From an uncultured Fibrobacteria bacterium (GTDB lineage: Bacteria > Fibrobacterota > Fibrobacteria > UBA11236): 64,000 bases of DNA. This document shows, one piece after another, positions 1 to 64,000 of the stretch. The notes beneath the pieces were generated by a model. That model saw nothing but the letters and a program-made list of their open reading frames with translations. It did no database searches and was not told the origin of the DNA. The stretch covers positions 3,328,001 through 3,392,000 of the forward strand of contig OY970309.1 in NCBI GenBank assembly GCA_963716395.1, read 5' to 3'. How positions within the stretch are numbered: position 1 is the stretch's first letter; the number at the start of each line of letters is the position of its first letter. A program made the position numbers and the translations under genes.

Positions 1-623
1 TGTTGGGCGACGGTATCGCACAGACACCACGCGGCGCGAGGAATGTGATCGCGCGGTTGCCCCACACTGCCCACATTGATCAGCAGGCGTTGGCCGGCAT
101 CCCAGTCATAACTGGAGGTCTCGGCCACCCAATACGATTGGCTGTTTTCCATCACCACCATGGAGGGAATGTGCGTGTGGCCCAAAAAGCAGATGCGTTC
201 GGACCAAAAAGAAAACGCGTCGACGGCGTCATCGAAATTGGTGATGTAGAACCAATCGGCCGGAGAGCGCGGGCTGGCATGCACGAAATGCAGGGGCGAC
301 TCGGTGGCGGTATAGGGCAGGCCATCCAAAAATTCCCGCGCCTCGGGCGCCAGGTTTTCCTGCGTCCATTCGATGGCTTTGCGCGCATAGAGGTTGAAGT
401 TCTCGGCCGACTCGCGTCCCAACGCCACGCTGTCGTGATTGCCCAGGAGAGCCAAGGCGCTGCGCTCACGGATCAGCTGCACGCATTCATTGGGGTAAGG
501 GCCGTACCCCACCGCGTCGCCTAGGCAGATGCGGCGTTCGACCTTCTGGTCTTCCATCGATTTGAGCACCGCCTGCAAGGCTTCGAGGTTGCCGTGGATG
601 TCGGAATAAATGCCGTATCGCAA
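1..623 (-). CDS. Metallophosphoesterase (calcineurin-like, YfcE/ApaH-like); 3' end runs off the window
   Basis: Hand translation of the minus strand from TTG at 623: MRYGIYSDIHGNLEALQAVL...CLGDAVGYGPYPNECV...LLGNHD, i.e. the DxH, GDxVGYG and GNHD metallophosphoesterase motifs. Absent from the ORF track because no stop lies inside the window. Confidence 0.9.
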   Translation of the reverse strand, partial: MRYGIYSDIHGNLEALQAVLKSMEDQKVERRICLGDAVGYGPYPNECVQLIRERSALALLGNHDSVALGRESAENFNLYARKAIEWTQENLAPEAREFLDGLPYTATESPLHFVHASPRSPADWFYITNFDDAVDAFSFWSERICFLGHTHIPSMVVMENSQSYWVAETSSYDWDAGQRLLINVGSVGQPRDHIPRAAWCLCDTVAQ

Positions 624-819
624 ACGATTCGCCTTTCCGTCCGCTTTGGGACGCTGTAGTGTATTACACTTTCGGCCCGAATGCAGGCGCCTTTTACACC
701 GGACCGTTCCCGGCCAAGCGATCCGGTCCCGTTCGTGAGCGATGGTCGGCTCACCCGGGTATTTTCCCAAGGTCTTTATTACTTTTTGCGGCCCTTGCGG
801 CTCGGCAAGCGACGAAATT

Positions 820-895
820 GTTCCCATCGTCTAGTGGCCTAGGACATCGCCCTTTCACGGCGGTAACCGGGGTTCAAATCCCCGTGGGAACGCCA
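820..895 (+). tRNA. tRNA-Glu (anticodon TTC)
   Basis: 76 nt, GTTCCCA...TGGGAAC-G-CCA acceptor stem, D-loop AGTGG, anticodon loop CTTTCAC, T-loop GTTCAAAT, encoded CCA. Confidence 0.96.
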
Positions 896-908
896 TCGCC
901 AAGGCCCC

Positions 909-1973
909 ATGCTCACCTCGGACTTTGATTTTGCCTTTCCCCAGGACCGCATCGCCCTGCGTCCGGTACCGCGCGGTGAAGCGCGGTTGATGGTGGTTGC
1001 CCCCAAAGGATGGCCGGCAAACTTTCCCCTGCCCATTGAGGGCGATTGGGCTTTCGGCCGCGTCGCCGATTTGCCGCGGCTGCTGCGGCCCGGCGACGCC
1101 CTGGCCGTGAACGACACCAAGGTGTTGCGCGCCCGGCTGCACGGGCGCTTGGAAAACGGTTTGGCCTGTGAAGTTTTGCTGCTGAAACCCCGGCCGGAAA
1201 CCCGGCATGCCGATTGGGAATGCCTGGCCAAGCCGGGCCGGAAGCTCGTACCCGGTCGCCATCTCGACTTCAAGGCGGAACTTTCCGCCCGGGTGCTGGA
1301 AACCCTGCCCGACGGAGTCCGGCTCCTGCGCTTTAATCGTGAAGACGCCGTTTTCTTTCGCGCCCTGGAACACGCCGGTGAAACTCCCCTGCCGCCATAT
1401 ATCCGCCGCGCCCCCGAAGCCGAAGACGCCTTATGGTATCAAAGCGTATTCGCGGAACACGCAGGGTCGGTGGCCGCTCCCACGGCTTCGCTGCACTTTT
1501 CCCCGGCCATGCTCGACGCGGCCCGTGCACAAGGTGCGCGCCTGGTCAAACTCACCTTGCACGTGGGTGCGGGCACCTTTCGACCCGTGCAAACCGAACA
1601 CGCCGAAGCGCATTCCATGCACCGCGAGTCTTTCGAGTTGACGGAGGATTCGTCCCAAACTTTCAACGCCACCCATGCGGCGGGCGGCCGCATCCTGGCG
1701 GTGGGAACCACGGCGGCCCGCGTGCTGGAAACCTGCAGCGATGCGCGGGGAATCTTGCACCCGCAAAGCGGGGAAACCGGCATTTTCATCTACCCGGGCT
1801 ATCGCTGGAAAGCCGTCGACGCCTTGTTCACCAATTTTCATTGGCCGCGTTCGACTTTATTCATGCTGGTGTGCAGCCTGCTCGGCCTTGAAGGCGCGCG
1901 TGCGGCTTACGCCGAAGCCCTTCGACGCGGCTTTCGCCTGTTCAGCTACGGCGACGCCATGTTGATTCTCTAA
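909..1973 (+). CDS. queA: S-adenosylmethionine:tRNA ribosyltransferase-isomerase
   Basis: SDFDF...IA start, NDTKVLRARL, PLPPYIRR, GSVAAPTASLHFS, LTLHVGAGTFRPV, TNFHWPRSTL and FRLFSYGDAMLIL are QueA motifs. Confidence 0.96.
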   Translation: MLTSDFDFAFPQDRIALRPVPRGEARLMVVAPKGWPANFPLPIEGDWAFGRVADLPRLLRPGDALAVNDTKVLRARLHGRLENGLACEVLLLKPRPETRHADWECLAKPGRKLVPGRHLDFKAELSARVLETLPDGVRLLRFNREDAVFFRALEHAGETPLPPYIRRAPEAEDALWYQSVFAEHAGSVAAPTASLHFSPAMLDAARAQGARLVKLTLHVGAGTFRPVQTEHAEAHSMHRESFELTEDSSQTFNATHAAGGRILAVGTTAARVLETCSDARGILHPQSGETGIFIYPGYRWKAVDALFTNFHWPRSTLFMLVCSLLGLEGARAAYAEALRRGFRLFSYGDAMLIL

Positions 1974-2034
1974 AGCAGTGCGAATTCCCACCGCGCCACC
2001 GCCCCATGGCCGGAGACTTCGAAAAAAAAAAGCC

Positions 2035-2427
2035 TCAGGCGGTTTGGGGCCGAGGCGTGTACTTCGCCGATCCCAAGGCCAACATAGTGAAGGTGACGGC
2101 AGAGAAAAAAATCGTGGCGATGGCGAAACCAATACCCTTGCCGAACCTCTTGGATAGGTCCAGGCATAACACGACCCAGATCACGAAATTGAGCGCCGGA
2201 ACCAGGAGCAAGAAAATCCACCACTTCGGTCTTCCGCACATGTCCAGGAAGACCAGGAAATTGTAAATCGGGATCCAGGCGGCCCAACCCGGTTTACCGG
2301 TTTTCCGGTAAAGCTTCCAGGAGACCAGCATGGAAAAGGCAATCGCAGCCACGACCACGACGCTTACCAACACGGTTTGCATGGGAGACATGGCGCCCGA
2401 CGAAGAGGAGGAGTAACTGAAACTCAT
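2035..2427 (-). CDS. Small membrane protein (DUF5684-like)
   Basis: WKLYRKTGKPGWAAWIPIYN...LSKRFGKGIGF pattern with several hydrophobic helices. Confidence 0.8.
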   Translation of the reverse strand: MSFSYSSSSSGAMSPMQTVLVSVVVVAAIAFSMLVSWKLYRKTGKPGWAAWIPIYNFLVFLDMCGRPKWWIFLLLVPALNFVIWVVLCLDLSKRFGKGIGFAIATIFFSAVTFTMLALGSAKYTPRPQTA

Positions 2428-2677
2428 ACCGGGGTTCCTTCCGCGACCTAGTTGAATTTGCTTCAGGGTATTACGGTCGACAACATATAAAAACGCCGTT
2501 TCACGCGTTCGGCTTTTATCGCTTTCAACCGCAAGTCCAAAAGCAGGATGACGTTCCCATTTGAATTTGAATAAAATTCGCGCTTATAATCACATAATGT
2601 TGCAACCGCAACCGTTTCGCAATCCGGAAATGTGGGGGCCCTTGGCATAGTCGCCCGCGGCGAGGCGAAGGCAAAGG

Positions 2678-3730
2678 TTAAGGGGTTTCATGCACGGCCT
2701 GAACAAAGGCGCGTGCGTGTTCCACCGGCGTATCGGGCAAAATCCCATGGCCCAGATTCCAAACATGGGGACGCTTCCCCACCACCTTTTTCAGTTGCCG
2801 CACCTTGGCGGCGATTTGCTCCGGCGCGGCGAACAAATAGCACGGATCCAAATTGCCTTGAAAAACCTGTCCGGGATGCGCCTGGAAGGCCGCGGCCAAT
2901 TCGCTGCGCCAGTCGAGCCCCACCACATCCGCCCCCAAGGCCGCGAACTCGTCGAGCAAAGCCGCGCCGCCGTTGGCGTAATGGATGATGGGCGTGCCGG
3001 GACATTGTGATTTGACATGGGCGATCACGTTGCGCGTATGGGGAAACACGAATTCGCGGTAATCGGCCGAACCTGTGAAGCCGGCCCAGGAATCCATGAT
3101 GGTTACGGCTTGTGCGCCCTGCCGGATTTGCTCGCACAAATACGACCCGGTGATGGTGGCCAACTTTTCCAGCAACGCATGATAAGCAGCGGGCTGTGAG
3201 AACATCAGAGCTTTCAGCCGAGCCAGTTCCTTTGAGCTTCCGCCTTCGACCATGTAGGATGCCACGGTGAAAGGCCCGCCGGCGAATCCGATCAGGGGCA
3301 CGCTGTCGGCCAACTCATGCCGCGTCAAGCGAATGCCTTGAAAGACGAAATCCAGTTCGGCGTTAAGGTCGCGGCCCGGCAAGGCGTGAATCGAAGCCGC
3401 GTCGCGCAAGGGATTATGCACCACCGGACCTTCGCCCTCGACGAATTCCAGTTGCAAGCCGAGCGGGGGCAACAGCACCAAGATGTCGGAAAATAAGATG
3501 GCGGCGTCGACACCGATTTGCTCCACGGGTTGAATGGTGACTTCGGCCACGTGTTCGGGCGAGCGGCAGAAGTCGAGAAAGCTCGGGAATAATTTCCGTA
3601 CCCGACGGTAATCGGGCAGGTAACGCCCGGCCTGGCGCATGATCCACACCGGCGGACGCGCCGGCGTCCGGCCCATGGCCGCGGCGAGAAAGGCATGCTC
3701 CGCAGCCGGTGCGGGCGAATCGGTGGACAT
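2678..3730 (-). CDS. hemE: Uroporphyrinogen decarboxylase
   Basis: PVWIMRQAGRYLPDY, DAAILFSDIL, LIGFAGGPFT, QGNLDP and NLGHGILPDTP. Start moved to MSTDSP (ATG at 3730); the longer ORF N-terminus looks spurious. Confidence 0.95.
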   Translation of the reverse strand: MSTDSPAPAAEHAFLAAAMGRTPARPPVWIMRQAGRYLPDYRRVRKLFPSFLDFCRSPEHVAEVTIQPVEQIGVDAAILFSDILVLLPPLGLQLEFVEGEGPVVHNPLRDAASIHALPGRDLNAELDFVFQGIRLTRHELADSVPLIGFAGGPFTVASYMVEGGSSKELARLKALMFSQPAAYHALLEKLATITGSYLCEQIRQGAQAVTIMDSWAGFTGSADYREFVFPHTRNVIAHVKSQCPGTPIIHYANGGAALLDEFAALGADVVGLDWRSELAAAFQAHPGQVFQGNLDPCYLFAAPEQIAAKVRQLKKVVGKRPHVWNLGHGILPDTPVEHARAFVQAVHETP

Positions 3731-4127
3731 CGGGTTCAATGTAGAACGAGTGGGCCGGTGAAGCGAAGCGGTTGGCGGACTATGGGCGGGCGGCGGTCGC
3801 CCGAAGAAATCCCCCGCAGTCGTATGGTCACCGTTTCGCTCCGGTCCGCCCTGTCGAATCCGGAATGTTACGCAAAGAACGACAATATTTCCGCCATTCC
3901 TTTGGTGATTCCGTGTTCCCCCCCCATCCTGGAGGCAACCATCGTTTGTCGAAAGTGGACAACCGCAGAATCCATGCATAAAATCACGCGGCGGTGTTAT
4001 TCTGCTATAAGGCGTCGTCAAGAAATAACCTCGGTGCGTATCGTTTATTTCTTGACGACGCCTAACCGCCGGAAATAAGCGAAATCATACACGGAATATT
4101 TTTCGTCGCCCTAAATTAACCAGCATT

Positions 4128-6707
4128 ATGGGACCCTCGCATCATCGCCTTCCGGTTGCGGCCGCCGCCTTGATCTGCGGTTTTGCGGCCCAGTTCCTGC
4201 ATGCCCAAACGCCCTGGTATCAATGGCGTAGACAGAAGCAGGCGAATTTCCATGACATTCAAAAAGCGCATGACGCCGAACCAGCCGACGACGCGTCGGC
4301 TGGCGATCGCGATTTGACCCGCATTCTGCAACCCAATCAAATGCCCTTGCGCGAAGGCGAGTCGCCTTTCGAGGACGAAGAAGATTTTCAATACCGGCGC
4401 TGGGCGGCTTTCGTCGCACCGCGCACGGCGCCTTCGGGCGATCTGGCCCTGATCGACAGCGGGCAGCAGACCATCGCGGATTTGGTGCTGGCCAAAACCG
4501 CGGCCGCTCCCGCCTATGGCGCCTGGGAATCGCTGGGGCCCGGCGCCGCCGGCACCTATGGCGCCGGACGCCTGGACTGGATCGCTTTTCATCCCACCGA
4601 TCCCAACACCTTCATGGTGGGATCTCCCAGCGGCGGATTGTGGCTGACCCATGACGGCGGCTCGACCTGGACCACCCCGACCGACGGCATCGCGGTTTTG
4701 GGGGCGGCCTGGGCCGCCTATGATCCGGTGCACCCCGACACGATCTATTTGGCAACGGGTGACGGAGATCATAGTGATACCTACAGCGTCGGCGTTTTGA
4801 AATCCACCGATGGCGGGGCCACCTGGAATACCACCGGGCTCACCTATCCCGTGGCCAATGAAATGGAAATCGAAAAGCTGGAGGTGGATGGAAAAAATCC
4901 GCGCAAGATCTACGTGGCGACGAGCCGGGGGGTGCAGGTTTCCAACGATGCCGGTGCGAGTTTCCAGGCCTCCTCGGGCATCAACGGCCAGGTATGGGAT
5001 GTGGAGATCAATCCCGCCGACTCGAACATCGTCTACGCAACCACCACCTCGCTTTACGTTTCGCATGACGGCGGCGCCAGCTTCATGCGCAACTCCAATC
5101 TCGCGTCGGCCGCCTACCGCATGCAAATCGCCGTAACCGCGGCGCAGCCGGGCTATGTCTATGCCCTGCGCGGCGCCGATACGTCGACCCAGGGGGTGTA
5201 CCTGTCCCAGGATTCGGGGCAAACCTTCACCCAAACCGGCAGCGGCTCGGTCTTGGGCTGCGCGCAAACCTGGTATGACTACGGGTTCGACGCCAACCCC
5301 ACCAATGCCAACCAATTGGCCGCCGGCTGCCTCGAAGCCTATCAATCCAACGACGGCGGGGCCAGTTGGATCCAGTTGGGGTCGAGCTATCATGTCGACG
5401 TGCACGGCACGATGTACCGCAGCGATGGAACCTTGTACAACCTCGACGACGGTGGAATCTTTGTCAGCGCCGGAACCACGCGCTGGACCAACCTGAACAA
5501 CAACCTGATCATCGGCCAGGCCTACCGCGTCGGTATTTATCCCGGGGATTACGATCAATTGTGTTCAGGCCGCCAGGACAATGCCACCGACATTCGCAAC
5601 GCGACCACCGGTACCTGGAAATCGGCGCTGGGCGGCGACGGCTTCGGCTGTTTCTGGAACAATACGGGGACGCGCTGGTACGGCGAATCCGAAGACGGCA
5701 CCGGCGAGGGCTGCAATTACGCCAACGGCCAGGTCAGCGGTTGCCGGAACATCAATATCCAGGCCCCGCTGGGAACCTGGGACAATCCCTGGGCGCCCGA
5801 TCCCAACAGCAGTTCGGGCCTGTTCAATGCCCGCACCACCGACCTGTGGCATTCCACCAACAACGGGTCGAACTGGACGCAAATGGGAACCATCGGCGGA
5901 TCGGGGACCATTCTTAATTTTGTAGTGGCCCCGTCGAACTCCAACGTGTTGTATGTATTCAAAGGCGGCGCGATCTACCAGACCACCGACCAGGGCGGAA
6001 CCTGGAAGAACGTGAAGGGCTCGATTTCGGGTACCGTGGTGAACGGCGACGTATCCGATACCAACCCCGACGACGTGTGGGTCACGGTCAGCGGCTATTC
6101 AGCTACCAGCAAGGTCTACCACTCCACCGATGGTGGAACGAATTGGACCAATGAAACCCGGACCGGGCTTCCCAACCTCCCCGCCAACTGCATCGCCCTC
6201 GACAACCTCGGACACAATGGCCTGTATCTCGGCATGGACGTGGGTGTTTATTTCAAACGCGATTCCATGACGTCCTGGATTAATTATTCGGCGGGTCTGC
6301 CCAATGCCAGCATCCATGACTTGAAAATCGGCAGCAAAGGAACGAGTCTGACCGACCGCCGTTTGGTGGCCGCCACCTTCGGACGCAGCATTTGGCGCAC
6401 CGTGCTGTATGACCAGGCACCCACGGCCGCACGCAACGCCGTGCTGCCCGATCTCAACGCCTTCACCGCCACCTTGAACGGCGCCACCCTGTTGCTGCGC
6501 TTCCAGTTGGCCACGGGTGCCGACGACCCGCAAGCGGTGCGGATACAACTGGTTACGGTCACCGGCGAAACGGTATACCGCGAATCGGTGCCGGCCCGCG
6601 GCCTTTTCCAACGTCAAATCGATTTGTCGCGAAGCGGAAAAGGTTTGTATCTCTTCGTGCTGTCGCGAGACGGCCGGCGCGTGACGCGCCGCATCGCCTA
6701 CGAATAA
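4128..6707 (+). CDS. Secreted BNR/Asp-box repeat beta-propeller protein (VPS10/GH74-like) with T9SS type-A-like C-terminal domain
   Basis: Signal peptide; many SxDGGxTW Asp-boxes (THDGGSTW, STDGGATW, SNDGGASW, STDGGTNW); AATFGRSIW; C-terminus IDLSRSGKGLYLFVLSRDGRRVTRRI. Confidence 0.85.
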   Translation: MGPSHHRLPVAAAALICGFAAQFLHAQTPWYQWRRQKQANFHDIQKAHDAEPADDASAGDRDLTRILQPNQMPLREGESPFEDEEDFQYRRWAAFVAPRTAPSGDLALIDSGQQTIADLVLAKTAAAPAYGAWESLGPGAAGTYGAGRLDWIAFHPTDPNTFMVGSPSGGLWLTHDGGSTWTTPTDGIAVLGAAWAAYDPVHPDTIYLATGDGDHSDTYSVGVLKSTDGGATWNTTGLTYPVANEMEIEKLEVDGKNPRKIYVATSRGVQVSNDAGASFQASSGINGQVWDVEINPADSNIVYATTTSLYVSHDGGASFMRNSNLASAAYRMQIAVTAAQPGYVYALRGADTSTQGVYLSQDSGQTFTQTGSGSVLGCAQTWYDYGFDANPTNANQLAAGCLEAYQSNDGGASWIQLGSSYHVDVHGTMYRSDGTLYNLDDGGIFVSAGTTRWTNLNNNLIIGQAYRVGIYPGDYDQLCSGRQDNATDIRNATTGTWKSALGGDGFGCFWNNTGTRWYGESEDGTGEGCNYANGQVSGCRNINIQAPLGTWDNPWAPDPNSSSGLFNARTTDLWHSTNNGSNWTQMGTIGGSGTILNFVVAPSNSNVLYVFKGGAIYQTTDQGGTWKNVKGSISGTVVNGDVSDTNPDDVWVTVSGYSATSKVYHSTDGGTNWTNETRTGLPNLPANCIALDNLGHNGLYLGMDVGVYFKRDSMTSWINYSAGLPNASIHDLKIGSKGTSLTDRRLVAATFGRSIWRTVLYDQAPTAARNAVLPDLNAFTATLNGATLLLRFQLATGADDPQAVRIQLVTVTGETVYRESVPARGLFQRQIDLSRSGKGLYLFVLSRDGRRVTRRIAYE

Positions 6708-6787
6708 GCGGATCCGGCCGCTTGGACACTCGCCCGCTCCCACAGGTGCGGGCCTTGTCGACCGCCGGAGATGGATTCGTAGAGTGT

Positions 6788-6875
6788 TCACGTTTTCAGT
6801 TACGTTTTGTCACGATTTCATTACGCTTTAGTCATCACGCGGCCTTGCGGGTATTCGTAAATTTGACAGCGTCAA
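6788..6875 (+). promoter_or_regulatory. Phased direct repeats (TYACGnTTT x4) plus palindrome TTGAC-AGC-GTCAA upstream of the efflux operon
   Basis: TCACGTTTT 6788, TTACGTTTT 6800, TCACGATTT 6810, TTACGCTTT 6821 (10-12 bp spacing); palindrome at 6863-6875. Confidence 0.5.
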
Positions 6876-6884
6876 GGAAGCACC

Positions 6885-8189
6885 ATGGGTATTTTTCTTC
6901 CAAGTCGGCACTTTGTTCTTTTTCCGCGCATCGCGGTCGGCTGCGCTTTGATGGTTGCCACCGTGGCGGCGGACACTCTCACGCCGCAGCAGGTCGTGGG
7001 CCTGGCCCTGGAAAAAAATTTCGCCATCTCGCTAGCGCGGGATCAGACGGCTCAGGCCGGCGTCGATCGCCAATCGGCTTTGGGGGCTTTTCTCCCCAGC
7101 GCGTCCGCCACTGCGACCAATGAAGGCACCTTGACCGACTCCGTCGGCCAAATCACCACGGTGGGCGCGTCGGTAAACTGGCAAATCTTCGATGGATTGC
7201 AATCGGTGCATGCCTACCAACGTTTGAAATCGGCGGAAGAATCCGCGCAACTCCAGGAACGGCTGGCCATCGAATCGACTTTGGAATCCGTACTCGAAGG
7301 GTATTACAACGTGGTTTTGCAAAATCAGCTTTTAGCTGCGTTGCAGGAATTGACCGGAGTGGCCGAAGATCAGGCCAAACTGGCCCAGGCCAAAGCCGAG
7401 GTTGGTTCCGGGGCGAACCTAGACGCCCTGCAAGCCGTGGCCACTTTGCAAGAAGACTCCTCTTCGCTGCTCGCACAGCGCATCACCTTGCGCGAGGCCA
7501 AGGTGCAGCTCAATCAATTGCTGGCACGCGATCCGGCCCTCGATTTCGAGGTGCTCGACACCATTCCGATTGCAAGCGATTTACCGCTGAAAAAATGGCG
7601 CGCCGCATTGCCCGATCAGAACGCCACCATTCTGGAGGCGAAAGCGCAACGCGACGTCAGCGATTACTCCCTGCAAACCGCCCGCGGCCTGTGGTGGCCG
7701 AGCCTCAATGCGGGCCTGGGCTACTCGCAAGCGCCTGCTTTCGTGAATGCCTCCTCCGTCCGCAACGATGCCGAAGTCAACTATCAAATCGCAGTGAGCG
7801 TGCCCATCTTCAGCCAGTTTCAGCACCGCCAGGCCGTGGTCGACGCCAAATTCCAGTTGCACGAAAGCCAAACCTCGCTGCTGCAAGCCGAATCGAACAT
7901 CGACGGCGAATTCGTGCAAGACGCAGAAAAATATCGCGCGGGCTTGGATCAGGTGAGCTTGGCCGCGCGCAATATGCACGTGGCCGAACTCCAGGCCGAC
8001 GCGGCCTACGCCCGCTATAAAGCCGGCACCGGCACGGCCCTGGATTTTCGCGACGCCCAGAGCATTTTGCTCCAGGCCAAAAGCCAGTTGATTACCTCCC
8101 GCCAAAACACCAAGCAAGCCGAATTGGCTTTGAAGCGTCTCGCCGGCATCCTGGTGCAGGCGACTCCGGCGATGCCGGAAGGCCGGTAA
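6885..8189 (+). CDS. TolC-family outer membrane efflux protein
   Basis: Signal peptide, ALEKN...LPS, WQIFDG, WPSLNA, VPIFSQF, ARYKAGTGT; first gene of a MFP/ABC operon. Confidence 0.9.
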   Translation: MGIFLPSRHFVLFPRIAVGCALMVATVAADTLTPQQVVGLALEKNFAISLARDQTAQAGVDRQSALGAFLPSASATATNEGTLTDSVGQITTVGASVNWQIFDGLQSVHAYQRLKSAEESAQLQERLAIESTLESVLEGYYNVVLQNQLLAALQELTGVAEDQAKLAQAKAEVGSGANLDALQAVATLQEDSSSLLAQRITLREAKVQLNQLLARDPALDFEVLDTIPIASDLPLKKWRAALPDQNATILEAKAQRDVSDYSLQTARGLWWPSLNAGLGYSQAPAFVNASSVRNDAEVNYQIAVSVPIFSQFQHRQAVVDAKFQLHESQTSLLQAESNIDGEFVQDAEKYRAGLDQVSLAARNMHVAELQADAAYARYKAGTGTALDFRDAQSILLQAKSQLITSRQNTKQAELALKRLAGILVQATPAMPEGR

Positions 8190-8201
8190 GAAAGGTCTCT
8201 C

Positions 8202-9425
8202 ATGTCGAAAGGAAAAATCGGAATCGCCGTTGCGGTCGTCGTTGTGGCGGCCGGCTTTTATTGGTGGTGGAGCCGCCGCACGCCGGAAATCCACTGGCGC
8301 ACGTCCACGGTGGAACGCGGACCCATTCAAGTGACCGTCACTTCCACCGGCTCGTTGGCGGCCGTCGATACTGTGGACGTGGGCACCCAGGTTTCGGGGA
8401 TCATCTCCGAATTGGACGCCGATTTCAACTCGCATGTCAAGAAAGGGCAGGTCATCGCCCGCATCGACACCACCACACTGCACGCTTCGCTGCAATCCGC
8501 CATCGCGGAGTTGGCCAGCGCCCAGGCGCAGTCGGCCAAGGCCGATTCGGATCTAAACCGGGCCAAGCCGCTGTTTGCCAAAGGGTTGGTCGATCAGGCC
8601 GACCTGGACCAGGCCGTAGCCAATGCCAAGGTCGCCGCCGCCAGCGTGCAATCGGCTCGGGCCGATTTGGAGCGTGCACACATCAATCTGCGCTACGCCA
8701 CCATCACCTCCCCCATCGACGGCATCGTTTTGGATCGGGCCGTGAATCTGGGCCAAACCGTAGCCGCCAGTTTCAATACCCCTACCCTCTTCCTCATCGC
8801 CAAGGATTTGCACCAGATGCAGGTGCTGGCCTCGGTGGATGAAGCCGATATCGGGCAGGTGAAGGTGGGGCAGCATGTCACTTTCACCGTGGACGCCTAT
8901 CCCGACACAGAATTCACCGGGACGGTCAATCAAATCCGTCTGGCGCCGATCGTTTCGTCCAATGTCGTGACCTATAACGTGGTGATCGGAGTGGCCAACC
9001 CGGCGCTCAAACTGATGCAGGGCATGACGGCGAACCTGACCATTGTGGTCAAAGAAAAAAAAGATGTTCTGCTGGTTCCGGCTGCCGCCATGCAATTCCA
9101 GGCGCCGGCCATGTTGCGGAACGCGCGGAGCAAGGCCAAACCGGATTCCACCGGTCGGCATGCCGGCGGTGCCTGGGCCGGTGCCGCGGGCGGGAACGGC
9201 GCGGCTTCGCAACCGGATGAATCCCGCGGACACGTTTTTCTTTTGCAGAACGGCCAATTGAAATTCACTCGCGTGCATACCGGACTCAGCGACGGTACCA
9301 AAACCGAAATCGAAGGCGCGGTGAACGCCGGGGATACCGTGGTGATCGGGGTCGAAACCATCAAGGGCGGTGGTAGCGCCAAACCCTTCGGCATGGAAGG
9401 ACACATGCACGGAGGCTTCCACTAG
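8202..9425 (+). CDS. MacA-like efflux periplasmic adaptor subunit
   Basis: N-terminal TM; TGSL...VDVGTQVSGII, DFNSHVKKGQVIARID, SPIDGIV, GQTVAASFNTPTLF, VDEADIG, FTVDAYP. Confidence 0.92.
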   Translation: MSKGKIGIAVAVVVVAAGFYWWWSRRTPEIHWRTSTVERGPIQVTVTSTGSLAAVDTVDVGTQVSGIISELDADFNSHVKKGQVIARIDTTTLHASLQSAIAELASAQAQSAKADSDLNRAKPLFAKGLVDQADLDQAVANAKVAAASVQSARADLERAHINLRYATITSPIDGIVLDRAVNLGQTVAASFNTPTLFLIAKDLHQMQVLASVDEADIGQVKVGQHVTFTVDAYPDTEFTGTVNQIRLAPIVSSNVVTYNVVIGVANPALKLMQGMTANLTIVVKEKKDVLLVPAAAMQFQAPAMLRNARSKAKPDSTGRHAGGAWAGAAGGNGAASQPDESRGHVFLLQNGQLKFTRVHTGLSDGTKTEIEGAVNAGDTVVIGVETIKGGGSAKPFGMEGHMHGGFH

Positions 9426-10180
9426 TGCCCAATCCCATTCTTGCGGTGCGCGGACTCACCAAGACGTACCAAATGGGTGAAACCACCGTGCACGCCCTGC
9501 GTGGCGTCGATCTCGACATCTATCCGGCGGAATTCGTGGCGGTGATGGGCCCCAGCGGTTCCGGAAAATCCACCCTGATGAATATTCTGGGGTGCCTCGA
9601 CGTGCCCACCGCGGGCAAATATCTGCTCGACGGCCGCGAAGTGCAAAGCCTGACGCGCGACGATCTCTCCCGTATGCGCAACCGCAAACTCGGTTTCGTA
9701 TTTCAATCCTTCAACCTGCTGACGCGCACCACCGCTCTGGAGAACACCGAATTACCCCTGCTGTATCGGCGCGACGTCGCTCCGGCCCAAATCCAGAAAC
9801 GGGCGTTGGAAGCCCTGGCCTCGGTGGGGTTGGCGGGACGCGCGGGACATTACCCCAACCAACTTTCCGGCGGTCAGCAGCAGCGGGTGGCCATCGCCCG
9901 ATCCATGGTCAATGATCCGGTGGTCATCCTGGCCGATGAACCCACGGGCAATCTCGACACCCGCACCAGCATTGAAATCATGGGACTGTTCCAGGGCCTG
10001 AACCTTCGCGGCATTACCGTGCTGCTCGTCACCCATGAGCCCGACGTGGCGCGGTTTGCCAACCGGCATGTGGTGGTGCGCGACGGCCGCATCGTAAAAG
10101 ACGCGCCCAATTCCAACACCTTGTCGGCCAAAGAGGCGCTGGCCAATTTGCCGCCCGTTTCGGTCGAGGAAGTGATTTAG
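9425..10180 (+). CDS. MacB/LolD-like ABC transporter ATP-binding protein
   Basis: Walker A GPSGSGKST, LSGGQQQRVAIAR, Walker B ILADEPTGNLD, H-loop VTHE. Confidence 0.95.
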   Translation: MPNPILAVRGLTKTYQMGETTVHALRGVDLDIYPAEFVAVMGPSGSGKSTLMNILGCLDVPTAGKYLLDGREVQSLTRDDLSRMRNRKLGFVFQSFNLLTRTTALENTELPLLYRRDVAPAQIQKRALEALASVGLAGRAGHYPNQLSGGQQQRVAIARSMVNDPVVILADEPTGNLDTRTSIEIMGLFQGLNLRGITVLLVTHEPDVARFANRHVVVRDGRIVKDAPNSNTLSAKEALANLPPVSVEEVI

Positions 10181-10182
10181 CC

Positions 10183-11403
10183 ATGCGCCCCACGGCTTTG
10201 CTCATCATCGCCCTGCGGTCCCTGGCGCGCAACAAGCTGCGCACCATCCTGACCATGCTCGGCATCATCATCGGCGTGGCCGCGGTGATCGCCATGCTGG
10301 CGGTGGGCCAAGGCGCGCGCGCCGCGGTGGAAAGCTCCATCGCCAGTCTTGGCAGCAATGTGATCATCGTCTTTCCCGGCGCCTTGAACCAATCGGGTGT
10401 GCATCTGGAAGCGGGATCCGTGAGCCGTTTCACCGAATCTGATGCCGATTTCATCCGGCGCGGAGCGGATGCGGTGAAATACATCACCCCCATGGTGCGC
10501 ACCGGCGTGCAGTTGAAGGCGGGGAACCAGAATTGGCGCACCAACGTCTATGGAGTATACCCGGAATATCTGCAAATCCGGCTTTGGCCCGTGGTTTCGG
10601 GAGTGCCCTTCACCACTTCGGATGAGCGGGGCGCCACCAAGGTCTGCGTCATCGGCAAAACCGTGTCAGATAATCTTTTCGGCGAAGGTGTGGATCCGGT
10701 GGGGCGCACCATCCGCGTCAAAAATGAACCGTTCAAAGTGATCGGAATATTGGAATCCAAGGGCCAGAATGCTTTGGGCCAGGATCAGGATGATATCGTC
10801 ATCGCCCCCTATTCGACCATTCTGCACAAGGTGCTGGGCGGGATTTATGCGCAGACCTTCTTTGCCTCGGCGGTCTCCGAAGCCGCGATTCCCGAAGCCT
10901 CGGCGGAAATCGAACAGATATTGCGCCAGCACGAACGCATTCCCGAAGGCACGCCGTCGGATTTCACCATCCGCACGCAAACCGACATCGCCCAGGCCGC
11001 CACCTCGACCTCGCAGACGTTGACCGTGCTTTTGGCCAGCATCGCGGCCATCTCCCTGTTGGTGGGCGGCATCGGCATTATGAACATCATGTTGGTTTCC
11101 GTGACCGAACGCACGCGCGAAATCGGCATCCGCCTGGCGGTGGGGGCGTTGGGGCGCGACATCCTGCTCCAATTTCTCGTCGAAGCTCTCGCCATCAGCG
11201 TCATCGGCGGGCTGCTCGGCGTCACCTTTGGGGTGGGCACTTCGACGTTTCTCGCCACCACCCAGGGTTGGGCTGTGCAAATTTCACCGGTTTCGATTGT
11301 CGTGGCCTTCGGATTCTCCGCCGCCACGGGAATTTTCTTCGGCTGGTACCCGGCGCGCAAAGCGGCCGGGCTCAATCCCATCGACGCGCTGCGCTACGAA
11401 TAA
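10183..11403 (+). CDS. MacB-like ABC transporter permease
   Basis: NKLRTILTMLGIIIGVAAVI, ISLLVGGIGIMNIMLVSVTERTREIGIR, FGWYPARKAA.LNPIDALRYE. Confidence 0.95.
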   Translation: MRPTALLIIALRSLARNKLRTILTMLGIIIGVAAVIAMLAVGQGARAAVESSIASLGSNVIIVFPGALNQSGVHLEAGSVSRFTESDADFIRRGADAVKYITPMVRTGVQLKAGNQNWRTNVYGVYPEYLQIRLWPVVSGVPFTTSDERGATKVCVIGKTVSDNLFGEGVDPVGRTIRVKNEPFKVIGILESKGQNALGQDQDDIVIAPYSTILHKVLGGIYAQTFFASAVSEAAIPEASAEIEQILRQHERIPEGTPSDFTIRTQTDIAQAATSTSQTLTVLLASIAAISLLVGGIGIMNIMLVSVTERTREIGIRLAVGALGRDILLQFLVEALAISVIGGLLGVTFGVGTSTFLATTQGWAVQISPVSIVVAFGFSAATGIFFGWYPARKAAGLNPIDALRYE

Positions 11404-11583
11404 TTTCGTTGCCAAGCAGTTTGCTTTGCGCTGCGGCGATTCCGCCGCTTCCCTAAACCTCGAGCCTTTGTCATTCTGGGTATTTCTTTGGAATAAATGT
11501 CACAGAATTATTGCCGTTACTACAAAATCAGACCTGCTGGGTTAATGGATCGGGATTTCCACAAAATTACCCGTTTCAATTTA

Positions 11584-11599
11584 TGGCAGAAGCTTTGCT
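11584..11599 (+). promoter_or_regulatory. Sigma54 (-24/-12) promoter of nirK
   Basis: TGGCAG-AAGCT-TTGCT: GG(11585-86)-N10-GC(11597-98), ~45 bp before the nirK start and preceded by an AT-rich upstream region. Confidence 0.65.
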
Positions 11600-11643
11600 T
11601 GTCAATAAAACCAGGAAAAGAAATTTTTTGAAAGGAACCGAAG

Positions 11644-13077
11644 GTGATCGCCAAGTTAGCCAGTCTTCATGTTTCAGGAAAACTTCTCGTGGCCCTATTC
11701 TTCCTGGGCGGAATAGCGGGACACGCCGAAGAACCGTTCAAAGGTCAGGAAGAAGCTGTTTTGACCTCTCCGCCCTTGGTTCCGCCTCCCATTACCCGGA
11801 AATATCGCACGAAAATGATCGTTCACCTCGAAGTGATGGAACGGGTGGGAGAGTTGGCTCCGGGAGTGCAGTACAACTTTTGGACCTTCGGCGGTACCGT
11901 GCCGGGCAAATTCATACGCGTACGCGAAGGCGATGTAGTGGAAATGCATTTGTCCAATAATCCGGCCAATAAAATGCCGCATAACATCGACATGCATGCC
12001 GTCATCGGCCAGGGCGGAGGTGCCAGCTCTTCCATCACGGCTCCGGGGCACAGTTCAACGTTTTCTTTTACGGCCCTGCACCCGGGCCTGTTCGTATACC
12101 ATTGCGCCACCGCGCCCGTGGGCATGCATATCGCCAACGGCATGTACGGCCTCATTCTGGTGCAACCGAAGAACGGCTTGCCCCCTGTGGGTCGGGAGTA
12201 TTACGTCATGCAATCCGAGTTCTACACCAAAGGCCCCTATGGCCAGGAAGGTTTGCAGGGCTTTGACATGAACAAAGCCATTCACGAACAACCCGAATAC
12301 GTGGTGTTCAACGGGGCGGTGGGAGCCTTGACCGGCGACAAAGCGTTAACGGCCAAGGTGGGAGAGAAAGTACGGTTCTACGTCGGCAATATCGGACCCA
12401 ATTTTGTTTCCTCCTTCCACGTCATCGGAGAGATTTTCGATAAGGTGTATCGCGAAGCCGGATTCAAGTCAATCGAAGAAAACGTCCAAACCACCTTGAT
12501 CCCCGCGGGCGGTGCCACGGTGGTGGAACTGAAAATGGCCGAGCCGGGCACCTTTCTCTTGGTCGATCACTCGATCTTTCGGGCCTTCAACCAAGGTTGC
12601 CTGGGCATGGTGAAAGTGACGGGTCCGGAAAACAAGGAGATCTATTCCGGCAAGATCAGCGACGATGTGTACCGGCCCGAAGGCGCGACCATTCAATCCA
12701 TCGGCGCCGCGCCGACTCCGCCGCATGGAATTTGGGACAAAGCCGCTTTGATGGAACGGGGGCAACACGTTTTCGAACAGGTTTGCGCGGCCTGTCATCA
12801 ACCCGACGCCCAGGGAGTTCCCACCGCCTTCCCGCCTTTGGCAAAGTCGGACTTCTTGATGGCAAATAAAAAACGGGCCGTCGACATCGTCATGAACGGC
12901 CATAGCGGCGAAATCACGGTGAACGGAATGAAATTCAACGGCGTCATGCCCAAACTCGAATTGGACGACGCTTCCATTGCCGCCGCTTTAACCTATGTGC
13001 GCAACAGTTTCGGCAATGCGGCCGGAGATTCGGTTTCGGTCGACGAGGTCAAGGCCGAACGGGCCGCGCAAAAATAA
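11644..13077 (+). CDS. nirK: Copper-containing nitrite reductase with fused C-terminal cytochrome c
   Basis: PHNIDMH, YHCATAPVGMHIANGMYG (type 1/type 2 Cu ligands), SSFHVIGEIFD, LVDHSIFRAFNQG; C-terminal CAACH heme motif and MP axial Met. Confidence 0.95.
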   Translation: MIAKLASLHVSGKLLVALFFLGGIAGHAEEPFKGQEEAVLTSPPLVPPPITRKYRTKMIVHLEVMERVGELAPGVQYNFWTFGGTVPGKFIRVREGDVVEMHLSNNPANKMPHNIDMHAVIGQGGGASSSITAPGHSSTFSFTALHPGLFVYHCATAPVGMHIANGMYGLILVQPKNGLPPVGREYYVMQSEFYTKGPYGQEGLQGFDMNKAIHEQPEYVVFNGAVGALTGDKALTAKVGEKVRFYVGNIGPNFVSSFHVIGEIFDKVYREAGFKSIEENVQTTLIPAGGATVVELKMAEPGTFLLVDHSIFRAFNQGCLGMVKVTGPENKEIYSGKISDDVYRPEGATIQSIGAAPTPPHGIWDKAALMERGQHVFEQVCAACHQPDAQGVPTAFPPLAKSDFLMANKKRAVDIVMNGHSGEITVNGMKFNGVMPKLELDDASIAAALTYVRNSFGNAAGDSVSVDEVKAERAAQK

Positions 13078-13135
13078 ACCTCCCCGTCCGCAGATGACGG
13101 ACATCGGCAGACGGGATTTCGGCCTGGAGGGGTGA

Positions 13136-13915
13136 TTGAAAACGGCGCGCGTCTTGGTTTTGGTGCTGCTGCCGCTTGGCTTTCGGCTTAGCGGCGCGGC
13201 TTCACGGGATACCAGCGCCATGTCCCTGGTGCCCGGCGGCGTATTCACGTTGCCCTTTCATCGCGACACGGCGGCGGTTACCGTCACCGTGTCCCCTTTT
13301 TACCTCGATGTGCATGCGGTGACGGCCGCGGAATACTCCGCGTTTCTGCAGCGTCATCCCCGCTTCCAACCCGCGCATATCGGCCGCCTTCTCGCCGAGC
13401 AAACCTATTTGCGTGCGTGGAAGAGCGGGCTACCGCCGCAGGCCTTGAAGTCGCCCGTCACCGACATTTCCTGGTACGCCGCCAAAGCCTATTGCGCCGA
13501 TCAAGGCAAACGTTTGCCGACCACGGCCGAATGGGAATGGGCCGCAAAGCCGTTGCCGCTGGGCATGGACAGCGCCGCTTTTCTGCAAGCCGTCATCGAT
13601 TGGTACGGAACGCCCATGCGTACTCCTCCGCCGGCGGTCGGTTCGGGAACCAGGAACCTTTACGGCATCGAGGATCTCTTCGGGGTGATTTGGGAATGGA
13701 CCTCGGATTTCAACGCCTTTGGGTTCACGGGCCTCAATGATCAAAGCGCCGAAAGCCGCGGATTGTTTTGCGGAGCCGGTACCACGAATGCGGCCGGATT
13801 CGCGAACTATGCCACCTATATGCGTTGGGCGTTTCGCTTGAGTTTGCAGCCGGATTACACCGAAGAAAGCCTGGGCTTCCGTTGTGCACGGAACGCCGCT
13901 GCAAACGGAGGTTAA
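13136..13915 (+). CDS. Formylglycine-generating-enzyme (SUMF1/NirV-like) family protein
   Basis: PVTDISWYAAKAYC, KRLPTTAEWEWAA, NLYGIEDLFGVIWEW, LGFRCA; directly downstream of nirK. Confidence 0.88.
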   Translation: MKTARVLVLVLLPLGFRLSGAASRDTSAMSLVPGGVFTLPFHRDTAAVTVTVSPFYLDVHAVTAAEYSAFLQRHPRFQPAHIGRLLAEQTYLRAWKSGLPPQALKSPVTDISWYAAKAYCADQGKRLPTTAEWEWAAKPLPLGMDSAAFLQAVIDWYGTPMRTPPPAVGSGTRNLYGIEDLFGVIWEWTSDFNAFGFTGLNDQSAESRGLFCGAGTTNAAGFANYATYMRWAFRLSLQPDYTEESLGFRCARNAAANGG

Positions 13916-13917
13916 AC

Positions 13918-14535
13918 ATGCGGCTCGGAATCGCTATAACGGCTTTGGTGATTTCGTCGTCGCCCGCCAGGACTGCGTCAACGCCTGTTCCTGAAACTTC
14001 GATTTACCAGCTCGCCTCGACTTGGCAAAAAGACGATGGCGAAAAAATTCACTTGCAGGATTTGGGCGGCGAGGTGCGGGTGCTGGCTCTGTTTTTCACC
14101 CAATGCAACGGCATCTGCCCGCTCATCGTCTCGCAAATCAAACAGGCGGAGCATGCGCTTCCGCCCCGCCTGCAAGGCAAGGTGGGTTTCACCTTGGTGA
14201 CCTTGGACCCCGAAGAAGACAGCCTTCCGGCATTGACGGCCTATCGGGAAAAAATGGGCCTGTCGCAACCGGAGTGGGTGCTGTTACGCGGTAACCTGGA
14301 TGATACTCGCGAATTGGCCAACCTTCTCGGCGTTTCCATCGGCACCGAAAGCGACGGCCAAATTCCGCATACGGCCCTGATCGTCATTCTTGATCGCGCC
14401 GGCCGCATCGTGGGGAAGTATCCCGGCATTTCCGACCGCCGCGCTTTTCTGCGCCGCTTGCAACAAACCGTAGATCGGAATAAGGCAAGCACCGGCGCCA
14501 CAACTCACAGCCGCGAGATCAGCAACTCGCGCTGA
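13918..14535 (+). CDS. SCO1/SenC family copper chaperone
   Basis: [10 protein letters not shown] (CxxxC), VTLDPEEDS, conserved His in IPHT. Start at ATG 13918 after GGAGG. Confidence 0.88.
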
Positions 14536-16280
14536 AAGATCAATTCTTTGGGCAGGTGCTCGTACAACTTCACAAAGAGTTCGTCCTGCGAAATAACCTC
14601 GCGTTTCCAAGCGTTCAAATCGATGGCCTGCAAGGCGTCGAACTCGGGCCGGGTGAAATCCATGCCGCGCCAATCCAGGTCCTCGTAAAATGGCATCCAG
14701 CCGAGCGGCGTTTCCAAGGCTCCGCAGCGGCCGCGGCAGCGATCGATGATCCACTTGAGCACGCGCATGTTTTCGCCGAAACCGGGCCACAGAAAACGCC
14801 CCGCCTCTTGCCGGAACCAATTGACGTGGAAGAACCGCGGCGGATTCAGCAGGCGTTTGCGCATCTTAAGCCAATGGGCCAAATACTCGCCCAGGTTATA
14901 ACCGCAGAACGGAAGCATGGCCATGGGGTCGCGACGCAACACGCCGGTGGCGCCGGCCGCCGCGGCCGTGGTTTCCGAGGCCAAGGTGGCGCCGAGGTAT
15001 ACGCCGTGAATCCAATTGAAGGCCTGGCACACCAGGGGCATATTGGTGGGCCGCCGGCCTCCGAACACGATGGCGCTGATAGGCACGCCCTCCGGGGCAT
15101 CCCAAGCCGGATCGCGCGACGGACATTGTTCAATCGGCACCGTGTAACGCGCATTGGGATGGGCTGCCGGGCGGCCGCAGCCCGGAGTCCATTCCTCTCC
15201 GCGCCAATCCAGGATTTTTCCCGCAGGCGGAGCGGATAACCCTTCCCACCACACGTCGCCGTCTTCGGTCATGGCCGTATTCGTGAATATGGCATTGGCC
15301 CGCAACGTCTTCACCGCATTTTGGTTGGTGAGTTCCGAAGTTCCGGGAGCCACCCCGAAAAACCCGGCTTCGGGATTGATGGCGTACAGGCGGCCATCCG
15401 GGCCGGGATGCATCCAGGCGATGTCATCGCCCACGGTCCACACCTTCCAACCCGCCATGGCTTGCGGCGGTGACAGCATGGCGAAATTGGTTTTGCCGCA
15501 TGCGCTGGGGAAGGCCGCCGCCACATACGTCTTCTCCCCTTCCGGCGACTCGGCTCCGAGAATCAGCATGTGCTCGGCCAGCCAGCCTTCTTCACGGCCC
15601 ATGACACTGGCGATGCGGAGCGCGAAACATTTTTTTCCCAGCAAGGCATTGCCGCCATAGCCGCTGCCGTAAGACCAGATTTCGCGGGTCTCGGGAAAAT
15701 GCACGATGTATTTCGTAGTGGGATTGCTCGGCCACGGGACATCGGCCTCGTTATCCCCGAGCGGTTTGCCCACCGAATGCAGGCAGGGAATGATCTCACC
15801 GCCCGCCGGCACCTGTGCTAAGGCAGCGGGACCGGTGCGTGTCATGACATCCATGCAGTACGCCACATAGGGCGAGTCGGTTATTTCTACCCCCACGCGC
15901 GCAGAGGGCGAACCCACTGGCCCCATGCTGAAGGGAATCACGTACATGGTCCGGCCGCGCATGCTGCCTTGGAAAGCATCATGCAGTAATGCGCGCATGC
16001 GCTCCGGCTCCATCCAATTATTGGTGGGCCCGGCTTGCTCCTGGGTACGCGCGCAGATATAGGTGCGATCTTCCAAGCGCGCCACGTCGTCGGGCGTGGA
16101 ACGCGCCAAATAGCATCCGGGTCGCTTGGCGGGATTCAGAGGGAAAAAAGTACCCCGTTGCACCAATTCCGCGGCCAAGGCTTCATGGTCCTCTGTGCTT
16201 CCCGTATACCATTGCACAGCAAGGGGTTGGCACAATGTTTTAATCTTGTCCACCCATCCGGTCAATTCCTCCTTTTTCAC
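14505..16280 (-). CDS. pckG: Phosphoenolpyruvate carboxykinase (GTP)
   Basis: [69 protein letters not shown]. Confidence 0.96.
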
Positions 16281-16354
16281 CGGATCATTCCTTTATTAGT
16301 TTTTTTTCGCCTTTTAAAAATGCTTCGTGTGTCAAATCGGAGGGTACGGGTGAC

Positions 16355-16819
16355 ATGACGCAGGCTCAACTGGAAGATATCCGTAAGGTTTTGGATCGGC
16401 AAGGTACGACCGATCCCTCTTTCGACTGCATTGCCGGCCGCTTGTTGCAAACCTTTGATGTCCAAATGGCGTCCATCCACACCTTGGATCCGGCCACCGG
16501 CATGCTCAAGCTGCGTTGCCAGCGCGGCCTTGACCCCAAGGCGGCGGAAAAAATCCGTTTTTTATGCATGGGTAAAAGCCTGCCGGGTAAAGCCGCCGCG
16601 TTGCGTCAACCTGTACAAGACCATAATACTTCGGTAACGGGAACCTTTTTTCCCGAATACGAGGTGTTCCCCAGCGGCGCCCTCTTCGTACCCATGATCA
16701 ACGCCTCGATCCTGACCGGCGTGCTGGGAATCGCCAAAGGCTTTCATCAACAATTCGCTCCGGATTTCATCGCTTCCCTGACTGCGGTAGCCCGACTCAT
16801 CGCCTCCTATCTTAAATAA
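16355..16819 (+). CDS. Stand-alone GAF domain protein
   Basis: SIHTLD...LKLRCQRGL...GKSLPGKAA...PV...ALFVPM...GVLGIA, a GAF-fold pattern with no output domain. Confidence 0.75.
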   Translation: MTQAQLEDIRKVLDRQGTTDPSFDCIAGRLLQTFDVQMASIHTLDPATGMLKLRCQRGLDPKAAEKIRFLCMGKSLPGKAAALRQPVQDHNTSVTGTFFPEYEVFPSGALFVPMINASILTGVLGIAKGFHQQFAPDFIASLTAVARLIASYLK

Positions 16820-16827
16820 TCTCCGGC

Positions 16828-18294
16828 ATGTTTTCTGCTTGGGATTGGTTGGTGGTCGCGTCGTATTTCGCGGCCATGGCGGGCATCGGTTTTTATTTCT
16901 CCCGGCGCAACCGCAATTTCGAAGATTTCATGTTCGGCGGGGGCGATATGCCTTGGCTGGCCGTGGGCGTTTCTCTCATCGCCACTTCGGTCAGTGCCAG
17001 CACCTTTCTCGGCTACCCCGCCGATTCCTACGCCCAGGACATGCGGCTGATCATGCTCAATGCGGGATCGCTGTTGGCCATCGGCATCATCGCGATTGTA
17101 TTCATTCCCCGCTTCCGGCGGTCGCACATCGATTCGGCCTACGAGCTGTTGGAGAAACGGTTTTCCCGGCCGGTGCGCAAGCTCGCGGCCGTCTTGTACT
17201 CGCTGCACTTGCTGCTGCGCATGGGTTTGCTCATTTATGTGCCGTCTTTGGTGCTGAAAGACATTCTGCACGCGCCGCTGTGGATTTCGATTTGCATCAT
17301 GTCGGCAGCCGCCATTCTGTACACCTATCACGGTGGTCTCAAGGCCGTGACCTGGACCGACGTGATCCAATTCTTGATCTTCTTCGGCACGGGTTGTCTC
17401 GCCTTGTGGATTTGCGCCCAGCGCATCGGATCGTGGCATGAAGCCTTTCACGCCGCTTCTCTGGCGGGTAAAACGCGCTGGCATGATTTCACCTTTGACC
17501 CTGCGAGCGCGCGCAATTTCTGGAGCGCGGGCGTGGTTTATGCCTGCTTCGAGGTGGCCATTCGCGGCTGCGATCAGCAATTCGTCCAGCGCTATCTTTC
17601 TTGCCGCAATGTGCGCGAAGCCAACTTCTCGTCTTTTCTCTCGGGCCTTTTGGGCATCGCGGTGGGTCTGACTTTTTTTCTGCTGGGCGCATTTCTGTTC
17701 GTTTATTACCAGGTGAAACATGCGGCGCCGCTCCCGGTCCACGATGTGAATCAGGTCTTTCCCTATTTCATTCTGACCACGCTGCCGCCGGGGACGAAAG
17801 GGGTTCTCGTCGCGGCCCTGCTGGCCGCGGCCATGAGTTCGCAGAGCTCGGCGCTGACCGCGCTTTCCAATACCACGGTGATCGATTTTCTTGGCCCCAC
17901 CCGGGAAAGAGGATTGCGGTCGGCACGGAAATGGGTGGTGATTTGGGGAATCCTGGGAGCGCTGGCCGCGTTCATCTGCACCCTGGGCAACATCTCCATT
18001 CTGACCAAGGCCTTATTTTTCACTTCGCTGTTTACCGGCCCTTTGCTCGGACTTTTTCTGCTGGCGTTTTTCCGGCCCGGACTCAATCCTCAAGCCGTGT
18101 TGTATGCGGCGGTGGGTGGAATGCTTTTCCTCTTGTTGTTTTTGAAAATCCCCGTGTTGCCGGCGCAGGCCTGGAAGCCCGTGTACGAGGTTTCGTGGCC
18201 GTGGAATCCGTTGATTTCAACGACGGCCACGGTGGTATTCGCCCAGGTTTTAAATCCGTTTTTCCCGAAGCGAACGGCCCTTCCGGCCGGATGA
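16828..18294 (+). CDS. Sodium:solute symporter (SSS) family transporter
   Basis: DFMFGGGDMPW, SLIATSVSASTFLGYP, SAYELLEKRF, GGLKAVTWTDVIQ, DQQFVQRY, AAAMSS. Confidence 0.93.
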   Translation: MFSAWDWLVVASYFAAMAGIGFYFSRRNRNFEDFMFGGGDMPWLAVGVSLIATSVSASTFLGYPADSYAQDMRLIMLNAGSLLAIGIIAIVFIPRFRRSHIDSAYELLEKRFSRPVRKLAAVLYSLHLLLRMGLLIYVPSLVLKDILHAPLWISICIMSAAAILYTYHGGLKAVTWTDVIQFLIFFGTGCLALWICAQRIGSWHEAFHAASLAGKTRWHDFTFDPASARNFWSAGVVYACFEVAIRGCDQQFVQRYLSCRNVREANFSSFLSGLLGIAVGLTFFLLGAFLFVYYQVKHAAPLPVHDVNQVFPYFILTTLPPGTKGVLVAALLAAAMSSQSSALTALSNTTVIDFLGPTRERGLRSARKWVVIWGILGALAAFICTLGNISILTKALFFTSLFTGPLLGLFLLAFFRPGLNPQAVLYAAVGGMLFLLLFLKIPVLPAQAWKPVYEVSWPWNPLISTTATVVFAQVLNPFFPKRTALPAG

Positions 18295-18311
18295 AAATCC
18301 GCGGAAGATCT

Positions 18312-18932
18312 TCACCGCAAGTACCACACGTTGACACAGGCTTGAATCACGCCGATGGCGATGCCCAAGGCTGCGCCGATCCAGGCGATCTCGCCGAACT
18401 CGCGGCGGCCGATCTCTTCGATGATGTCGTTGAGCTGGGTCACGTCGAAAGCCAGGATGTTGCGGCGGATGGTGTCGCGCAAATCGATTTTGTTTTCCAG
18501 CGACAGCACCAGTTGCCGCAAGAAAGCATCGCTTTCCCCGGCCAAGGCTTCGGCGATTTTGTCGCGGATGCCGTGCAATTTTTCCGGGCTGACGAAAGCC
18601 TTGATGAAGGGCATGGAGTCCAGAACTTCGCCCAGCTTCTCCTCCCACTTCTCCATGAGCAAAAGGCGCAGCGCTTCCTTGGGATCGGCCTGGGCCAGGA
18701 AATTCATGATGTCTTGTTCGGTTAAAAATTTTTGCGCGATGGCCGTGGAGATGCGATCGGCCAATTCGGCCTGTCGGCGTGGCAACAGCCCCTGGATTTT
18801 AAGACCCAAAACCCTGACCGGCCGCACCGGCTTCAACAGCAATTTGACCGCCAGCCAATTGGTGAAATAGCCGTGCGCACCGGCCAACAGCATGGGCAGC
18901 AAGATCAACGTCGCAATATGGTCCCAATGCAT
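18312..18932 (-). CDS. DUF445 family membrane protein
   Basis: GYFTNWLAVKLL, QGLLPRRQ.ELA, C-terminal IGAALGIAIGVIQ. Confidence 0.85.
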   Translation of the reverse strand: MHWDHIATLILLPMLLAGAHGYFTNWLAVKLLLKPVRPVRVLGLKIQGLLPRRQAELADRISTAIAQKFLTEQDIMNFLAQADPKEALRLLLMEKWEEKLGEVLDSMPFIKAFVSPEKLHGIRDKIAEALAGESDAFLRQLVLSLENKIDLRDTIRRNILAFDVTQLNDIIEEIGRREFGEIAWIGAALGIAIGVIQACVNVWYLR

Positions 18933-19084
18933 GGTTTCCTCTCGATCTTTGGGGCTGCAAAAATAGCTCGCCGGTCCGCAAACGCGGCTCTGATCACATC
19001 CGAGCTTCGGCGCGGTAACGGAAAGGCTACCCGCCGGCGATCCGCATGGATTCGCGGTTGCCCGGGGGATAACTTGGGAATACC

Positions 19085-19113
19085 TTGCAATTCGGATCGG
19101 GAATAATTAAAGT
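19085..19113 (+). promoter_or_regulatory. Putative sigma70 promoter of rhlE
   Basis: TTGCAA-17 bp-TAAAGT, implying a ~145-nt 5' leader. Confidence 0.45.
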
Positions 19114-19263
19114 TTCCGGACAATCATCCTCTCCCGATTTCCTCGATTTCCGCGAATCGCACTTCTGCTTCGTTGACACCCTTGGACGCCGGGCGGCCGT
19201 TTTCGGGGAAACTCCCCGCGCCCGATAAGGTTTTGATTTAACCGGCAACCCCAAGGAGTCGCC

Positions 19264-20631
19264 ATGCTATTTCGTGAATTGAATTTAATTCCCACCATTT
19301 TATCCGCGCTACAGGCCAAAGGATATGAGACCCCCACGCCTATCCAGGCCGCGGCCATTCCTCCCGTGCTGGAGGGCAAAGATCTGCTGGGTTGCGCGCA
19401 AACCGGCACGGGCAAAACCGCCGCCTTCGCCCTGCCTATCTTGCAAACCTTGGCCGGAAAACCTCCGGCCGACCGCGGGCGTAAATATATCCGCGCCCTC
19501 ATTTTGGCGCCGACGCGCGAGTTGGCGTTGCAAATCGGAGAAAGCTTTCAGGCCTATGGCCGCGATTTGAACCTGCGTCTGGCCGCGGTTTTCGGCGGCG
19601 TCAGCGACTTCGGGCAAAAGCAAAAGCTGCGGCAAGGCGTCGACATTCTCGTGGCCACGCCGGGCCGGCTCATGGACCTACACGCACAACGCGTGTTGTC
19701 GCTGGATCGCGTCGAGATCTTCGTTCTGGACGAAGCCGATCGCATGCTCGATATGGGCTTTGTCCACGATGTGCGCCGTATCGCGGCTTTGCTGCCGGCC
19801 AAGCGCCAAACCCTGTTGTTTTCGGCCACCATGCCGCCGGAGATTCGCTCGCTTTCCCAAAGCCTTTTGCATGCTCCCGTCATGGTCGAGGTGGCGCGCG
19901 TTTCGTCGACCGCGGATAACGTGGATCAAGCCGTCTACCACGTCCCGCGCAATCTCAAGCCCGATTTGCTGCGGCATCTGCTGGCTGATGCGAATGTTCA
20001 GCGGGCCCTGGTTTTCACCCGCACCAAACACGGCGCCGACCGCCTGCACAAAACGCTGGACCGCCATCGCATCGCCGCGGAAGCGTTGCATGGCAATAAA
20101 ACCCAAGGCGCCCGCCAACGGGCCCTGGAAAATTTCAAGCGCGGAAAAACGCGCGTGCTGGTTGCCACCGACATTGCCGCGCGCGGTATTGACGTCACCG
20201 ACATTTCGCATGTCTTCAATTACGATTTGCCCGAAGTGCCGGAAACCTATGTGCATCGCGTGGGCCGTACGGCCCGCGCCGGAGCGACCGGAATGGCCGT
20301 GGCTTTCTGCGACGTGGATGAGCGCGGCTATTTGCACGGCATCGAACGTCTGACACGCAAACGTCTGGATGTGCTGCCGTTGCCGGTGTTCGCTGGCAAC
20401 GCGTCGGGGGCGGCTTCGGAGGTACAGGCCGATCCGCAGGAACGTCCGCTTCACCCGTCTTCCGCATCGCACCGATCGCCCCGATACGAAACCCGAAGCC
20501 AGGAACCGGCCCGGACTCCCCAATCGGAACACCGCGGGCCCGAGCACTCGGCAACCGGCCCGCGCTTTGGCCGTCGCCATGGTTCGAATTTCGAAGGTCG
20601 CGGCAAGGCCCGCAACTTTCGCGGCCGATAG
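19264..20631 (+). CDS. rhlE: DEAD-box ATP-dependent RNA helicase (RhlE-like)
   Basis: Q motif GYETPTPIQ, AQTGTGKT, PTRELA, TPGRL, DEAD, SAT, ARGID, HRVGRTAR; basic disordered tail; RBS AAGGAG. Confidence 0.93.
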   Translation: MLFRELNLIPTILSALQAKGYETPTPIQAAAIPPVLEGKDLLGCAQTGTGKTAAFALPILQTLAGKPPADRGRKYIRALILAPTRELALQIGESFQAYGRDLNLRLAAVFGGVSDFGQKQKLRQGVDILVATPGRLMDLHAQRVLSLDRVEIFVLDEADRMLDMGFVHDVRRIAALLPAKRQTLLFSATMPPEIRSLSQSLLHAPVMVEVARVSSTADNVDQAVYHVPRNLKPDLLRHLLADANVQRALVFTRTKHGADRLHKTLDRHRIAAEALHGNKTQGARQRALENFKRGKTRVLVATDIAARGIDVTDISHVFNYDLPEVPETYVHRVGRTARAGATGMAVAFCDVDERGYLHGIERLTRKRLDVLPLPVFAGNASGAASEVQADPQERPLHPSSASHRSPRYETRSQEPARTPQSEHRGPEHSATGPRFGRRHGSNFEGRGKARNFRGR

Positions 20632-20743
20632 CGGTTCACTTCCCCACCGATGTCTGGCCGTTTGCGTTGTGCAGAAAATGGCCGATTTATTAACTTTCAT
20701 GTGCTTTGATCCATTTGTGGGTCAGAGCGCTTTGATTTCTGGC

Positions 20744-21013
20744 CTCAGTTGGTAGAGCAAGTCCGCCGCAGGCGGATTAATCGCTCGACGAACTGAGACT
20801 TCAGAGGTTTGATTTGGTGCCTGATAGCTCAGTTGGTAGAGCAAGTCCGCCGCAGGCGGATTAATCGCTCGACGAACTGAGACTTCAGAGGTTTGATTTG
20901 GTGCCTGATAGCTCAGTTGGTAGAGCAAGTCCGCCGCAGGCGGATTAATCGCTCGACGAACTGAGACTTCAGAGGTTTGATTTGGTGCCTGATAGCTCAG
21001 TTGGTAGAGCAAG
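20744..21013 (+). repeat. 84-bp tandem repeat (~3.2 units): tRNA-Asn nt 1-28 + palindrome TCCGCCGCAGGCGGA + tRNA nt 35-45 + 30-bp spacer
   Basis: TGCCTGATAG recurs at 20818, 20902 and 20986; palindromes at 20762, 20846 and 20930; the first unit lacks tRNA nt 1-10. Confidence 0.97.
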
Positions 21014-21359
21014 CGACTGTTAATCGCTCGGTCCCTGGTTCGAGTCCAGGTCAGGCAGCCAACCTTGTATCCCAAGTGTTTCAAGCCTACGCACTTCGTT
21101 CTCCTGCTTCCGGCCTATTCTATTTCGGGCATACCAATGATTTGGATCGACGATTACGGGAACATAACGACCCCGCACGCGACTCACGGCATTTCACCCG
21201 AAGACATTTGCCATGGGTGCTCGTTTACTCCGAATCCTTTTTGACCAGGTCCGAAGCCATGAAAAGGGAAAAATTTTTCAAATCGGGCCAAGGAAGGGAA
21301 TGGTTAAAGCAAAAATTGGCCGAAGAAGAGTGTGGTAGAGCAAGTCCGCCGCAGGCGGA
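20930..21359 (+). mobile_element. Putative 430-bp tRNA-carrying GIY-YIG element (innermost copy), bounded by the GCA palindrome at both ends
   Basis: Palindrome-[tRNA 35-45]-spacer-intact tRNA-Asn-GIY-YIG-[tRNA 17-28]-palindrome. Both junctions read TGGTAGAGCAAG-TCCGCCGCAGGCGGA-TTAATCGCTCG. Mobility is inferred, not shown. Confidence 0.55.
20986..21061 (+). tRNA. tRNA-Asn (anticodon GTT), intact
   Basis: 76 nt: TGCCTGA/TCAGGCA acceptor stem, GCTC/GAGC D-stem, AGCGA-CTGTTAA-TCGCT anticodon arm, CCTGG-TTCGAGT-CCAGG T-arm, G-CCA end. Confidence 0.97.
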
Positions 21360-21363
21360 TTAA
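21076..21363 (+). CDS. Small GIY-YIG nuclease (copy 1, 95 aa)
   Basis: GTG start; AYAL...FYFG (GIY-YIG variant), T.DL.RRL.EHN, PW.LVYSE, A.KREKFFKSGQGREWL. Confidence 0.9.
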   Translation: MFQAYALRSPASGLFYFGHTNDLDRRLREHNDPARDSRHFTRRHLPWVLVYSESFLTRSEAMKREKFFKSGQGREWLKQKLAEEECGRASPPQAD

Positions 21364-21401
21364 TCGCTCGGTCCCTGGTTCGAGTCCAGGTCAGGCAGCC
21401 A
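21333..21401 (+). pseudogene. 3' fragment of tRNA-Asn (nt 17-28, palindrome, nt 35-76)
   Basis: Retains the T-arm and CCA; lacks the 5' acceptor strand; anticodon destroyed by the palindrome at 21345-21359. Confidence 0.9.
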
Positions 21402-21415
21402 ACCTTGTATCCCAA

Positions 21416-21703
21416 GTGTTTCAAGCCTACGCACTTCGTTCTCCTGCTTCCGGCCTATTCTATTTCGGGCATACCAATGATTTGGATCGACGATTACGGG
21501 AACATAACGACCCCGCACGCGACTCACGGCATTTCACCCGAAGACATTTGCCATGGGTGCTCGTTTACTCCGAATCCTTTTTGACCAGGTCCGAAGCCAT
21601 GAAAAGGGAAAAATTTTTCAAATCGGGCCAAGGAAGGGAATGGTTAAAGCAAAAATTGGCCGAAGAAGAGTGTGGTAGAGCAAGTCCGCCGCAGGCGGAT
21701 TAA
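21416..21703 (+). CDS. Small GIY-YIG nuclease (copy 2, identical to copy 1)
   Basis: Exact 340-bp shifted duplicate of 21076-21363. Confidence 0.9.
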   Translation: MFQAYALRSPASGLFYFGHTNDLDRRLREHNDPARDSRHFTRRHLPWVLVYSESFLTRSEAMKREKFFKSGQGREWLKQKLAEEECGRASPPQAD

Positions 21704-21741
21704 TCGCTCGGTCCCTGGTTCGAGTCCAGGTCAGGCAGCCA
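21673..21741 (+). pseudogene. Second 3' fragment of tRNA-Asn
   Basis: Identical to 21333-21401; palindrome at 21685-21699. Confidence 0.9.
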
Positions 21742-21755
21742 ACCTTGTATCCCAA

Positions 21756-22004
21756 GTGTTTCAAGCCTACGCACTTCGTTCTCCTGCTTCCGGCCTATTC
21801 TATTTCGGGCATACCGATGATTTGGATCGACGATTACGGGAACATAACGACCCCGCACGCGACTCACGGCATTTCACCCGAAGACATTTGAGCCCAATCG
21901 CCATCCTCGTGCCGAACCCGAGCAATGAAGGTTTTTGCCGACGCGCTACACTCGGATATGGACATGCGAAAGAATGCATGGCGAAATTCCTGGAACCAGA
22001 GTGA
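21756..22004 (+). pseudogene. Truncated GIY-YIG nuclease (copy 3)
   Basis: Matches copies 1/2 (one N>D change) up to FTRRHL at 21890, then reads into unrelated sequence and loses the C-terminal half with the conserved Glu. Confidence 0.85.
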
Positions 22005-22162
22005 GTCAGGTTCGCAAGCGGGTGCATTTTCGTCGTGGGAGTTGCAGCCATAACCCGCCGATTTGATCAAAAGCGACCGGCCGGTTTTTCCACGCCCAAC
22101 CAAGACACTACTGCGCAAATGCAGTATTCTTTGTTGGGACAACTGGCTTTGCCTAGGATCAC

Positions 22163-24091
22163 ATGCGTTGGAAAATTATTTTCGTCTTCGGACTGCCTTT
22201 GTGGGCTGTGGCCGCTTCCCCACCTGCGGATTCCGTGGGTTCCGCCGAGCAGACGCAGGCGCGGGTGTATTTGAAGCAGCGTTTGCTGCAACTCAATCTG
22301 GAATTTCCATTCTCGACGTGGGCCCGGCGCCTCGATTCCCTGAACAATGAAATCGACGGCTTTCTAGCCCACCATCAACCCATGCGCTATGATCCGGCGT
22401 TGCGACCGGAGTTGCTGCGTTTTTCCGCAGCCTTGGATTCGGCGCGCGCCGAACGGCCCCAGGTGCAATCCCTCATCCATGAGATGTACGTGCAAATCAT
22501 GGTGGGGCGTATCCAAGAAGCTTTCCGCCGCGACGGCAAGACGCTGAGTCCGCAGGGGCGCGACGCACTGTATCGCGCCCTCAAGCCCTATGAGGCCGGC
22601 AGCCTGCGCCCTAAAACCGACTTTCTGGCCCAACTAGTTTCTTTGGATAGGAAATTTTCCCATGCCTACTCAACCTGGCTGTTCGAATGGGCCGGGGCCT
22701 GGTTTCCTCATTTATTGGCGACGCAATCGCAAGACACCGGTTTCGCCGCCGAAGAAGCCCAGCGGCAGGATCTGGCGCTGCAACTCGAATATTGGACGCG
22801 GCAAATCGACTCGGGCGGGGCAGCCCAGGCTGTGACCCATTTTCGGCAATTGCAGACCGAATTGCTGCAGGAAAGGCCGAGGGCGCTGGCCGACTTGCGC
22901 AGCATGGAAGCCAATCTCGATCCCGACATGTTGCTGAGCGACTTGTTGGAAGAGGCTCAGAAAGAAGGGCTTTCCTTCACCGTAGAGGCCGAAGAGCGGG
23001 TCGAAGCGGCGCTGGATGCGCGCGGACAATCCGTGCTGCTTCCCATGCGGGACAAAATCGACACCTGGATGCGTTTTGACCAAGCCCTGCAAAACGCCTT
23101 GACGCGCGCGCAGGCCACGGTGGATCGGAATCAACAGGCGATCACGGCGCATGCTGCCGAAGAACAGCAAGAACAGCAAGCGCAGCAGGAATTGGCCGCC
23201 CGCACCGAACAGGAGCAATGGGAACAACAGCGCCAGGCGGAAGAGCAGCGTGAACGCGAAGAACAGCAGCAACAACAAGAACAAGCGCGGCTGGCGGCTT
23301 TGGCCGCCGAGCAGGACTCGGCCGATGCGGCGGAGCGGGAACAGGCCGAACAAACCTTGGCGGAATGGAAAAGTTTGCAAGCCGGCGGCGCGCTGGCAGG
23401 GTTGGACGGGGCTACCGACAGCGCACTTGCCGTACACGCCGGAACTTTGAAAACCAGCACCGTGGCCAGCGGACGGACGCGGTTGCAGGTCGCGTCCCGA
23501 AAGTTTTCCGATACGCTGGCCTTTGTGGAAAAATTCACCGTGGACGAAAGCCACATCGATTTGTCCAAACTCAGCCTCGATCAAAAAGCTTCGCAATCGG
23601 CCTATGTCTACACCTCGCCGACCGGGCGCACCAACCCGCGCGATCTGGATCAATTCGTGCAGAACGTGGCGCTGGGATCTTTTAACACCGAATACCGTTT
23701 CCTTTCCTACCTGGTTCCGGAACGTCTGCGGTGCGGCCGCGATCTGGCTTGGGAATTCGATCGATCTTCCCAACCCGTTGTTCACGACCGGGTTTTCAGC
23801 TATGTCGATTTGGTGGACGACGCGCATCACAAACACGCTAAAGGCACCGGGACGCCGGCCGAGGGAGCGGAGATGAATCTGCCCGCGAATTTAATCGTTA
23901 TTTTCGACGCCCAAGGCGGCATTATGCGCTATCAATCCTTCGGCCATCCGGACCAAATATTCATCCGCCCGCAAGACCTGGTCGACGGGCGGCTGCATTA
24001 CAAGTTTTTAAACTACAGCGTCGATCGCGAAAACATCTATCTCAACGGGATCGATCCCGAGATAAAGGTCAGCGCGCCCGCCTCGGGCTGA
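22163..24091 (+). CDS. Exported hypothetical protein with Q/E-rich coiled-coil linker
   Basis: 642-aa ORF, signal peptide (MRWKIIFVFGLPLWAVAA), EEQQEQQAQQ...EQQQQQEQ region; family not recognised. Confidence 0.75.
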   Translation: MRWKIIFVFGLPLWAVAASPPADSVGSAEQTQARVYLKQRLLQLNLEFPFSTWARRLDSLNNEIDGFLAHHQPMRYDPALRPELLRFSAALDSARAERPQVQSLIHEMYVQIMVGRIQEAFRRDGKTLSPQGRDALYRALKPYEAGSLRPKTDFLAQLVSLDRKFSHAYSTWLFEWAGAWFPHLLATQSQDTGFAAEEAQRQDLALQLEYWTRQIDSGGAAQAVTHFRQLQTELLQERPRALADLRSMEANLDPDMLLSDLLEEAQKEGLSFTVEAEERVEAALDARGQSVLLPMRDKIDTWMRFDQALQNALTRAQATVDRNQQAITAHAAEEQQEQQAQQELAARTEQEQWEQQRQAEEQREREEQQQQQEQARLAALAAEQDSADAAEREQAEQTLAEWKSLQAGGALAGLDGATDSALAVHAGTLKTSTVASGRTRLQVASRKFSDTLAFVEKFTVDESHIDLSKLSLDQKASQSAYVYTSPTGRTNPRDLDQFVQNVALGSFNTEYRFLSYLVPERLRCGRDLAWEFDRSSQPVVHDRVFSYVDLVDDAHHKHAKGTGTPAEGAEMNLPANLIVIFDAQGGIMRYQSFGHPDQIFIRPQDLVDGRLHYKFLNYSVDRENIYLNGIDPEIKVSAPASG

Positions 24092-24093
24092 AA

Positions 24094-24879
24094 CTAGAGT
24101 CGTTTGCGCAGGAAAACCGCCACGCCCGAAACCAGCGAAGCCGCGGTCCAGACGATCACATTGAGTACGGAAGCGATGGGTACCACCACCGTCGGGTGCA
24201 CGGCGTTCAAAGCCCAGGCGTGCAGGACGCCGAATTGCGGCAGCCACAGAAACACCCGCATGCCGGTTTGCAACGGCTCCAGATAGGCGTGCCACAGCCC
24301 GGCGAGGAACAAGACCGGCAAGGCCAGCAGCCACACAAAAAAAATCAGGAAATTTCCGAACAGGTTTCGCAGGGTGAAATAGACGGCGATGAGGCAGGCC
24401 AAGGTCAGGCCCATGGAAAAAAGCAGCACCAGCAGGCGCCACGATTCGGAAGCGCCGATGTGCGCCAACTCTTCCCACAGCCAGAAGAAACCAATCAGGC
24501 CGTAGAGCAGGGCGTTGAGATACACCCCCGTCAACTTGGCCGCGTAAAACGGAAGGCGGCCCACGGAGCGCGCCAGGATCAGCAAATCATTGCTGCGTAG
24601 ATAATGCGATCCGGTCCGTTCCAGGCACAGGCAAAGCGCATACAGGGTGGCGAAGAAAAGCAGCAGCGAATACCCGCCTCCCAGGGCCACGGCCAACCGC
24701 GAAGTGTCGCTGACGGGCCGGCCCATGATGACGATGTCGCCGCCATAGGCCATGCGCACCGGCAACGGCAAGGCCAGCAGACAGGCAACGGCGATCCAGA
24801 ACAGCGGCCCGCGGAACCCGGCCAGAAATTCGCGCCAGGTCAGCACGGCGAAGATGCGCAGCGGGCTCAACGAACGCAT
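24094..24879 (-). CDS. ABC-2-type transporter permease
   Basis: Multi-TM protein; IFAVLTWREF N-terminus, LARSVGR...AKL, C-terminal FLRKRL; overlaps the ABC ATPase. Confidence 0.8.
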   Translation of the reverse strand: MRSLSPLRIFAVLTWREFLAGFRGPLFWIAVACLLALPLPVRMAYGGDIVIMGRPVSDTSRLAVALGGGYSLLLFFATLYALCLCLERTGSHYLRSNDLLILARSVGRLPFYAAKLTGVYLNALLYGLIGFFWLWEELAHIGASESWRLLVLLFSMGLTLACLIAVYFTLRNLFGNFLIFFVWLLALPVLFLAGLWHAYLEPLQTGMRVFLWLPQFGVLHAWALNAVHPTVVVPIASVLNVIVWTAASLVSGVAVFLRKRL

Positions 24880-25571
24880 ACCAGAAAAAACCTTTCCAAC
24901 GCATCAAAGTCTGCGAATTCAGCCATAGGTTTATCGCCCACCACGCGGCCGCGGTGGATTACGATCAGGCGATCGGCCATCTGCATGACTTCGGCCAGCC
25001 GGTGCGTCGAGAGCAAGAGCGAACTGCCGGCGCGTTTGGTCTCTTCGAGTTTGGATCGCAAAGTGGCGATGCCCACCGGATCCAGGCCGGAGTTGGGTTC
25101 GTCGAGAATCAAGAGCCGTCCGCAATCGAGCATGGCCAGGGCCAGGGCCAAGCGCTGCTTCATGCCCTTGCTGTAAATGCGCAAGGGATTGCGGCTCCAT
25201 TCCAACCCGAAGCTTTCCAAATAGGCCTCGAGCGCTTTGCGGTTCCCGCCCTGGAAGGCTCCGGTCAACCGGCAATGCACGCGCAGCAAATCGTCGGCGC
25301 GGGCGCGGTCGGAAAACGACACGGCCTCCTGCAAATAACCGACGCCGCGCCGCGCGAGGGGCAAATCGGCCGGCTCTCCGTGAATGAAAGCGCGGCCGCT
25401 GGTGGGGCGGCGCAGGCCGAGAATCATGTGCAGCAACGAGGATTTTCCGGCACCATTGGGTCCGACGACGGCCACGCAAGTGCCAGGCGCCACTTCCAGC
25501 GAAATGGGCCCAACCACCGTGCCATTGCCGTAGTCGAGAACCAAATCGCGGCACTCAAGCGCGGGAGTCAC
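24867..25571 (-). CDS. ABC transporter ATP-binding protein
   Basis: GPNGAGKSS, YSKGMKQRL, LILDEPNSGLDP, STH. Confidence 0.93.
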   Translation of the reverse strand: MTPALECRDLVLDYGNGTVVGPISLEVAPGTCVAVVGPNGAGKSSLLHMILGLRRPTSGRAFIHGEPADLPLARRGVGYLQEAVSFSDRARADDLLRVHCRLTGAFQGGNRKALEAYLESFGLEWSRNPLRIYSKGMKQRLALALAMLDCGRLLILDEPNSGLDPVGIATLRSKLEETKRAGSSLLLSTHRLAEVMQMADRLIVIHRGRVVGDKPMAEFADFDALERFFLVCVR

Positions 25572-26236
25572 GGTGCCGTCACCTTACGCCACCAGCGCGC
25601 TGGCTGACCGCCGGCCGGGAATTGCGTCCATTGCCCAACAGCCTGCACCAGGCCGCTGCGGCCGAACCAGGAATACGTCACGGCCACCGCGTGGCCGGCG
25701 TAATAGGTGCTCTCGGCGAACTTCCAGGTCTCGACCAGGCCTTCGGAGCGGCTCAAGGTATCGATGCCCTGCAATTGGTTCACGAAGCTCAAGTCGCCCA
25801 CTGCGGTGTCGCGCCGCCAGCCGATTTGCGGCGAGGCCGGCAAATCCGCATCGGCTCCGGGATCGGCCAGGGAGGCGGTGTCCCAAATCGATTGCGAGGC
25901 GTTGAATCCCAAGGTCGACAGAATACCGGCGGGAGCCGGCGCCCCATCATCGGTGGCGAAAACCAGCCGCGGCAACTCCTCCCCGCCACGCGTCGAGTCA
26001 CCGGTATGCGTCACGGTGATCTGCCGTGAAACCGAAACCGAGTCGTTGGGCGCGGCGCCCATGCCCTCGGTCCACAGATAGGTGCGCGTCGCGCCTACGG
26101 CAAAGGCGTCTTGCGCCGGTGCCAGCACCTCGGGTCTGGGCTCGAAGTCGCGCACCGCGAATAAATCGCACCCGCACAGATACCAACCGGCCGCGCAAAC
26201 CGCGACCGCCGTTTTCCACAGGAACCTCCCCACCAT
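25568..26236 (-). CDS. Putative lipoprotein
   Basis: Lipobox-like LCGC followed by DLF; overlaps the ABC ATPase start. Confidence 0.7.
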   Translation of the reverse strand: MVGRFLWKTAVAVCAAGWYLCGCDLFAVRDFEPRPEVLAPAQDAFAVGATRTYLWTEGMGAAPNDSVSVSRQITVTHTGDSTRGGEELPRLVFATDDGAPAPAGILSTLGFNASQSIWDTASLADPGADADLPASPQIGWRRDTAVGDLSFVNQLQGIDTLSRSEGLVETWKFAESTYYAGHAVAVTYSWFGRSGLVQAVGQWTQFPAGGQPARWWRKVTAP

Positions 26237-26314
26237 CTGGAATATACTTTCGGCGCCGGCGCGAAGATAGCCCGGACGGAAAAGCGCTAAGGCGGGGTTC
26301 TACATTATTCGTCC

Positions 26315-27238
26315 GTGAGTTTCCGCACCGCGCTGTATACCACGATTTTCACCTTGGCCATCGTCATGGTCATCACGCTCATCGTCTTTTGGAACATCTA
26401 CATCATCAGCGACTACCGCACCATCAAAGAACTTTACGAAGCCGTCGATAGCGGCCACCAGGTACCCGCGGTCGGCCGGTGGACGGTCTTGGTGCTGGGC
26501 ATCACCTTTCTCAGCCTGCTCATCGTGGTGCTTTCGGTGTTCTTCGCCAACTTACTTCGCGGCAATCGTTTCAAACGGCAGCAACGCGATTTCGTCAATA
26601 TGGTCACACATGAATTGCGGCTGCCGCTCTCTTCCATCCAGGTCTTCGCCCAGACCCTGCATCAGCGTCCCGTCAACGCCGAGGCCAAAGAAAAATTTGT
26701 CGACGGCATCCTTTCCGAATGCGGGCGGCTGGGGTTGCTCATCGATCAATTGCTGAAGCTGCAGCAAATCGAGCACGGCAAACTCCCGGTGCACAAGGCG
26801 CCGCTCGATGCGGGCGTCTTTCTGCGCGACTTCGCGGATCGGTGGCCCCGGCCGCTGAATATTCAGGCCGGAGCCAGCGCCCGGATCGAGGCCGATCCGG
26901 TGCTGCTCGAGTTGGCCCTCGCCAATCTCGTGAACAATGCCGAGAAATACGGGCGGGGCGGCATGCCCGAAGTGACGCTCACCCATGCGGGCCGCGAAGT
27001 GCAATTCGCGGTGCGCGATCAGGGCCGGCCGCTGAGCAAGCAAGAAGGTAAGCGGATATTCCGCAAGTTCTACCGGCTTTCCAACTCCGACACCAAGCGC
27101 CAATCCGGCGTCGGGCTCGGCCTGTACATCGTGAAGTACATCGCCTCGCTGCACAAAGGCACGGTGCGCCTGGCGTCGGCCGCCGAAGCCGGGCCCGCTG
27201 GCAACGAATTTCGACTGCGCCTGCCCGAGGCCGCATGA
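26315..27238 (+). CDS. Sensor histidine kinase
   Basis: Two TMs; H-box VTHELRLPL, N-box NLVNNAEKY, DQG, FRKFYR, GVGLGLYIV. Confidence 0.93.
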   Translation: MSFRTALYTTIFTLAIVMVITLIVFWNIYIISDYRTIKELYEAVDSGHQVPAVGRWTVLVLGITFLSLLIVVLSVFFANLLRGNRFKRQQRDFVNMVTHELRLPLSSIQVFAQTLHQRPVNAEAKEKFVDGILSECGRLGLLIDQLLKLQQIEHGKLPVHKAPLDAGVFLRDFADRWPRPLNIQAGASARIEADPVLLELALANLVNNAEKYGRGGMPEVTLTHAGREVQFAVRDQGRPLSKQEGKRIFRKFYRLSNSDTKRQSGVGLGLYIVKYIASLHKGTVRLASAAEAGPAGNEFRLRLPEAA

Positions 27239-27939
27239 GCCGCATTCTCCTGATCGAAGACGATCGCAGCCTAGCCCTGGGCCTGGAATTCAATCTGCGA
27301 TCCGAAGGCTATGAAGTACGGGTATGCGCCGATGCCGAAAGCGCCTTGGAGGCCCTGGCTTCCGATCCCGAATTCGACCTCATTTTGCTGGACTGGATGC
27401 TGCCGGGACAGGACGGGTTGCAAACCCTGCGGCAACTGCGGGCCGGCAACAACCGCATTCCCGCCCTCCTGCTTACGGCCCGTGACGGCAAAGAGGATAT
27501 CATCGAAGGCCTGGATAGCGGGGCCGACGACTATCTCACCAAGCCCTTTGATCTGAACATCCTGATGGCCCGCATCCGCAATCTTCTGCGCAGCGGGTCC
27601 TGGCGGACGCCAGCCGGCGGCGCTCCCGACGAAGCGCGTTTCGACGCCGTGCACATCGACTTCAACGCGCTAACGGCCACGGTGCGCGGCAAAACCAGCC
27701 GGCTCACCTATAAGGAGGCGCAAATTCTCAAGCTGCTTTGGGAAAGGCGCAATCAAATCGTGACGCGCGAGGAGTTGCTGCAAAAAATCTGGGGCGTCAG
27801 CGGTTATATCCAAAGTCGCACGGTGGACAACCATATCGTGCAATTGCGAAAACTTTTGGAAGAAAACCCCAAACGCCCGAAGTACATCGCCTCCATCCAC
27901 GGGTCGGGCTACAAATTCGTAGCGCCCCCGAATCTCTGA
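27235..27939 (+). CDS. OmpR/PhoB-family response regulator
   Basis: IEDD, LLDWMLPGQDG, LTA, GADDYLTKPF; winged-helix SRTVDNHIVQLRK...HGSGYKF. Confidence 0.95.
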   Translation: MSRILLIEDDRSLALGLEFNLRSEGYEVRVCADAESALEALASDPEFDLILLDWMLPGQDGLQTLRQLRAGNNRIPALLLTARDGKEDIIEGLDSGADDYLTKPFDLNILMARIRNLLRSGSWRTPAGGAPDEARFDAVHIDFNALTATVRGKTSRLTYKEAQILKLLWERRNQIVTREELLQKIWGVSGYIQSRTVDNHIVQLRKLLEENPKRPKYIASIHGSGYKFVAPPNL

Positions 27940-27988
27940 CGTACGCCAAGCCGTCGAATAACGCCGGGTCGTTTGCGAGACCGGACCT

Positions 27989-28741
27989 TCAGCGTCGGTG
28001 ACGCACCGGTTGCGGCGCGGGTTTTACCGTCCGCGGCAGAACTTCGTTTAACCGGCGGGTCAGGGTCGGTTCGCCCGGCGACCGTTGCAATCCGCGTCTC
28101 CAGGTCGCCACCGCATCGTCGGGGCGATGGAGTTTCCAATACACATTGCCCAGGTTGAAATAAGCGCTGAGAAAATCCGGGTCCAGAGTCAGCAGGTATT
28201 GGAACAAATCCCGGGCTTCTTGGTATTTGCCCAGGTTGAAGGCCACCACACCGGCCAGATTCAAGGTGTATTTGTCGCCGGGTTGCAGTTTGCGCGCTTC
28301 TTGCAGGTAATCACTGGCCGCGGCGTATTTTTGCTCCTGGTATAGCTTGTTGGCCAGATGGAACAAAGCAAAAGCGTAGTTCTGAGCGAACAGCGAATTG
28401 TCACCACCGAGGTGCGTGCAGATTTGATAGGCGTTGACGACCTCGGACCAGTCTTCGGCTTTGTCTTCGTCCAGCGCCTTTTTCTGCAAGCTGGTTTCCT
28501 GTAATACCAGCGCCAACCCGTAGCGCGCGTCAAACGAGAGCGGATCGACGTCAATTGCCTTTTCGAACAGGGTGCGGGCGCGATCGTAATCGCCGACGCG
28601 ATAGCAAGCCTTGGCGAGCTCCAAGTCGCTGCGGCAACCCGCCAGTAGCAAAACCGCCGCCCAAGCGCTCAGGCCGAAAATTGTCCTGCCGACGTGAGCC
28701 GGCGCAAGCCTCAACGCGTCCTCCTTGTCATAAATCATCAC
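27989..28741 (-). CDS. TPR-repeat lipoprotein
   Basis: Lipobox LLLAGC; repeated TPR helices (AYFNLGNVY, ARYGLALV). Confidence 0.82.
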   Translation of the reverse strand: MMIYDKEDALRLAPAHVGRTIFGLSAWAAVLLLAGCRSDLELAKACYRVGDYDRARTLFEKAIDVDPLSFDARYGLALVLQETSLQKKALDEDKAEDWSEVVNAYQICTHLGGDNSLFAQNYAFALFHLANKLYQEQKYAAASDYLQEARKLQPGDKYTLNLAGVVAFNLGKYQEARDLFQYLLTLDPDFLSAYFNLGNVYWKLHRPDDAVATWRRGLQRSPGEPTLTRRLNEVLPRTVKPAPQPVRHRR

Positions 28742-30974
28742 GCCCCAAGGCTCGGCGCAACCGTTCCTCCCCGAGTCGGCGCTTATCCGCCGCTACCGCT
28801 GCAGTCGCAGCGTCGACAAAAGACTGGATTTCGGTGAAGCGCGCGAGCAGGCGCGTTTCGAATTCGCCGGAAGGCGCGCCCCAGCTCTCGATCACCTCTT
28901 GCATGAATCCCCGTTCGCAGCCGCCGCTCCAACCCGCACGCAAGGCAACACTTCCCAGCCGGGGTAATTCCGGAGCCGCCCACGATTTCGCCAGGCGAAT
29001 ACGGTGCCGCGCCCAGATCGCGACGGCGTCGCTGGGCATGGCCCAGAGCAGGCGGTGGGCGGTTTCCACATCTTGCCGTACCGGGCGCCGCTCTTTGACG
29101 GCGGCGATTTGCAAAAAGGCGGCGTAAGCCAACAGCGGATCTTCATGCGCTCCGGGCTCGCGGGGGGGCAGCGGAGTCGGCGACGCGTCCAGGGCCGGGA
29201 AAAGATCGAGTTCCAGCAGCAGAACTCCCACCAACAGCCCGATCACGCTTTCGTCAAAGGCCCCGCTGTGCGCGAAAGCATCGCCGGCTTCGTCCTCGCC
29301 CGCCGGCTCGTCCTGCCAAATGCGATCGCGGTAGCGGTATTGCACCTCTTCAAGATTGGGACGGAAACCGTAAACGGCCGACACCAGCGATTCCAGGGAG
29401 GCCAGAAATACCGTGGGACGGCCCACCAAAGCCGATTCCAATTGTTCCCAGGTCGCGGCCGGCAGCGGAAGCGGCCGGCGCACATCGTCGTTCTGCAGGA
29501 GCCGCATCAGCCTTCCCAGGCTGCGGCTGCCGGCGGGAGTCAACCCGAACGCCAAGGCGGTGTCGAGCGCGCGCACGCGCGCCAAAAGCGCGATGAAGGC
29601 CCGGAAGACCGGCGATTGCGAAGAAAAGTTGCGGCGCAGGCTTTGCAGAATTTCGTCCCACTCGCGCAATTGGGCGCGCGAGGGCGGATGGATGCTCGCG
29701 GCCGCGGGTTCAAAGGCCAACTCCGACTCGGCGCCCGAGGTCGGCTTGAGCACGGGGAAGGTGCCCGTTGCCATTTCGCGCGCGGCTTCGCCGGCGCGGC
29801 GGATGGCTTGCATATAGTCGAAGCGCGCCTGTTGCCGATCTTCGCGCGCACGCGCCGCCGAACGGCGCTCGGCCTGCAGCAAACCGTTGAAATGCCTGAG
29901 CAACGATTGGATCTGGTAATCCTTATGCATGTCCTGGCGTTGGATGCGGTGGATCATGGCGTCGCCCAAGGTGTTGATTCCCGCGGCGGCCTGCGTCGGC
30001 GATTGCACCAAGCGGGCGCCGCCGGCGCATACCAGTTCCAACGCCGAGAATTTCCGACCGTACAGCGCAAACCCTTCTTCGGAAAGCCGCGCCGGCAGCA
30101 ACACGGTAAGATCGGACCCGAACAGGCCCACGTTCTGCAGCCATTCGGCGAGATCGTCATGGTACAGGCCGCCCGGGTCCAGCACCAATTCGCGAATCAT
30201 GGAGAAGGTCGGATTTCCCACGCTGCGGTTGAACAGCACGGAACGCGCGGCCAAAAACACATCCAGCGGGCTGACCGTGAATTCCAGGCGGCCGGCTCCG
30301 GCCCGATTGAAGCGGGCGGCCAAATCCACGGTTTCCAGAAAAGTGGAAAGGCAGAGCGAGGGCGCTTCATGCATGCTGCCTAACAAGGGCAAACGCGCGG
30401 CCCGGGCCATGAAGCGCAGAAGATCGGCCATGCCGCGGCTGACCAGCGGTTCGCCGCCATGCAGCAATTGCAGAAAAAGTTCGGTTTGGCGGGGATCGAA
30501 GTGTTCGTCCTCACGCCGCGACGAGGTCAAACGCCGGGCCAAGGCGAAAAATCCGTTATGCTCCGAAGCCGTCACCAAGGTGCGCCGCGTATCATCGAGA
30601 TCGGCGGCCAGGCGCACCAGACCCAGAAAGGTTCCGGGATCGTAGTCACGGCGCGTGCCGACGAATTGGGTTTCGACTTCCATGATGAACTGGTGCGAGG
30701 GCGCTTCGAGGTGATCGGCGAATTGGGGCCGGCGCACCTGCAGAAATTTGTACACGTCATCGTCGAGACGCTGCCAGGTATCCGCCGATGCGAGGGCGGG
30801 CGAAACGTATTCAGGCATCATGCCGGGACGCATGAAGCTGCGACGACGGATACGGGGACCGGTGGCCATTCCCGCTTCCTGCGGGTCGAGTTGCACCGGT
30901 TCGGTCAATTCTTTATTGCTCTCGGCCGCAATGCGCCGGATCAAATCTTGGGTGTCTTTGACGCCGATTTGCAC
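28728..30974 (-). CDS. Hypothetical protein (748 aa)
   Basis: Long ORF overlapping the downstream TPR gene by 14 bp; no motif recognised. Confidence 0.7.
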   Translation of the reverse strand: MQIGVKDTQDLIRRIAAESNKELTEPVQLDPQEAGMATGPRIRRRSFMRPGMMPEYVSPALASADTWQRLDDDVYKFLQVRRPQFADHLEAPSHQFIMEVETQFVGTRRDYDPGTFLGLVRLAADLDDTRRTLVTASEHNGFFALARRLTSSRREDEHFDPRQTELFLQLLHGGEPLVSRGMADLLRFMARAARLPLLGSMHEAPSLCLSTFLETVDLAARFNRAGAGRLEFTVSPLDVFLAARSVLFNRSVGNPTFSMIRELVLDPGGLYHDDLAEWLQNVGLFGSDLTVLLPARLSEEGFALYGRKFSALELVCAGGARLVQSPTQAAAGINTLGDAMIHRIQRQDMHKDYQIQSLLRHFNGLLQAERRSAARAREDRQQARFDYMQAIRRAGEAAREMATGTFPVLKPTSGAESELAFEPAAASIHPPSRAQLREWDEILQSLRRNFSSQSPVFRAFIALLARVRALDTALAFGLTPAGSRSLGRLMRLLQNDDVRRPLPLPAATWEQLESALVGRPTVFLASLESLVSAVYGFRPNLEEVQYRYRDRIWQDEPAGEDEAGDAFAHSGAFDESVIGLLVGVLLLELDLFPALDASPTPLPPREPGAHEDPLLAYAAFLQIAAVKERRPVRQDVETAHRLLWAMPSDAVAIWARHRIRLAKSWAAPELPRLGSVALRAGWSGGCERGFMQEVIESWGAPSGEFETRLLARFTEIQSFVDAATAAVAADKRRLGEERLRRALGRDDL

Positions 30975-31147
30975 GATGATGGTTTCCGCTCTGGCTCCGA
31001 GCCCGGAGACAAATAGTAGCTGATTCCTGCGCCGCCTGCGATCCGCAAACCCGCGCGCACCGGGAAGTCCATGGAAACGCCGGGTTTAAGCGTCGTCTGA
31101 GAATGGTTAGCTTCTCCCCTCCGAATCGAGACACCCCGGCGCTGGCT

Positions 31148-32203
31148 ATGATCATTCCGCTGCATCCCCGGCTTTCCGACGTCGAAGAACGCGAACTCGT
31201 TGAAATCGCTGCCGAATTCGGCGTGCGCGTGCAACCGATTCATGGCACCGAACGCTCGATATACGCCCTGCTCGGCGACGAGACTTCGACGGAACTGATT
31301 AACCGCATCGAAGGTCTGGCTTATGTCGATCGCGTCGATCGCATCCAAGCCCCGTTCAAGTTGATGGCGCGCGAAAGCAAACTGGCGCAGCACCGCATCA
31401 CGATAGGCCGCCGGCGATTACCCGGCGATTTCGCCGTGGTGGCTGGCCCCTGCACCATCGATCCCAACAACAAAAACCTGTTCCTGGAAACCGCGCACGC
31501 GGCCAAGGAAGGCGGCGCCGACATGCTGCGCGGCGGCGTCTGGAAGCCGCGCACCTCTCCCCACTCCTTTCAGGGCGACGGCAAAAGTTTGGAAATCCTG
31601 CTCGAAGCCCGCATGCGCACGGGCCTTCCGGTCAACACCGAAGTCATGGACCATGAGCAGGCGAAGCTTTGCGTCGAGGCCGGCGTCGATTGCCTGCAAA
31701 TCGGAGCGCGCAGCGCGCTGAATTACCGCTTGTTGCAAGACGTCGGCCGCCTGACCAAGGACACTTCCATCCGGGTTCTGCTCAAACGCGGAATGCACAT
31801 GGGCCCGGTTTCGGAATTCATTCTCGCGGCCGAATATGTGGTGGCGCAGGGCAATCCCAACATCCTCTTGTGCCCCCGCGGAACCATGCCGCCGCTCGAA
31901 GGTTATCGCAATCATCCCGACGAAAGCATCACCCCCCTGCTCAAGGAAAAAACCTGGGCGCCGGTGGTGGTCGATCCTTCACACAGCGTAGGTAAGGCGG
32001 TGTATGTGCCGCATGCCGCGCTGGCCGCCGTGGCCTACGGTGCCGACGGGCTGCTCATCGAAACCCATTGCCAACCCAAAAAAGGCATCGGCGACGACCC
32101 CAAGCAGTCGGTGACGCCTGAAGTGCTGGCGCATATTATCCGCGAAGCCCGCGCCTTGCACGCACGTCTGCCGCATTTGGCGCCACCGGCCCAAGGGGCT
32201 TGA
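31148..32203 (+). CDS. aroF: DAHP synthase type I-beta with N-terminal regulatory domain
   Basis: AGPC, RGGVWKPRTSPHSFQG, LQIGAR, LLKRG, VVDPSHSVG, GADGLLIETH. Start set at MIIPL. Confidence 0.9.
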   Translation: MIIPLHPRLSDVEERELVEIAAEFGVRVQPIHGTERSIYALLGDETSTELINRIEGLAYVDRVDRIQAPFKLMARESKLAQHRITIGRRRLPGDFAVVAGPCTIDPNNKNLFLETAHAAKEGGADMLRGGVWKPRTSPHSFQGDGKSLEILLEARMRTGLPVNTEVMDHEQAKLCVEAGVDCLQIGARSALNYRLLQDVGRLTKDTSIRVLLKRGMHMGPVSEFILAAEYVVAQGNPNILLCPRGTMPPLEGYRNHPDESITPLLKEKTWAPVVVDPSHSVGKAVYVPHAALAAVAYGADGLLIETHCQPKKGIGDDPKQSVTPEVLAHIIREARALHARLPHLAPPAQGA

Positions 32204-32207
32204 CGTC

Positions 32208-33443
32208 TTGAGCCATCCGGATCCCCCGGAATCCACCGCGCCCCGCAAACATCCGCCCCGCGCCTGGGATTTTCTGCCGCCGCGTTGCCGGCGGGTCGTC
32301 GCCAATCTCGGGTTCGCCGGGCCGACCGAAGTCCAATCCCGCTGCCTGGCCCGCGCGCTGGCAGGAGAATCGCTGCGCATCACTGCGCCTACGGGCACGG
32401 GAAAGACCTTGGTGTATTTGCTGCCGCTGTGGAACTCTCTCCCGGCCCGCGAACGCAACCTGATTCTGGTCCCGACGCGCGAACTCGCTTATCAGGTTTC
32501 GCAAATGCTGCAGGCCTTGGATCCCGCGGCCCGGGAGGGATTGGTGCTGGTCGTGGGCGGACATGCCGCGGAGGCGCAAGCGGACTCTCTGCGACGCGGT
32601 TGGCACACCGTCATTGCCACCCCTGGCCGCCTGCTCGACCTCCTGTCTTCGCGTCCGCAGGCCTTGCACGCCCTCCAATTGTTGGTACTCGACGAGTTCG
32701 ACCGCTTGCTGGATTTGGGTTTTGAACCGCAAATCCGGGCGATACTCTCTCGCCTGCCGTCCGCGCGGCAAACGCTTTTGTTTTCCGCCACCGAGGGCGA
32801 CGCCCCGTATGCGGCCCTGGGTTTGGATGCGCTGGCGGCGTGTAGACCCGATCCCCAGGTGAAAACGCAACTGGAGGAACGCTTTTATTTTCTCAAGTCC
32901 AACCGCAAAAAAAACGAGTTGTTGCTCGAAGCCTTGCTCCCGCTGCAAGGCCAGGCCCTGGTGTTCGTGGCCAATCGCGAAAAGGCGAACCACCTCAACG
33001 GCTTGCTGCGCTTGCGCGGTTTCGCGGCGCAGGCTTTGCATGGCAGCCGGCTGCAGCGCGAACGCGCCCGCGCCTACCAGGATTTTCACGACGGCCGCTG
33101 TCGGGTGCTGGTGGCCACCGATCTCGCTGCCCGCGGGCTCGATATTCCCGCGGTGGATTTGATCGTGAACTTCGATTTGCCGCGCGACCTTCGCGACTAC
33201 GTGCACCGCTCCGGCCGCACGGCACGGCAATCGCGGCCCGGTGTCTGCCTCAGCTTCGTCGGCCCCGATGATTTCTTGGCCTTGCGCAATCTGGAACAGG
33301 GCTTTGCCTCTCCCCTGCCCGCGCATCCCGATTATGCGCAGTACGAAAATTGGAAGCGCCATGCATTGCGCGTTCATCAAGCCAAAACCAAAGCCCAGAA
33401 TCAATTGGCCGCAATTCATCGCAAGCAGGGATTGAAGCCTTAA
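32208..33443 (+). CDS. DEAD/DEAH-box helicase (DEFD variant)
   Basis: GFAGPTEVQ, APTGTGKT, PTRELA, TPGRLLD, DEFD, SAT, ARGLD, HRSGRTAR. Confidence 0.9.
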   Translation: MSHPDPPESTAPRKHPPRAWDFLPPRCRRVVANLGFAGPTEVQSRCLARALAGESLRITAPTGTGKTLVYLLPLWNSLPARERNLILVPTRELAYQVSQMLQALDPAAREGLVLVVGGHAAEAQADSLRRGWHTVIATPGRLLDLLSSRPQALHALQLLVLDEFDRLLDLGFEPQIRAILSRLPSARQTLLFSATEGDAPYAALGLDALAACRPDPQVKTQLEERFYFLKSNRKKNELLLEALLPLQGQALVFVANREKANHLNGLLRLRGFAAQALHGSRLQRERARAYQDFHDGRCRVLVATDLAARGLDIPAVDLIVNFDLPRDLRDYVHRSGRTARQSRPGVCLSFVGPDDFLALRNLEQGFASPLPAHPDYAQYENWKRHALRVHQAKTKAQNQLAAIHRKQGLKP

Positions 33444-33617
33444 TCAAGATCGATCCTTTCCTCGAAATGGCGATATGCGGGGCGCGGATTGCGAATCCGA
33501 TAGAAGGGATGATTATGCTTAATCCAATAAAAATCAATATGTTACACAATTCACGCAATCCGTTTCATTTCGCCCCTGGGAAAATGCAAGCGGCGGGAAT
33601 ACCAACCAAAAAATCGT

Positions 33618-33646
33618 TTGCAAAAGCCGGAGGGGCGCATTAGTTT
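33618..33646 (+). promoter_or_regulatory. Sigma70-like promoter with no downstream + strand ORF
   Basis: TTGCAA-17 bp-TAGTTT, preceded by an A-rich UP-like tract. Confidence 0.55.
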
Positions 33647-33652
33647 AAAAAA

Positions 33653-33745
33653 AAGTGATTTCCCTCGATTAGTGTCCGTTGCGCGGGTAATAACGGCCTA
33701 ATCATTGATACGGCGGCCTCGCAAGAGGCCGCCGTCCCCGTTTTT
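33653..33745 (+). ncRNA. Candidate small RNA (two hairpins)
   Basis: Hairpin 1 GATTAG..CCGTT/AACGG..CTAATC (33667-33703); hairpin 2 ACGGCGGCCTC-GCAA-GAGGCCGCCGT (33710-33735), then CCCCGTTTTT. Confidence 0.45.
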
Positions 33746-33788
33746 AGGCTGCCGATAACTGCCGGTAATTTAGGGTGAAGACCCCGGC

Positions 33789-34511
33789 TTATTGGTGTTT
33801 GGCTTTCGCCGCAGCGATCAGGTTGGCGAAATACTGAAAGGAACGATCGGTGGCCAAATGGCCGTTGACGAAAACCGTAGGCGTACCTTCAACACCCAGC
33901 TTTTCGCCCAGGGCGATATCTTGATCAAGAATGTGATTCACCGCCGGAGTCAGCGGCATTTCCTTTTTGAATTCGTCCATGTTCAGTCCCAATTCCTGGG
34001 ACGCGGCGAGGTAAAGACTGTCGCTTAATTGGCGATACAGCGGCGCCAATTTGAAGCGGAAGTCGTAGAACTTTCCCTGTTTGCCGGCCGCGATGGCGGC
34101 GGCCGCGGCTTCGCGCGCTTGCGGGTGGATGTTGAGGGGGAAATTCTTGAACACCAGCCGCACGTCCCGGGGGTAGGCCTTGGAGACGGAGTCGAGAATT
34201 GGAGCCAGCATGGCGCAATACGGGCATTGCAGATCCGAAAACTCGACCACTGTCACGGCGGCATCGGCCGGGCCCCGCGTAAAGCTGTTGCCGACGGGTA
34301 TGTCCTTGAATCCCGTATCGGGCGGCGGCTGCCAACCCAGGCGCTGGGCCATGAAATCGTTTTTATCCTGCATGGATTTCAGCAAGGTGAGAATACTGTC
34401 TTGCCGCGCTTCGATGGCCCGCAAACGGCTGTTAACCTGCGGGGAAACGCAGGCGTTCAAACAACACAACAACATCCCCAGAGCAATTCCAACATTTCTT
34501 CGACCCGACAT
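33789..34511 (-). CDS. DsbA-family thioredoxin-fold lipoprotein
   Basis: LNAC lipobox, GPADAAVTVVEFSDLQCPYC, FKNFPL, GVEGTPTVFVNG; RBS GGAG before ATG 34511. Confidence 0.9.
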   Translation of the reverse strand: MSGRRNVGIALGMLLCCLNACVSPQVNSRLRAIEARQDSILTLLKSMQDKNDFMAQRLGWQPPPDTGFKDIPVGNSFTRGPADAAVTVVEFSDLQCPYCAMLAPILDSVSKAYPRDVRLVFKNFPLNIHPQAREAAAAAIAAGKQGKFYDFRFKLAPLYRQLSDSLYLAASQELGLNMDEFKKEMPLTPAVNHILDQDIALGEKLGVEGTPTVFVNGHLATDRSFQYFANLIAAAKAKHQ

Positions 34512-34536
34512 GATTTCTCCTTTTGCGCAACGGGGG

Positions 34537-35202
34537 TTACCCGCCCGCCGCGGCTTGATCCAATAACAAGATGGCCCGGCCATGACCGGCCACGGCCTGG
34601 GTGATGGGCAATTCCATATCGCCTTCCCGGAGGCGTTTTACGGCCGGAGCTTTGGCTTCGCCCAACGCCACGCACACGAGGGTGCGGCAATCCCACAAAG
34701 TCCGCAGACCCAGGGTCACACGCTGCGGCGGGGGTTTGGGACCCGTTACGTCGATCACGATTGACTTACGATCCCGCAGGGCGGCGGATTCCGGAAATAA
34801 GGAGGCGGTGTGGCCGTCTTCCCCCACGCCCAAAAAAATCTGATCGAACACCACCGGGTCCGCGCCGAATTCGCGCTCCAGTACATCACTATATTGCGCC
34901 GCCGAAGTCGCCCAATGCGCGCGTTGTAATCCTAACCCGGCCGGCTCCAACAAAGCCTCGCAACACGTGCGCCAGTTGCAGGCCTCGTCTGCGAAGGCCA
35001 CCCGGCGTTCGTCGACCGGAAAAAACCGCAATGGCGTTCCGGCCTTGACCCGCGCTTGCACGCTCGACGCCCAAAGCGGAAACATCGCGGCAAAGGTGGT
35101 TCCACCGGAAACCGCAAGGCGCGGGCCCTGTAAATATTCCAAGGCGGCCTGTGCCACTTGCTCCAAAGCATTCATGACCCGAATCTGCAAACAACCCTCC
35201 AT
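34537..35202 (-). CDS. pgl: 6-phosphogluconolactonase
   Basis: LAVSGGTT, VDERRV, FLGVGEDGHTASLFP, PKPPPQRVTL. Start uncertain. Confidence 0.9.
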   Translation of the reverse strand: MEGCLQIRVMNALEQVAQAALEYLQGPRLAVSGGTTFAAMFPLWASSVQARVKAGTPLRFFPVDERRVAFADEACNWRTCCEALLEPAGLGLQRAHWATSAAQYSDVLEREFGADPVVFDQIFLGVGEDGHTASLFPESAALRDRKSIVIDVTGPKPPPQRVTLGLRTLWDCRTLVCVALGEAKAPAVKRLREGDMELPITQAVAGHGRAILLLDQAAAGG

Positions 35203-35265
35203 TGTGGGGCGGGATCAGAAACAGGGTATATATTTCCCGCGCATCAGCCTAGGGAGAAGGGAAAT

Positions 35266-36057
35266 ATGCTTTTGCACGAAGACTTCGCGGACCTTGAAAC
35301 ACCCACCGGCCCCATGCGCGTACACCGCTTTCAACCCGCGGCTGGCGGACCTTTTCCCGGCGTAGTTCTCTTTTCCGAAATCTTTCAGGTGACCGGTCCC
35401 ATTCGGCGCACGGCGCGTCTGCTCGCCGGCCAAGGCTACCTGGTCGCGGCGCCGGAGGTATATCACGAATTCGAGCCGGCCGGATGCGCCCTGGCCTACG
35501 ACCAGGAAGGTACCGACAAAGGCAATCGGTATAAAATCGAAAAAGCGGTCGCGGCCTATGATGCCGACGCGGCTGCGGTCATTGCCCATTTGCGCGCCCT
35601 GCCCCAATGCACGGGCCGGCTGGGTTGCATAGGGATATGCCTGGGCGGGCATTTGAGCTTTCGCTGCGCCCTGCATCCCGAAATCCAGGCGGGGGTCTGC
35701 TTCTATGCCACCGACATTCACAAACACAGCCTGGGCAAAGGCCTGCGCGACGATTCGCTGGACCGCGTGGCGGAGCTTCGTGGCGAAATGCTGATGGTTT
35801 GGGGCCGCCAGGATCCACATGTGCCGCAGGCGGGCCGCGACTTGATTTACCGCGCGCTGACCCAGGCCGGCGTGAATTTCACCTGGCATGAGTTCAACGC
35901 CCAGCATGCCTTTCTTCGCGATGAAGGGCATCGCTATGATTCCGCCTTGGCGAATATCGGCTATGCCCTGGTTTTCGAGCTATTCCAACGCCGGTTGCAG
36001 GTCGGCAATGTCACCAACCCTAGCGCACCGGCCACGGCTCCGGTCAAACTGGGTTAG
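35266..36057 (+). CDS. Dienelactone hydrolase family protein
   Basis: SEIFQVTGPIRR, nucleophile elbow GICLGG, QDPHVP, AQHAFLRDEG; start at ATG 35266 after GGAGAAGGG. Confidence 0.92.
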   Translation: MLLHEDFADLETPTGPMRVHRFQPAAGGPFPGVVLFSEIFQVTGPIRRTARLLAGQGYLVAAPEVYHEFEPAGCALAYDQEGTDKGNRYKIEKAVAAYDADAAAVIAHLRALPQCTGRLGCIGICLGGHLSFRCALHPEIQAGVCFYATDIHKHSLGKGLRDDSLDRVAELRGEMLMVWGRQDPHVPQAGRDLIYRALTQAGVNFTWHEFNAQHAFLRDEGHRYDSALANIGYALVFELFQRRLQVGNVTNPSAPATAPVKLG

Positions 36058-36062
36058 CGTCC

Positions 36063-36671
36063 TTACCCCTGATTGGGCTGCACGATGAAGTCCTGGTATT
36101 GCCGCAGCAATGACTCCGATACCGCGGCGTCTTCACCGAGATAGCGCAGCGCCCAGGCGATAGATTCCAAGGTGGCCAACCCCGAGGGCTTGGCCTGATC
36201 GCGCTGCGATGCCTGCAGGGGCCGCAGCGCCAAACGGTTTACCCGCAACAGCCAGGGGTTGCGCCACCACAAGGCGTGGGCCTGCTTCCACGAGCCGTCG
36301 AGCAAAATAAGCCCTGCGAGCGAAGGGGTTTCCGGCAACGGTTCTTCTTTACGGTTAAACAGTTGCCAGGGCTTTTCCAAAGGATGATTGCTTTTGAGAT
36401 ACAACGCGGCCCAATGACGCGGCTCGGTGTCGACGCCCGCCGCCCGGCGCAGATTGGGCCAGGAAAGCCCCACCCGCAAAACACTATTGGACAGGATCAT
36501 ATTGGCCAGGCGCGCCGAATTCCACAGCTTCAACTGTTCCTGGGGGTGCTGCAAAATCACCACGCGCAAACGCGTGCTCTGGATTTGCACCCGGCCGCAA
36601 ACGCATTGGGAACGCGGGCGCAAACATGCGGGGCAGGCCTCGGCCTTGGCAATTTTTCGATCTTGGCGCAT
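36063..36671 (-). CDS. DTW-domain tRNA-uridine aminocarboxypropyltransferase (TapT-like)
   Basis: CPACLRP..QCVC, ILQHPQE, LLDGSW (DTW-type motif), LATLES. Start uncertain. Confidence 0.85.
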   Translation of the reverse strand: MRQDRKIAKAEACPACLRPRSQCVCGRVQIQSTRLRVVILQHPQEQLKLWNSARLANMILSNSVLRVGLSWPNLRRAAGVDTEPRHWAALYLKSNHPLEKPWQLFNRKEEPLPETPSLAGLILLDGSWKQAHALWWRNPWLLRVNRLALRPLQASQRDQAKPSGLATLESIAWALRYLGEDAAVSESLLRQYQDFIVQPNQG

Positions 36672-36715
36672 GGGAAAGGCAAAAGTGCTTTCTGTAATTT
36701 GCATTTTGCTTTCCC

Positions 36716-37036
36716 ATGTTCCGCCTGATTTTTCGCGCCGCAGCGGCACTGTGCCTGCTGGTGTCCGGCTTTTTACTGTGGGAAGGCGGCGGCTTGCCGG
36801 CTTCGGGAACGGCCTGGATTGTGGCCTACTTCGGGTTGTTTCGCGTGCCGGCGGCGGCGGCGGTCATTCTGGCCGCCAACGTGCTTTTGGCCGTGGCTTC
36901 AGCTTGCGTCACCGAACTTTTACTCGGCCTGTTTATGTCTGCGCTGTCGGCCGTGTGTTCGGCGGCCTGCCTGCTGGGCATGCTGGGCGCCTACTTTCCC
37001 CCGCTGTTCGATCACCTGGTGAAATGGTGGCATTGA
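36716..37036 (+). CDS. Small membrane protein
   Basis: Hydrophobic 106-aa ORF ending 7 bp before the ArsC-like gene. Confidence 0.55.
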   Translation: MFRLIFRAAAALCLLVSGFLLWEGGGLPASGTAWIVAYFGLFRVPAAAAVILAANVLLAVASACVTELLLGLFMSALSAVCSAACLLGMLGAYFPPLFDHLVKWWH

Positions 37037-37043
37037 GTCGCGC

Positions 37044-37379
37044 ATGAACCTTCAGATCTTCGGGCGCAAAGACAGCGCCGACACCCGCAAAGCCGAACGC
37101 TGGTTCAAGGAGCGGCGCCTTCCTTTCCAATCCGTCGACCTCAAGATCAAGGGCCTGGCGCCGCGCGAGCTCGAAACCGTGGCCGCGGCCGTGGGCTGGG
37201 AAGCCTTGGCCGATCGCGATGGCAAACGCTGGAGCGAAAAAGGGCTGGCCTTTATGACACCCTCCCGACTTCCCAATGTATTGCGCGAAGATGCATTGCT
37301 CTTGCGCACGCCCATCGTGCGCAACGGGCGCGAGGCCACGGTCGGGTTTCAACCTGAAATCTGGCAAGGATGGAAATGA
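37044..37379 (+). CDS. ArsC/Spx (YffB-like) family protein
   Basis: QIFGRKDSADTRKAERWFKER...LLRTPIVRNG...TVGF; no N-terminal Cys. Confidence 0.85.
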   Translation: MNLQIFGRKDSADTRKAERWFKERRLPFQSVDLKIKGLAPRELETVAAAVGWEALADRDGKRWSEKGLAFMTPSRLPNVLREDALLLRTPIVRNGREATVGFQPEIWQGWK

Positions 37380-37392
37380 CCGGATCGCGCAA

Positions 37393-38967
37393 CTAAAATC
37401 GGTTGTCAACGCCGAGGTGGATCAGCCCGTCGCCCGGACCGCGATCCGGATTCAAAGCATAGGTAACCGCCACGCTCCATTCCCCTTTGTCACCGCCCTT
37501 CGACAATTCGATGCCGACGCCGTAACCCAGCACCTGACGCCAGTAATAATCGCCCACCAGCCGGTTCACCAGACCCGGATCGGTAAAGAGGAAAACGCGG
37601 CCTTTGCGGCCCAGGCCGTATTGCGCCTCGGCTTCGCCGACCACGTAGGCGTTGGTGAGAAATTCGTGCTCGCTGTAGCCGCGTAAGAGGCGGGCGCCGC
37701 CGACATAATACAGTTCGCCGAGATTGAAGCGGCCCGCCAAGGGAAAATTGGTGGCGGCGCTGGCGCCGAACTTCAGTCCCAGCCGATGCGGAAAAGGAAA
37801 CCAGGCTTCGACCGCACCCGTGCTCTGCACCAGGTAATACGAGCTATCCTGGGTATCGCGACGCATTCCAGTGACGCCGATCTCGGCATGCGATCCCGAG
37901 GTCGTGAAGGCCGCGCGATCGCGGTTGTCGAACCCCAATGCCAATCCCGATTGCCAGGCCTCGGTGTGTTGATCGGCCACGGCGTCCTGGTTTTCCTGAT
38001 TTCCCACGCGGATTTCCAGACGGCTCTTAAACCCGAGATCTTTGAAAAAAACCGCGCGGCGGTTCCACTCCCAATAGGTGGTGTCTTGCTGGAGAAAATC
38101 CAGCTCCAGGCGCACGCCCACGGGCAATCCCAGCGGCCAGGGCTCGACATAGGCCAGATGGGCTTCGCGTTCCTGATCGGGCCGGCTGTCAAAGGTGAAA
38201 TCGAAATCGCGCGCCGTGCCCAGAATGTTGACCAGGTGAATGTCGAGGTAGCCGGTAAGATCCTGATTGGCAGCCGCCTTGGAGTCGTAACCGAGCAGTC
38301 CGCCCAATTGGTTCTGATGCGACTCGACCAAGGCCAAGGCGGGATAGAGCAGGTTGCGGGTGGAGTCGCGGTACAAGCCGACCCAATCGGCGGTTTCGAA
38401 GTATCCGGTGCGCCGCAGCCGCTGCAGCGCCTCTTCCAACCGGCGCTGATCATAGGGCTCGCCGATTTCCAGCAAGGACAGGCGGCGCACCGTCTCGGGT
38501 TGCATGTGCGTGCTGCCGCCGTACAGAGTCAGTCCGCCGAATTTGTAGGCATCGCCGCGCCGCACATGCACGAGCACATCGACCGCCGGATGCCCCAGGG
38601 AATCGGGCCGGGCTTGGCAGTGCAGGACCGCGAAGGGAAAACCGTGGTCGAGCAGGAATGCGCGCACCTCCTGTTGCAATGCCGTCAGGTTTTTCCGGCT
38701 GGCCACAGACCCGGAATACCCGCGCAAGGCCAGACCGTCCAACGGATAGCCGTCTTCATCGCGCACCGCGACGTGCCGGATCAGGAACAGCGGACCCCAG
38801 AATAGGCCGGAGGAATCCGCCGCCGCCGACCAATATCCTTGCGCCATGGCCGCCACGCGCAAGCTGTCGCGGGCCTCGGTCGGACCCGGTAACCCTGGCG
38901 ATACGGGTGGGGCGGCCGAGCAGCAGAGTCCGAAATACAGTACAAACAGAAGGACGCCGCGCCGCAT
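37393..38967 (-). CDS. BamA/TamA (Omp85) family outer membrane protein with POTRA domains
   Basis: Signal peptide from MRRGVLL, GFPFA, RLRRTGYFE, NILGTAR, YVEPWPLG, VGGARLLRGY (VRGY-like), terminal F. Confidence 0.88.
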   Translation of the reverse strand: MRRGVLLFVLYFGLCCSAAPPVSPGLPGPTEARDSLRVAAMAQGYWSAAADSSGLFWGPLFLIRHVAVRDEDGYPLDGLALRGYSGSVASRKNLTALQQEVRAFLLDHGFPFAVLHCQARPDSLGHPAVDVLVHVRRGDAYKFGGLTLYGGSTHMQPETVRRLSLLEIGEPYDQRRLEEALQRLRRTGYFETADWVGLYRDSTRNLLYPALALVESHQNQLGGLLGYDSKAAANQDLTGYLDIHLVNILGTARDFDFTFDSRPDQEREAHLAYVEPWPLGLPVGVRLELDFLQQDTTYWEWNRRAVFFKDLGFKSRLEIRVGNQENQDAVADQHTEAWQSGLALGFDNRDRAAFTTSGSHAEIGVTGMRRDTQDSSYYLVQSTGAVEAWFPFPHRLGLKFGASAATNFPLAGRFNLGELYYVGGARLLRGYSEHEFLTNAYVVGEAEAQYGLGRKGRVFLFTDPGLVNRLVGDYYWRQVLGYGVGIELSKGGDKGEWSVAVTYALNPDRGPGDGLIHLGVDNRF

Positions 38968-41900
38968 CAAAACACCGCCCTTAATTCCACCGACAATTTC
39001 TGATCCCAGGCCGCGCCTGGATCGAGACGGGCCAGGTAGCTGAAGTTGAGATGCAGATACGACTTCAGATCGGCCTGGGCCAGGGCTTCGATGCGGTGGG
39101 TGGAACCTTTGAGAAACCCGCCGGTGGAGAAATAACTGCCTTCCCCGACCCCGAACAAGTAATGCCAGGAATATTCCAGCGAGGCGCGGCCGCCGAAGAA
39201 CGATCCCTTTTCCACGCGCGCCGTAGGTGTGACGCTTTGCAAATCGAGCGGCGCACCGGCGTCGCTCCCCAACGTATGCGCGTAGGCGAATTCCGGTATC
39301 AAGGTGAAGGCATGGGAAAGATGGCGGTAGAGCGAGATGCTTCCCGACCCGTTCTGCACGTGGCTTTCCGATCCGGTTGCGTCGGAATCGCTTAACCCCT
39401 GGCTCAGCTTGACGCCGTAGTCGCCGTCGAGGGCGGCCTCCCAGCCTTCGGACCATTGCCAGCGGTACTCCCCCGAGCCGTCGGCGCTGCGCTGGCGCGC
39501 CGCGCTGAGCCCCGCTCCCTTGTCGTACTCGCGCTGCCAGCGAAACGTGGCTGAACGCTTGGTGGCCGCGCTGTGCCAGCGCAAGGTGGGCGCATAGCTG
39601 GCGCGGCCGGAGCGCACGGCTTCGATTTCATCGTCGGTCAGCCGCGGCAACGGCACCGGGTCGGCGGAACTGTCCTGCGCATCGGTTTGCACGTCGAAGC
39701 CGAGATCGACGTCGGCCAGTACACCGCCCACCCGCAGGGGCCAACGTCCCGGCGAGAGATCGACGTGCAGGCTCCATTGCAAATCCTGATAGGGCTGCAC
39801 CCCCAGGGTGCTGTCGCGCCGCAAGCCGATGAAGGCGTAGTCTCCGCCGGTTTCGACGTGTTGGTATACGTTCAGCAGCGAATCGTATTGGTAATCGCCC
39901 TGGCCCGGCGCCACCTTCTGATAAGCTTCGACCAGCGGCACTTCGGCGGTGCGGCTTACCTTGTAATGCGTCTGCATCCCGTACCCTTTGGGGTAGGCCG
40001 ACACGGTCAGGTTGGCTTCGGCCTGATCGTAGGTCGCTTCTTCGGGATCGTCGGCGCGCGCGCCGAAAGCATCGGGAAGCCAATCCTCGTGGTAGCTGCG
40101 CGACACGAAAAAATCGCCGCTGGCCGGGCCCCAGGCCAGCAGGCGCAGGCGTTCCGACACGCCGACGTCGCGCAACGAATCGCGCAGCGACCGATACCGG
40201 CCGGCGTAATTCGAGCGGCCCACTTGGCCGGTCACGTCGTTGGTCCAGACCCAGCGGTTGGCCAGGGTCGGGCTCTCCAACGAAGCTTCGGGCTGCCACA
40301 AATCGGACCAAGACTGTCCTCCCACCGGAATCGCGGTCAGCCATTCGTCACGCACCAACGCGAGTTTGGGACTCCATCCCGCCCACGAGGTTGCGGCCGA
40401 TGCCTGCTGGCGGTAATCGTCGCGCTGGTCGGGATCGCGGGCGAGCTTGGCCTCGGAGGACAGGTCGATGGTGGCGCGGGCCGTATGCAGGCCGGCGAAC
40501 ACTTCGCCCCGGCGCGAATCGGCCGAGGTATCGCCCAGGTGACCCTCGGCCAGGCCGCCTTCGGCACCGAATTGGAAGCCCGTCACCGGTTCCAGGGTCA
40601 AGCGCAATTTGTTGGCATCGAAGTTTTTCTCGCCCACCGCGGCGTCGAGATTCCAGGCGTCGCGAAAAGAACGCGCCTCCACCAGTTGATGGAAGGAGGC
40701 GAAGTCGGCGGAACGGTGCTCGTGCGTGGGTTCCAGCAGAAGGCGCCCGAAACCGCCTTGATCGATGGGCCGGCCGAAGCGGTTCACGCCCTGGTAACGC
40801 GTGGAATACCCGAAATCGGTCTGGTCATCGAGATGGGAATAAAGATTCTGATCGAAATAGCTGCCGAGTACGGTGAAACGCCCGTTCCCCCACTCGCCGC
40901 CTTGCCATGCGGCCGACCAGGCCGTGCTGGCCAGTTTCTGCGGCATGGGAATGGGTTGGCCGGTGGAATCGAGCACCGCGGAGTCGCCCAGGTTCTGGTA
41001 GCGCTGCAAGGTGGCCGAGTCGGGAGGCCCGGCGGTGGGATTGTCCTTGTCATCCCATTCCTGCGCGGCGCGTGCGGAAAAGCGGAAAGGCCCGACGGTG
41101 TCATCCACGCTGGTGGTCACGACGCTGCGCGGATACACGTCTTCGCTGTATTGAAATTCGGCCGAGAACAGGTCTTGGCCCGTAACCCAGAAACTGTTTA
41201 AAAAGTCGATGCGCCCCTGCGAATAGTCGATGGTGTAATCGGTACCACGCCGCAGCAACACACCATTGCGCCAAATGCGTTCGGTCCCGGCCAGCACGGT
41301 GATGTAGGTGCGGCCGTCGCGGCCGTAGAGATAGTAGCCCTGCTGTACACCGTCGATGCCGCGTAAGGTATCGGAGGTGAAGACCCCCTTGCTGAGCGCG
41401 TATTCGCCCGTGACGCCCATGCCCCCATGCGTATAGTGCAGACGGGCGCCTTCGGCTTTTTCGACGTAGCGATCCTCGCCGTCTCGGCCGTACCCGAGCA
41501 AATAATCGCCCAGCAGATATTCGTATTGGCTTCCGTACACGCGCAGGTATTTGTTGTCGATCTCGCGCAGGTTGGCCGTACTGCCGTCGGGCTGCGCGGG
41601 GACGTTTTGATCCGAAAGGCTGCCTTCGAGAAAAACGTTGGGCGCTACCTGGCCTTTGAGATTCACGAACAGCGAAGCGTCGAGCCCGACCGCGCCGCCC
41701 TGCCCCACGGTAACCGACAACGATTTGCTGCCCGACAGATCCAGGCGGGTGGCCCCAGTGTCAGTGGCGGCCGTGGCCGTGGAAACGGGCACCGCCAGCC
41801 CCGCCGCGCCCGGCACCTGATCGGGGCGCAGCACGGGCACGGCGGCCGTATCGTAAAGTCGTAGCCAGGGATGCGGCAAGGCCGGGGCCACGTGGTATAC

Positions 41901-42197
41901 GAAGCATACGGTGTCGGCGGAATCCGGAGTTGCGGCCAGCGCTAGAGCCGAGTCGCCCACCGCGCGAAAGTCTTGAGGCGGCAGCAGCGGCGCTCCGTTA
42001 CGCAAGACATCGAGATCGACCCCGAAGCCTCCCCAATCGGCGGCCCCGCGCGCGCGGAGAGTGTCGGGCAGAGGCCCGGCATAACATTCCCAGCGGCTGA
42101 TGGTTCCCGGCCGCTCCTGGGCGGGCCAGGCAGGCGGGGTCTGGAGCGGCGCGGGAAAGGCCGCCCAGAAATTCAGCAGAAGCGGGGTCCAGGTCAC
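38967..42197 (-). CDS. Large putative outer-membrane beta-barrel protein (SprA N-terminus-like motifs)
   Basis: SGSKSL, LSDQNVPAQPDGSTANLREID, VLAGTERIWRNG.LLRRGTDYTIDYSQGRIDF, terminal AVF; GTG start overlaps the upstream stop. Confidence 0.72.
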   Translation of the reverse strand: MTWTPLLLNFWAAFPAPLQTPPAWPAQERPGTISRWECYAGPLPDTLRARGAADWGGFGVDLDVLRNGAPLLPPQDFRAVGDSALALAATPDSADTVCFVYHVAPALPHPWLRLYDTAAVPVLRPDQVPGAAGLAVPVSTATAATDTGATRLDLSGSKSLSVTVGQGGAVGLDASLFVNLKGQVAPNVFLEGSLSDQNVPAQPDGSTANLREIDNKYLRVYGSQYEYLLGDYLLGYGRDGEDRYVEKAEGARLHYTHGGMGVTGEYALSKGVFTSDTLRGIDGVQQGYYLYGRDGRTYITVLAGTERIWRNGVLLRRGTDYTIDYSQGRIDFLNSFWVTGQDLFSAEFQYSEDVYPRSVVTTSVDDTVGPFRFSARAAQEWDDKDNPTAGPPDSATLQRYQNLGDSAVLDSTGQPIPMPQKLASTAWSAAWQGGEWGNGRFTVLGSYFDQNLYSHLDDQTDFGYSTRYQGVNRFGRPIDQGGFGRLLLEPTHEHRSADFASFHQLVEARSFRDAWNLDAAVGEKNFDANKLRLTLEPVTGFQFGAEGGLAEGHLGDTSADSRRGEVFAGLHTARATIDLSSEAKLARDPDQRDDYRQQASAATSWAGWSPKLALVRDEWLTAIPVGGQSWSDLWQPEASLESPTLANRWVWTNDVTGQVGRSNYAGRYRSLRDSLRDVGVSERLRLLAWGPASGDFFVSRSYHEDWLPDAFGARADDPEEATYDQAEANLTVSAYPKGYGMQTHYKVSRTAEVPLVEAYQKVAPGQGDYQYDSLLNVYQHVETGGDYAFIGLRRDSTLGVQPYQDLQWSLHVDLSPGRWPLRVGGVLADVDLGFDVQTDAQDSSADPVPLPRLTDDEIEAVRSGRASYAPTLRWHSAATKRSATFRWQREYDKGAGLSAARQRSADGSGEYRWQWSEGWEAALDGDYGVKLSQGLSDSDATGSESHVQNGSGSISLYRHLSHAFTLIPEFAYAHTLGSDAGAPLDLQSVTPTARVEKGSFFGGRASLEYSWHYLFGVGEGSYFSTGGFLKGSTHRIEALAQADLKSYLHLNFSYLARLDPGAAWDQKLSVELRAVF

Positions 42198-42991
42198 AAA
42201 GGCGCCGTCGTCAACCGCCTTTGCGCCGGACGGAATTGCAGAAGCAGGGCTGCGCTGCGCGCATCCTTCGCTTCCAGCACCCACTCCGAGGCCTGGGGAT
42301 CCCACACCATGCGCACCGGACCGCGCGCCGTTGTACCCGCACCTACGCGGTTCAAGGCGTCATCCAGCCGCATCGGGGAGCGCTGGGCTTGACAGGCCAA
42401 TCCCAAGCCGCCGGGATCTTGCCAGCAGGCATCCAGGCCCAAGGGCAGCCGGGTATGGTTGCGCAGCACCCAATCCGGCGCGCCTTCTCCACCATAGCGG
42501 TCGACATATTGCCAGGCTTCGCCGTCGAAATAATCGAGAAAGGTGAAAGAACCGTTGGCGCCGCGAAACACTTCCACCCGGCCGGGCTGGGCAGGTGGGA
42601 GCGCCGCAGGCAGGGGAAAGGTCGAAAGCAATTGGGCGCCGGTGTCGTAAAGGCATAACCGCTGCTGCCCCGCATCGACAAGGTAGAACTGGCCCATGCC
42701 CGCCCTCACCGCCTGCATGGGCCGAAACACGCCCCCGGGAGAAGAAAGGGTCAACCAACGATCGCCGCGATTCCATCCGTCGCCGCGCCAAGACGAATCC
42801 CCATCGGCCATTTTCTGATAGCGCAGCGCGTCGAAACGGAACAATAGCCAGCCGTGATCGGTGCGCAGCACGGCGTCGACTCCGTCAACTCCCGTATTTC
42901 CCCCGCCGCCGCCGGACGCCGCGCATCCCGCCAGTAGTAATGCGGCCAGACCCAGTGCGCAATAACTGCGCAGCTTGAGGCGACCTTGCAC
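42194..42991 (-). CDS. Putative lipoprotein (NHL/beta-propeller-like)
   Basis: Lipobox LLLAGC; FRPMQAV...FYLVDAGQQRLCLYD resembles an NHL blade. Start uncertain. Confidence 0.62.
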   Translation of the reverse strand: MQGRLKLRSYCALGLAALLLAGCAASGGGGGNTGVDGVDAVLRTDHGWLLFRFDALRYQKMADGDSSWRGDGWNRGDRWLTLSSPGGVFRPMQAVRAGMGQFYLVDAGQQRLCLYDTGAQLLSTFPLPAALPPAQPGRVEVFRGANGSFTFLDYFDGEAWQYVDRYGGEGAPDWVLRNHTRLPLGLDACWQDPGGLGLACQAQRSPMRLDDALNRVGAGTTARGPVRMVWDPQASEWVLEAKDARSAALLLQFRPAQRRLTTAPL

Positions 42992-43074
42992 AAGCCGCGC
43001 AATTCTTTGCGCAGCCGCTCGCGCGGGCGGCGGAAAAAGTGCGCCGCGCGCGCAAAAATGCCGGTTGACAACGA

Positions 43075-43090
43075 TGGCACACCGGTTGCG
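43075..43090 (+). promoter_or_regulatory. Sigma54 (-24/-12) promoter upstream of the ECF sigma factor
   Basis: TGGCAC-ACCGG-TTGCG, a near-consensus TGGCAC-N5-TTGC. Confidence 0.62.
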
Positions 43091-43103
43091 TAACCTCTTC
43101 GGC

Positions 43104-43652
43104 ATGAAAACGGAAACGCTGAACCCCGACATCTTCTCCACCGAACTCACCCGTTTGTACGCGCATTACCGCGAATTCGTGGCCCGCATCTGTGTTCGAT
43201 ATGTACAAAACCCCCACGAAGCCGAAGATCTGACGCAGGAGATCTTCCTTAAAGCGGGGTCGGCTTGGCAAGCTTTTCAAGGCCAATGTCAGCCGAGTAC
43301 TTGGTTGTATCGCGTGGCCGTGAACCATTGCCTGGATCACTTGCGGTGGAAAAAACGCCAGCGCGATTTACTCGATACCTATCGGGAAGATTCCGTAGTC
43401 GAGGAGGAGGAGGAAAAAGAAGAGGGTTCGCCGTCGGCCCTGCGGAAGGTGCTGGACCGCCTGCGCAGTGATATGGATCACATGGACGGCCAGGTTACTT
43501 ACCTACGCTTCGAATTGGGGCTTACCCATGAGGTCATCGGCAAGATTTGCAATGTATCGCGGGTCGCCATCACCAAACGGCTGGCGAAGATTACCGCCCG
43601 TGCTTCGGAGCTGCATCACGCCCTGGCCCGCGAAGAAGAAGCACTTGCATGA
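43104..43652 (+). CDS. ECF RNA polymerase sigma factor
   Basis: Region 2 AEDLTQEIFLKA...F.G....STWLYRVAVNHCLD; region 4 LRFELGLTHEVIG...VS. Confidence 0.9.
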   Translation: MKTETLNPDIFSTELTRLYAHYREFVARICVRYVQNPHEAEDLTQEIFLKAGSAWQAFQGQCQPSTWLYRVAVNHCLDHLRWKKRQRDLLDTYREDSVVEEEEEKEEGSPSALRKVLDRLRSDMDHMDGQVTYLRFELGLTHEVIGKICNVSRVAITKRLAKITARASELHHALAREEEALA

Positions 43653-43781
43653 CCTTTAAGGGAGGGAACCGGTCACGGCTCGGACACCAACCCAAGCCCA
43701 TACCCGCGCACGAGATCGTGGTCCGGTTCCCCCCGATTACTTTCCGCCCCGACGGGCGGCTCCGCACGGCACGAATGCGGA

Positions 43782-44519
43782 TCAACCGGCCCAGTGCACC
43801 ACCGCGAAAATAGACGCCGCACCCAGACAGGTCAGGCCGATGAGCAGAGCGGCCGTCCCCGTTCCGGCCCGCGAATGGGCTTCGGGAAGGATGTCGGCGG
43901 TGCCGATGTACAGGAGAAAACCCGCGAAGAAGCCGAGATAAACCACCAGGAAAAACGGTGGGGCCCGGAACACCAAGGTGGAAAGCGCGCCCAAGATCGG
44001 AGCCACCGCGTCCAGAATGAGCATCACCTTGGATCGAAAGGTGCTGTTACGGTTCACCAGCATCAGGCTGACGGTGTTGAGGCCGTCGCAAAAATCATGG
44101 GCGATGACGGCGATGGCCACCACCATGCCCACGGCCCGGGAAACCTGAAAGCCCAATCCGATGCCGACGCCGTCCATGAAACTGTGGCCCACCAGAGCCA
44201 AGGCCGACAAAACACCGACTTGCGGGTGATGGTGCTCGGGGTAATCGGTTTCATGGCTATGGTGCACCAACACGAATTTTTCCAGGCTGTGGAAAAACAG
44301 AAAACCGATCACCAAGGCAATCATTCCCGCCGTGGGATCGAGGGAACTCCGCCCGGCCTGCTGGAATATTTCCGGAAGGATGTCGAAGCTCACCACGCCC
44401 AACAACACGCCGGCGGTAAAGCTGAGAATGAAATGCAGGCGGTCGCGGAACTTCAAGGCGAACAATCCGCCGCATAGCGTCGAAAAAAAAGTTCCGAGGG
44501 AAAACAGCACAGCGATCAT
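43782..44519 (-). CDS. ZIP family metal transporter
   Basis: SFTAGVLLG, DILPE, His-rich loop HHSHE...HHH, HSFMDG, AHDFCDG, DILPEAH. Confidence 0.92.
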   Translation of the reverse strand: MIAVLFSLGTFFSTLCGGLFALKFRDRLHFILSFTAGVLLGVVSFDILPEIFQQAGRSSLDPTAGMIALVIGFLFFHSLEKFVLVHHSHETDYPEHHHPQVGVLSALALVGHSFMDGVGIGLGFQVSRAVGMVVAIAVIAHDFCDGLNTVSLMLVNRNSTFRSKVMLILDAVAPILGALSTLVFRAPPFFLVVYLGFFAGFLLYIGTADILPEAHSRAGTGTAALLIGLTCLGAASIFAVVHWAG

Positions 44520-44637
44520 GGATTCCGCGAGCGGAAGAACAGCACGAAAATGTAGAACCTCTATTCGTTGGACAAGACGGTAAGAATCCGGCCCGCGCTA
44601 TTGCCGCCGAAGGGACAGGAAGTAAAGGCGGAATTTT

Positions 44638-46236
44638 TCAGTATTTGAATTCGGCGGCCTTGATGCCGAAGCGGTTCAAGGCGTAGCGGAATTGGCGCAA
44701 GGAAACACCCAGCATGCGGGCGGCATGGGTTTGAATGCCGCCCGCATTATGCATGGCCTCGCGAATGTCCTTTTCGCGCAACGGCACGCGCTCATAGGGC
44801 TGGCGTTCCCGGCTGCGTCCCAGCATGGGACCGAAGGTGACCACGCCGGGCGCGGCGGCTACCGCGAGCTTGGGTGCGGGGTCTTCGGACGCCACCAAGG
44901 TTTCCAGAATGGGAATGTCCTTGGGAGTGAGCGTTTCGCCACCGGCCAACACCACGGTGCGCTCAATGGTGTTTTCGAGTTCGCGCACATTCCCGGGCCA
45001 AGGATAGTTTTCCAGAAATTCCATGACTTCGCGCGAAATCGAAACCCGCTTGCCGTATTTGGTCGTGAATTTTTTAAGGAACAAGCTGCACAGGGGCAAG
45101 ATGTCTTCGCGGCGGTTGCGCAGCGGGGGTACCTGCACCGGCACCACCATCAAGCGGTAATAAAAATCCTCGCGAAACTGCTTTTCCCGCACCAATTGTT
45201 CCAGGTTGGCGTTGGTGGCGCAGATCAGGCGTACGTCCGCGGTCAGGGTTTTGGATGAACCCACGCGTTCGAAAGTCCCGTCCTGAATCACGCGCAGCAG
45301 CTTGGCCTGGGTTTCCAGCGGCAGTTCGCCGATCTCATCCAGGAACAGGGTGCCGCCGTCGGCGGCTTCAAAGCGGCCGATGCGCTGGTTGAAGGCCCCG
45401 GTGAACGCCCCTTTCTCATGCCCGAACAATTCGCTTTCGATCAAAGTCGAAGGCAACGAAGCGCAATTCACCACGATGAAAGGATTGCGCTTGCGCGCGC
45501 TGGAATAATGGATGGTGCGCGCCAGCAGCGATTTGCCCGTGCCGCTCTCGCCGCGTAAGAGCACCGTGGCATCGATACCGGCCACCCGCCGCACCATATC
45601 GAGGGTTTTGGCCATGGGGGACGAATCGGCAATCATATTGTCCGGGTTGTAGCGCTCTTCCAATTCGAAGTGCAGTTCCTTATTCTCCTGCACGAGCTTG
45701 CTGTTCTCTTCGCGGATCATTTCCGCAATCCGCAAGGTCTGCGACAGCAGCGAGCCCACGATTTTCATCACGCGGATATCTTCATCGACCATGGTGGTGG
45801 AATGCGACGTGCGGTGCGCGGTCAACACGCCGACGGGACGTTCGTCGAGCAGCACGGGTACGGCGATGAAACCGATGCGGTAGAGGTTGAACTCTTCGGC
45901 ATTCTCGCGGGGAGTGGGAATGCCCACGACTTCTTCGTTGTCGGGGATGGCCATGGCCATGCCGTGGCTATAGACCCGGCCCACGAAGGTGTCGTCGATT
46001 TTATAAACCGCCGAACGGATTTCTTCGGGGGTAAACCCCACGCAGGCCTTGATCACCAGAAATTTGCGATCGGTCGAGGGCATCAGCAATGTGCCTCGCT
46101 CCAAATCAAGAACGTCGGAAAGCAAATGCAGGCATTGCTTGGCCACCTCGGTATAGTCCAAGGAGGAGCTGAAAAGCTTGCTGATTTCGGTCAAGGCCGT
46201 TAAGGTCCTGGCCTGATGTACCATGAAGTCCTTCAT
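44638..46236 (-). CDS. NifA-like sigma54-dependent activator (GAF-AAA+-HTH)
   Basis: N-terminal [45 protein letters not shown]-terminal Fis-type HTH. Confidence 0.92.
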
Positions 46237-46385
46237 GACACTTCGCAATAATTGTTATTTACTGTCATGAAAAATCACTTATTGAATTCCATTTTTGTCA
46301 TTTAATCGGTCATTTCCTATCAAAATGAAAAAAGCAAAAATCGAACCACTCCATTACAAGTAAATATGTTTTAAAAATCAAAATA

Positions 46386-47882
46386 ATGTCAGGAGTAGGC
46401 GTGGAAATCGAAATTGAAAGCTTTGAAAAAAACTCCGCCACTTCGGCGGGATTATATGTGGTTTTGGCAGACAAGGAAAATCTGCTGGGTGAGCCTCCCG
46501 GCAATGAAAAAATCGCCTGGCAAACCTTGATCGACCAGGTACTGAAAAAACAAAGCAAAAAGCTGCTGGCTGCGGATCAAGAGCTCTTCCCTTTCGGTGA
46601 TCGTGGGCTCCTGGTTCTGCAACTGCCGAAAAAAAAAGGGCTGGATCGCTGGGATTGTTTACGACTGGCTGCTGGTTCGGCCTGGGAAACCGCCAAAAGC
46701 CGTTCCGCTAAAAATCTTTGCCTGTCCGTGAATCTCGCCGGAACGGAGGACATTCGGGCCATCCTGGAGGGTTTGCTCTATGCCGCCTATGACTTTCGCC
46801 CCTATAAAAGCGAGCCGCCGAAAAATTCCACTCCACCCGCGGTGAAGCTGTGGGTGAATTCCCAGGAAGTGAAATCGGCGCAAAACGTTTTGTCCGAAAC
46901 CCGCATCGTCTTCCGACATCTCGACCACCTGCGGGATTGGGTGAACACTCCCGGATCGGATTTGACCCCGCCGACCTTTGCCGCCATCGCCCAGGAATCG
47001 GCCCGCCGGCACGGGCTCGAAATCGTCGTTCGCGACGAGAAGAAGATTCACAAAGAAGGCTGGATGGGTCTTTGGACCGTGGGCAAAGGTTCGGATCATC
47101 CGCCGCGCTTGGTCACCTTGACCTACGCCGGTGGTGCGCCCAAGACGCGCGGGACCAATCACCTCTGCATCGTGGGCAAGGGCGTGACCTTCGATACCGG
47201 CGGCATCAGCCTCAAACCCGGGGCGGGTATGGCGGAAATGAAATGCGACATGGCCGGTGCCGCCACCGCCCTGGCGGCGGTTTGCGCCGCCGCCGAGTTG
47301 AAACTGCCGCTGCGCGTCAGCGCCGTCCTCTGTCTCGCCGAGAATCGTCCCGGTAATGCGGCCGTGCTGCCCGGCGATGTTTTCACGGCGCGCAACGGCA
47401 AAACCGTCATGGTCGACAATACCGACGCCGAAGGGCGCCTGGTGCTTTCCGACGGCTTGTTCGCTGCGGGCCAATTGCAGGCCACGCATGTCATCGACAT
47501 CGCCACCTTGACGGGTTCGGTGGTGCGCGCCCTGGGCCCGGCATTGGCCGGGCTCTTTGCCAATGATCGCGACTTCGGCGCCGCGATTCGCAGTATGGGT
47601 GAGCGCGTCTCGGAGAAGTTCTGGGAATTGCCGCTGGAAGAGGAGTATCGCGAGTGGCTCGATGATTCCACCGCCGACTTTAAAAACGTAAGCAGCAAAT
47701 CCGAAGCGGGGGCCATTATCGCCGCCTTGTTCCTGGCCGAATTCGTTCCAGCCGGCGCGAAATGGTCGCATTGGGATGTGGCCGGAACGGCCTTCATCAA
47801 CTCGAATTGGAAGTACTTCAAACCCGGCGCCACGGGTTTCGGCCTGAAAACCCTGATGCAAATCGCCCGCACCTTGGCATGA
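46386..47882 (+). CDS. pepA: Leucyl aminopeptidase (M17)
   Basis: VGKGVTFDTGGISLK, MKCDMAGA, NTDAEGRLVLSD, DIATLTG. Confidence 0.94.
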   Translation: MSGVGVEIEIESFEKNSATSAGLYVVLADKENLLGEPPGNEKIAWQTLIDQVLKKQSKKLLAADQELFPFGDRGLLVLQLPKKKGLDRWDCLRLAAGSAWETAKSRSAKNLCLSVNLAGTEDIRAILEGLLYAAYDFRPYKSEPPKNSTPPAVKLWVNSQEVKSAQNVLSETRIVFRHLDHLRDWVNTPGSDLTPPTFAAIAQESARRHGLEIVVRDEKKIHKEGWMGLWTVGKGSDHPPRLVTLTYAGGAPKTRGTNHLCIVGKGVTFDTGGISLKPGAGMAEMKCDMAGAATALAAVCAAAELKLPLRVSAVLCLAENRPGNAAVLPGDVFTARNGKTVMVDNTDAEGRLVLSDGLFAAGQLQATHVIDIATLTGSVVRALGPALAGLFANDRDFGAAIRSMGERVSEKFWELPLEEEYREWLDDSTADFKNVSSKSEAGAIIAALFLAEFVPAGAKWSHWDVAGTAFINSNWKYFKPGATGFGLKTLMQIARTLA

Positions 47883-47963
47883 AGTTGCCTGGGGCGCATG
47901 ATCCCGCGCCCAGGCACCAGGCCCGCCAAGGTCGATAAGGCCGCATTGTTATTTTTGCCCGGC

Positions 47964-49745
47964 ATGGAAAAAATCGCCGTGGTGGATTTTGGCGGTCAAT
48001 ACACCCATCTGATTGCCCGCCGCATCCGCCAACTCGGCGTGTATTCCGAAGTCGTTTCCCCGCACTTCCATCCGGACAACCCTGACTGCCGGGGCGTAGT
48101 TCTTTCCGGTGGCCCGCATTCGGTGTATGACCCGGATGCGCCCGCCGGCGATCCCGCGCTGTACCGCGCCGGCCTTCCGATACTCGGATTGTGTTACGGA
48201 CATCAATTATTATCCCGGGCCTTGGGTGGCGAAGTGCGGCGCGGCGCCGTGCATGAATTCGGACCGGCGCAGTTGCATCCCGAAACCGGCCATCCCCTCT
48301 TCCGCGGCGTCGATGCCGCCACCGAAGTGTGGATGAGCCATGGCGACGAAGTCGCGGCCCTGCCGGCGGGATTCCGCGCCGTAGGCTCCACCGACGATTG
48401 CCGCTATGCCGCGGTGGCCGACGACGGCCGTAAAATCTACGGGCTGCAATTCCATCCCGAAGTGGCGCATACCCGCCAGGGCCGGATCATCCTGCGCAAC
48501 TTTCTGGAATTATGCGGCTGCCGCTTTGACTGGAACATGGATCATTATGCGCAGACGCTCACCGCGCAGCTTGGCCGTCAATGCGAAGGCAAAAAAGTTT
48601 TTCTGCTGGTCAGCGGCGGCGTGGATTCCACCGTGGCCTTTGAACTCTTGAACCGCGCCCTGGGCTCCGATCGCGTTTTGGGCCTGCACATCGACAACGG
48701 CCTCATGCGCCGGGGCGAAAGCGCCGAAGTGCTCGACTGCATGCAGAGGCAGGGTTTTCACAATTTGCGGGTGCGGGACGCTGCCGAGCAATTTCTTACG
48801 GCGTTGCACGGCGTGCAGGCGCCCGAGGCCAAACGCCTCGTGATCGGCGAAACCTTTTTGCAAGTCAAAGACGCAGCACTGGCTGAATTGCATCTCGATC
48901 CGTCGGAATGGATCCTGGCGCAAGGCACCATTTATCCCGACACCATCGAAAGCGGGGGAACGCGCCATGCGGCGGTGATCAAAACCCACCATAACCGCGT
49001 ACAGGGTATTCTCGATTTGCTACAAGCGGGCAAAATCGTCGAGCCGCTGGCCGAGCTCTACAAAGACGAAGTGCGCGCCCTAGGCGCCCATCTCGGCATC
49101 CCCGAGGCGTTGCTGAACCGGCATCCTTTTCCCGGTCCGGGCCTGGGCGTGCGCCTGCTCTGCGGCGATGGCCATCCCGAGCCGTTGCCCCCGCAGCTCG
49201 GCGAACAGGTGAACGCCGTGCTGGCCGGCCGCGGACTGAGCGGCGAAGTGCTGCCGGTGAAAAGCGTGGGTGTGCAGGGCGACGCCCGCACCTACGCCCA
49301 CCCCTGCCTCATCCGCGGCACGCGCGATTGGCGCCGCCTGGAGGCGGCCGCCACGGATTTGCTGAACCGGGTGCGGGAGGTAAACCGCGCCGTGATCGAA
49401 ATTCAGGCCGAAGCCGGGGCGTATGCGCCCGCGGCGCGGGAATGCGGACGGGACGCACTGGATCTCCTGCGCGCGGTCGACGCCTTGTGCACTGAATCGT
49501 TACGAAATGAAAATTTATACACCACCGTGTGGCAGATGCCGGTGGTGCTCCTGCCGCTCGACAAGGGGGGCCGACCCGTCTTCGTCCTCCGCCCCGTGTT
49601 GTCGAGCGAGGCCATGACCGCCCGTTTTGCCGAACTTCCCTTTCCGGTTTTGGACGCGCTGGGGGAGAAAATCCGCGCCGGCGGCGCCGGGGCCCTGCTG
49701 TACGACGTGACGCACAAACCTCCCGGCACCATCGAATGGGAATGA
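47964..49745 (+). CDS. guaA: GMP synthase (glutamine-hydrolysing)
   Basis: VDFGGQYTHLI, LGLCYGHQ, QFHPEV, SGGVDS, QGTIYPDTIES, IKTHHN, RHPFPGPGLGVR, KPPGTIEWE. Confidence 0.96.
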   Translation: MEKIAVVDFGGQYTHLIARRIRQLGVYSEVVSPHFHPDNPDCRGVVLSGGPHSVYDPDAPAGDPALYRAGLPILGLCYGHQLLSRALGGEVRRGAVHEFGPAQLHPETGHPLFRGVDAATEVWMSHGDEVAALPAGFRAVGSTDDCRYAAVADDGRKIYGLQFHPEVAHTRQGRIILRNFLELCGCRFDWNMDHYAQTLTAQLGRQCEGKKVFLLVSGGVDSTVAFELLNRALGSDRVLGLHIDNGLMRRGESAEVLDCMQRQGFHNLRVRDAAEQFLTALHGVQAPEAKRLVIGETFLQVKDAALAELHLDPSEWILAQGTIYPDTIESGGTRHAAVIKTHHNRVQGILDLLQAGKIVEPLAELYKDEVRALGAHLGIPEALLNRHPFPGPGLGVRLLCGDGHPEPLPPQLGEQVNAVLAGRGLSGEVLPVKSVGVQGDARTYAHPCLIRGTRDWRRLEAAATDLLNRVREVNRAVIEIQAEAGAYAPAARECGRDALDLLRAVDALCTESLRNENLYTTVWQMPVVLLPLDKGGRPVFVLRPVLSSEAMTARFAELPFPVLDALGEKIRAGGAGALLYDVTHKPPGTIEWE

Positions 49746-50905
49746 AGGAGACGCGCCGAGGGCGCGAGAAAGCCGTGCTGGTGGGTGTGGCCCTGCGCGA
49801 AACGCCGTTGCGGCGGGCCCGGGAACATTTGAGCGAACTGGCCCGACTGGCCGACACCGCCGGCGCCGTGGTGGTGGAGGAAATTCTGCAGCGGCGCACC
49901 GCCCTGGATGCGGCCACCTTGGTGGGCGAAGGCAAGGCCCGCGAAGTGCAGGCCGCGGTGGAAAAGCATCAGGCCGATCTCGTCATCTTCGACGAAGACC
50001 TGTCGGGATCGCAGGCCAAGCGGCTGGAAGGTATCATCCATGCCAAGGTGTTGGATCGCAGCGGCTTGATTCTCGACATCTTCGCCCGACACGCGCAAAC
50101 CGCCGAGGCCAAAATCCAGGTCGAAGTGGCGCAACTGCAATACCTGCTGCCGCGCCTGACCCGGGCCTGGACCCATCTATCGCGCCAGGTCGGCGGCATC
50201 GGCACGCGCGGTCCCGGCGAAACCCAGTTGGAGGTCGACCGCCGCGCCATCCGCCGGCGTGTTTCCGATTTGCGGCGCAAGCTGGAAAAGGTGGAAAGCA
50301 TCCGCGCCGCGCAGCGGCAGCGCCGCGGGCACGCCTTTCACGCCGCGCTGGTGGGCTACACCAATGCGGGCAAATCCACGTTGATGAATGCGCTGACTCA
50401 GGCCGGCGTTACCGCGGTCGACCGCCTTTTCGCCACCTTGGATCCCACCACGCGCCAGCTTTGGCTGGGTCCGCGGCGCCGGGCCGTGCTCTCGGACACG
50501 GTGGGATTCATCCGCAAATTACCGGTGGGCCTGGTGTCGGCCTTTAAGAGCACCCTGGGCGTGGCCGCCGAAGCCACGCTGATCCTCAACGTGGTCGACG
50601 CCTCTTCGGAAGACTTTCCCGAACAGATGGAAATCACGGCGCGCATTCTCGCCGAATTGGGCGTGGTCGATACGCCCCGCATCACCGCTTTCAACAAAAC
50701 CGATTTGCTCGAACCGGAACGGCTGCGTTTTCTGAACGACCATTACCCCGAGGCGGTGTTTCTCTCGGCTGAACAAAAAACCGGGATCGAGGCGTTGCGC
50801 GATCGCCTGTGCGGAGCCTATGATCGCGCCGCCTATTTTGCCACACACGCCGACCCCACTGACCCACCCGAAAAAGCGGCGGCTTGCGACGCCCCCGCAC
50901 CGTAA
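49742..50905 (+). CDS. hflX: GTPase HflX
   Basis: ILDIFARHA, GIGTRGPGETQLEVDRR, VGYTNAGKSTL, LFATLDPT, DTVGFI, NKTD; ATGA overlap with guaA. Confidence 0.95.
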   Translation: MKETRRGREKAVLVGVALRETPLRRAREHLSELARLADTAGAVVVEEILQRRTALDAATLVGEGKAREVQAAVEKHQADLVIFDEDLSGSQAKRLEGIIHAKVLDRSGLILDIFARHAQTAEAKIQVEVAQLQYLLPRLTRAWTHLSRQVGGIGTRGPGETQLEVDRRAIRRRVSDLRRKLEKVESIRAAQRQRRGHAFHAALVGYTNAGKSTLMNALTQAGVTAVDRLFATLDPTTRQLWLGPRRRAVLSDTVGFIRKLPVGLVSAFKSTLGVAAEATLILNVVDASSEDFPEQMEITARILAELGVVDTPRITAFNKTDLLEPERLRFLNDHYPEAVFLSAEQKTGIEALRDRLCGAYDRAAYFATHADPTDPPEKAAACDAPAP

Positions 50906-50920
50906 CTTTCAGGTTTCCCC

Positions 50921-51802
50921 GTGCAGATCAAAACCGTGCTTTCACCCGCCTATCTGGCGCGGGTCTTCAGCCTGCGGCTGCGCGCCCGGGCCGTGCTCGA
51001 AGGCGCGCTGGCCGGGTGGCACCGTTCGCCTTTCCACGGCTATTCCTCGGAGTTCTCGCAATACAAAGGCTATGCCCCGGGCGATGATCTCAAGCACCTG
51101 GATTGGAAGGTGTATGCGCGCCGCGATCAGCCGGTGGTGCGCCAGTACCGCGATGAAACCAACGCCGCGGTGCATCTCGTGGTCGATACGTCCGCGTCCA
51201 TGGGCTACGCCGCCGATCAGCCCTGGAGCAAGCTGGAATACGCCGTGGTGTTGGCGGCCTCACTGGCCTTGCTGGCCGAACGCCAGCGCGATGCGGTGTC
51301 GCTGGCGCTGGGCGGCACGGGACTGGAAGCCTTTCTGCCGCCGCAAAGCGGACCGGCAAGCACGCGCGAAGTGCTCCGGCGCCTCGAATCGGCACGGGCC
51401 GCGGGGGCTACCGATCTCGCCGGCCTGTGCGCGCAAATCGCGCCGCGGGTGCGCGGGCAAAGCTTCTTCTTTCTCTTCACCGATTTGTGGCAAGACCCCG
51501 ACGCCGTGGCCGCGGGACTGCGCCGCGTGCGCAGCAAAACCCGCGGGGCGGCCGTGGTGCAATTGCGCACGCGCGTCGAATCCGAATTTTTCGCATCCGG
51601 CGCCTTCCGCCTGCGCGATCTTGAAACCGGCGAAGAGTTGGCGGTCGACGCGGCGCAAGCCGGTGCGGCCTACCGCGCCGCGGTGCAGGCGCAGGCGGCG
51701 GCGCTGGCGGCCCATTGCGCGCGCCTCGATCTGCGCCTGATTCCGGTGCGCACCGATTGGCCCTGCGATGCGGCCTTGCGCCACATGCTGGAACGCGCTT
51801 GA
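50921..51802 (+). CDS. DUF58 domain protein
   Basis: G.HRSPFHG.SSEFSQYKGYAPGDDLKHLDWKVYAR, DTSASM. Confidence 0.92.
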   Translation: MQIKTVLSPAYLARVFSLRLRARAVLEGALAGWHRSPFHGYSSEFSQYKGYAPGDDLKHLDWKVYARRDQPVVRQYRDETNAAVHLVVDTSASMGYAADQPWSKLEYAVVLAASLALLAERQRDAVSLALGGTGLEAFLPPQSGPASTREVLRRLESARAAGATDLAGLCAQIAPRVRGQSFFFLFTDLWQDPDAVAAGLRRVRSKTRGAAVVQLRTRVESEFFASGAFRLRDLETGEELAVDAAQAGAAYRAAVQAQAAALAAHCARLDLRLIPVRTDWPCDAALRHMLERA

Positions 51803-51823
51803 GCGCGGAGACCGCGGAGACGT

Positions 51824-53767
51824 ATGTTCGGCCTTTTGAATCCCCTGGCGTTGTGGTTGGCGCCCCTCATCGCGGCGCCGCTGATCATCCACTGGCTCGG
51901 CCGCGAACCGCCCCGGGCCCGCGACTTTCCCAGCCTGCTTCTGGTACGGGGCAAACTGGCGCAGGCCATGCGCCGGCACCGGGTCAAGAATTGGTGGCAA
52001 TTGCTCTTGCGCACCTTGGTCTTGCTGCTGCTGGTGCTGTCGGCGGCAAACCCGGTGTGGCGGCTGCACTTCGGGGGTGCGGGTCTGCCATCGCCCCAGG
52101 CCGCCGGCCTGCTGCTGGCCAATGACGCCTACGGCGCGGTACCCGCGGGGCGGACCACGGTTTTACGGCAACAGGATCATTTGCGGCGCAGCCTCGACTC
52201 GCTGACCGCGGGGCATTGCACCACGGAGCCGCTGCTGCGCGACGCGACCGTGTCGCCTGCCGCGCGGCTGGGACGCTACGCCGAGGGAGTCACACAATTG
52301 TTACGGCGGGCCGGTTCCGCAGCTTCGTTTCAACTGTACCTACCGGTGTTCGCGTGGAGCGATCTGGAAGCCGTACGCGGCACGCTGGCTCAGGCGCTGC
52401 GTGCCCACCCAGGCTGGCGGCTGGTGCTCACCGAATACCCGGAAGCGGCTGCGGCGCTTTCGCCCTTCGGCGATCTGCATCTGGCCTTTCCCAAACCCGG
52501 CTTCGCTGAAGTGCGCGCCCGGCGTCGCGCTGGGGTCGCGGACTTTGCGAACGCGGTCTGGACGCCCGTCAACGCTTCGCCGCAAACCGTGCCGGCCGCC
52601 GCCGATAGTTTCTCCCTGACCTTTCCCCTGCCCCCGTCGGGCTGGATGGCCGGAGAACTGGCGCCGCCGGCCGCCGCAGCGGCCCGTTTCGCTTTTGCGC
52701 ACACGCCGATCAGCCTGCGCGTGCCTGCGCCCGCCACCTTGTGCCATGTGGGGAATCCTTTCGCCTCATTAGCCAGCTTGGGCCAGGGAGGTTTGCGGCT
52801 GCACGTTCAAACCTTGGCTTCGCCGCAGGCCCTGCAGAATTCAACGTGCGACGTATTGTATCTCGCCGACCCGGCAGGTCTCGACGCCGACGCCCTGGAA
52901 CGCGCCGCCGAAATTCTGCGCGGCGGCGGCAAGGTGATCGTGGGGTTGGGGCGCAACACCGATCCCTCCCTGCTCAACCGCGGTTTGCTGGAGCCGTTGC
53001 AAGTCGGGAGACTGACCACCTTGGCTTCCCATGCCGCCAAAGCGGTGCGGCCGGAAACCGCGGCCCTGGCCCGTCTCGGCTGGCCCGCGGCCGCATGGGG
53101 CGATCCCGGAAATGTCAATACCGAGATCACATTTATTCCCGACCCCGGCACCGCGGTGTTGCTCACGGCCGGCGGCGATCCCATTCTCGCCTATCGCCAA
53201 GTCGGCCGGGGCGCCTTGCTTTTGTGGACCACCGACGTGAACAACCCGGACTGGACCGATCTGGGCCTGGGCCCCTGGCTGGCGTTGGTGCATCAGGCCT
53301 TCGCGGCCGGGACCTGGAGCGCGGGATCGGGGCTGCTGGAAGTCGCCTCCGACTCGGTGTTTCACTGGTCCGGTGCCGAAGATACGGCTCTGCGGGTACG
53401 CGATCCGCAAGGGGCGGAATTTTTCCGGGTGCGGCGCGACCCCGGCGGCTGGAGCCTGGGCCCTTTCGATCGGCTGGGAATCTATTCCGTGGCCACCGGG
53501 TCGGACACCTTGCGGCTGGCCGTGCGCCTTCAGCCCGGGCCCGCGCCTGCGGCGGCGGCGTGGAAAGGGGAGCGCGCGCGCTTCCTGGCCGAATGGGGCG
53601 CCTTGCGCCCGCGCCTGTTTCTACGCCGGGCCGATGCGGCCGGCCCGCTCTACGGCGGATGGCGGCTGCGCACCGCGCTGCTCGTGACAGCCGCGTTACT
53701 ACTTTTGCTGGAAGGCTTCATCTCCCTGCGCCTGGCGCCCGGACGGCCCGCGGCCGCGCGGGAGTGA
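51824..53767 (+). CDS. BatA (aerotolerance regulator N-terminal) domain membrane protein
   Basis: LLNPLAL...PLIIHWL...FPSLLL...LLLRTL...A.P N-terminus; C-terminal TM ending LLLLEG. Confidence 0.82.
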   Translation: MFGLLNPLALWLAPLIAAPLIIHWLGREPPRARDFPSLLLVRGKLAQAMRRHRVKNWWQLLLRTLVLLLLVLSAANPVWRLHFGGAGLPSPQAAGLLLANDAYGAVPAGRTTVLRQQDHLRRSLDSLTAGHCTTEPLLRDATVSPAARLGRYAEGVTQLLRRAGSAASFQLYLPVFAWSDLEAVRGTLAQALRAHPGWRLVLTEYPEAAAALSPFGDLHLAFPKPGFAEVRARRRAGVADFANAVWTPVNASPQTVPAAADSFSLTFPLPPSGWMAGELAPPAAAAARFAFAHTPISLRVPAPATLCHVGNPFASLASLGQGGLRLHVQTLASPQALQNSTCDVLYLADPAGLDADALERAAEILRGGGKVIVGLGRNTDPSLLNRGLLEPLQVGRLTTLASHAAKAVRPETAALARLGWPAAAWGDPGNVNTEITFIPDPGTAVLLTAGGDPILAYRQVGRGALLLWTTDVNNPDWTDLGLGPWLALVHQAFAAGTWSAGSGLLEVASDSVFHWSGAEDTALRVRDPQGAEFFRVRRDPGGWSLGPFDRLGIYSVATGSDTLRLAVRLQPGPAPAAAAWKGERARFLAEWGALRPRLFLRRADAAGPLYGGWRLRTALLVTAALLLLLEGFISLRLAPGRPAAARE

Positions 53768-53779
53768 CCTCTTCGCAGC

Positions 53780-54658
53780 ATGCGTATTCGCGGCACCACG
53801 CGCCTTCTCGGCCTCTTGGGTCATCCCGTATCCCATTCGTATTCGCCGGCCATGCACAACGAAGCCCTGGCGCGCCTGGGGTTGGATGTGGCCTATGTTC
53901 CGCTCGACGTGGCCCCCGCCGATTTGCCCGCCGCTCTGCGCAGCTTGCGCGCCTCGCAGTTCCTCGGTCTCAACGTTACCTTGCCCCACAAGCAAAGCGT
54001 GCTCACACATCTCGACGCCGTGTCGGATCTGTCGCAACTCCTGGGCGCGGTCAACACGGTGTGGTGGGACCGGGGCCGCTGGAGCGGAACCACCACCGAC
54101 CCCGAAGGCTTTCTCGCGGCCTTTCAAGCCGCGGGCCATTCCTTCGACGGCCAGGCGGTGGCGGTGTTCGGCAACGGGGGTACGGCCCGCACCCTGGCTT
54201 TCGCCCTGCTGCATCTGGCCGCCCCGCGGCGCGTGGCCGTGTGCGCGCGTGACCCGGCCAAGTCGCAAATCCTGGCCGCAGAGGTCGCCGCCAAAACCCC
54301 GCGCCGGCTGGAAACCCTGGACCTGGCCGGATTCGGAGAACGCCGGGGTGAATTCGACGTCTTGGTGCAGGCCACGTCGGTGGGCATGGCGCCCCATTCC
54401 GCGGATTGTCTGCTGCCCGCGAAGTGGCTGGAGCCGGGCCAAATCGTGTACGACGTCGTGTACAATCCCGAGGAAACCGAGCTGTTACGCCGCGCCCGCA
54501 GCCGCGGATGTCGGGTCGTGGGGGGCCTGGGTATGCTGGTTCACCAAGGTCTGGCCTCCTTCCGCCTGTGGACGGGACTCATTCCCGACCCGGAGTTTTT
54601 CTATGCCGGCATCCGCCGCCAGCAGGCCGAAACCGCGGCCGAGACGAGGAAACCGTGA
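53780..54658 (+). CDS. aroE: Shikimate dehydrogenase
   Basis: GHPVSHSYSPAMHN, GLNVTLPHK, GAVNT, TD..GF, GNGGTAR, DVVYNP, GLGMLVHQG. Confidence 0.95.
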   Translation: MRIRGTTRLLGLLGHPVSHSYSPAMHNEALARLGLDVAYVPLDVAPADLPAALRSLRASQFLGLNVTLPHKQSVLTHLDAVSDLSQLLGAVNTVWWDRGRWSGTTTDPEGFLAAFQAAGHSFDGQAVAVFGNGGTARTLAFALLHLAAPRRVAVCARDPAKSQILAAEVAAKTPRRLETLDLAGFGERRGEFDVLVQATSVGMAPHSADCLLPAKWLEPGQIVYDVVYNPEETELLRRARSRGCRVVGGLGMLVHQGLASFRLWTGLIPDPEFFYAGIRRQQAETAAETRKP

Positions 54659-56286
54659 AGTTACCCCTGCGGCGCAACATTTTCTTCACGGGGTTCATGG
54701 CTTCGGGCAAAAGCCGCATCGGGGCGCTCACCGCCGCCTCCTTGGGTTGGAAGTTCTTCGACACCGACAAATGGGTGGAGGAAAATACCGGCAAAACCGT
54801 GGCCGAACTTTTCGCCGAACGCGGCGAAGCGGAATTCCGCCGGCTGGAAGTCGAGGCCCTGCACGCCGTCGGCGCGGAAAACCAGACCGTCATCTCGCTG
54901 GGCGGAGGTACGCTCACCAATCCCGCGGCGCTGGAGTGGATTCGCGGCCATGGGGTGCTGGTGCAATTGTCCGCCTCGCCCGAGGTGATTCTGGAGCGGG
55001 TCAACCGCAAAAAAGATTCGCGCCCGCTGCTGGCCGGAATGGATGACGCCCATAAACTCGACAAGATCCGTACTTTGCTGGCCCAGCGCCAACCCTCCTA
55101 CGACCAGGCCGAATTGCACTTCGAGTCCGAAGAATCGGTGCCGCATCATGTGCTCATGCGCCGCATCATCCATCGGTTGCAAGTCGAAGAGCTCGAACCG
55201 CTATGGGTGGAACTAGGAGAACGCCGCTATCCGATTTACATCGAAGACGACCTGTCGGATCACGTGTCGGCCATCGCCGAAAAGTCCGGGTGCACGCCGC
55301 CTTTTGCCTTGGTCTCGGATCACCAGGTCAAGACGGCCCTGGCCCCCGCCTTGGAGCATATGCGTTCCGACCTGGGTGGTTGCGCGGCTTTTTATTGGAA
55401 GGCGGGCGAACCGGAAAAAACCCTGGCCTCGATTCAGAAACTGATCACCTGGCTGCTGCGCCACGGATTTTCCCGGCGCACCACCTTGCTGGCCTGCGGC
55501 GGCGGCGTGGTGGGCGACATGGCCGGCTTTGCCGCCGCGGTCTTTTTACGCGGGGTGGAATTCGTGCAAATTCCCACCACCTTGCTGGCCATGGTCGATT
55601 CCAGCGTGGGCGGAAAAACCGGCGTGAACCATCCCCTGGGTAAGAATTTGATCGGTGCCTTTCACCAGCCCCGGGCCGTGATCATCAGCCTGGCCCATCT
55701 CGCCACCTTGCCGAGCGAAGACTATCTCGCCGGTGTGGCCGAGGTGGCCAAGTACGCCGTGATCCGCGATGCGGAGTTTTTCGCCTTTCTCGAAACAAAT
55801 GCTGAGGCGGTGCTGCGCCGCGACACGGAGGCGCTCAAGCATTGCATCCGCACGTCCTGTGCCATCAAGGCGGCGGTGGTAGGTCGCGACGAACGCGAAG
55901 CCTCGGGCGAACGCGCCCTGCTCAATTACGGCCACACTTTCGGGCATGCTTTTGAAACCCTCACCGATTTTACCCTGCGGCATGGGGAGGCGGTGGCCTT
56001 GGGCATGCGCTGCGCCGCCCGCCTGTCCGTCGAACTCGGATTGCTTTCCGTCGCGGACGAAGCGCGCCACAACGCGCTGCTCGACCGCCTGAACTTGCCG
56101 CGCCGCTTTCCCGGCACTTTGGATCCCGAGCGCGCCTGGTCCATCATGGGCCGGGACAAAAAAACCGCGGCCGGCCGCCGGGTCTTCATTCTGGCCCGCC
56201 GTCTGGGTGAAGCCTTGGTCTATGATGAGGCGTCGGAGGCTGCCATGGCATCGGCCCTGCGTGCCGTGGCGGGAGACGGGCCGTGA
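54655..56286 (+). CDS. aroB: Shikimate kinase / 3-dehydroquinate synthase fusion (AroK-AroB)
   Basis: AroK: TGFMASGKS, DTD, GEAEFRRLE, LGGG, RPLL. AroB: GGGVVGDMAGF, PTTLLAMVDSSVGGKTG, LNYGHTFGHA, HGEAV. GTGA overlap with aroE. Confidence 0.93.
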   Translation: MKLPLRRNIFFTGFMASGKSRIGALTAASLGWKFFDTDKWVEENTGKTVAELFAERGEAEFRRLEVEALHAVGAENQTVISLGGGTLTNPAALEWIRGHGVLVQLSASPEVILERVNRKKDSRPLLAGMDDAHKLDKIRTLLAQRQPSYDQAELHFESEESVPHHVLMRRIIHRLQVEELEPLWVELGERRYPIYIEDDLSDHVSAIAEKSGCTPPFALVSDHQVKTALAPALEHMRSDLGGCAAFYWKAGEPEKTLASIQKLITWLLRHGFSRRTTLLACGGGVVGDMAGFAAAVFLRGVEFVQIPTTLLAMVDSSVGGKTGVNHPLGKNLIGAFHQPRAVIISLAHLATLPSEDYLAGVAEVAKYAVIRDAEFFAFLETNAEAVLRRDTEALKHCIRTSCAIKAAVVGRDEREASGERALLNYGHTFGHAFETLTDFTLRHGEAVALGMRCAARLSVELGLLSVADEARHNALLDRLNLPRRFPGTLDPERAWSIMGRDKKTAAGRRVFILARRLGEALVYDEASEAAMASALRAVAGDGP

Positions 56287-57257
56287 GCATACTCGTCACG
56301 GGCTGCAATTGCTGCCTCGGTTATCATTTGCTGAATCTTTTGTCGCACACGCCGGGAGAAATCACCGCGCTATCCACCGAATTGCCGCCCGAGCGGTTGC
56401 GGCTGTCGCATGTGCATTACGCCGTGGTCGACTTCAGCGACTACAAACAGATGCACGCCCTGTTATCCGCCTGGAAGCCCGCGGAAATCTACCACATCGT
56501 GTCGCAGGAATTCTCCCTGGGCATGACCGGCATGAAGCCGCCGGCGCTCTTGCAATTCTTCATCATTGGCGCCTACCATCTGTTCGAGGCGGTGCGGCAC
56601 TCCGTGCCCAAGGCGCGCGTGTTGTTCGCTTCGTCGGCCGAAATTTACGGCGGCGGACGCGGCATCGTCGACCTCATCCACCGCGAATCCGATGCGGCCG
56701 TGCCGCTGACTCCGTTTGCCGCGGCTCTGGCTTCGTGCGAGTTGTTGGCCCGCCAATTCGTCGCGGCCCATCACCTCGACATTGTGCTCACGCGCCCGTT
56801 CGGCGTCACCGGTCCGTTTCAAGATCTCAAATTCGTGCTGCCGTCTGCGGCTTCACAAATCGCCGCCATCGATCTGTACGACGGCGAAAGCATCATCTTC
56901 ACCGGCAATCTCGACGTGTCGCGCGATTACCTCGACGTGCGCGACCAGGCGCGGGCCATGGTCTTGCTGGCCAAGCGGGGCATCGGCGGGGAAATCTATA
57001 ACGTGTGCTCGGGCAAGGCGCGCACCATCCGCGATCTGGTGCAATTCCTGATCGGACTCTCGGGCTACCCCATCGAAATCCGTATCGACCCGACCCTGGA
57101 GCGCTCCATCGACATTCCCCTGCTGGTCGGTTCGCCGGAAAAACTCATCGCGCTGACCGGCTGGAAGCCCCTGATCTCACTGGAAGACAGCCTGCGCGAT
57201 CTCTACGCCGAATTGAAAATCCGCCTGGCCGCCTCCCACCGACCGAAAGCCGAATGA
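56283..57257 (+). CDS. GDP-mannose dehydratase/Rmd-like extended SDR with degenerate catalytic motifs
   Basis: ILVTG, SSAEIYG, GNLDVSRDYLDVRD, YNVCSG, TGWKP.ISLEDSL; but TGCNCCLG and PFAAAL replace GxxGxxG and YxxxK. Confidence 0.8.
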   Translation: MSILVTGCNCCLGYHLLNLLSHTPGEITALSTELPPERLRLSHVHYAVVDFSDYKQMHALLSAWKPAEIYHIVSQEFSLGMTGMKPPALLQFFIIGAYHLFEAVRHSVPKARVLFASSAEIYGGGRGIVDLIHRESDAAVPLTPFAAALASCELLARQFVAAHHLDIVLTRPFGVTGPFQDLKFVLPSAASQIAAIDLYDGESIIFTGNLDVSRDYLDVRDQARAMVLLAKRGIGGEIYNVCSGKARTIRDLVQFLIGLSGYPIEIRIDPTLERSIDIPLLVGSPEKLIALTGWKPLISLEDSLRDLYAELKIRLAASHRPKAE

Positions 57258-57261
57258 AATC

Positions 57262-58413
57262 ATGCTCTCTCTTCTGCTTTATCATTTCACCCATCTGCAT
57301 TTGTTCGACAACCGCCTGTTTCGCGCCGGCGCGGCGTCGTTGTTCGCCGCCGCCCTGGTGTTTCTGGCCATGCCGCTGTACATCAAGCTGCTGAACCGCA
57401 TCGACGCCAGTGCCGATTTCGACGCGCACGGAAAAAAAACCCCGCCCATTCTGGGCGGCTTCCTGCTGATCGCGGCGGTGGTGGTGGCGTCGGTGTGCTT
57501 TGCGCGCTTCAACGCCTATTCGGTTTCAACCTTGGTCATTCTGCTGGCCTATGCGGCCACCGGCGCCATCGACGACGTGATGAAGGTGCGCAACAAGCGG
57601 CGCGTAGCGCGCGGATTGCTGGCGCGCGCGGATTACCAGGCCAAAGCCGACGGCATTTCGGCCCGGCTGCGGCTGCTGCTGTACGTGCTTTTTTCCCTGC
57701 TGGTGGCTGTGTTCGCGTACAAATTCATTCCCGGGTTGTCGGGACGCATCACCGTGCCCTTCGTGAAACCCGTCATCTGGTATCCGTATCTGCCCAATTG
57801 GGCCTTCATCGGACTCATTTGCCTGGTCACCACTTCCAGTGCCAACGGCGCGAATTTCACCGACGGCATGGATTCGCTGGCGGCCATTCCCCTCATCACC
57901 ACGGCGGTGTTTGCCGGCACCGTGGCCTACATTTCCGGCAATGTCATTCTGGCCCGGTATTTTCTGATTCCCTATTTGCCGGGCGGCGACGAATTGTTCC
58001 CCATCTGCGGCGCCATGGTGGGATCGCTGCTGGCGTATTTGTGGTACAACAGTCCGCCGGCGGAAATCTATATGGGCGATGCGGGCGCCATCGGGCTGGG
58101 CGGCGCCATCGGCATCATGTTCGTGCTGCTGAAAATCGAATTGTTCCTGCCCATCGTGGGCGTCGTGTTTCTGGCCGAAGCCTTATCGGTGTTGCTGCAG
58201 ATTCTGGGATTCAAATTCACCAAACGCTTTTGGACCGATCGCCGGGGGCGCCGCCTTTTTCTGCGCGCGCCGCTGCACCATCATTATCAGATCAAATGGA
58301 AGGGAAAATTCGATTCGCCCCAGGCCGCGAATTCGAAAATCCTGTGGCGCTTCCACTTGGTTTCCATCCTGGCGCTGATTCTCGGCAGCCTCATCTTTTT
58401 CAAGGTACGGTGA
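57262..58413 (+). CDS. mraY: Phospho-N-acetylmuramoyl-pentapeptide transferase
   Basis: TP.LGG, GAIDDVMK, NGANFTDGMD, WYNSPPAEIYMGDAG, EALSVLLQI, APLHHHY. Confidence 0.88.
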   Translation: MLSLLLYHFTHLHLFDNRLFRAGAASLFAAALVFLAMPLYIKLLNRIDASADFDAHGKKTPPILGGFLLIAAVVVASVCFARFNAYSVSTLVILLAYAATGAIDDVMKVRNKRRVARGLLARADYQAKADGISARLRLLLYVLFSLLVAVFAYKFIPGLSGRITVPFVKPVIWYPYLPNWAFIGLICLVTTSSANGANFTDGMDSLAAIPLITTAVFAGTVAYISGNVILARYFLIPYLPGGDELFPICGAMVGSLLAYLWYNSPPAEIYMGDAGAIGLGGAIGIMFVLLKIELFLPIVGVVFLAEALSVLLQILGFKFTKRFWTDRRGRRLFLRAPLHHHYQIKWKGKFDSPQAANSKILWRFHLVSILALILGSLIFFKVR

Positions 58414-58414
58414 C

Positions 58415-59794
58415 ATGCAAGCGATGCTGCACAGCCTTCGTGCGTATGGACAGGAGCATCTGCTGCGCTTCTGGCCGGAATTAAACGATGCACAGCGCGG
58501 GGAATTGCGGCGCGACATCGCCGCGGTCGATTTCGAATTTCTGGTGCGACTGCGGCGCGAAGCGGCCGCCACCTCGGTGGTATCCAGAGACGAAGACATT
58601 CGCCCGCTGCCGGGTCGAACCTGGCAGGCCCTGGAACTGGGCGAGCGCGCCGCCGCGGCCAATGCCGGCATGCGCTGCTTGCGCGAGGGCAAGGCTGCGG
58701 CCTGCGTGGTCGCCGGAGGTCAGGGAACGCGCCTGGGCCTCGACGGGCCCAAGGGCACGCTGGATATCGGCTTGCCTTCGGGAAAATCGTTGTTTCAATT
58801 GCAAGCCGAACGCTTGCTGTCTTTATCGCGCCGCAGCGGACGACCGATTCCCTGGTATGTCATGACCAGCCGCGCCAACCATGATGACACCGTCGCGTTC
58901 TTCACGACGCAGCAGTTCTTCGGCATCGCGCGTGATTTGATTTTCTTCTTTCCCCAAGGCGAACTGCCGATTATTGACGAACAGGGAAAAATCCTGCTGG
59001 CGGAGAAACACCGTCTGGCCATGGGGCCCAACGGCAATGGCGGCTGCTTTACGGCCTTACAGCAAAGCGGCGCACTGGAGGATATGCGCCGTCGCGGCGT
59101 GGAATGGTTGTTTCTCTACGGGGTGGACAATGCCCTGATACGGGTTTGCGATCCGCATTTATTGGGGTTCGCCGCGGCCAGCGACTTGCCGATCGCGAGC
59201 AAGGCCGTGGCCAAAGCTTCGGCGCAAGAACCCGTGGGCGTCTTCTGTCTGCGCGACGGCCGGCCCGCGGTGCTGGAGTACAGCGAAATCCCGCCGGAAC
59301 TGCGCGAAGCCCGTGACGCGCAGGGTGGGCTCGTCTTTCGCAGCGCCAACATCGCCACCCACCTATTCCGCACCGACTTTCTCGCCGCGCAGGCGTCGCG
59401 CCCCCTGCCCTTTCACCTGGCGCGCAAAAAAATTTCCGCGGTCGATGCCGAGGGGCGGGTACAAAAACCTGATGCTCCCAATGCCTGCAAATTCGAGATG
59501 TTTCTGTTCGATCTGTTCCCACGTGCTCCCGGCATGGCGCTGCTCGAAGTGGAACGCAACGAAGAATTCGCACCCGTGAAGAACCATTCGGCTACGTCGG
59601 AGACCGACAATCCGCGGACGGCACGCGCATTGATATTGGGATTGCATCGAAATTGGGCGCAGGCGGCGGGCTTCCGCGACGCGGAATTGGCCGGCTGGGA
59701 GGTGGAAGTTTCTCCGCTCACGTCCTACGCCGGCGAAAGGCTGACGCGTTCCGCCTTTCACCGCGATGCGGAACGTCCCGTGCTGTGGGCCTAA
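58415..59794 (+). CDS. UDP-N-acetylhexosamine pyrophosphorylase (UDPGP/UAP1 family)
   Basis: VAGGQGTRLG..GPKG, KSLFQLQAERL, WYVMTS, PNGNGG, VDN.L, VLEYSE, KFEMFLFD, EFAPVKN. Confidence 0.9.
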   Translation: MQAMLHSLRAYGQEHLLRFWPELNDAQRGELRRDIAAVDFEFLVRLRREAAATSVVSRDEDIRPLPGRTWQALELGERAAAANAGMRCLREGKAAACVVAGGQGTRLGLDGPKGTLDIGLPSGKSLFQLQAERLLSLSRRSGRPIPWYVMTSRANHDDTVAFFTTQQFFGIARDLIFFFPQGELPIIDEQGKILLAEKHRLAMGPNGNGGCFTALQQSGALEDMRRRGVEWLFLYGVDNALIRVCDPHLLGFAAASDLPIASKAVAKASAQEPVGVFCLRDGRPAVLEYSEIPPELREARDAQGGLVFRSANIATHLFRTDFLAAQASRPLPFHLARKKISAVDAEGRVQKPDAPNACKFEMFLFDLFPRAPGMALLEVERNEEFAPVKNHSATSETDNPRTARALILGLHRNWAQAAGFRDAELAGWEVEVSPLTSYAGERLTRSAFHRDAERPVLWA

Positions 59795-60639
59795 ATCAGG
59801 TCTTCCGTCCCGGCTACGACACGGCCGGATTCGTCGCCGCGGGGTTTTTGCGCGGTCTGTCCCGACTACCACCACGCATCGTGGTGAAAGTAGGATCTCC
59901 CCTGCTGCCGGTTTATCGTTTTTTCCGTCCGCATTGGCGCCGTCGCTGGAGCGATCTTTCCCGCGCGGTTCCGCTGGCCTGGCCCTCTTTGGCCCAATAC
60001 TACCGCATGCGGTTGCGGCTGGCGACTTTGGCGTTGCGCCAGCTCACCGGACATGTGCACGACCAACCCATCCGCTGCATCGGCGCCGGGCATTACCACG
60101 CCGCGCTCGCCAGCGGTCGTCCCTTAGCCTTGGTGGGCTGGCATCAAGGGCCGGTGGAGCTGCTGCACCGCCTCCCCCAGGCGCCCGCGGACGGCCGCCC
60201 CTTCCTGGTCTTGACCGCATCCGCCTTTGCGGCGCCGCTCACCCGTTTTCTGGCCGCCGGCCGCCGCCAACCCGGCAAACAAGTTGTGCTTGAATCCGCG
60301 CTGCATTCCTCCCTGCGCGCCTGGGTGCGGCACCGCGGAGTGCTGGCTTTTATGGCCGATCAGATTCCAGGCCAACCCCGGGATTTTTTCACGTTATGGG
60401 GATCGTTACGTCTGCCCTATGCGGCTGCCTTGGTCGAATTCTGCGCGCGCCACCAGGCCATGGTACTGCCGGTGCACACGCGTCTCGACCGTAACGAGGT
60501 CATCTTTGAAATCGGCGCCCCCTTGAATGCGCCCGCGCCTTCGGCTCTGAAAGAAGGTTTACAGAGAGCGATGGAAAAGGCTCTGGCCGAAGCGCCGGAT
60601 CAATACAACTGGTCATACCGCAAAATCCACGTGGTCTGA
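59785..60639 (+). CDS. LpxL/lysophospholipid acyltransferase family protein
   Basis: HQGPVE (Hx4E), MADQ, C-terminal APDQYNWSYRK. Start set at the GTG overlapping the upstream stop; uncertain. Confidence 0.75.
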   Translation: MGLNQVFRPGYDTAGFVAAGFLRGLSRLPPRIVVKVGSPLLPVYRFFRPHWRRRWSDLSRAVPLAWPSLAQYYRMRLRLATLALRQLTGHVHDQPIRCIGAGHYHAALASGRPLALVGWHQGPVELLHRLPQAPADGRPFLVLTASAFAAPLTRFLAAGRRQPGKQVVLESALHSSLRAWVRHRGVLAFMADQIPGQPRDFFTLWGSLRLPYAAALVEFCARHQAMVLPVHTRLDRNEVIFEIGAPLNAPAPSALKEGLQRAMEKALAEAPDQYNWSYRKIHVV

Positions 60640-60677
60640 CGGAAGGCCCGGCGCGATCCGAGGCGAACACGCCCGGG

Positions 60678-63600
60678 TCAGCGGTATTCTTCCGGCACCA
60701 GTTTTTTGTCGCCGCCGTGCTTCATGAACTGGCGGAAATATTGCTTGGCTTGATCCTTGTCATATTTATGCGCTGCAATGGTGGCGATGAAAAAATAGCC
60801 GCCGGGCTCGTCGGGACAATTGTTGATGGCCGTCCGGCTGCTTTGCTGCGAAGACTCGTAATTGCCCGCTAAGTACTGGACTTTGGCCGCGCTTAAATTT
60901 AAGTCGCACGAGTTCGGGTCTTTGGCCAACGCCTGTTTGATGGACTTCAGCGCATCCGTGGCGTGCCCTTCGATCATTAAGGCTTCGCTCAGCACGCCCA
61001 CCGCCTCGGTCTCATCGGGATTCAATTCCAACGCATGGCGGGCTTCTTTTTCGGCCAATTCGGTTTTGTGCTCGCGCATATAGACGCGGCTCAGCATGCC
61101 CGCCGCTTCGGGAGTTTCCTTGGCGAGCAGCGACTTGTGCAGATAGTTTTCGGTGGCTTCCAGTTCGTGTTTGGCATCGAAGCCCATGGCGATGCCCAAG
61201 AAGCCTTTGGCCTGCCACACGGGATTGCGGTTTACCGACAGCTCTTTGAAATAATCCTCGGCATCGGAGACTTCGTCCCGCTTGAGCAGGCACAAGCCGC
61301 TGTAATAGGCCGCGTCCTGCAAATCGTCGTTGTATTTCAACGCGCGACTGAAATCATTCTGCGCCTTGCGCCATTCGCGGCTTTCATACCAACTCATGCC
61401 GCGGCGATAGTAGTAATTGGCGTTGTATTCGCTTTTGTCGATGAGGCCATCGAGCAAGCTGCGCGCCTTATCCGGCTGGTGATCGGCAAGATAAACCTTG
61501 GCCAGGCTGAACTGAATGTTGCTGTCCTTGGGCGTGCTGGCGTTCTGCAGGACGGACATGGCTTCTTTCACATTCCCCAGCGAAAGCTGCAAATCCGCGA
61601 TCTTCGAGAGCACGGCCGGCGTGGGCGTTTGCGCGTACACGCTGTTGAACTGGGCCAGGGCCGCATCGCTGCGGCCGCCTTTCAACAGGCAATCGCCGTA
61701 CATCAATTTGCCGTCGGTCGAGAGAGAATTACGCGCCGCCTCCAGCACCGGAATCGCTTCATTGCAGGCGTCTTTGGCCACCAGCATGCGGGCCAGGGCC
61801 TCCGCGTATTCGCCGTTGCCCGGTGAAAGCTGAAAGGCCTTGCGGTAATGATCTTCGGCCACGCCCGGCTGATTGCGGTCTTCAGAAATTTGGCCCAGGC
61901 CGTATTGGGCCCAGGGGTTTTTCGGATCTTTCGCCAGCATTTGGTTGAGCAGGTTCTCGGCTTTGGCGGCGTCGCCTTCCTGCTGGTAAATGCGCGCCAG
62001 GCTCGCCAGCATGCGCGAATCCGTCACGCCTAAATCAAGGGCGCGTTGCAGGGCGTGTTTAGCTTCGGGGGTACGCTTGAGTTCCAATAACGAATATCCG
62101 TCATTGACCCAGGCCTGCTTGTCATCGGGCTTTTGCTGCAGCACGCGCCCGTACAGATCGGCCGCAGCGGAATAATTGCGTTCCTGAAAACGGATGTCGG
62201 CCAGGGCCGATCCGGCTTCCAGGTTGTCCGGGTCGACTTTAATCACGTCGGCATAGGCGGAGGGCAACTCCGCCGTCAGATGGAGATCGCGCGTCAACTC
62301 CATGCGATCGACGGCCAACTCCCGATTTTGCGGCTGCAATTTCAAGGCCCGTTTGTAAGCCTGAAGCGCGGGCATGGAGCGCTTCAGGGCGCGGTAGGCG
62401 TCGCCCAAGGACTGCCAGGCGTGCGCGCTGTCGGGGTAATGTGAGGTTCCGATTTCCAGCAGGCGTACGGCGCGCGGCCACTCCTTGCGGTCGGCCAGCA
62501 TCATGCCGAGCTGCAAATTGGCTTCCGGCTGTTCCGGATTCTGTTTCAAAATGAGGTTGTACTGCTCCTCGGCCTTTGGCGCGTTTCCGCCCGCGAGATA
62601 GAAGGCCGCCAATTCACTGCGGTAATCGAGATTGCGCCCGTGCAGAGCCAATAACCGTTCCAAGGTCCTGACAATACCGTCGGGTTGTTTGGCCTGTTTA
62701 TACAGGCCGTACAGTTTGACCAGCGCTTGATCATCCTTGGTCTTGGAATAATCGTTTTCATATACGGTGATGGCCTGCGATACATTACCCGTTTGCACAT
62801 AGGCGTCGGCCAGCATGGGCAAGGCATCGGGTTTGTAATTCTGGGCATGCTCCAGCGCCTGGGCCGCATGCTGCCAATCCTTGGCCGCGTACTCGATTTT
62901 TCCCAGATAATAGAAGCCTTCGGGTCCGCTGTTCTCTCCGGTGTAAGACTCGAGAATTTCCCGGGCCTGCTGGTTCTTGTGCTGGTCATAGAACAGAATG
63001 GCCAGTGGCAGGGATTTTTTGGCTTCGGAGGGGTAGCGGCGCAGCAAGTCCGGTCCGAGCAATGCGGCCCGATCGCGTTGCCCGGTTCTGAAATAGGCAT
63101 CGAGCAGCATGAACGACAACGACGCATCGAGCGTGTCGCGCAATTCGGGACGCGAAAGAATGCTTGCGGCTGCGGCCGGATCGTCGAGTTCGTCGTCCAG
63201 CCGCGCCAGCGAAACCGCATACGCGCGGTTGGAGGGCTTGAGCGCATACAGGGTTTGCATGCGCGCGCGGGCCGACTTCTTGTCGCTTTCGGCTTGGTAG
63301 ATGTCGTATAAGCCTTTGTTGATCGCCTCGTCGCGCGGCATGCGGCGATCGGCCTGCAAGAGCGGAGGCTTGGCCTTGGCCGTTTGCCCGGCATCAAGCA
63401 GCAGCAACCCGTATTCTTTTTGGAACTCGGCTTTCTGCGGAGCAAGGCTCACGGCACGCGTGTAATATTCGATGGCTTTGCCTTTATCCCCTTGTTGGCG
63501 AAAGGCGTCGGCGGCCGCGCCCGCAGCTTCGGCGTCTTTGGGCTGCAAATCCGAAATTCGGCCCAACGCCTCGGCGAGCTTGTCCGCATGGCGCTGCTTG

Positions 63601-64000
63601 CGATAGGCGTCGGCCAGCAAGGTCCAGGGGCGGAGATTATTCGGTTCGAGATCGGTCCAGCGCTGCAGCAGCGAAACCGCGGCATCGGTGCGGCCTAAGG
63701 TCATGCTGATTTCCGCGGCATTGCGCAAAGAAGGCAGATGCTGGTCGTTCTTGGCGAGAATTTTGTTGTACAAGTCCAATGCCGGTTGGGTGTTGCCCAG
63801 GGAAACGGCGTAATCGTATTCCACGTTTTCGTCGTCGGGAAAGGACGCATAGCCCTGTCGCAGCAACGCGCTGCGGTAAGGTGAATCGGTTTTCTTGGCA
63901 TAGGCGTAGGCCTTATCGAACAGGGCCCGGTTTTTTTTGTCGTGGTTCACGGCCTGGACATAGGCGGCGTTGGCATCCTTCGATCTTTTCAGCTTCGCGT
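60678..64000 (-). CDS. Very large TPR-repeat protein (5' end outside the window)
   Basis: More than 1100 aa of continuous TPR helices; the frame stays open from 63950 to the window edge. Confidence 0.9.
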   Translation of the reverse strand, partial: AKLKRSKDANAAYVQAVNHDKKNRALFDKAYAYAKKTDSPYRSALLRQGYASFPDDENVEYDYAVSLGNTQPALDLYNKILAKNDQHLPSLRNAAEISMTLGRTDAAVSLLQRWTDLEPNNLRPWTLLADAYRKQRHADKLAEALGRISDLQPKDAEAAGAAADAFRQQGDKGKAIEYYTRAVSLAPQKAEFQKEYGLLLLDAGQTAKAKPPLLQADRRMPRDEAINKGLYDIYQAESDKKSARARMQTLYALKPSNRAYAVSLARLDDELDDPAAAASILSRPELRDTLDASLSFMLLDAYFRTGQRDRAALLGPDLLRRYPSEAKKSLPLAILFYDQHKNQQAREILESYTGENSGPEGFYYLGKIEYAAKDWQHAAQALEHAQNYKPDALPMLADAYVQTGNVSQAITVYENDYSKTKDDQALVKLYGLYKQAKQPDGIVRTLERLLALHGRNLDYRSELAAFYLAGGNAPKAEEQYNLILKQNPEQPEANLQLGMMLADRKEWPRAVRLLEIGTSHYPDSAHAWQSLGDAYRALKRSMPALQAYKRALKLQPQNRELAVDRMELTRDLHLTAELPSAYADVIKVDPDNLEAGSALADIRFQERNYSAAADLYGRVLQQKPDDKQAWVNDGYSLLELKRTPEAKHALQRALDLGVTDSRMLASLARIYQQEGDAAKAENLLNQMLAKDPKNPWAQYGLGQISEDRNQPGVAEDHYRKAFQLSPGNGEYAEALARMLVAKDACNEAIPVLEAARNSLSTDGKLMYGDCLLKGGRSDAALAQFNSVYAQTPTPAVLSKIADLQLSLGNVKEAMSVLQNASTPKDSNIQFSLAKVYLADHQPDKARSLLDGLIDKSEYNANYYYRRGMSWYESREWRKAQNDFSRALKYNDDLQDAAYYSGLCLLKRDEVSDAEDYFKELSVNRNPVWQAKGFLGIAMGFDAKHELEATENYLHKSLLAKETPEAAGMLSRVYMREHKTELAEKEARHALELNPDETEAVGVLSEALMIEGHATDALKSIKQALAKDPNSCDLNLSAAKVQYLAGNYESSQQSSRTAINNCPDEPGGYFFIATIAAHKYDKDQAKQYFRQFMKHGGDKKLVPEEYR

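What the first reader, a model, noticed from the sequence alone, without database searches (positions are those of the whole stretch)
20744..21890. Nested ('Russian-doll') tRNA-Asn / GIY-YIG element that appears to insert into its own tRNA
Seen: the order is (partial A)-H-b-S, A-H-b-S, A-H-b-S, intact tRNA-Asn, GIY-a-H-B, GIY-a-H-B, GIY(truncated). A is tRNA nt 1-28, a is nt 17-28, b is nt 35-45, B is nt 35-76, S is a 30-bp spacer and H is TCCGCCGCAGGCGGA. There are three left units and three nuclease copies, and only the outermost unit on each side is damaged (left lacks nt 1-10; right has a SNP and is truncated). Inference: this is the expected product if a 430-bp unit (H-b-S-tRNA-GIY-a-H, 20930-21359) repeatedly replaces CGACTG in the anticodon arm. 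Each round splits the old tRNA into a left 5' half and a right 3' half and supplies a fresh intact tRNA, which is again a target. Established: GIY-YIG domains include homing endonucleases (e.g. I-TevI), and break repair from an interrupted allele is the homing mechanism. There is no integrase or transposase here. I know of no characterised minimal element that carries a replacement tRNA and self-nests like this.
Basis: partly seen in the sequence, partly recalled or inferred. Interest (0 to 1): 0.95.

Follow-up and report, generated by a model that had tools for sequence, protein, structure and literature searches.

The report
tRNA-lodged nuclease-hairpin cassette, amplified both sides
The only asparagine tRNA gene of this bacterium is flanked on both sides by stacked copies of a tiny nuclease gene and of tRNA pieces plugged with one DNA hairpin. 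This is an unusually elaborate copy of a widespread selfish DNA module whose link to tRNA genes I could not find in print.

Summary
There are 3.2 x 84-bp left units, one intact tRNA-Asn(GTT) that is the genome's only one, and 2.6 x 340-bp right units. Each right unit carries a 95-aa GIY-YIG gene. Five identical 15-nt palindromes (H) replace CGACTG.

The locus is one member of a large cross-phylum family: 98 of 114 related genes with enough flank sit beside a same-strand tRNA, with palindrome-substituted tRNA pieces. Five same-genus genomes have the empty rhlE-tRNA-Asn site.

Three results argue against obligate self-nesting:
- H is not a private scar. It is a dispersed repeat, with 64 copies in this genome against 3 for a control pattern, and it is enriched in genomes that carry the gene. 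This resembles the published Ssn nucleases, which bind hairpins and cut single-stranded DNA beside them.
- Left and right copy numbers are uncorrelated in 40 related loci (rho -0.14).
- One relative has a 17-copy one-sided array with no nuclease gene.

My best reading is hairpin-directed nicking followed by out-of-register repair among tRNA-derived repeats, on each side separately. True Russian-doll insertion remains possible (about 0.2).

This scan has found the family before on other DNA.

The parts
20722..20745 (+). Diverged look-alike of spacer S plus tRNA nt 2-5 (native upstream flank or an older shell). It has a 7-nt gap relative to the inner units.
   Evidence: Local alignment (10 of 500 shuffles score as well); sequence.
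20744..20817 (+). Left unit 1 (outermost): tRNA nt 11-28, H at 20762-20776, b (nt 35-45) at 20777-20787, spacer S at 20788-20817.
20818..20901 (+). Left unit 2: A (nt 1-28) at 20818-20845, H at 20846-20860, b at 20861-20871, S at 20872-20901. As single-stranded DNA it folds into a 68-nt hairpin with H at the tip.
   Evidence: fold of -18.9 kcal/mol, z -3.94, 0 of 200 shuffles as good.
20902..20985 (+). Left unit 3: A at 20902-20929, H at 20930-20944, b at 20945-20955, S at 20956-20985.
20986..21061 (+). Intact tRNA-Asn(GTT), the only tRNA-Asn gene among the 46 tRNA genes of the genome.
   Evidence: ARAGORN; Rfam tRNA at 69.3 bits.
21076..21363 (+). GIY-YIG nuclease gene, copy 1 (95 aa, GTG start 14 nt after the CCA end). 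Its last 10 codons and the TAA stop are written in a, H and the tRNA letters TTAA.
   Evidence: Y5, Y16, R26 and E65 conserved in alignments.
21333..21401 (+). Right pseudo-tRNA 1: a (nt 17-28) at 21333-21344, H at 21345-21359, B (nt 35-76) at 21360-21401.
21416..21703 (+). GIY-YIG nuclease gene, copy 2, identical to copy 1.
21673..21741 (+). Right pseudo-tRNA 2: a at 21673-21684, H at 21685-21699, B at 21700-21741.
21756..21890 (+). GIY-YIG gene, copy 3. It is cut off after codon 45 and so lacks the Glu65 region. It has one A>G change at 21816. It is joined to unrelated DNA.

Best explanation
The structure is a locally amplified copy of a widespread module that lives at tRNA genes. The module has three parts:
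- a roughly 95-aa single-domain GIY-YIG nuclease gene, probably of the Ssn kind;
- its partner hairpin H (TCCGCC-NNN-GGCGGA);
- partial copies of the host tRNA in which H replaces a short C...G stretch.

**Proposed working (inferred).**
1. When the DNA is single-stranded (replication, repair or uptake), H folds.
2. The nuclease binds H and nicks about a dozen bases upstream, inside tRNA-derived sequence.
3. The broken end carries tRNA homology and is repaired off the sister copy, often out of register among the tRNA-derived direct repeats.
4. Each misaligned repair adds or removes an H-bearing unit. This happens separately on the left (84 bp) and on the right (340 bp, with the gene).
5. The intact tRNA survives because it is the cell's only tRNA-Asn.
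6. Between species, the tRNA pieces serve as portable homology arms, and the gene is read through from the tRNA promoter.

**Shown:** the anatomy, the family, the empty sites, the dispersal of H, and the independence of left and right numbers.

**Inferred:** that H is the cutting signal, the position of the cut, and repair as the amplifier.
For: **Family.**
- 122 of 160 related loci have a same-strand tRNA within 200 nt of the gene. Among loci with at least 280 nt on both sides the figure is 98 of 114.
- There are 99 distinct palindrome-substituted tRNA fragments in 67 loci.
- In the 40 events of the genome set, the replaced stretch begins with C in 32 and ends with G in 36. The palindrome begins with T in 34 and ends with A in 33.

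**Mobility.**
- Only G035 among 60 relatives has a near homolog (47% identity, E 1.3e-17).
- Five same-genus genomes have rhlE followed by a single tRNA-Asn and nothing else.
- On an 80-row protein tree, phylum changes 30 times (shuffled mean 43.2). tRNA identity changes only 18 times (shuffled mean 31.8). In both cases 0 of 300 shuffles are as low.

**H as partner site.**
- H occurs 64 times in this genome against 3 for the control pattern. G035 has 27 against 0. The other 59 relatives have at most 13.
- Four of five cassette genomes from other lineages hold it dispersed: 137, 53, 51 and 15 copies against 0-1.
- Hairpin class follows the protein tree: 10 changes against a shuffled mean of 20.1, with 0 of 300 shuffles as low.
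- Published Ssn enzymes are 94-aa GIY-YIG proteins. They bind hairpin repeats that flank their own gene and cut single-stranded DNA a few bases upstream (PMC11893778, sections 7, 8, 10, 12).
- Truncated tRNA stubs beside H have a median length of 13 nt on either side.

**Independent amplification.**
- Left against right numbers: rho -0.14 in 40 loci.
- Examples: L067 is 4:0 with one gene, and L037 is 0:2.
- 28 of 160 loci have an array near the gene, and each of them has a single array.
- G064 has a 17.4-copy 111-bp array beside tRNA-Arg with no nuclease gene in it.
Against: - No enzyme assay exists for this clade.
- I could not compare the protein with a bona fide SsnA or with CDD cd10448.
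- H does not fit the published degenerate SRM search pattern.
- Published SsnA cuts only one strand orientation, and its role elsewhere is unknown.
- The equal numbers here (3 and 3) are what nesting predicts. So are 2 left units against 1 right unit plus a 12-nt relic in G035.
- No other locus of the 160 shows arrays on both sides, so coincidence of two independent arrays is itself uncommon.
- In G064, 16 of its 18 H copies lie in one array, so H is not dispersed in every carrier.
- Related rows share labels by descent, so the tree shuffles overstate significance.
Confidence: 0.5

Rival explanations
1. First reader's model. A 430-bp unit (H-b-S-tRNA-gene-a-H) repeatedly replaces CGACTG in the intact tRNA after the nuclease cuts that site. 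Each round splits the old tRNA and supplies a new one (Russian doll).
For: - The order of parts is exactly the one predicted, with three left units and three gene copies.
- Left and right units share an identical 38-nt a-H-b core with the same GCA loop.
- G035 has the same two-sided plan: 2 left units, 1 right unit and a further 12-nt tRNA relic (0 of 300 shuffles as good).
- Only the outermost parts are damaged.
- A GIY-YIG homing enzyme that recognises tRNA-gene sequence is known (SegB; PMC2330249, abstract).
Against: - Left and right numbers are uncorrelated in 40 related loci, and gene copy number does not follow left units (rho 0.09).
- One-sided arrays of up to 17 units exist without the gene.
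- No two-layer 2:2:2 case was found among 160 loci.
- H is a dispersed repeat, not a private end of the unit.
- The protein lacks any DNA-binding domain beyond the 95-aa core.
- The expected outermost right a-H-B is absent.
- Edge decay is also expected for ordinary tandem arrays.
Confidence: 0.2
2. Passive origin. One old insertion created tRNA-derived direct repeats. Ordinary replication slippage or unequal crossing-over then amplified each side, and the nuclease plays no part (it may be inert or have another role).
For: - Perfect tandem units of 84 and 340 bp.
- Independent left and right numbers in the family.
- Arrays without the gene.
- Copy 3 is broken.
Against: - Arrays of H-bearing units lie near the gene in 28 of 160 loci, and every unit carries one H. 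This suggests H promotes the events.
- Two gene copies are intact and identical, with catalytic residues kept.
- Hairpin class co-varies with the protein tree.
Confidence: 0.2
3. Repeated site-specific integration. A small circle carrying a-H-B and the gene recombines with the tRNA 3' half, as integrase islands do, and stacks in tandem.
For: - tRNA followed by the gene and a repeat of the tRNA 3' part is the classic attL/attR picture.
- This right-only form is the commonest in the family (17 of 40 loci are 0 left, 1 right).
Against: - No integrase or other recombinase lies in or next to the locus. The only ORF family hits are GIY-YIG and a DEAD-box helicase.
- The model does not explain the left units.
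- No circle junction was seen, although only contigs were available.
Confidence: 0.06
4. The copy numbers, or the whole array, are an assembly artefact.
For: - Perfect repeats are error-prone in assembly.
- I had no raw reads.
Against: - The genome is one 3.75-Mb contig.
- A separate 362-nt contig reproduces a gene/a-H-B/gene joint exactly.
- Like arrays occur in many independent assemblies.
Confidence: 0.04

Closest known systems
Ssn family of site-specific single-stranded-DNA nucleases with NTS/SRM hairpin repeats (Chenal et al. 2025, PMC11893778; I read sections 7, 8, 10, 12 and 17 and term passages)
   Same: - Single-domain GIY-YIG protein of about 94 aa, with Tyr, Tyr and Glu at matching positions.
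- The gene is flanked by GC-rich hairpin repeats.
- The repeats are also dispersed through the genome and track the gene's presence.
- Many enzyme/hairpin pairs co-vary.
   Different: - The paper's main text never mentions tRNA (0 occurrences).
- Here the gene sits at a tRNA gene among tRNA pieces in which the hairpin replaces 6-14 nt.
- H does not fit the published SRM search pattern.
- Membership by sequence or CDD could not be tested.
- The paper's supplementary lists, which I could not open, might hold members of this clade.
SegB of phage T4, a free-standing GIY-YIG homing endonuclease in a tRNA gene cluster (PMC2330249; abstract only)
   Same: - GIY-YIG gene among tRNA genes.
- Its recognition site includes a conserved tRNA motif.
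- It spreads itself together with neighbouring tRNA genes.
   Different: - SegB cuts double-stranded DNA of gene-less phages.
- No hairpin repeat, no split tRNA copies and no arrays are reported in that abstract.
- From recall, Seg proteins are larger, with a DNA-binding part. Here there is a bare 95-aa domain in a bacterial chromosome.
tRNA-targeting genomic islands with tyrosine integrases (recalled textbook knowledge)
   Same: - Insertion at a tRNA gene that keeps the tRNA intact.
- A direct repeat of its 3' part is left at the far border.
   Different: - No integrase.
- The unit is only 340 bp.
- 5' halves are repeated too.
- A palindrome sits inside the repeats.
REP/BIME repeats, including CGTC-tagged REPs (Di Nocera et al. 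2013, PMC3733652; term passages only), and IS200/IS605 hairpin-guided single-strand transposition (as summarised in the Ssn paper's discussion)
   Same: - Short GC-rich palindromes dispersed in tens of copies, often in inverted pairs (seen here).
- A small enzyme that reads hairpins in single-stranded DNA.
   Different: - The enzyme here is GIY-YIG, not an HUH/Y1 transposase.
- The passages found in the 2013 paper mention neither GIY-YIG nor tRNA-gene residence.
GC clusters and mobile ORFs of fungal mitochondria
   Same: Small GC-rich palindromes and endonuclease ORFs that move together and leave duplicated gene ends.
   Different: - They are organellar.
- The enzymes and targets differ.

Membership tests
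GIY-YIG nuclease superfamily (Pfam PF01541) | Domain match above the curated cut-off. | tested here: met
   55.4 bits against 22.6, residues 5-70. The nearest solved relatives are UPF0213 proteins 1ywl and 1zg2 (E 7e-15 and 2e-14) and SLX1.
GIY-YIG nuclease superfamily (Pfam PF01541) | Conserved Tyr, Tyr, Arg and Glu of the active site. | tested here: met
   Y16, R26 and E65 are invariant and Y5 is nearly invariant in 43 homologs. Copy 3 lacks the Glu region.
Ssn single-stranded-DNA nucleases (cd10448) | Single-domain protein of about 90-100 aa. | tested here: met
   95 aa with no second Pfam domain.
Ssn single-stranded-DNA nucleases (cd10448) | Assignment to cd10448, or homology to N. meningitidis SsnA at E < 1e-10. 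| not testable with these tools
   No CDD and no SsnA sequence were on hand. The control genomes hold no Neisseria. NCBIfam gave no hit.
Ssn single-stranded-DNA nucleases (cd10448) | Hairpin repeats flank the gene on both sides. | tested here: met
   H lies upstream (3 copies) and downstream (2 copies). One of six hairpin classes lies within 400 nt of the gene in 63 of 81 loci.
Ssn single-stranded-DNA nucleases (cd10448) | The repeat is dispersed and enriched genome-wide, and goes with the gene. | tested here: met
   64 against 3 control in G000. 27 against 0 in G035. The other 59 relatives have at most 13. Four of five other carriers have 15-137 copies dispersed.
Ssn single-stranded-DNA nucleases (cd10448) | The repeat fits the published degenerate SRM pattern. 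| tested here: not met
   No SRM match at any H. There is 1 unrelated match in the window and 15 in the genome.
Ssn single-stranded-DNA nucleases (cd10448) | Cuts only single-stranded DNA, a few bases upstream of the hairpin. | not testable with these tools
   This needs purified protein.
Classical GIY-YIG homing endonucleases (I-TevI, Seg proteins) | Nuclease domain joined to a separate DNA-binding domain. | tested here: not met
   The whole protein is 95 aa and the domain covers residues 5-70.
Classical GIY-YIG homing endonucleases (I-TevI, Seg proteins) | Presence/absence polymorphism at a fixed site. | tested here: met
   Empty rhlE-tRNA-Asn sites in 5 same-genus genomes.
Classical GIY-YIG homing endonucleases (I-TevI, Seg proteins) | Cleaves the empty double-stranded allele. 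| not testable with these tools
   This needs an assay.
Integrase-type tRNA islands | Tyrosine or serine recombinase gene in the element. | tested here: not met
   The only coding family in 20744-21890 is GIY-YIG. The neighbours are a DEAD-box helicase and a protein with no Pfam family.
Bacterial tRNA group I introns | Intron ribozyme inside the anticodon loop. | tested here: not met
   Rfam at E <= 1 finds only the tRNA and one chance-level hit.

The most novel reading that the evidence does not exclude
The nuclease and its hairpin form a new kind of transposition-like system. The enzyme cuts at a fixed distance upstream of H on each strand, which would explain the stubs of about 13 nt on both sides of H and the shared 38-nt a-H-b core. 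Hairpin tips of the form C...G are swapped for T-CCGCC...GGCGG-A. A composite bounded by two H copies, carrying a spare tRNA and the gene, can then re-enter its own tRNA. That would give true Russian-doll nesting and cross-phylum spread with tRNA as portable homology.
Probability: 0.2. Interest if true: 0.9.

Novelty: new variant of a known kind. Interest (0 to 1): 0.68.

Why it matters
If the reading holds, a family of very small nucleases, recently shown to cut single-stranded DNA at hairpins, has a natural home and a selfish life cycle at tRNA genes in many bacterial phyla. That would give the Ssn enzymes a biological context that their discoverers left open.

It would also explain a common cause of broken assemblies and odd pseudo-tRNAs beside tRNA genes. 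Many homologs here lie on contigs of about 0.5-1 kb.

Finally, it would offer natural enzyme/hairpin pairs with mapped footprints for single-strand DNA tools.

This locus is the clearest test bed I saw. It has two intact gene copies, five identical sites, an essential single-copy tRNA in the middle, and amplification on both sides.

Tried and rejected
**Reads.** The look-up of sequencing runs listed 4 soil-metagenome runs, all kept as Logan contigs, and no RNA holder.
- Laying them gave only short pieces: tRNA look-alikes of other organisms, and two identical pieces of 362 and 156 nt inside the right array.
- One 194-nt variant contig has 145 nt of the gene replaced by 25 other letters.
- No piece spans the arrays, so copy number, circles and strain variation could not be judged. 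Parts without cover mean nothing.

This was not possible. The best protein relative among 5.8 billion sequences is 67% identical, and its contig (L142, 1100 nt) has no intact tRNA.

The contexts of P0002-P0043 were not seen directly.

**SsnA comparison.** No SsnA sequence could be obtained. PDB has none by sequence and the control genomes lack Neisseria.

**SRM pattern.** It does not match H.

**Fold-back origin of left units.** The 84-nt unit folds as a long hairpin here (z -3.94). Only 3 of 13 left units tested across loci reach z <= -3, so this is not a general feature.

**Remnant of the lost end of copy 3.** None found.

**Promoter scan.** 0 sites. Two terminator-like sites were found, no more than chance.

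**Empty against filled copies of the 55-nt host palindrome that carries H.** Only 6 copies exist, 5 of them filled. That is too few to define what H replaces there.

**H near other tRNA genes of this genome.** By eye, 2 of 59 other copies lie within 300 nt of a tRNA gene. That is not clearly above chance.

**Literature.** Searches found no paper on GIY-YIG genes with split tRNA copies in bacteria. Subscription journals are not covered, and supplements were closed.

**Unpublished genome.** G025 was among the 61 genomes (3 copies against 4 control). No claim depends on it.
Full report
**1. What is there**

- An 84-bp unit is repeated 3.2 times (20744-21013, 100% identity).
- An intact tRNA-Asn(GTT) lies at 20986-21061.
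- A 340-bp unit is repeated 2.6 times (21020-21890).
- The palindrome TCCGCCGCAGGCGGA (H) occurs five times where 0.06 are expected.
- In every partial tRNA copy, H stands exactly where the intact gene has CGACTG (nt 29-34).

The 340-bp unit carries an ORF that starts at GTG 21076, 14 nt after the CCA end, and stops at a TAA made of tRNA letters. Its 95 residues match Pfam GIY-YIG (55.4 bits, cut-off 22.6).
- Copies 1 and 2 are identical.
- Copy 3 stops matching after codon 45 and has one substitution.

The genome is one contig of 3.75 Mb. It has 46 tRNA genes, only one for Asn. It has no other copy of this gene. PF01541 otherwise hits only one long frame elsewhere.

**2. The edges**

Left of 20744 the sequence is not unrelated. 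It holds a diverged version of the spacer's last 17 nt and of tRNA nt 2-5, with a 7-nt gap (10 of 500 shuffles score as well). Identity thus jumps from roughly three-quarters to 100% at 20744.

Right of 21890 nothing resembles the rest of the unit. The final a-H-B that nesting predicts is missing.

**3. Empty sites and patchiness**

Among 60 relatives, only G035 (same order, another family) has a near homolog (47% identity, E 1.3e-17). The 11 same-genus genomes have at best 42% identity with E of 4e-7 or weaker, and those genes are not at the tRNA-Asn locus.

In five same-genus genomes (G002, G005, G007, G010, G011), rhlE is followed by a single tRNA-Asn. There are no fragments and no nuclease gene.

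G035's locus (L004) repeats the whole plan with different letters:
- two left units;
- an intact tRNA-Asn;
- the gene;
- an a-H'-B copy broken by two further insertions.

A 12-nt tRNA relic lies about 100 nt further on (0 of 300 shuffles as good).

**4. A large family**

A protein search gave 42 homologs, the best at 67% identity. Many lie on contigs of about 0.5-1 kb. Six of the 22 alignment rows shown, the window's own among them, end in (S/G)PPQAD, which is H read as codons.

I fetched 80 loci from species genomes and 80 from metagenomes. The results:
- **tRNA adjacency.** 122 of 160 loci have a same-strand tRNA within 200 nt. Among the 114 with at least 280 nt on both sides, 98 do: 68 with the tRNA upstream and 30 with it downstream.
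- **tRNA type.** tRNA-Asn is the commonest partner (32 of 65 rows with a call). Met, Ser, Gln, Pro and others follow.
- **Partial tRNA copies.** They flank the genes. A 10-22-nt GC-rich palindrome replaces 3-14 nt of tRNA in 99 distinct fragments from 67 loci.
- **Junction rule.** In the 40 events of the genome set, the replaced stretch begins with C in 32 and ends with G in 36. The palindrome begins with T in 34 and ends with A in 33. The replaced positions differ between clades: D loop, either side of the anticodon arm, or T arm.
- **Stub length.** Where the tRNA copy is cut short beside the palindrome, the remaining stub has a median of 13 nt on either side (interquartile range 11-19; the seed length sets a floor of 9).

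**5. Horizontal spread with a kept target**

I built a tree of 80 proteins. Two rows were dropped for early stops. The tree has 85 columns and is poorly resolved, with 6 of 77 branches starred.
- tRNA identity changes 18 times, against a mean of 31.8 in 300 shuffles (minimum 27).
- Phylum changes 30 times, against 43.2 (minimum 39).
- Well-supported clades join distant phyla at one tRNA type. One example is a Pro clade of Pseudomonadota with two candidate phyla.
- Hairpin class follows the tree too: 10 changes against 20.1, minimum 17, over 62 rows.

Relatives share labels by descent, so these contrasts are indicative, not probabilities.

**6. H is a dispersed repeat tied to the gene**

TCCGCC-NNN-GGCGGA occurs 64 times in this genome. 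The same pattern read backwards occurs 3 times. Copies often stand in inverted pairs about 36 nt apart, or at the tip of a longer 55-nt palindrome.

Among the 61 genomes, the two with the gene or its near homolog rank first: G000 with 64 and G035 with 27 against 0. G038 has 13 against 1. The remaining 58 have at most 11, with controls up to 13. The unpublished G025 is among them with 3 against 4, and nothing rests on it.

Five carriers from other lineages have 137, 53, 51, 18 and 15 copies against 0-1. In the one with 18 (G064), 16 of the copies lie in a single array.

**7. The closest published system**

I read its sections 7, 8, 10, 12 and 17.
- Ssn proteins are single-domain GIY-YIG enzymes of about 94 aa.
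- Their genes are flanked by hairpin repeats that are also dispersed in the genome.
- Four purified homologs bind their own hairpin in single-stranded DNA only, and cut a few bases upstream.
- The authors note that hairpin-gene-hairpin looks like an insertion sequence.
- The main text has no occurrence of 'tRNA'.

The present protein fits in size, domain, catalytic positions and hairpin context. However, H does not fit their degenerate search pattern. I could not test cd10448 membership or similarity to SsnA.

The nearest solved structures are UPF0213 proteins and SLX1.

SegB of phage T4 shows that a GIY-YIG homing enzyme can recognise tRNA-gene sequence (PMC2330249, abstract).

**8. Nesting or separate amplification?**

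I counted 5'-end fragments upstream and 3'-end fragments downstream of the intact tRNA in 40 loci with enough flank and the tRNA upstream of the gene.
- 17 loci are 0:1 and 6 are 0:2.
- Single loci reach 4:0 and 1:3.
- 31 loci are unequal, 4 are equal and non-zero, and 5 have none.
- Left against right gives rho -0.14 (p 0.39). Gene copies follow right fragments (rho 0.41) but not left ones (rho 0.09).

Tandem arrays lie near the gene in 28 of 160 loci, always as a single array.

In G064, tRNA-Arg(ACG) is followed by 17.4 copies of a 111-bp unit (tRNA 3' part, spacer, 11-nt stub, H), with no nuclease gene in it.

H-bearing units therefore multiply on one side alone, and without the gene.

That test is also less sharp than it seemed. 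A break in the central tRNA repaired off a sister copy gives one-sided growth when one end misaligns. It gives 'nesting' when both ends do.

**9. Best reading**

The nuclease recognises H in single-stranded DNA and nicks nearby, inside tRNA-derived sequence. The end is repaired out of register among tRNA-derived repeats, and this amplifies each side. Selection keeps the one working tRNA-Asn.

This accounts for five things:
- one H per unit;
- the frequent arrays;
- their independence on the two sides;
- the dispersed H copies;
- the co-variation of hairpin and enzyme.

It does not by itself explain how the first two-sided layer arose with the same a-H-b core on both sides, nor the 3:3 symmetry.

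I put the best reading at 0.5, true nesting at 0.2, purely passive slippage at 0.2, and tandem integration and assembly error at about 0.05 each.

**10. Status**

This scan has met the family before on other DNA. A word look-up returned 392 notes in at least 319 genomes, with several follow-ups calling it undescribed.

My own searches likewise found no paper on GIY-YIG genes among split tRNA copies in bacteria.

What this locus adds:
- the two-sided triple array;
- the evidence that H is dispersed and goes with the gene among close relatives;
- the C...G to T...A junction rule;
- the stubs of about 13 nt;
- a family-wide test of the nesting idea.

Noticed in passing
L226 668-2586 (G064:C2, beside tRNA-Arg(ACG) at L226 631-707): A 17.4-copy tandem array of a 111-bp unit made of the tRNA-Arg 3' part, a 44-nt spacer, an 11-nt tRNA stub and H. 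There is no nuclease gene inside it. The same genome has the gene at another tRNA-Arg locus (L050).
   Followed up: partly
G000 genome-wide, e.g. C1:139213, 1041776, 1244544, 1804808, 2768074 (outside the window): H sits at the tip of a 55-nt palindrome (GGTACCTCT...AGAGGTACC) in 5 of its 6 copies. One copy lies 23 nt after tRNA-Leu(TAA). Other H copies form inverted pairs about 36 nt apart, like REP/BIME clusters.
   Followed up: partly
window 20986-21061 compared with L113, L123-L127: tRNA-Asn differs strongly within the genus. G000 and G005 share one type (97% identity, also shared with another genus of the family). Five other same-genus genomes have a version that is 80-82% identical, with another anticodon stem and T arm. 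A past replacement of the tRNA by a cassette-borne copy is conceivable.
   Followed up: no
L142 1-1100: The contig of the closest protein relative (67% identity) begins and ends with the same ~112 nt. It is therefore either a 988-bp tandem unit or a circle-like assembly. It holds the nuclease gene, a pseudo-tRNA with two H-type hairpins, and an RRM-type RNA-binding protein gene, with no intact tRNA.
   Followed up: no
window 20818-20901: The first 17 nt of spacer S match the reverse complement of tRNA nt 4-20 at 13 of 17 positions. Each left unit is therefore a 68-nt imperfect palindrome with H at its tip. The last 17 nt of S resemble the native flank left of the array.
   Followed up: partly
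window 20701-20740: A terminator-like hairpin lies after rhlE. Its T-rich tail (TTTGATTTCT) is the part that resembles the spacer S.
   Followed up: no
window 22163-24091: The 642-aa ORF just downstream has no Pfam family. It carries a long Gln/Glu-rich stretch and is not conserved next to tRNA-Asn in the five same-genus loci.
   Followed up: no
window 36087 (minus strand): This is the single match in the window to the published SRM search pattern of the Ssn paper. The genome has 15 such matches. It is unrelated to H.
   Followed up: no
window 20977-21282 (metagenome contig, run X3): A 194-nt contig is identical from the end of S through the tRNA and the first letters of the gene. It then has 25 other letters in place of 145 nt of the gene. 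This is a relative with a remodelled gene copy.
   Followed up: no

Follow-up and report, generated by a model that had tools for sequence, protein, structure and literature searches.

The stretch of DNA analysed here (the window, 64 kb) belongs to a genome assembled as one 3.75-Mb contig (99.2%-complete) and holds the sole tRNA-Asn gene of that genome between two families of tandem repeats (Table 1). The upstream family, with a period of 84 bp and 3.2 copies, runs from 20744 to 21013 and is 100% identical; the downstream family, with a period of 340 bp and 2.6 copies, runs from 21020 to 21890 and is 99% identical. The only sequence common to both is a core of 38 nt, located at 20750-20787 and in four further copies and formed by 12 nt of tRNA, a hairpin that we call H and 11 nt of tRNA. 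The insert units of 84 and 340 bp have a GIY-YIG gene as their sole ORF content, and a gene for a tyrosine or serine recombinase is absent. Tandem arrays as such need unequal recombination only, and no nuclease.

Table 1. Features around the tRNA-Asn gene (positions in the window)
Feature	Position	Strand	Details
decayed 5' tRNA-Asn fragment, leftmost	20740..20761	+	18 nt (20744-20761) match; 7 nt of the acceptor/D region gone
hairpin H copy 1	20762..20776	.	6-bp stem, GCA loop
tRNA nt 35-45 (11 nt) and 30-nt spacer	20777..20817	+	final 16 nt of the spacer resemble the native upstream flank
84-bp unit	20818..20901	+	tRNA nt 1-28, H copy 2 (20846-20860), tRNA nt 35-45, 30-nt spacer
84-bp unit	20902..20985	+	tRNA nt 1-28, H copy 3 (20930-20944), tRNA nt 35-45, 30-nt spacer
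intact tRNA-Asn(GTT)	20986..21061	+	native arm CGACTG at 21014-21019 (tRNA nt 29-34)
GIY-YIG ORF copy 1	21076..21363	+	95 aa, GTG start; final 31 nt are tRNA-derived sequence and H copy 4 (21345-21359)
tRNA-Asn 3' part after H copy 4	21360..21401	+	nt 35-76
GIY-YIG ORF copy 2	21416..21703	+	identical to copy 1; end passes through H copy 5 (21685-21699)
tRNA-Asn 3' part after H copy 5	21700..21741	+	nt 35-76
GIY-YIG copy 3	21756..21890	+	one substitution (N21D); truncated at the end of the repeat (about 45 codons), unrelated sequence next

The preliminary description of the locus had reported that one 15-bp palindrome replaces a hexamer of the anticodon arm in five tRNA fragments, and our analysis confirms it. 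The sequence TCCGCCGCAGGCGGA occurs five times in the window, is confined to partial tRNA-Asn copies, takes the place of nt 29-34 and has in all five the same flanks that surround CGACTG in the intact gene. The pattern TCCGCC-N3-GGCGGA has only these five exact matches in the window, all with the loop GCA, while 0.03 matches are expected from dinucleotide shuffles and none of the 100 shuffles reaches five. H is predicted to fold on both DNA strands with about -8 kcal/mol, compared with -3.9 and -4.6 for the native arm. The GIY-YIG reading frame passes through H, which gives the protein the tail ...GRASPPQAD, and its stop codon is the TAA in the anticodon loop; the frame is kept because the exchange adds a multiple of three nucleotides (15-6=9).

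A small intron or a split tRNA was rejected as a reading of the locus, because sequence is replaced instead of inserted and because half of the tRNA is missing from the copies. A search of positions 20500-22100 against Rfam at a permissive threshold returned only the intact tRNA and a chance-level match to YrlA (E=0.6). The scan for promoters and terminators found no promoter-like sites and called no terminator at the H sites, which are not followed by a T-run.

The single-domain GIY-YIG protein

The encoded protein matches only the GIY-YIG family in Pfam (residues 4-70 of 95 aa, E=6e-15), and it keeps each of the 17 columns with a conservation of 80% or more among 42 family members, including Y5, Y16, R26, H30, N31 and E65. 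The catalytic domain fills the 95 aa, a separate DNA-binding domain is absent, and the length of the family members ranges from 73 to 109 aa. A search of NCBIfam returned no family for the protein, and its best sequence matches in the PDB are UPF0213 proteins (1ywl, 1zg2). By BLAST it is about equidistant from Ssn-type genes flanked by SRM repeats and from YazA/UPF0213 (4e-12 versus 3e-11 and 3e-10). In the protein tree, 43 tRNA-lodged proteins form a clade of their own (support 92), apart from both YazA/UPF0213 and two SRM-flanked Ssn-type genes from related genomes, L022 and L023.

This is the only small GIY-YIG gene of the single-contig, 99%-complete genome. A tblastn match similar to the ORF tail, at genome position 83925, was discarded, with unrelated sequence around it and no tRNA fragment. 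The scan of viral contigs for close relatives of the window protein found none, and the protein search of the plasmid collection returned two YazA-type genes only.

Hairpins in tRNA-lodged cassettes of many phyla

In the same-genus genome G005 the site is empty, with a syntenic helicase gene and a lone tRNA-Asn (97% identical). Among 60 homologous loci from many phyla, 42 have a same-strand tRNA at most 400 nt upstream or at most 200 nt downstream of the gene, and 13 of the remaining 18 are broken by a contig end; homologous loci often sit at contig ends. A hairpin of the form TCC...GGA lies near the gene in 49 of the 60 loci. The density of such hairpins is 1.81 per kb near the gene and 0.50 per kb far from it; five control stem heads give 0.45-0.63 per kb. 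In the partial tRNA copies of these loci the TCC...GGA hairpin stands where the anticodon-arm sequence was, and in several of them 16-17 nt of hairpin replace the 17-nt arm so that a tRNA-like geometry is retained. ARAGORN calls one hairpin-bearing copy of L075 a tRNA.

Of the 60 relatives searched, G035 has the closest homologue (47% identical), at a locus arranged like that of the window, and the G035 pseudo-tRNA holds further hairpins in the anticodon and T regions. In a Phycisphaerales MAG (L030) whose protein is 56% identical, the identical 15-mer is found at the same nt 34|35 junction of tRNA-Asn. Thus the local replacement is an instance of a general pattern of tRNA-lodged GIY-YIG cassettes, and the earlier statement that it does not arise by random decay is strongly supported, since hairpins of this kind recur in the partial tRNA copies next to homologous genes of many phyla. 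Copies located 3' of the gene retain 4-15 nt (about 11) of tRNA before the hairpin, and upstream copies retain mostly 5-16 nt of tRNA 3' of it, whatever the position in the tRNA, a distance of about 11 nt that is partly confounded with fixed tRNA positions and is separated from them by a few loci (e.g. L070, L032).

In the genome of the window, TCCGCC-N3-GGCGGA has 64 sites versus 3 for the control, and H is the commonest 6-3-6 hairpin (64 versus 28 for the next). The remark of the preliminary description on stable C-GNA-G loops holds genome-wide, with a GNA loop on one strand at 37 of the 64 sites in the genome loop list. Of the 59 sites outside the locus, 26 lie in long open frames, a depletion relative to random positions, 90% of which do so, and 19 belong to a single family of MITE-like elements whose terminal inverted repeats are long. 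Since these 59 copies have neither a GIY-YIG gene nor a tRNA fragment nearby, their spread could have another cause. A palindrome scattered at random, with no link to GIY-YIG or tRNA loci, had been named as evidence against a role with the nuclease; within this genome most copies do lie away from both, while the link reappears across genomes.

The class of hairpin carried by a cassette is the class dispersed in its own genome, and this correspondence is class-specific in 12 other genomes. TCCGCC-N3-GGCGGA occurs 27 times in G035 (control 0), and 53, 9, 14, 11 and 4 times in five other genomes with a cassette of the same class, compared with 1, 2, 0, 6 and 1 in five genomes with cassettes of other classes. 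Reciprocally, TCCCGG-N5-CCGGGA occurs 11, 11 and 10 times in the matching genomes versus 0 and 1. On the protein tree the hairpin class changes 17 times, compared with 25.6 for shuffled labels and with no value as low in 200 shuffles, although neither this clustering nor the genome counts represent independent samples, because related genomes share labels.

Relation to known hairpin and tRNA-associated systems

The closest resemblance is to the Ssn/NTS-SRM system (SsnA of Neisseria; Chenal et al. 2025, PMC11893778). SsnA is described there as a 94-aa single-domain GIY-YIG protein which binds its TTCCC...GGGAA hairpin repeat only as single-stranded DNA and cuts upstream of it, and whose gene is usually flanked by such repeats. 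Both systems have a single-domain protein of about 95 aa and a gene flanked by a GC-rich hairpin whose stem starts with TCC and ends with GGA; in both, this hairpin is multiplied throughout the genome, mostly outside genes, and hairpin and protein variants are paired. In contrast, the published SRM motif, with its conserved upstream GTC, is not matched by the window family: it has no match at the window locus or in any of the 60 homologous loci, and 15 matches in the genome versus 12 in the reversed control. The motif works as a test, for it recovers SRMs next to L022 and L023. The window family differs, moreover, in being a separate clade that is lodged in tRNA genes, with the hairpin in place of the anticodon arm. 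The sequences therefore do not establish strict membership in Ssn: the motif fails and the proteins stand apart. The word 'tRNA' has 0 occurrences in the main text of PMC11893778, and in the available text of a preprint (10.64898/2026.09.22.753630) the SsnA repeats serve merely as a benchmark.

Another GIY-YIG nuclease, SegB of the tRNA clusters of T-even phages, cuts tRNA-containing DNA and tandem-amplifies a tRNA-nuclease unit via homology shared by the tRNA and the 3' end of its own gene, and free-standing GIY-YIG homing endonucleases occur in tRNA clusters (PMC13096335). The adjacency of the gene to tRNA genes and the tandem amplification of tRNA plus nuclease are shared with the window. 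SegB is, however, a larger phage protein that is reported to make double-strand breaks, and the available text of PMC13096335 mentions neither a conserved hairpin nor a replacement of the anticodon arm. Homing enzymes are described as having a nuclease domain and a separate DNA-binding domain (PMC11893778). A homing system would show presence/absence polymorphism at a conserved target that is altered in carriers; G005 does have an empty site, yet in this genome the native target is intact beside the gene.

The preliminary description had also invoked REP-type hairpins, a comparison that holds as an analogy. REP/BIME-RAYT and IS200/IS605 Y1 elements likewise have a short hairpin that is multiplied throughout the genome and clustered in mosaic elements, and theirs is recognised in single-stranded DNA, as proposed for H. 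The enzyme is of another class, however, and a search for the Y1/RAYT transposase (PF01797) gave no match in the 99.2%-complete genome, while a control recovered the family from 6 of 14 known genomes. GIY-YIG enzymes are not known to form the covalent intermediates used by Y1-type transposases. Islands that integrases place in tRNA genes, with an att duplication of the tRNA 3' end, resemble the locus in that one complete tRNA persists and the insert is flanked by a direct copy of part of it; here, in contrast, the insert is about 300 bp without an integrase, both 5' and 3' halves of the tRNA are duplicated, and a conserved hairpin sets the copies apart from plain duplicates. The genome does have an att duplication of the integrase type, at tRNA-Arg. 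The YazA/UPF0213 proteins (PDB 1ywl, 1zg2) have a similar size and belong to the same fold family, but they form a separate clade, and in two plasmid records their gene lies in a conserved housekeeping neighbourhood (trmNF-yazA-rsmI) free of tRNA fragments.

Our literature search, which yielded papers on fungal mitogenomes and tRNA fragments besides those on Ssn and SegB, found no description of GIY-YIG cassettes in bacterial tRNA genes. The tRNA fragments treated in PMC9897764 are derived from integrases and CRISPR in archaea.

A putative recognition hairpin and its alternatives

We propose, with moderate confidence, that H may represent the cognate single-stranded DNA recognition hairpin of an Ssn-like nuclease, marking the junctions of tRNA duplications that the cassette makes and that are tandem-amplified. 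The preliminary description had left a choice between a nuclease-recognised site and an edit conferring immunity to the nuclease; from the comparative analysis the recognised site appears to fit better, because the hairpin class follows the protein clade, because dispersal is tied to the cassette class and because Ssn proteins bind such hairpins. In this mechanism the nuclease gene and the hairpin would constitute a small selfish cassette, lodging in tRNA genes and always leaving one intact tRNA (here the sole tRNA-Asn) together with hairpin-bearing partial copies, which cannot act as tRNA because the hairpin replaces the anticodon-arm sequence. By analogy with Ssn, the protein would bind the hairpin when it is exposed in single-stranded DNA, e.g. 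at replication forks or where a tRNA gene is heavily transcribed, and the nick would fall a few nucleotides 5' of it. The 38-nt core common to both repeat families would follow from breaks on either strand at a distance of about 11-12 nt from the hairpin. After such cuts, repair between the 28-nt and 42-nt direct repeats that the duplicated tRNA halves form may have enlarged the locus to three units of 84 bp on the upstream side and two and a half gene-bearing units of 340 bp on the downstream side, and H may also have spread to the 59 other, mostly non-coding sites, partly within the MITE-like repeat.

A wider proposal sees in the cassette a mobile element of a new kind: a single-strand nickase guided by the hairpin would cut at about 11 nt from it, the universally conserved D-loop and T-arm sequences would serve as portable homology arms, copying would proceed into tRNAs of any isotype and across phyla, one working tRNA would always be rebuilt, the cassette's hairpin would seed genome-wide repeats and the arrays would arise by repeated self-insertion into the cassette's own intact tRNA. 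This proposal is tentative, and we regard it as rather doubtful.

GIY-YIG genes living inside tRNA loci are a widespread habit for which we found a description in no paper. If the hairpin is the nuclease's own site, the recently described Ssn-type hairpin nucleases would be tied to the tiny GIY-YIG genes of tRNA loci, and each nuclease-hairpin pair would be a candidate sequence-specific cutter of single-stranded DNA, for which the protein tree and the hairpin classes provide a ready list of candidate pairs. This link would also account for unusual arrays of pseudo-tRNAs by which tRNA annotation is misled, for assemblies that break at tRNA genes, for the origin of some families of hairpin repeats dispersed through genomes, and for the movement across phyla of a 300-bp element with the most conserved genes as landing pads.

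The immunity edit supposes that a homing nuclease cuts the native anticodon-arm region, that repair copies the cassette in and that the hairpin makes the leftovers uncuttable. The association of GIY-YIG homing endonucleases with tRNA clusters and the cutting of tRNA-containing DNA by SegB (PMC13096335) favour it, and so do the replaced segment, which always spans the anticodon arm, and the presence of the cassette in this genome and its absence from the same-genus relative. Nevertheless, the native-arm tRNA-Asn remains intact beside two intact nuclease genes, where it would be cut continually; the edit needs no conserved sequence, and yet the replacement is a TCC...GGA hairpin at 49 of the 60 loci, with a class that follows the protein clade; a 95-aa enzyme would find no sequence shared by the native arms of Asn, Val, Lys, Ser and other tRNAs; and the 59 further genomic copies and the class-specific dispersal elsewhere are left unexplained. 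It stays a rival, which we consider unlikely. Another reading takes H as part of an independent REP- or MITE-like repeat that enters stem-loops, including those of dead tRNA copies, and has no functional link with the GIY-YIG gene; it is favoured by the 19 of 59 further copies that fall in one MITE-like family, and the additional hairpins of the G035 pseudo-tRNA point the same way. Such a passenger is quite improbable, however, given the missing Y1/RAYT transposase gene, the identical hairpin at the identical tRNA position in a distant phylum, five identical local copies that keep register with the repeat units, and a hairpin class that follows both nuclease clade and cassette presence across genomes.

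A role of H in RNA, as a stabiliser, a processing signal, a terminator of the nuclease mRNA or a means of barring pseudo-tRNAs from translation, accords with the end of the window ORF within the hairpin region, with the hairpins of arm-like length in several loci and with the tRNA called in L075. We judge it very improbable: the lack of a T-run and of terminator calls at H speaks against it, and it neither needs the TCC...GGA sequence nor explains class-specific dispersal in non-coding DNA. Finally, copies that are 99-100% identical, and homologous loci that frequently end contigs, could suggest a single cassette mis-assembled into perfect tandem copies. This is hardly credible for a genome in one 3.75-Mb contig, with similar arrays in the independent assemblies L081, L057, L070 and L072, and the observation of the hairpin survives even with a single cassette. 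Furthermore, four soil-metagenome runs (shares 0.27, 0.07, 0.07 and 0.00) yielded one variant contig and two exact short repeat-junction contigs, possibly from the source sample, which show zero differences over the junctions of gene, hairpin, tRNA and gene (21117-21478 and 21626-21781).

The hairpin and the nuclease gene at the tRNA-Asn locus

The hairpin TCCGCCGCAGGCGGA is present in exactly five copies in the window, compared with 0.03 matches expected from shuffles, and an exact match count places them where the preliminary description had located them. In every partial tRNA copy the 15-mer occupies the site equivalent to the hexamer CGACTG of the intact tRNA-Asn gene, and the claim that the same replacement is found in both tandem families was borne out. 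The sole sequence common to the two families is a 38-nt core formed by 12 nt, the hairpin and 11 nt. The leftmost 5' tRNA-Asn fragment is decayed, and the third copy of the ORF differs by one substitution and breaks off at 21890. A cassette of nuclease gene and hairpin is lodged at the tRNA-Asn gene with one intact tRNA retained, the partial tRNA copies are capped by the hairpin, and the tandem amplification is recent.

The 95-aa protein matches no NCBIfam model. In the alignment of 42 relatives 17 columns are at least 80% conserved, and the protein retains every one of them, the two Tyr, the Arg, the His-Asn and the Glu positions included. The C-terminal tail GRASPPQAD is the translation of the tRNA fragment plus the hairpin, and an SPPQAD-like tail, which had been proposed as a search target in other GIY-YIG proteins, is indeed the ending of the homologue in L030, a locus from a Phycisphaerales MAG. 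The genome encodes GIY-YIG domains only at this locus and in one 711-aa ORF elsewhere, and its tRNA-Asn gene is single copy. In G005, a 99% complete genome of the same genus, the upstream DEAD-box helicase gene is shared (71% nucleotide identity) and is followed by a lone, 97% identical tRNA-Asn, the nuclease gene and the fragments being absent; this lineage has therefore acquired the cassette by insertion. Other relatives possess only distant GIY-YIG genes, with the exception of G035.

The terminator-like hairpin ahead of the array is probably the terminator of the helicase gene, and the 30-nt spacer in the 84-bp units is similar to this region in its 3' part. On the downstream side of the tRNA-Asn synteny with the same-genus relative is gone, and the 642-aa ORF located there belongs to no Pfam family.

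Coordinates of features in the window, elsewhere in the genome and at related loci
Feature	Position	Description
Terminator-like hairpin and T-run	20701-20740	immediately ahead of leftmost tRNA fragment
84-bp tandem family	20744-21013	3.2 copies; unit: tRNA nt 1-28, hairpin, tRNA nt 35-45, 30-nt spacer
Intact tRNA-Asn(GTT)	20986-21061	single; ARAGORN and Rfam
CGACTG in intact tRNA-Asn	21014-21019	
340-bp tandem family	21020-21890	2.6 copies; unit: tRNA nt 35-76, 95-aa ORF, 12 nt of D-loop sequence, hairpin
GIY-YIG ORF	21076-21363, repeated 21416-21703	GIY-YIG catalytic domain alone, Pfam E=6e-15
642-aa ORF	22163-24091	past the array; long Gln/Glu-rich stretch
MITE-like repeat members (examples)	G000:C1 (contig of this genome) 139213-139267, 1041776-1041830, 1244544-1244598, 2888429-2888615	outside the window
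MITE-like member	2195503	without hairpin
Exact 48-nt copy of tRNA-Arg 3' part	G000:C1 1053967-1054014	
tRNA-Arg(TCG) gene	1065442-1065518	11.4 kb from its 48-nt copy
Pseudo-tRNA following nuclease gene	L017 (G035) 1360-1500, minus strand	two additional inserts
tRNA-Val pseudo-copy	L075 2383-2456	hairpin-bearing
Near-canonical Neisseria-type NTS/SRM repeats flanking small GIY-YIG genes	L022 (G004, same genus) 973-1405; L023 (G037) 1361, 1811	tRNA absent nearby

Association with tRNA genes across the family

Scanning one genome per species yielded 60 loci of relatives with 35-69% identity over the best segment, distributed among Planctomycetota, Verrucomicrobiota, Bacteroidota, Ignavibacteriota, Chlorobiota, Acidobacteriota, Patescibacteria and others. 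In 42 of them a tRNA gene on the same strand is found within 400 nt on the upstream side or 200 nt on the downstream side, and 13 of the remaining 18 are interrupted by a contig end. Fifteen tRNA isotypes are represented. The adjacent tRNA has often been partly copied, and some of the copies form arrays: L081 contains ten 5' halves of 74 bp, L057 contains three, and L070 and L072 have three to five units that include the gene. In these copies a hairpin with a TCC...GGA stem stands in place of the anticodon arm or of its 5' part to nt 34. Such hairpins reach 1.81 per kb close to the genes versus 0.50 per kb farther off, five control stem heads giving 0.45-0.63 per kb, and at least one is found in 49 of the 60 loci. 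The 15-mer recurs unchanged in L030 (protein 56% identical), where it sits at the same nt 34|35 junction of a tRNA-Asn that differs from the one here. G035 encodes the closest homologue (47% identical) among the 60 relatives searched; its locus consists of two upstream units, an intact tRNA-Asn and the gene, followed by a pseudo-copy that bears a near-identical hairpin.

In the G035 pseudo-tRNA one insert, in the hairpin region, is a palindrome of 35 nt; the other, of 46 nt, lies in the T arm and contains a second TCCGCC hairpin. Dead tRNA copies seem to accumulate hairpins. ARAGORN calls the tRNA-Val pseudo-copy of L075 a tRNA with a four-base anticodon, an annotation trap made by such cassettes. 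Contig ends are frequent at homologous loci, L051 among them, and in one assembly a 666-bp contig with tRNA-Cys and the gene is covered about twice as deeply as a large contig (figures from record titles), which suggests that such cassettes are multi-copy and assembly-breaking.

Hairpin classes and their dispersal in genomes

When hairpins were classed as TCCGC, TCCCGA, TCCCGG and short TCCC, the classes clustered on the protein tree (17 changes versus 25.6 with shuffled labels, 0 of 200 shuffles being as low), in clades that contain mixed host phyla. The genome-wide count of TCCGCC-N3-GGCGGA advocated in the preliminary description gave 64 sites in this genome versus 3 for the reversed control; no other 6-3-6 hairpin is as frequent here (the next reaches 28), and the pattern is specific for a 3-nt loop. 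Dispersal in other genomes was class-specific: 27 sites (control 0) in G035, 13 (control 1) in G038, and at most 11 in the other 38 of 40 relatives, with similar control counts in some; 53, 9, 14, 11 and 4 in five further genomes with a cassette of the same class; and 1, 2, 0, 6 and 1 in five with other hairpin classes. Reciprocally, TCCCGG-N5-CCGGGA occurs 11, 11 and 10 times in genomes of its own class, many within arrays, 0 times in this genome and once in that of L030.

Outside the locus there are 59 sites: 19 belong to a single family of MITE-like repeats whose terminal inverted repeats are long, and 31 are singletons by flank similarity; long open frames hold only 26 of the 59 versus 90% of random positions. 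The proposed link of the hairpin to tRNA loci stands across the loci of the family but fails for these sites, none of the 59 adjoining a tRNA fragment. No Y1/RAYT transposase gene was found in this genome. The MITE-like repeats have terminal inverted repeats of about 20 nt (44 arm matches), short members containing one TCCGCC hairpin and long ones (about 170-190 bp) two or three. The 48-nt copy of tRNA-Arg, likewise outside the window, is what an integrated element with att sites usually leaves behind.

Proposed mechanism and relation to known nucleases

In copies downstream of the gene, the tRNA sequence left 5' of the hairpin is only 4-15 nt long (about 11) and that on the other side extends to the tRNA 3' end, while copies upstream of the tRNA retain the full 5' half and mostly 5-16 nt 3' of the hairpin. 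Because the short side stays short at either hairpin position, after nt 25-28 or after nt 37, the geometry points to a junction distance set from the hairpin, with few loci separating this from a fixed tRNA position. We propose that the nuclease would bind the hairpin in single-stranded DNA and nick either strand about 11 nt to the 5' side of it, and that the duplicated tRNA halves would serve break repair, leading to the origin and expansion of both repeat families; the hairpin may also inactivate the spare copies as tRNAs. A first insertion would split the resident tRNA, and subsequent re-insertion into the cassette's own tRNA or unequal exchange would reproduce the three upstream and three downstream units. 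The outermost units would be the oldest, consistent with the decayed leftmost fragment and the truncated last gene copy. The same arrays would also be obtainable by plain unequal recombination.

Full-text literature searches turned up no account of small GIY-YIG cassettes residing in tRNA genes of bacteria, with a hairpin in place of the anticodon arm. New from the window are the same hairpin sequence in distant phyla and the class-specific genome-wide dispersal, the latter linking the cassette to the Ssn paradigm. According to Chenal et al. 2025 (PMC11893778), SsnA is a single-domain GIY-YIG enzyme of 94 aa. Its target is a hairpin repeat (stem TTCCC...GGGAA), to which it binds only when the DNA is single-stranded, cutting a few nt upstream of it; such repeats lie near 71% of homologues and multiply across genomes, and the authors call the repeat-gene-repeat arrangement IS-like. 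The word tRNA is absent from the main text of that article. A second analogue is the T-even phage enzyme SegB, as described in PMC13096335: a GIY-YIG nuclease encoded next to tRNA genes, it generates tandem tRNA-nuclease repeats through the breaks it makes combined with homology of the tRNA to the 3' end of the nuclease gene.

The cassette bears a close likeness to Ssn, as a candidate rather than an established member of that family. By BLAST the window protein is similarly distant from the L022/L023 genes and from YazA/UPF0213, its top PDB matches are UPF0213 proteins, and on the tree the L022/L023 genes, YazA/UPF0213 and 43 tRNA-lodged proteins form three separate groups. The published degenerate SRM motif (Chenal et al. 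2025) matches 0 of the 60 homologous loci and nothing at the window locus; it does match the canonical repeats by L022 and L023 in related genomes. This bacterial group therefore has both classic Ssn-type pairs and the tRNA-lodged type.

Follow-up and report, generated by a model that had tools for sequence, protein, structure and literature searches.

The tRNA-Asn gene of an uncultured Fibrobacteria bacterium is preceded by tandem 84-bp units built from partial copies of the tRNA itself, and a 68-nt stretch of the unit forms a long imperfect hairpin, one arm of which resembles the antisense of the tRNA 5′ end. This arrangement raises the question of whether the hairpin is a selected device or a trace of the way in which the units were formed. 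The initial annotation of the stretch of DNA analysed here (the window, 64,000 nt) considered two devices, a folded single-stranded DNA (ssDNA) substrate conceptually like an integron attC site, and an RNA structure sequestering the spare 5′ halves of the tRNA. On balance, the results described below make it probable that the 68-nt inverted repeat is a structural by-product within the pseudo-tRNA scar units of a mini GIY-YIG cassette resident at the tRNA-Asn gene.

Organization of the tRNA-Asn locus

The tRNA-Asn gene is single-copy (1 Asn among the 46 tRNAs detected in the genome by ARAGORN), and a permissive Rfam search returned tRNA only. It is flanked by ORF-less pseudo-tRNA units on the upstream side and by units combining a nuclease gene with a tRNA fragment on the downstream side (Table 1). 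The 84-bp unit is composed, in this order, of tRNA nt 1-28, a 15-nt hairpin (TCCGCC-GCA-GGCGGA, hereafter HP) in place of nt 29-34, tRNA nt 35-45, a 13-nt filler (ACGAACTGAGACT) that replaces the T arm, and a 17-nt copy of the leader. The 340-bp downstream unit carries the 95-codon GIY-YIG gene followed by tRNA nt 17-28, HP and nt 35-76. Each of the partial tRNA-Asn copies at the locus, where five identical 38-nt HP blocks are found, has HP instead of a portion of the anticodon arm, and the third, incomplete copy of the nuclease gene presents one substitution (HTNDL to HTDDL). The contigs obtained from four metagenome runs were short, covered no more than the tRNA and portions of the nuclease gene, and did not bridge either array.

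The 3′ arm (TCAGAGCGC) of the hairpin found in the native leader is the source of the TCAGAG present in every unit, and the 84-bp unit may be described as a copy of the tRNA leader plus a crippled tRNA-Asn, ending at a shared TCAG. The candidate promoter is placed upstream of the entire array and is not repeated in the 84-bp units. It was proposed on the basis of a CTTGAAA..TAGACTAAAT-type motif conserved 60-70 nt upstream of tRNA-Asn in same-genus genomes, and it is considered weak because a consensus scan of positions 20300-22300 found no sigma-70-like site. The left edge of the array had been reported to coincide exactly with the CTCAGTT at the base of the strongest stem. Position 20744 is the start given by Tandem Repeats Finder, but this edge is not sharp, and leader homology (TCAGAG..TTTGATTT..GG) runs on leftward; unit 1 is a degenerate copy in which ~9 bases of the tRNA 5′ end were lost, and the array edge is not set by the stem.

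Table 1. Features of the tRNA-Asn locus, in positions of the window
Feature	Position	Strand	Basis or remarks
Candidate promoter of the tRNA-Asn transcription unit, TTGTGC..TTAACT	20667..20695	+	By eye; weak
13-bp hairpin in native tRNA-Asn leader, then TTTGATTT (terminator-like)	20701..20730	+	
Upstream array, 84 bp x 3.2 copies	20744..21013		100% identical; Tandem Repeats Finder
Unit 1, 5′-truncated: pseudo-tRNA-Asn from nt 11, HP 20762-20776, nt 35-45, filler 20788-20800, leader copy	20744..20817	+	
Unit 2, 84 bp: tRNA nt 1-28, HP 20846-20860, nt 35-45, filler 20872-20884, leader copy TCAGAGGTTTGATTTGG	20818..20901	+	
68-nt imperfect hairpin of unit 2	20821..20888		
Unit 3: HP 20930-20944, filler 20956-20968, long hairpin 20905-20972	20902..20985	+	Identical to unit 2
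Intact tRNA-Asn(GTT)	20986..21061	+	ARAGORN; Rfam RF00005, 69.3 bits
Downstream array, 340 bp x 2.6 copies	21020..21890		99% identical
GIY-YIG nuclease gene copy 1, GTG start, 95 aa	21076..21363	+	Pfam PF01541, E 6.1e-15
3′ pseudo-tRNA fragment 1: nt 17-28, HP 21345-21359, nt 35-76	21333..21401	+	Without long outer stem
GIY-YIG nuclease gene copy 2	21416..21703	+	Inside 340-bp tandem unit
3′ pseudo-tRNA fragment 2, HP 21685-21699	21673..21741	+	
GIY-YIG copy 3, ending after ~45 codons at the right end of the array	21756..21891	+	Match to residues 1-52

Fold and composition of the long hairpin

The description of the 84-bp unit as a long imperfect inverted repeat was confirmed by folding. As RNA, the 68-nt stretch reached -34.4 kcal/mol on the + strand (z -6.38, with none of 200 shuffles equally stable) and -31.8 kcal/mol on the - strand (z -5.26); as DNA, it reached -18.2 kcal/mol (z -5.58, 0/200 shuffles), compared with -6.4 kcal/mol for the apex hairpin alone. 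The GCA hairpin was found at the apex in the DNA fold and in the RNA folds of both strands, as had been predicted, and the wider region 20700-21080 was also far more stable than its shuffled controls (RNA z -7.44, DNA z -8.73). The right arm (GCTCGACGAACTGAGACTTCAG) is identical to the reverse complement of tRNA nt 4-25 at 17 of 22 positions, in agreement with the initial annotation, and the gapped match of this arm with the complement of the tRNA 5′ end gave a Smith-Waterman score of 24 that was reached by 0/1000 shuffles. The first 3′ pseudo-tRNA fragment folded no better than shuffles (RNA z -1.44, DNA z -1.37).

The stem can be decomposed into four tiers. The apex is HP itself; the second tier pairs GAGC, the 3′ strand of the D stem (tRNA nt 22-25), with GCTC of the old anticodon stem (tRNA nt 41-44); the third pairs CTGA of the acceptor (nt 4-7) with TCAG at the unit junction, which is both the start of the tRNA 3′ acceptor strand and part of the native leader. 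These two outer tiers reuse tRNA or leader letters, and the sole new pairing is the fourth tier, in which CTCAGTT of the D arm pairs with AACTGAG in the filler. When the filler alone was shuffled, the mean minimum free energy was -24.5 kcal/mol and the observed -34.4 kcal/mol was reached by 4/1000 shuffles, so that most of the fold stability comes from the apex and the tRNA or leader letters, given that ~24.5 of the 34.4 kcal/mol survives filler shuffling. The match of the filler to the D arm was reached by 107/20000 shuffles and by 36 of ~20000 random 13-mers from the window, and the 18 outer positions of the stem include 5 mismatches.

Concerning the origin of the filler, this sequence occurs in the genome at the three units only. 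A native leader origin was rejected because the filler is confined to these units and is absent from all eight same-genus leaders. Compared by hand, the inverted D arm matches the filler at 9-10 of 11-12 positions, and a diverged or inverted T arm would be a less good source, with 5/11 positions in the direct orientation or a shared CGAAC in the inverted one.

Cassette architecture in related loci

The cassette was compared across 142 loci picked by their likeness to the nuclease of the window, comprising the window itself, the locus L009, 60 loci from genome contigs and 80 from metagenomes. An intact tRNA on the same strand was found within 150 nt of the nuclease gene in 96 of them, upstream only in 66, downstream only in 29 and on both sides in 1; in another 29 loci the nuclease gene was at a contig edge, and the remaining 17 had no intact same-strand tRNA that close. 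Across the 142 loci, the nuclease gene was adjacent to 13 tRNA types on the upstream side and 8 on the downstream side. The 27 tRNA-Asn cases reflect relatedness and not a measured preference, because the loci were chosen by protein likeness.

Hairpins are also a general component of these cassettes. Perfect TCC..GGA hairpins were present in 96/142 loci, at a density of 1.28/kb near the nuclease gene versus 0.12/kb elsewhere in the loci, and in most related loci the hairpin substitutes the anticodon arm exactly. Twenty-eight loci were flagged as having ORF-less 5′ units whose anticodon arm is replaced by the hairpin, in arrays of up to 10 units, and all 5′ units of the related loci are devoid of a working T arm. 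For example, L009, found in a genome of the same order (G028), presents the same layout at tRNA-Asn, with tandem 5′ units bearing a TCCGCCGAAGGCGCA hairpin, the intact tRNA, a nuclease 47% identical to that of the window, and a hairpin-bearing 3′ fragment.

Moreover, empty sites were observed in relatives. Eight of the 13 same-family helicase loci keep a DEAD-box helicase adjoining tRNA-Asn, with the cassette, the array and the filler all absent (the genome G194 was counted only in the tally of helicase matches). All eight belong to the same genus, and the cassette shows presence/absence polymorphism at a conserved site. No description of a cassette embedded in a tRNA gene was found in the literature searched, where this form appears to be undescribed. 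The locus is of more importance than its long hairpin, as it places the gene of a 95-residue nuclease inside the transcription unit of an essential single-copy tRNA, with hairpin-substituted pseudo-tRNAs on either side and the same hairpin spread throughout the genome.

Distribution of the outer stem

If the hairpin were built on the complement of the tRNA, the spacers of homologous loci should track their cognate tRNAs, as the initial annotation had anticipated. Of the 28 loci with flagged 5′ units, five were dropped, namely L080 (two intact tRNA-Met genes), L123 (same sequence as L122), and L177, L066 and L046 (hairpin unit not clear), and the other 23 were scored by comparing the 5′ part of the tRNA with the rest of the unit, using one unit per locus and 1000 shuffles; the entry of L125 is imperfect, its reference being a pseudo-tRNA called by ARAGORN. 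The expected complementarity was found in the window (0/1000 shuffles), in L136 (p 0.005) and in L110 (p 0.043), but not in the other 20 loci (p > 0.14), including the 10-unit array L078 (p = 1.0), a 3-unit array and L009 (p = 0.50), which is the closest architectural relative of the window. An earlier complementarity run on 10 loci was in agreement. With 20/23 loci lacking it, the outer stem cannot be regarded as characteristic of the cassette family. Considered alone, the long hairpin is a local curiosity, and its interpretation as a conserved ssDNA or RNA device is not warranted.

The three positive loci are all at tRNA-Asn, and 3 of 11 such loci fell at p < 0.05 versus ~0.5 expected by chance; an excess of outer-stem loci is thus observed within the tRNA-Asn lineage. 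L136 and L110 adopt the same three-tier hairpin (DNA z -2.08 and -3.11, respectively). The L136 match is accounted for in part by what remains of the 3′ acceptor strand of the pseudo-tRNA itself, and that of L110 falls in a stretch for which a diverged T arm is an alternative reading. The D loop of the L136 unit carries T where the intact tRNA has G, a change by which pairing with the spacer is restored and which could mean selection for pairing.

These data bear on the simplest alternative, according to which the stem is pure coincidence superimposed on complementarity intrinsic to the tRNA, a lucky 7-mer in register that involved no templated event and has no function. Two of the three outer tiers do reuse tRNA or leader letters, the L136 and L110 matches can partly be read as acceptor-strand or T-arm remnants, and a filler-only p of 0.002-0.005 over 23 loci gives a chance of ~5-11% that the family would include one or more such cases. 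However, the proportion of tRNA-Asn loci below p 0.05 and the register of the match with the other tiers, reproduced in energy by so few filler shuffles, speak against it, and this alternative is regarded as distinctly improbable.

The nuclease and its putative hairpin site

The nuclease is a single-domain GIY-YIG protein of 95 aa, in which PF01541 covers residues 4-70 and no other domain was detected; it thereby lacks the DNA-binding extension of SegB-like homing endonucleases. The closest solved structures are the UPF0213 proteins 1ywl (E 3e-8) and 1zg2 (PDB), and a search of NCBIfam gave no family match. Residues Y5, Y16, G18, R26, H30 and E65 are invariant in alignment A1 (20 homologues). 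HP and the following TTAA supply the last six codons of the gene (SPPQAD) and its stop, and this tail is shared by 5/19 homologues in the same alignment. The gene is the sole small GIY-YIG gene of the genome, where the only other GIY-YIG match is in a 711-codon frame.

The hairpin is dispersed beyond the locus. The pattern TCCGCC-N3-GGCGGA was found at 64 sites in this genome versus 3 for the control, the pattern read backwards. Among the relatives, G028, the other one bearing the cassette, had 27 sites versus 0 control sites, and G031, with a weak GIY-YIG match, had 13 versus 1; for the remaining 38 of 40 relatives, 0-11 sites were counted and the controls ranged from 0 to 13. The counts are highest in the two gene-carrying genomes, which represent two related data points and not a statistical test. 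A class-wide search of 208 genomes for HP followed by TTAA retrieved G000, G028 and one more genome, G023, whose match was dismissed as chance, lying inside a long coding stretch with no tRNA. Taken with the density of hairpins near the nuclease gene, this distribution makes the apex HP the probable DNA site of the nuclease.

Relation to described GIY-YIG systems

The nearest described system is that of the Ssn nucleases. In the parts of the source available to us, SsnA of Neisseria meningitidis is presented as a 94-aa single-domain GIY-YIG enzyme that binds its hairpin repeat as ssDNA only and cuts a few nt 5′ of it (PMC11893778). Similarly, available parts of the reports state that most Ssn genes are flanked by NTS/SRM hairpin repeats dispersed in the genome (PMC11893778; Chenal et al. 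2025). The locus analysed here appears to agree with this system on every point that can be checked except the SRM pattern: the nuclease is a single domain of about the same size (~95 aa), GC-rich hairpins whose loop is 3 nt long flank its gene, the hairpin is dispersed in the genome as counted above, and it is most abundant in gene-carrying genomes. SsnA residues Y6, Y17 and E64 were equated with Y5, Y16 and E65 by position only.

The differences concern the sequence and the surroundings of the hairpin. The pattern HGTCWYN(0-2)YYVSBRHN(0-5)WNVSBRGN(0-2)RNCYNB matched none of the hairpins in 62 loci (258,961 nt), its single match being in L050 and unrelated, and the GTCWY box on the 5′ side of the Ssn hairpin is absent here. 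In addition, the hairpin of the window resides inside partial tRNA copies and the gene inside a tRNA transcription unit, whereas the term tRNA has 0 occurrences in PMC11893778. The idea of an ssDNA substrate is plausible for the apex, which is common to cassettes at many tRNAs, denser near the gene, dispersed and Ssn-like, but not for the outer stem. If HP is the ssDNA site of the nuclease, the specificity range of Ssn-type enzymes would be wider, which would be useful for ssDNA tools, and the tRNA-fragment minisatellites of many uncultured bacteria would be explained. The locus would also be a natural example of tandem amplification that is driven by a nuclease and takes place at a tRNA gene of the chromosome.

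A second comparison is provided by SegB, a free-standing GIY-YIG homing endonuclease in the tRNA cluster of T-even phages, as given in the accessible part of PMC2330249. According to the portion of PMC13096335 at hand, SegB nuclease activity is required for the tandem amplification of a tRNA-plus-segB segment, a process that depends on homologous recombination, and a C-terminally truncated SegB behaves unlike the full protein. Here too a GIY-YIG gene adjoins a tRNA and is present in some relatives and missing from others, and the arrays fit nuclease-dependent tandem amplification. In contrast to this phage protein, the nuclease of the window is a single 95-aa domain encoded in the chromosome of an uncultured bacterium; furthermore, the target cut by SegB is a T-loop motif in dsDNA, and this enzyme neither has a conserved hairpin nor gives rise to pseudo-tRNAs substituted by one.

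Proposed origin of the units and of the outer stem

We infer the following course of events. HP would be the cognate hairpin of the nuclease, recognized in ssDNA as in the Ssn family, and the enzyme would nick HP-bearing single strands at the tRNA-Asn locus, which is proposed to be often single-stranded because it is heavily transcribed. The nicks or breaks would be repaired by unequal recombination or by microhomology-mediated template switching, generating tandem units to either side of the tRNA, with the TCAG common to the tRNA and the leader as a candidate junction. Continued exchange would keep the units identical, and selection would keep one intact copy of tRNA-Asn.

As for the outer stem, HP together with GAGC/GCTC and CTGA/TCAG would already have been a quasi-palindrome before the filler arrived, and the inverted D-arm-like filler would have resulted from fold-back or quasi-palindrome template switching and not from selection for a device, the tiers from HP to CTCAGTT/AACTGAG being in register by happenstance. 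Mutations of this type extend arm identity, notably in highly transcribed DNA, as stated in the parts of PMC7202029 and PMC3820800 that were available. Template switching at the quasi-palindrome, as proposed here, would account for a filler that resembles the D arm, for the imperfection of the match and for the sporadic presence of the stem in the tRNA-Asn lineage.

Some observations are nonetheless at odds with a by-product. The filler-to-D-arm match is improbable by chance in both of the randomizations reported above, the tRNA-Asn loci show their excess of significant scores, and the change that restores pairing in L136 could mean selection. The mismatches among the outer positions are not consistent with a recent faithful fold-back copy, and the strict published SRM pattern matches none of the hairpins. 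Finally, HP caps long palindromes at 10 of its 64 sites, so a long HP-capped stem may be a meaningful form.

Long palindromes capped by the hairpin

At these 10 sites the complementarity of the flanks exceeded the 99th percentile of random places, where 1% was expected. Five of them lie in a 55-bp palindromic element, 2 in another repeat family, and 3 are the tRNA units; at all of them HP forms the tip of a long imperfect palindrome, and the internal loops of these palindromes are asymmetric in a similar way. The 55-bp element has the form GGTACCTCTAATAATCG-G-HP-GAATGCGATTATTAGAGGTACC, with the same kind of 3′-side internal loop as the 68-nt fold, and its arms occur in 22 + 22 copies. Paired elements of 55-202 bp, each with 0-3 hairpins, number 14.

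Such palindromes recall REP/BIME elements, which go with RAYT (IS200/IS605-like) transposases, enzymes of the HUH type. The resemblance lies in the dispersion of short GC-rich hairpins nested in larger palindromes and in the presence of a single hairpin-flanked nuclease gene in the genome. The enzyme here is nevertheless a GIY-YIG and not an HUH nuclease, mobility is putative, and we know of no REP counterpart to the embedding in a tRNA. The likeness to integron attC sites, imperfect inverted repeats that could fold in ssDNA, is confined to that same property: the arms are tRNA-derived here, gene cassettes are absent, and the outer stem is missing from 20/23 homologous units. None of the 22 ORFs of at least 150 aa at positions 6885-34583 belongs to integrase, transposase or recombinase families, and attC is kept as an analogy only, because no integrase or recombinase lies within ~13 kb.

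It can be asked on this basis whether the long HP-capped hairpin is a selected ssDNA form, in the manner of REP or attC, with the nuclease or the replication and recombination machinery of the host acting on the 68-nt fold and driving amplification or mobility of the units. The greater stability of the whole DNA fold relative to its apex, the enrichment of HP at the tips of long imperfect palindromes (the 55-bp elements included), the outer stem at three tRNA-Asn loci, two of which (L110 and L136) fold alike, and the pairing-restoring change of L136 are consistent with this idea. On the other side, the outer stem is absent in most scored loci, 3- and 10-unit arrays among them, and the 3′ fragments of the window bear HP with no long stem. 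Available parts of PMC11893778 state, too, that SsnA requires and cuts a single-stranded 5′ flank, so that a long stem would be ill-suited to SsnA-like cutting because it would bury that flank. Since one arm sequence is shared, the 55-bp elements would derive from a mobile unit by copying, and the stem would not have arisen in them independently. A selected ssDNA form is considered unlikely.

A broader scheme of the same kind can be put forward as a tentative and rather doubtful proposal. The nuclease and TCCGCC-N3-GGCGGA would constitute a REP/RAYT-like system, operating on DNA in the form of a long, imperfect hairpin capped by HP. The scar units and the 55-bp elements would both result from a single process, in which hairpins are inserted or extended at the ends of existing stem-loops in ssDNA, such as tRNA arms and palindromes, and are then amplified; the outer stem would be a feature of the substrate rather than a scar.

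Predicted behaviour of the units in a possible leader RNA

Relative to the by-product reading, a role in RNA is very unlikely. It would have the leader units fold on themselves, so that the spare 5′ halves neither mis-pair with the real tRNA nor occupy processing enzymes. The sole promoter-like region, as judged from its likeness to the motif conserved in relatives, is upstream of the array, and if it is a promoter the units would be part of the tRNA leader transcript; besides, the RNA hairpin is very stable (z -6.4), and the 5′ units of related loci all lack a working T arm. The sequestration predicted from this was not borne out, given that the filler does not raise the probability of the cloverleaf (0.175 for the real filler versus a median of 0.169 for shuffled fillers, with 18/40 shuffles equal to or above the real one), and the stem is not conserved in 20/23 loci. 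The suggestion that the last spacer could pair with the D arm of the intact tRNA holds in the ensemble, with a mean pair probability of 0.23, but this pairing would hinder the tRNA, which is a cost, and it gives no evidence of function; the intact D stem forms at ~0.72 in the same ensemble.

Genomic distribution of the hairpin

The hairpin TCCGCC-N3-GGCGGA, which replaces part of the anticodon arm in the partial tRNA-Asn copies, was counted over the whole source genome (G000), where 64 sites were found against 3 for the backwards control, and the same comparison gave 27 versus 0 in G028, the relative carrying the same cassette, and 13 versus 1 in G031, the relative with a weak GIY-YIG match. 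Counts were about background in most of the remaining relatives.

Outside the window, the source genome also harbors a 55-bp palindromic, MITE-like element with this hairpin at its tip. Its arm was present in 22 + 22 genomic copies, and composite versions of 112–202 bp carried up to three hairpins each.

Tandem units and pseudo-tRNAs in related loci

In the related loci L035, L037, L054, L078 and L110, the tRNA-derived part of the 5′ units ended in or just past the T loop (GTTCGA). The cleavage motif of SegB, the GIY-YIG homing endonuclease of the T-even phage tRNA cluster, is reported as RAWTSGAAC (PMC13096335), and this motif is the antisense of that T loop. The L078 units differed from each other by single bases, some of them in the hairpin stem. 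In L009 (G028), the 3′ pseudo-tRNA fragment presented two extra hairpin-forming inserts (minus strand, about 1470-1434 and 1403-1357), one splitting the hairpin and the other placed in the T arm and containing a further TCCGCC-N3-GGCGGA hairpin.

Near-full-length hairpin-substituted pseudo-tRNAs were scored as tRNA genes by ARAGORN in L072 and L125, and may be counted as real tRNAs in genome annotations.

Coordinates of features in the window, the source genome and related loci
Feature	Location	Description
Hairpin (13 bp), then TTTGATTT	window 20701-20730	tRNA-Asn leader; candidate promoter on one side, first unit on the other
Third nuclease gene copy	window 21756-21891	truncated; right end of array
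642-codon open frame	window 22163-24088	just 3′ of array
55-bp element copies	G000:C1:1244544-1244598, 1804808-1804862, 2768074-2768128, 139213-139267, 1041776-1041830
L078 array	1657-2395	ten tandem 74-bp ORF-less units (tRNA-Val 5′ part + hairpin), upstream of intact tRNA
L072 pseudo-tRNA	2383-2456	4-base 'anticodon' taaa
L125 pseudo-tRNA	1742-1821	'Ala tgc'

Flanks of the window array

The leader hairpin followed by TTTGATTT looks like a terminator, yet it lies within the presumed tRNA transcription unit. At the opposite end, the third copy carried the sole substitution among the nuclease gene copies (HTNDL to HTDDL). The downstream open frame matched no Pfam family and includes a long glutamine/glutamate-rich stretch.
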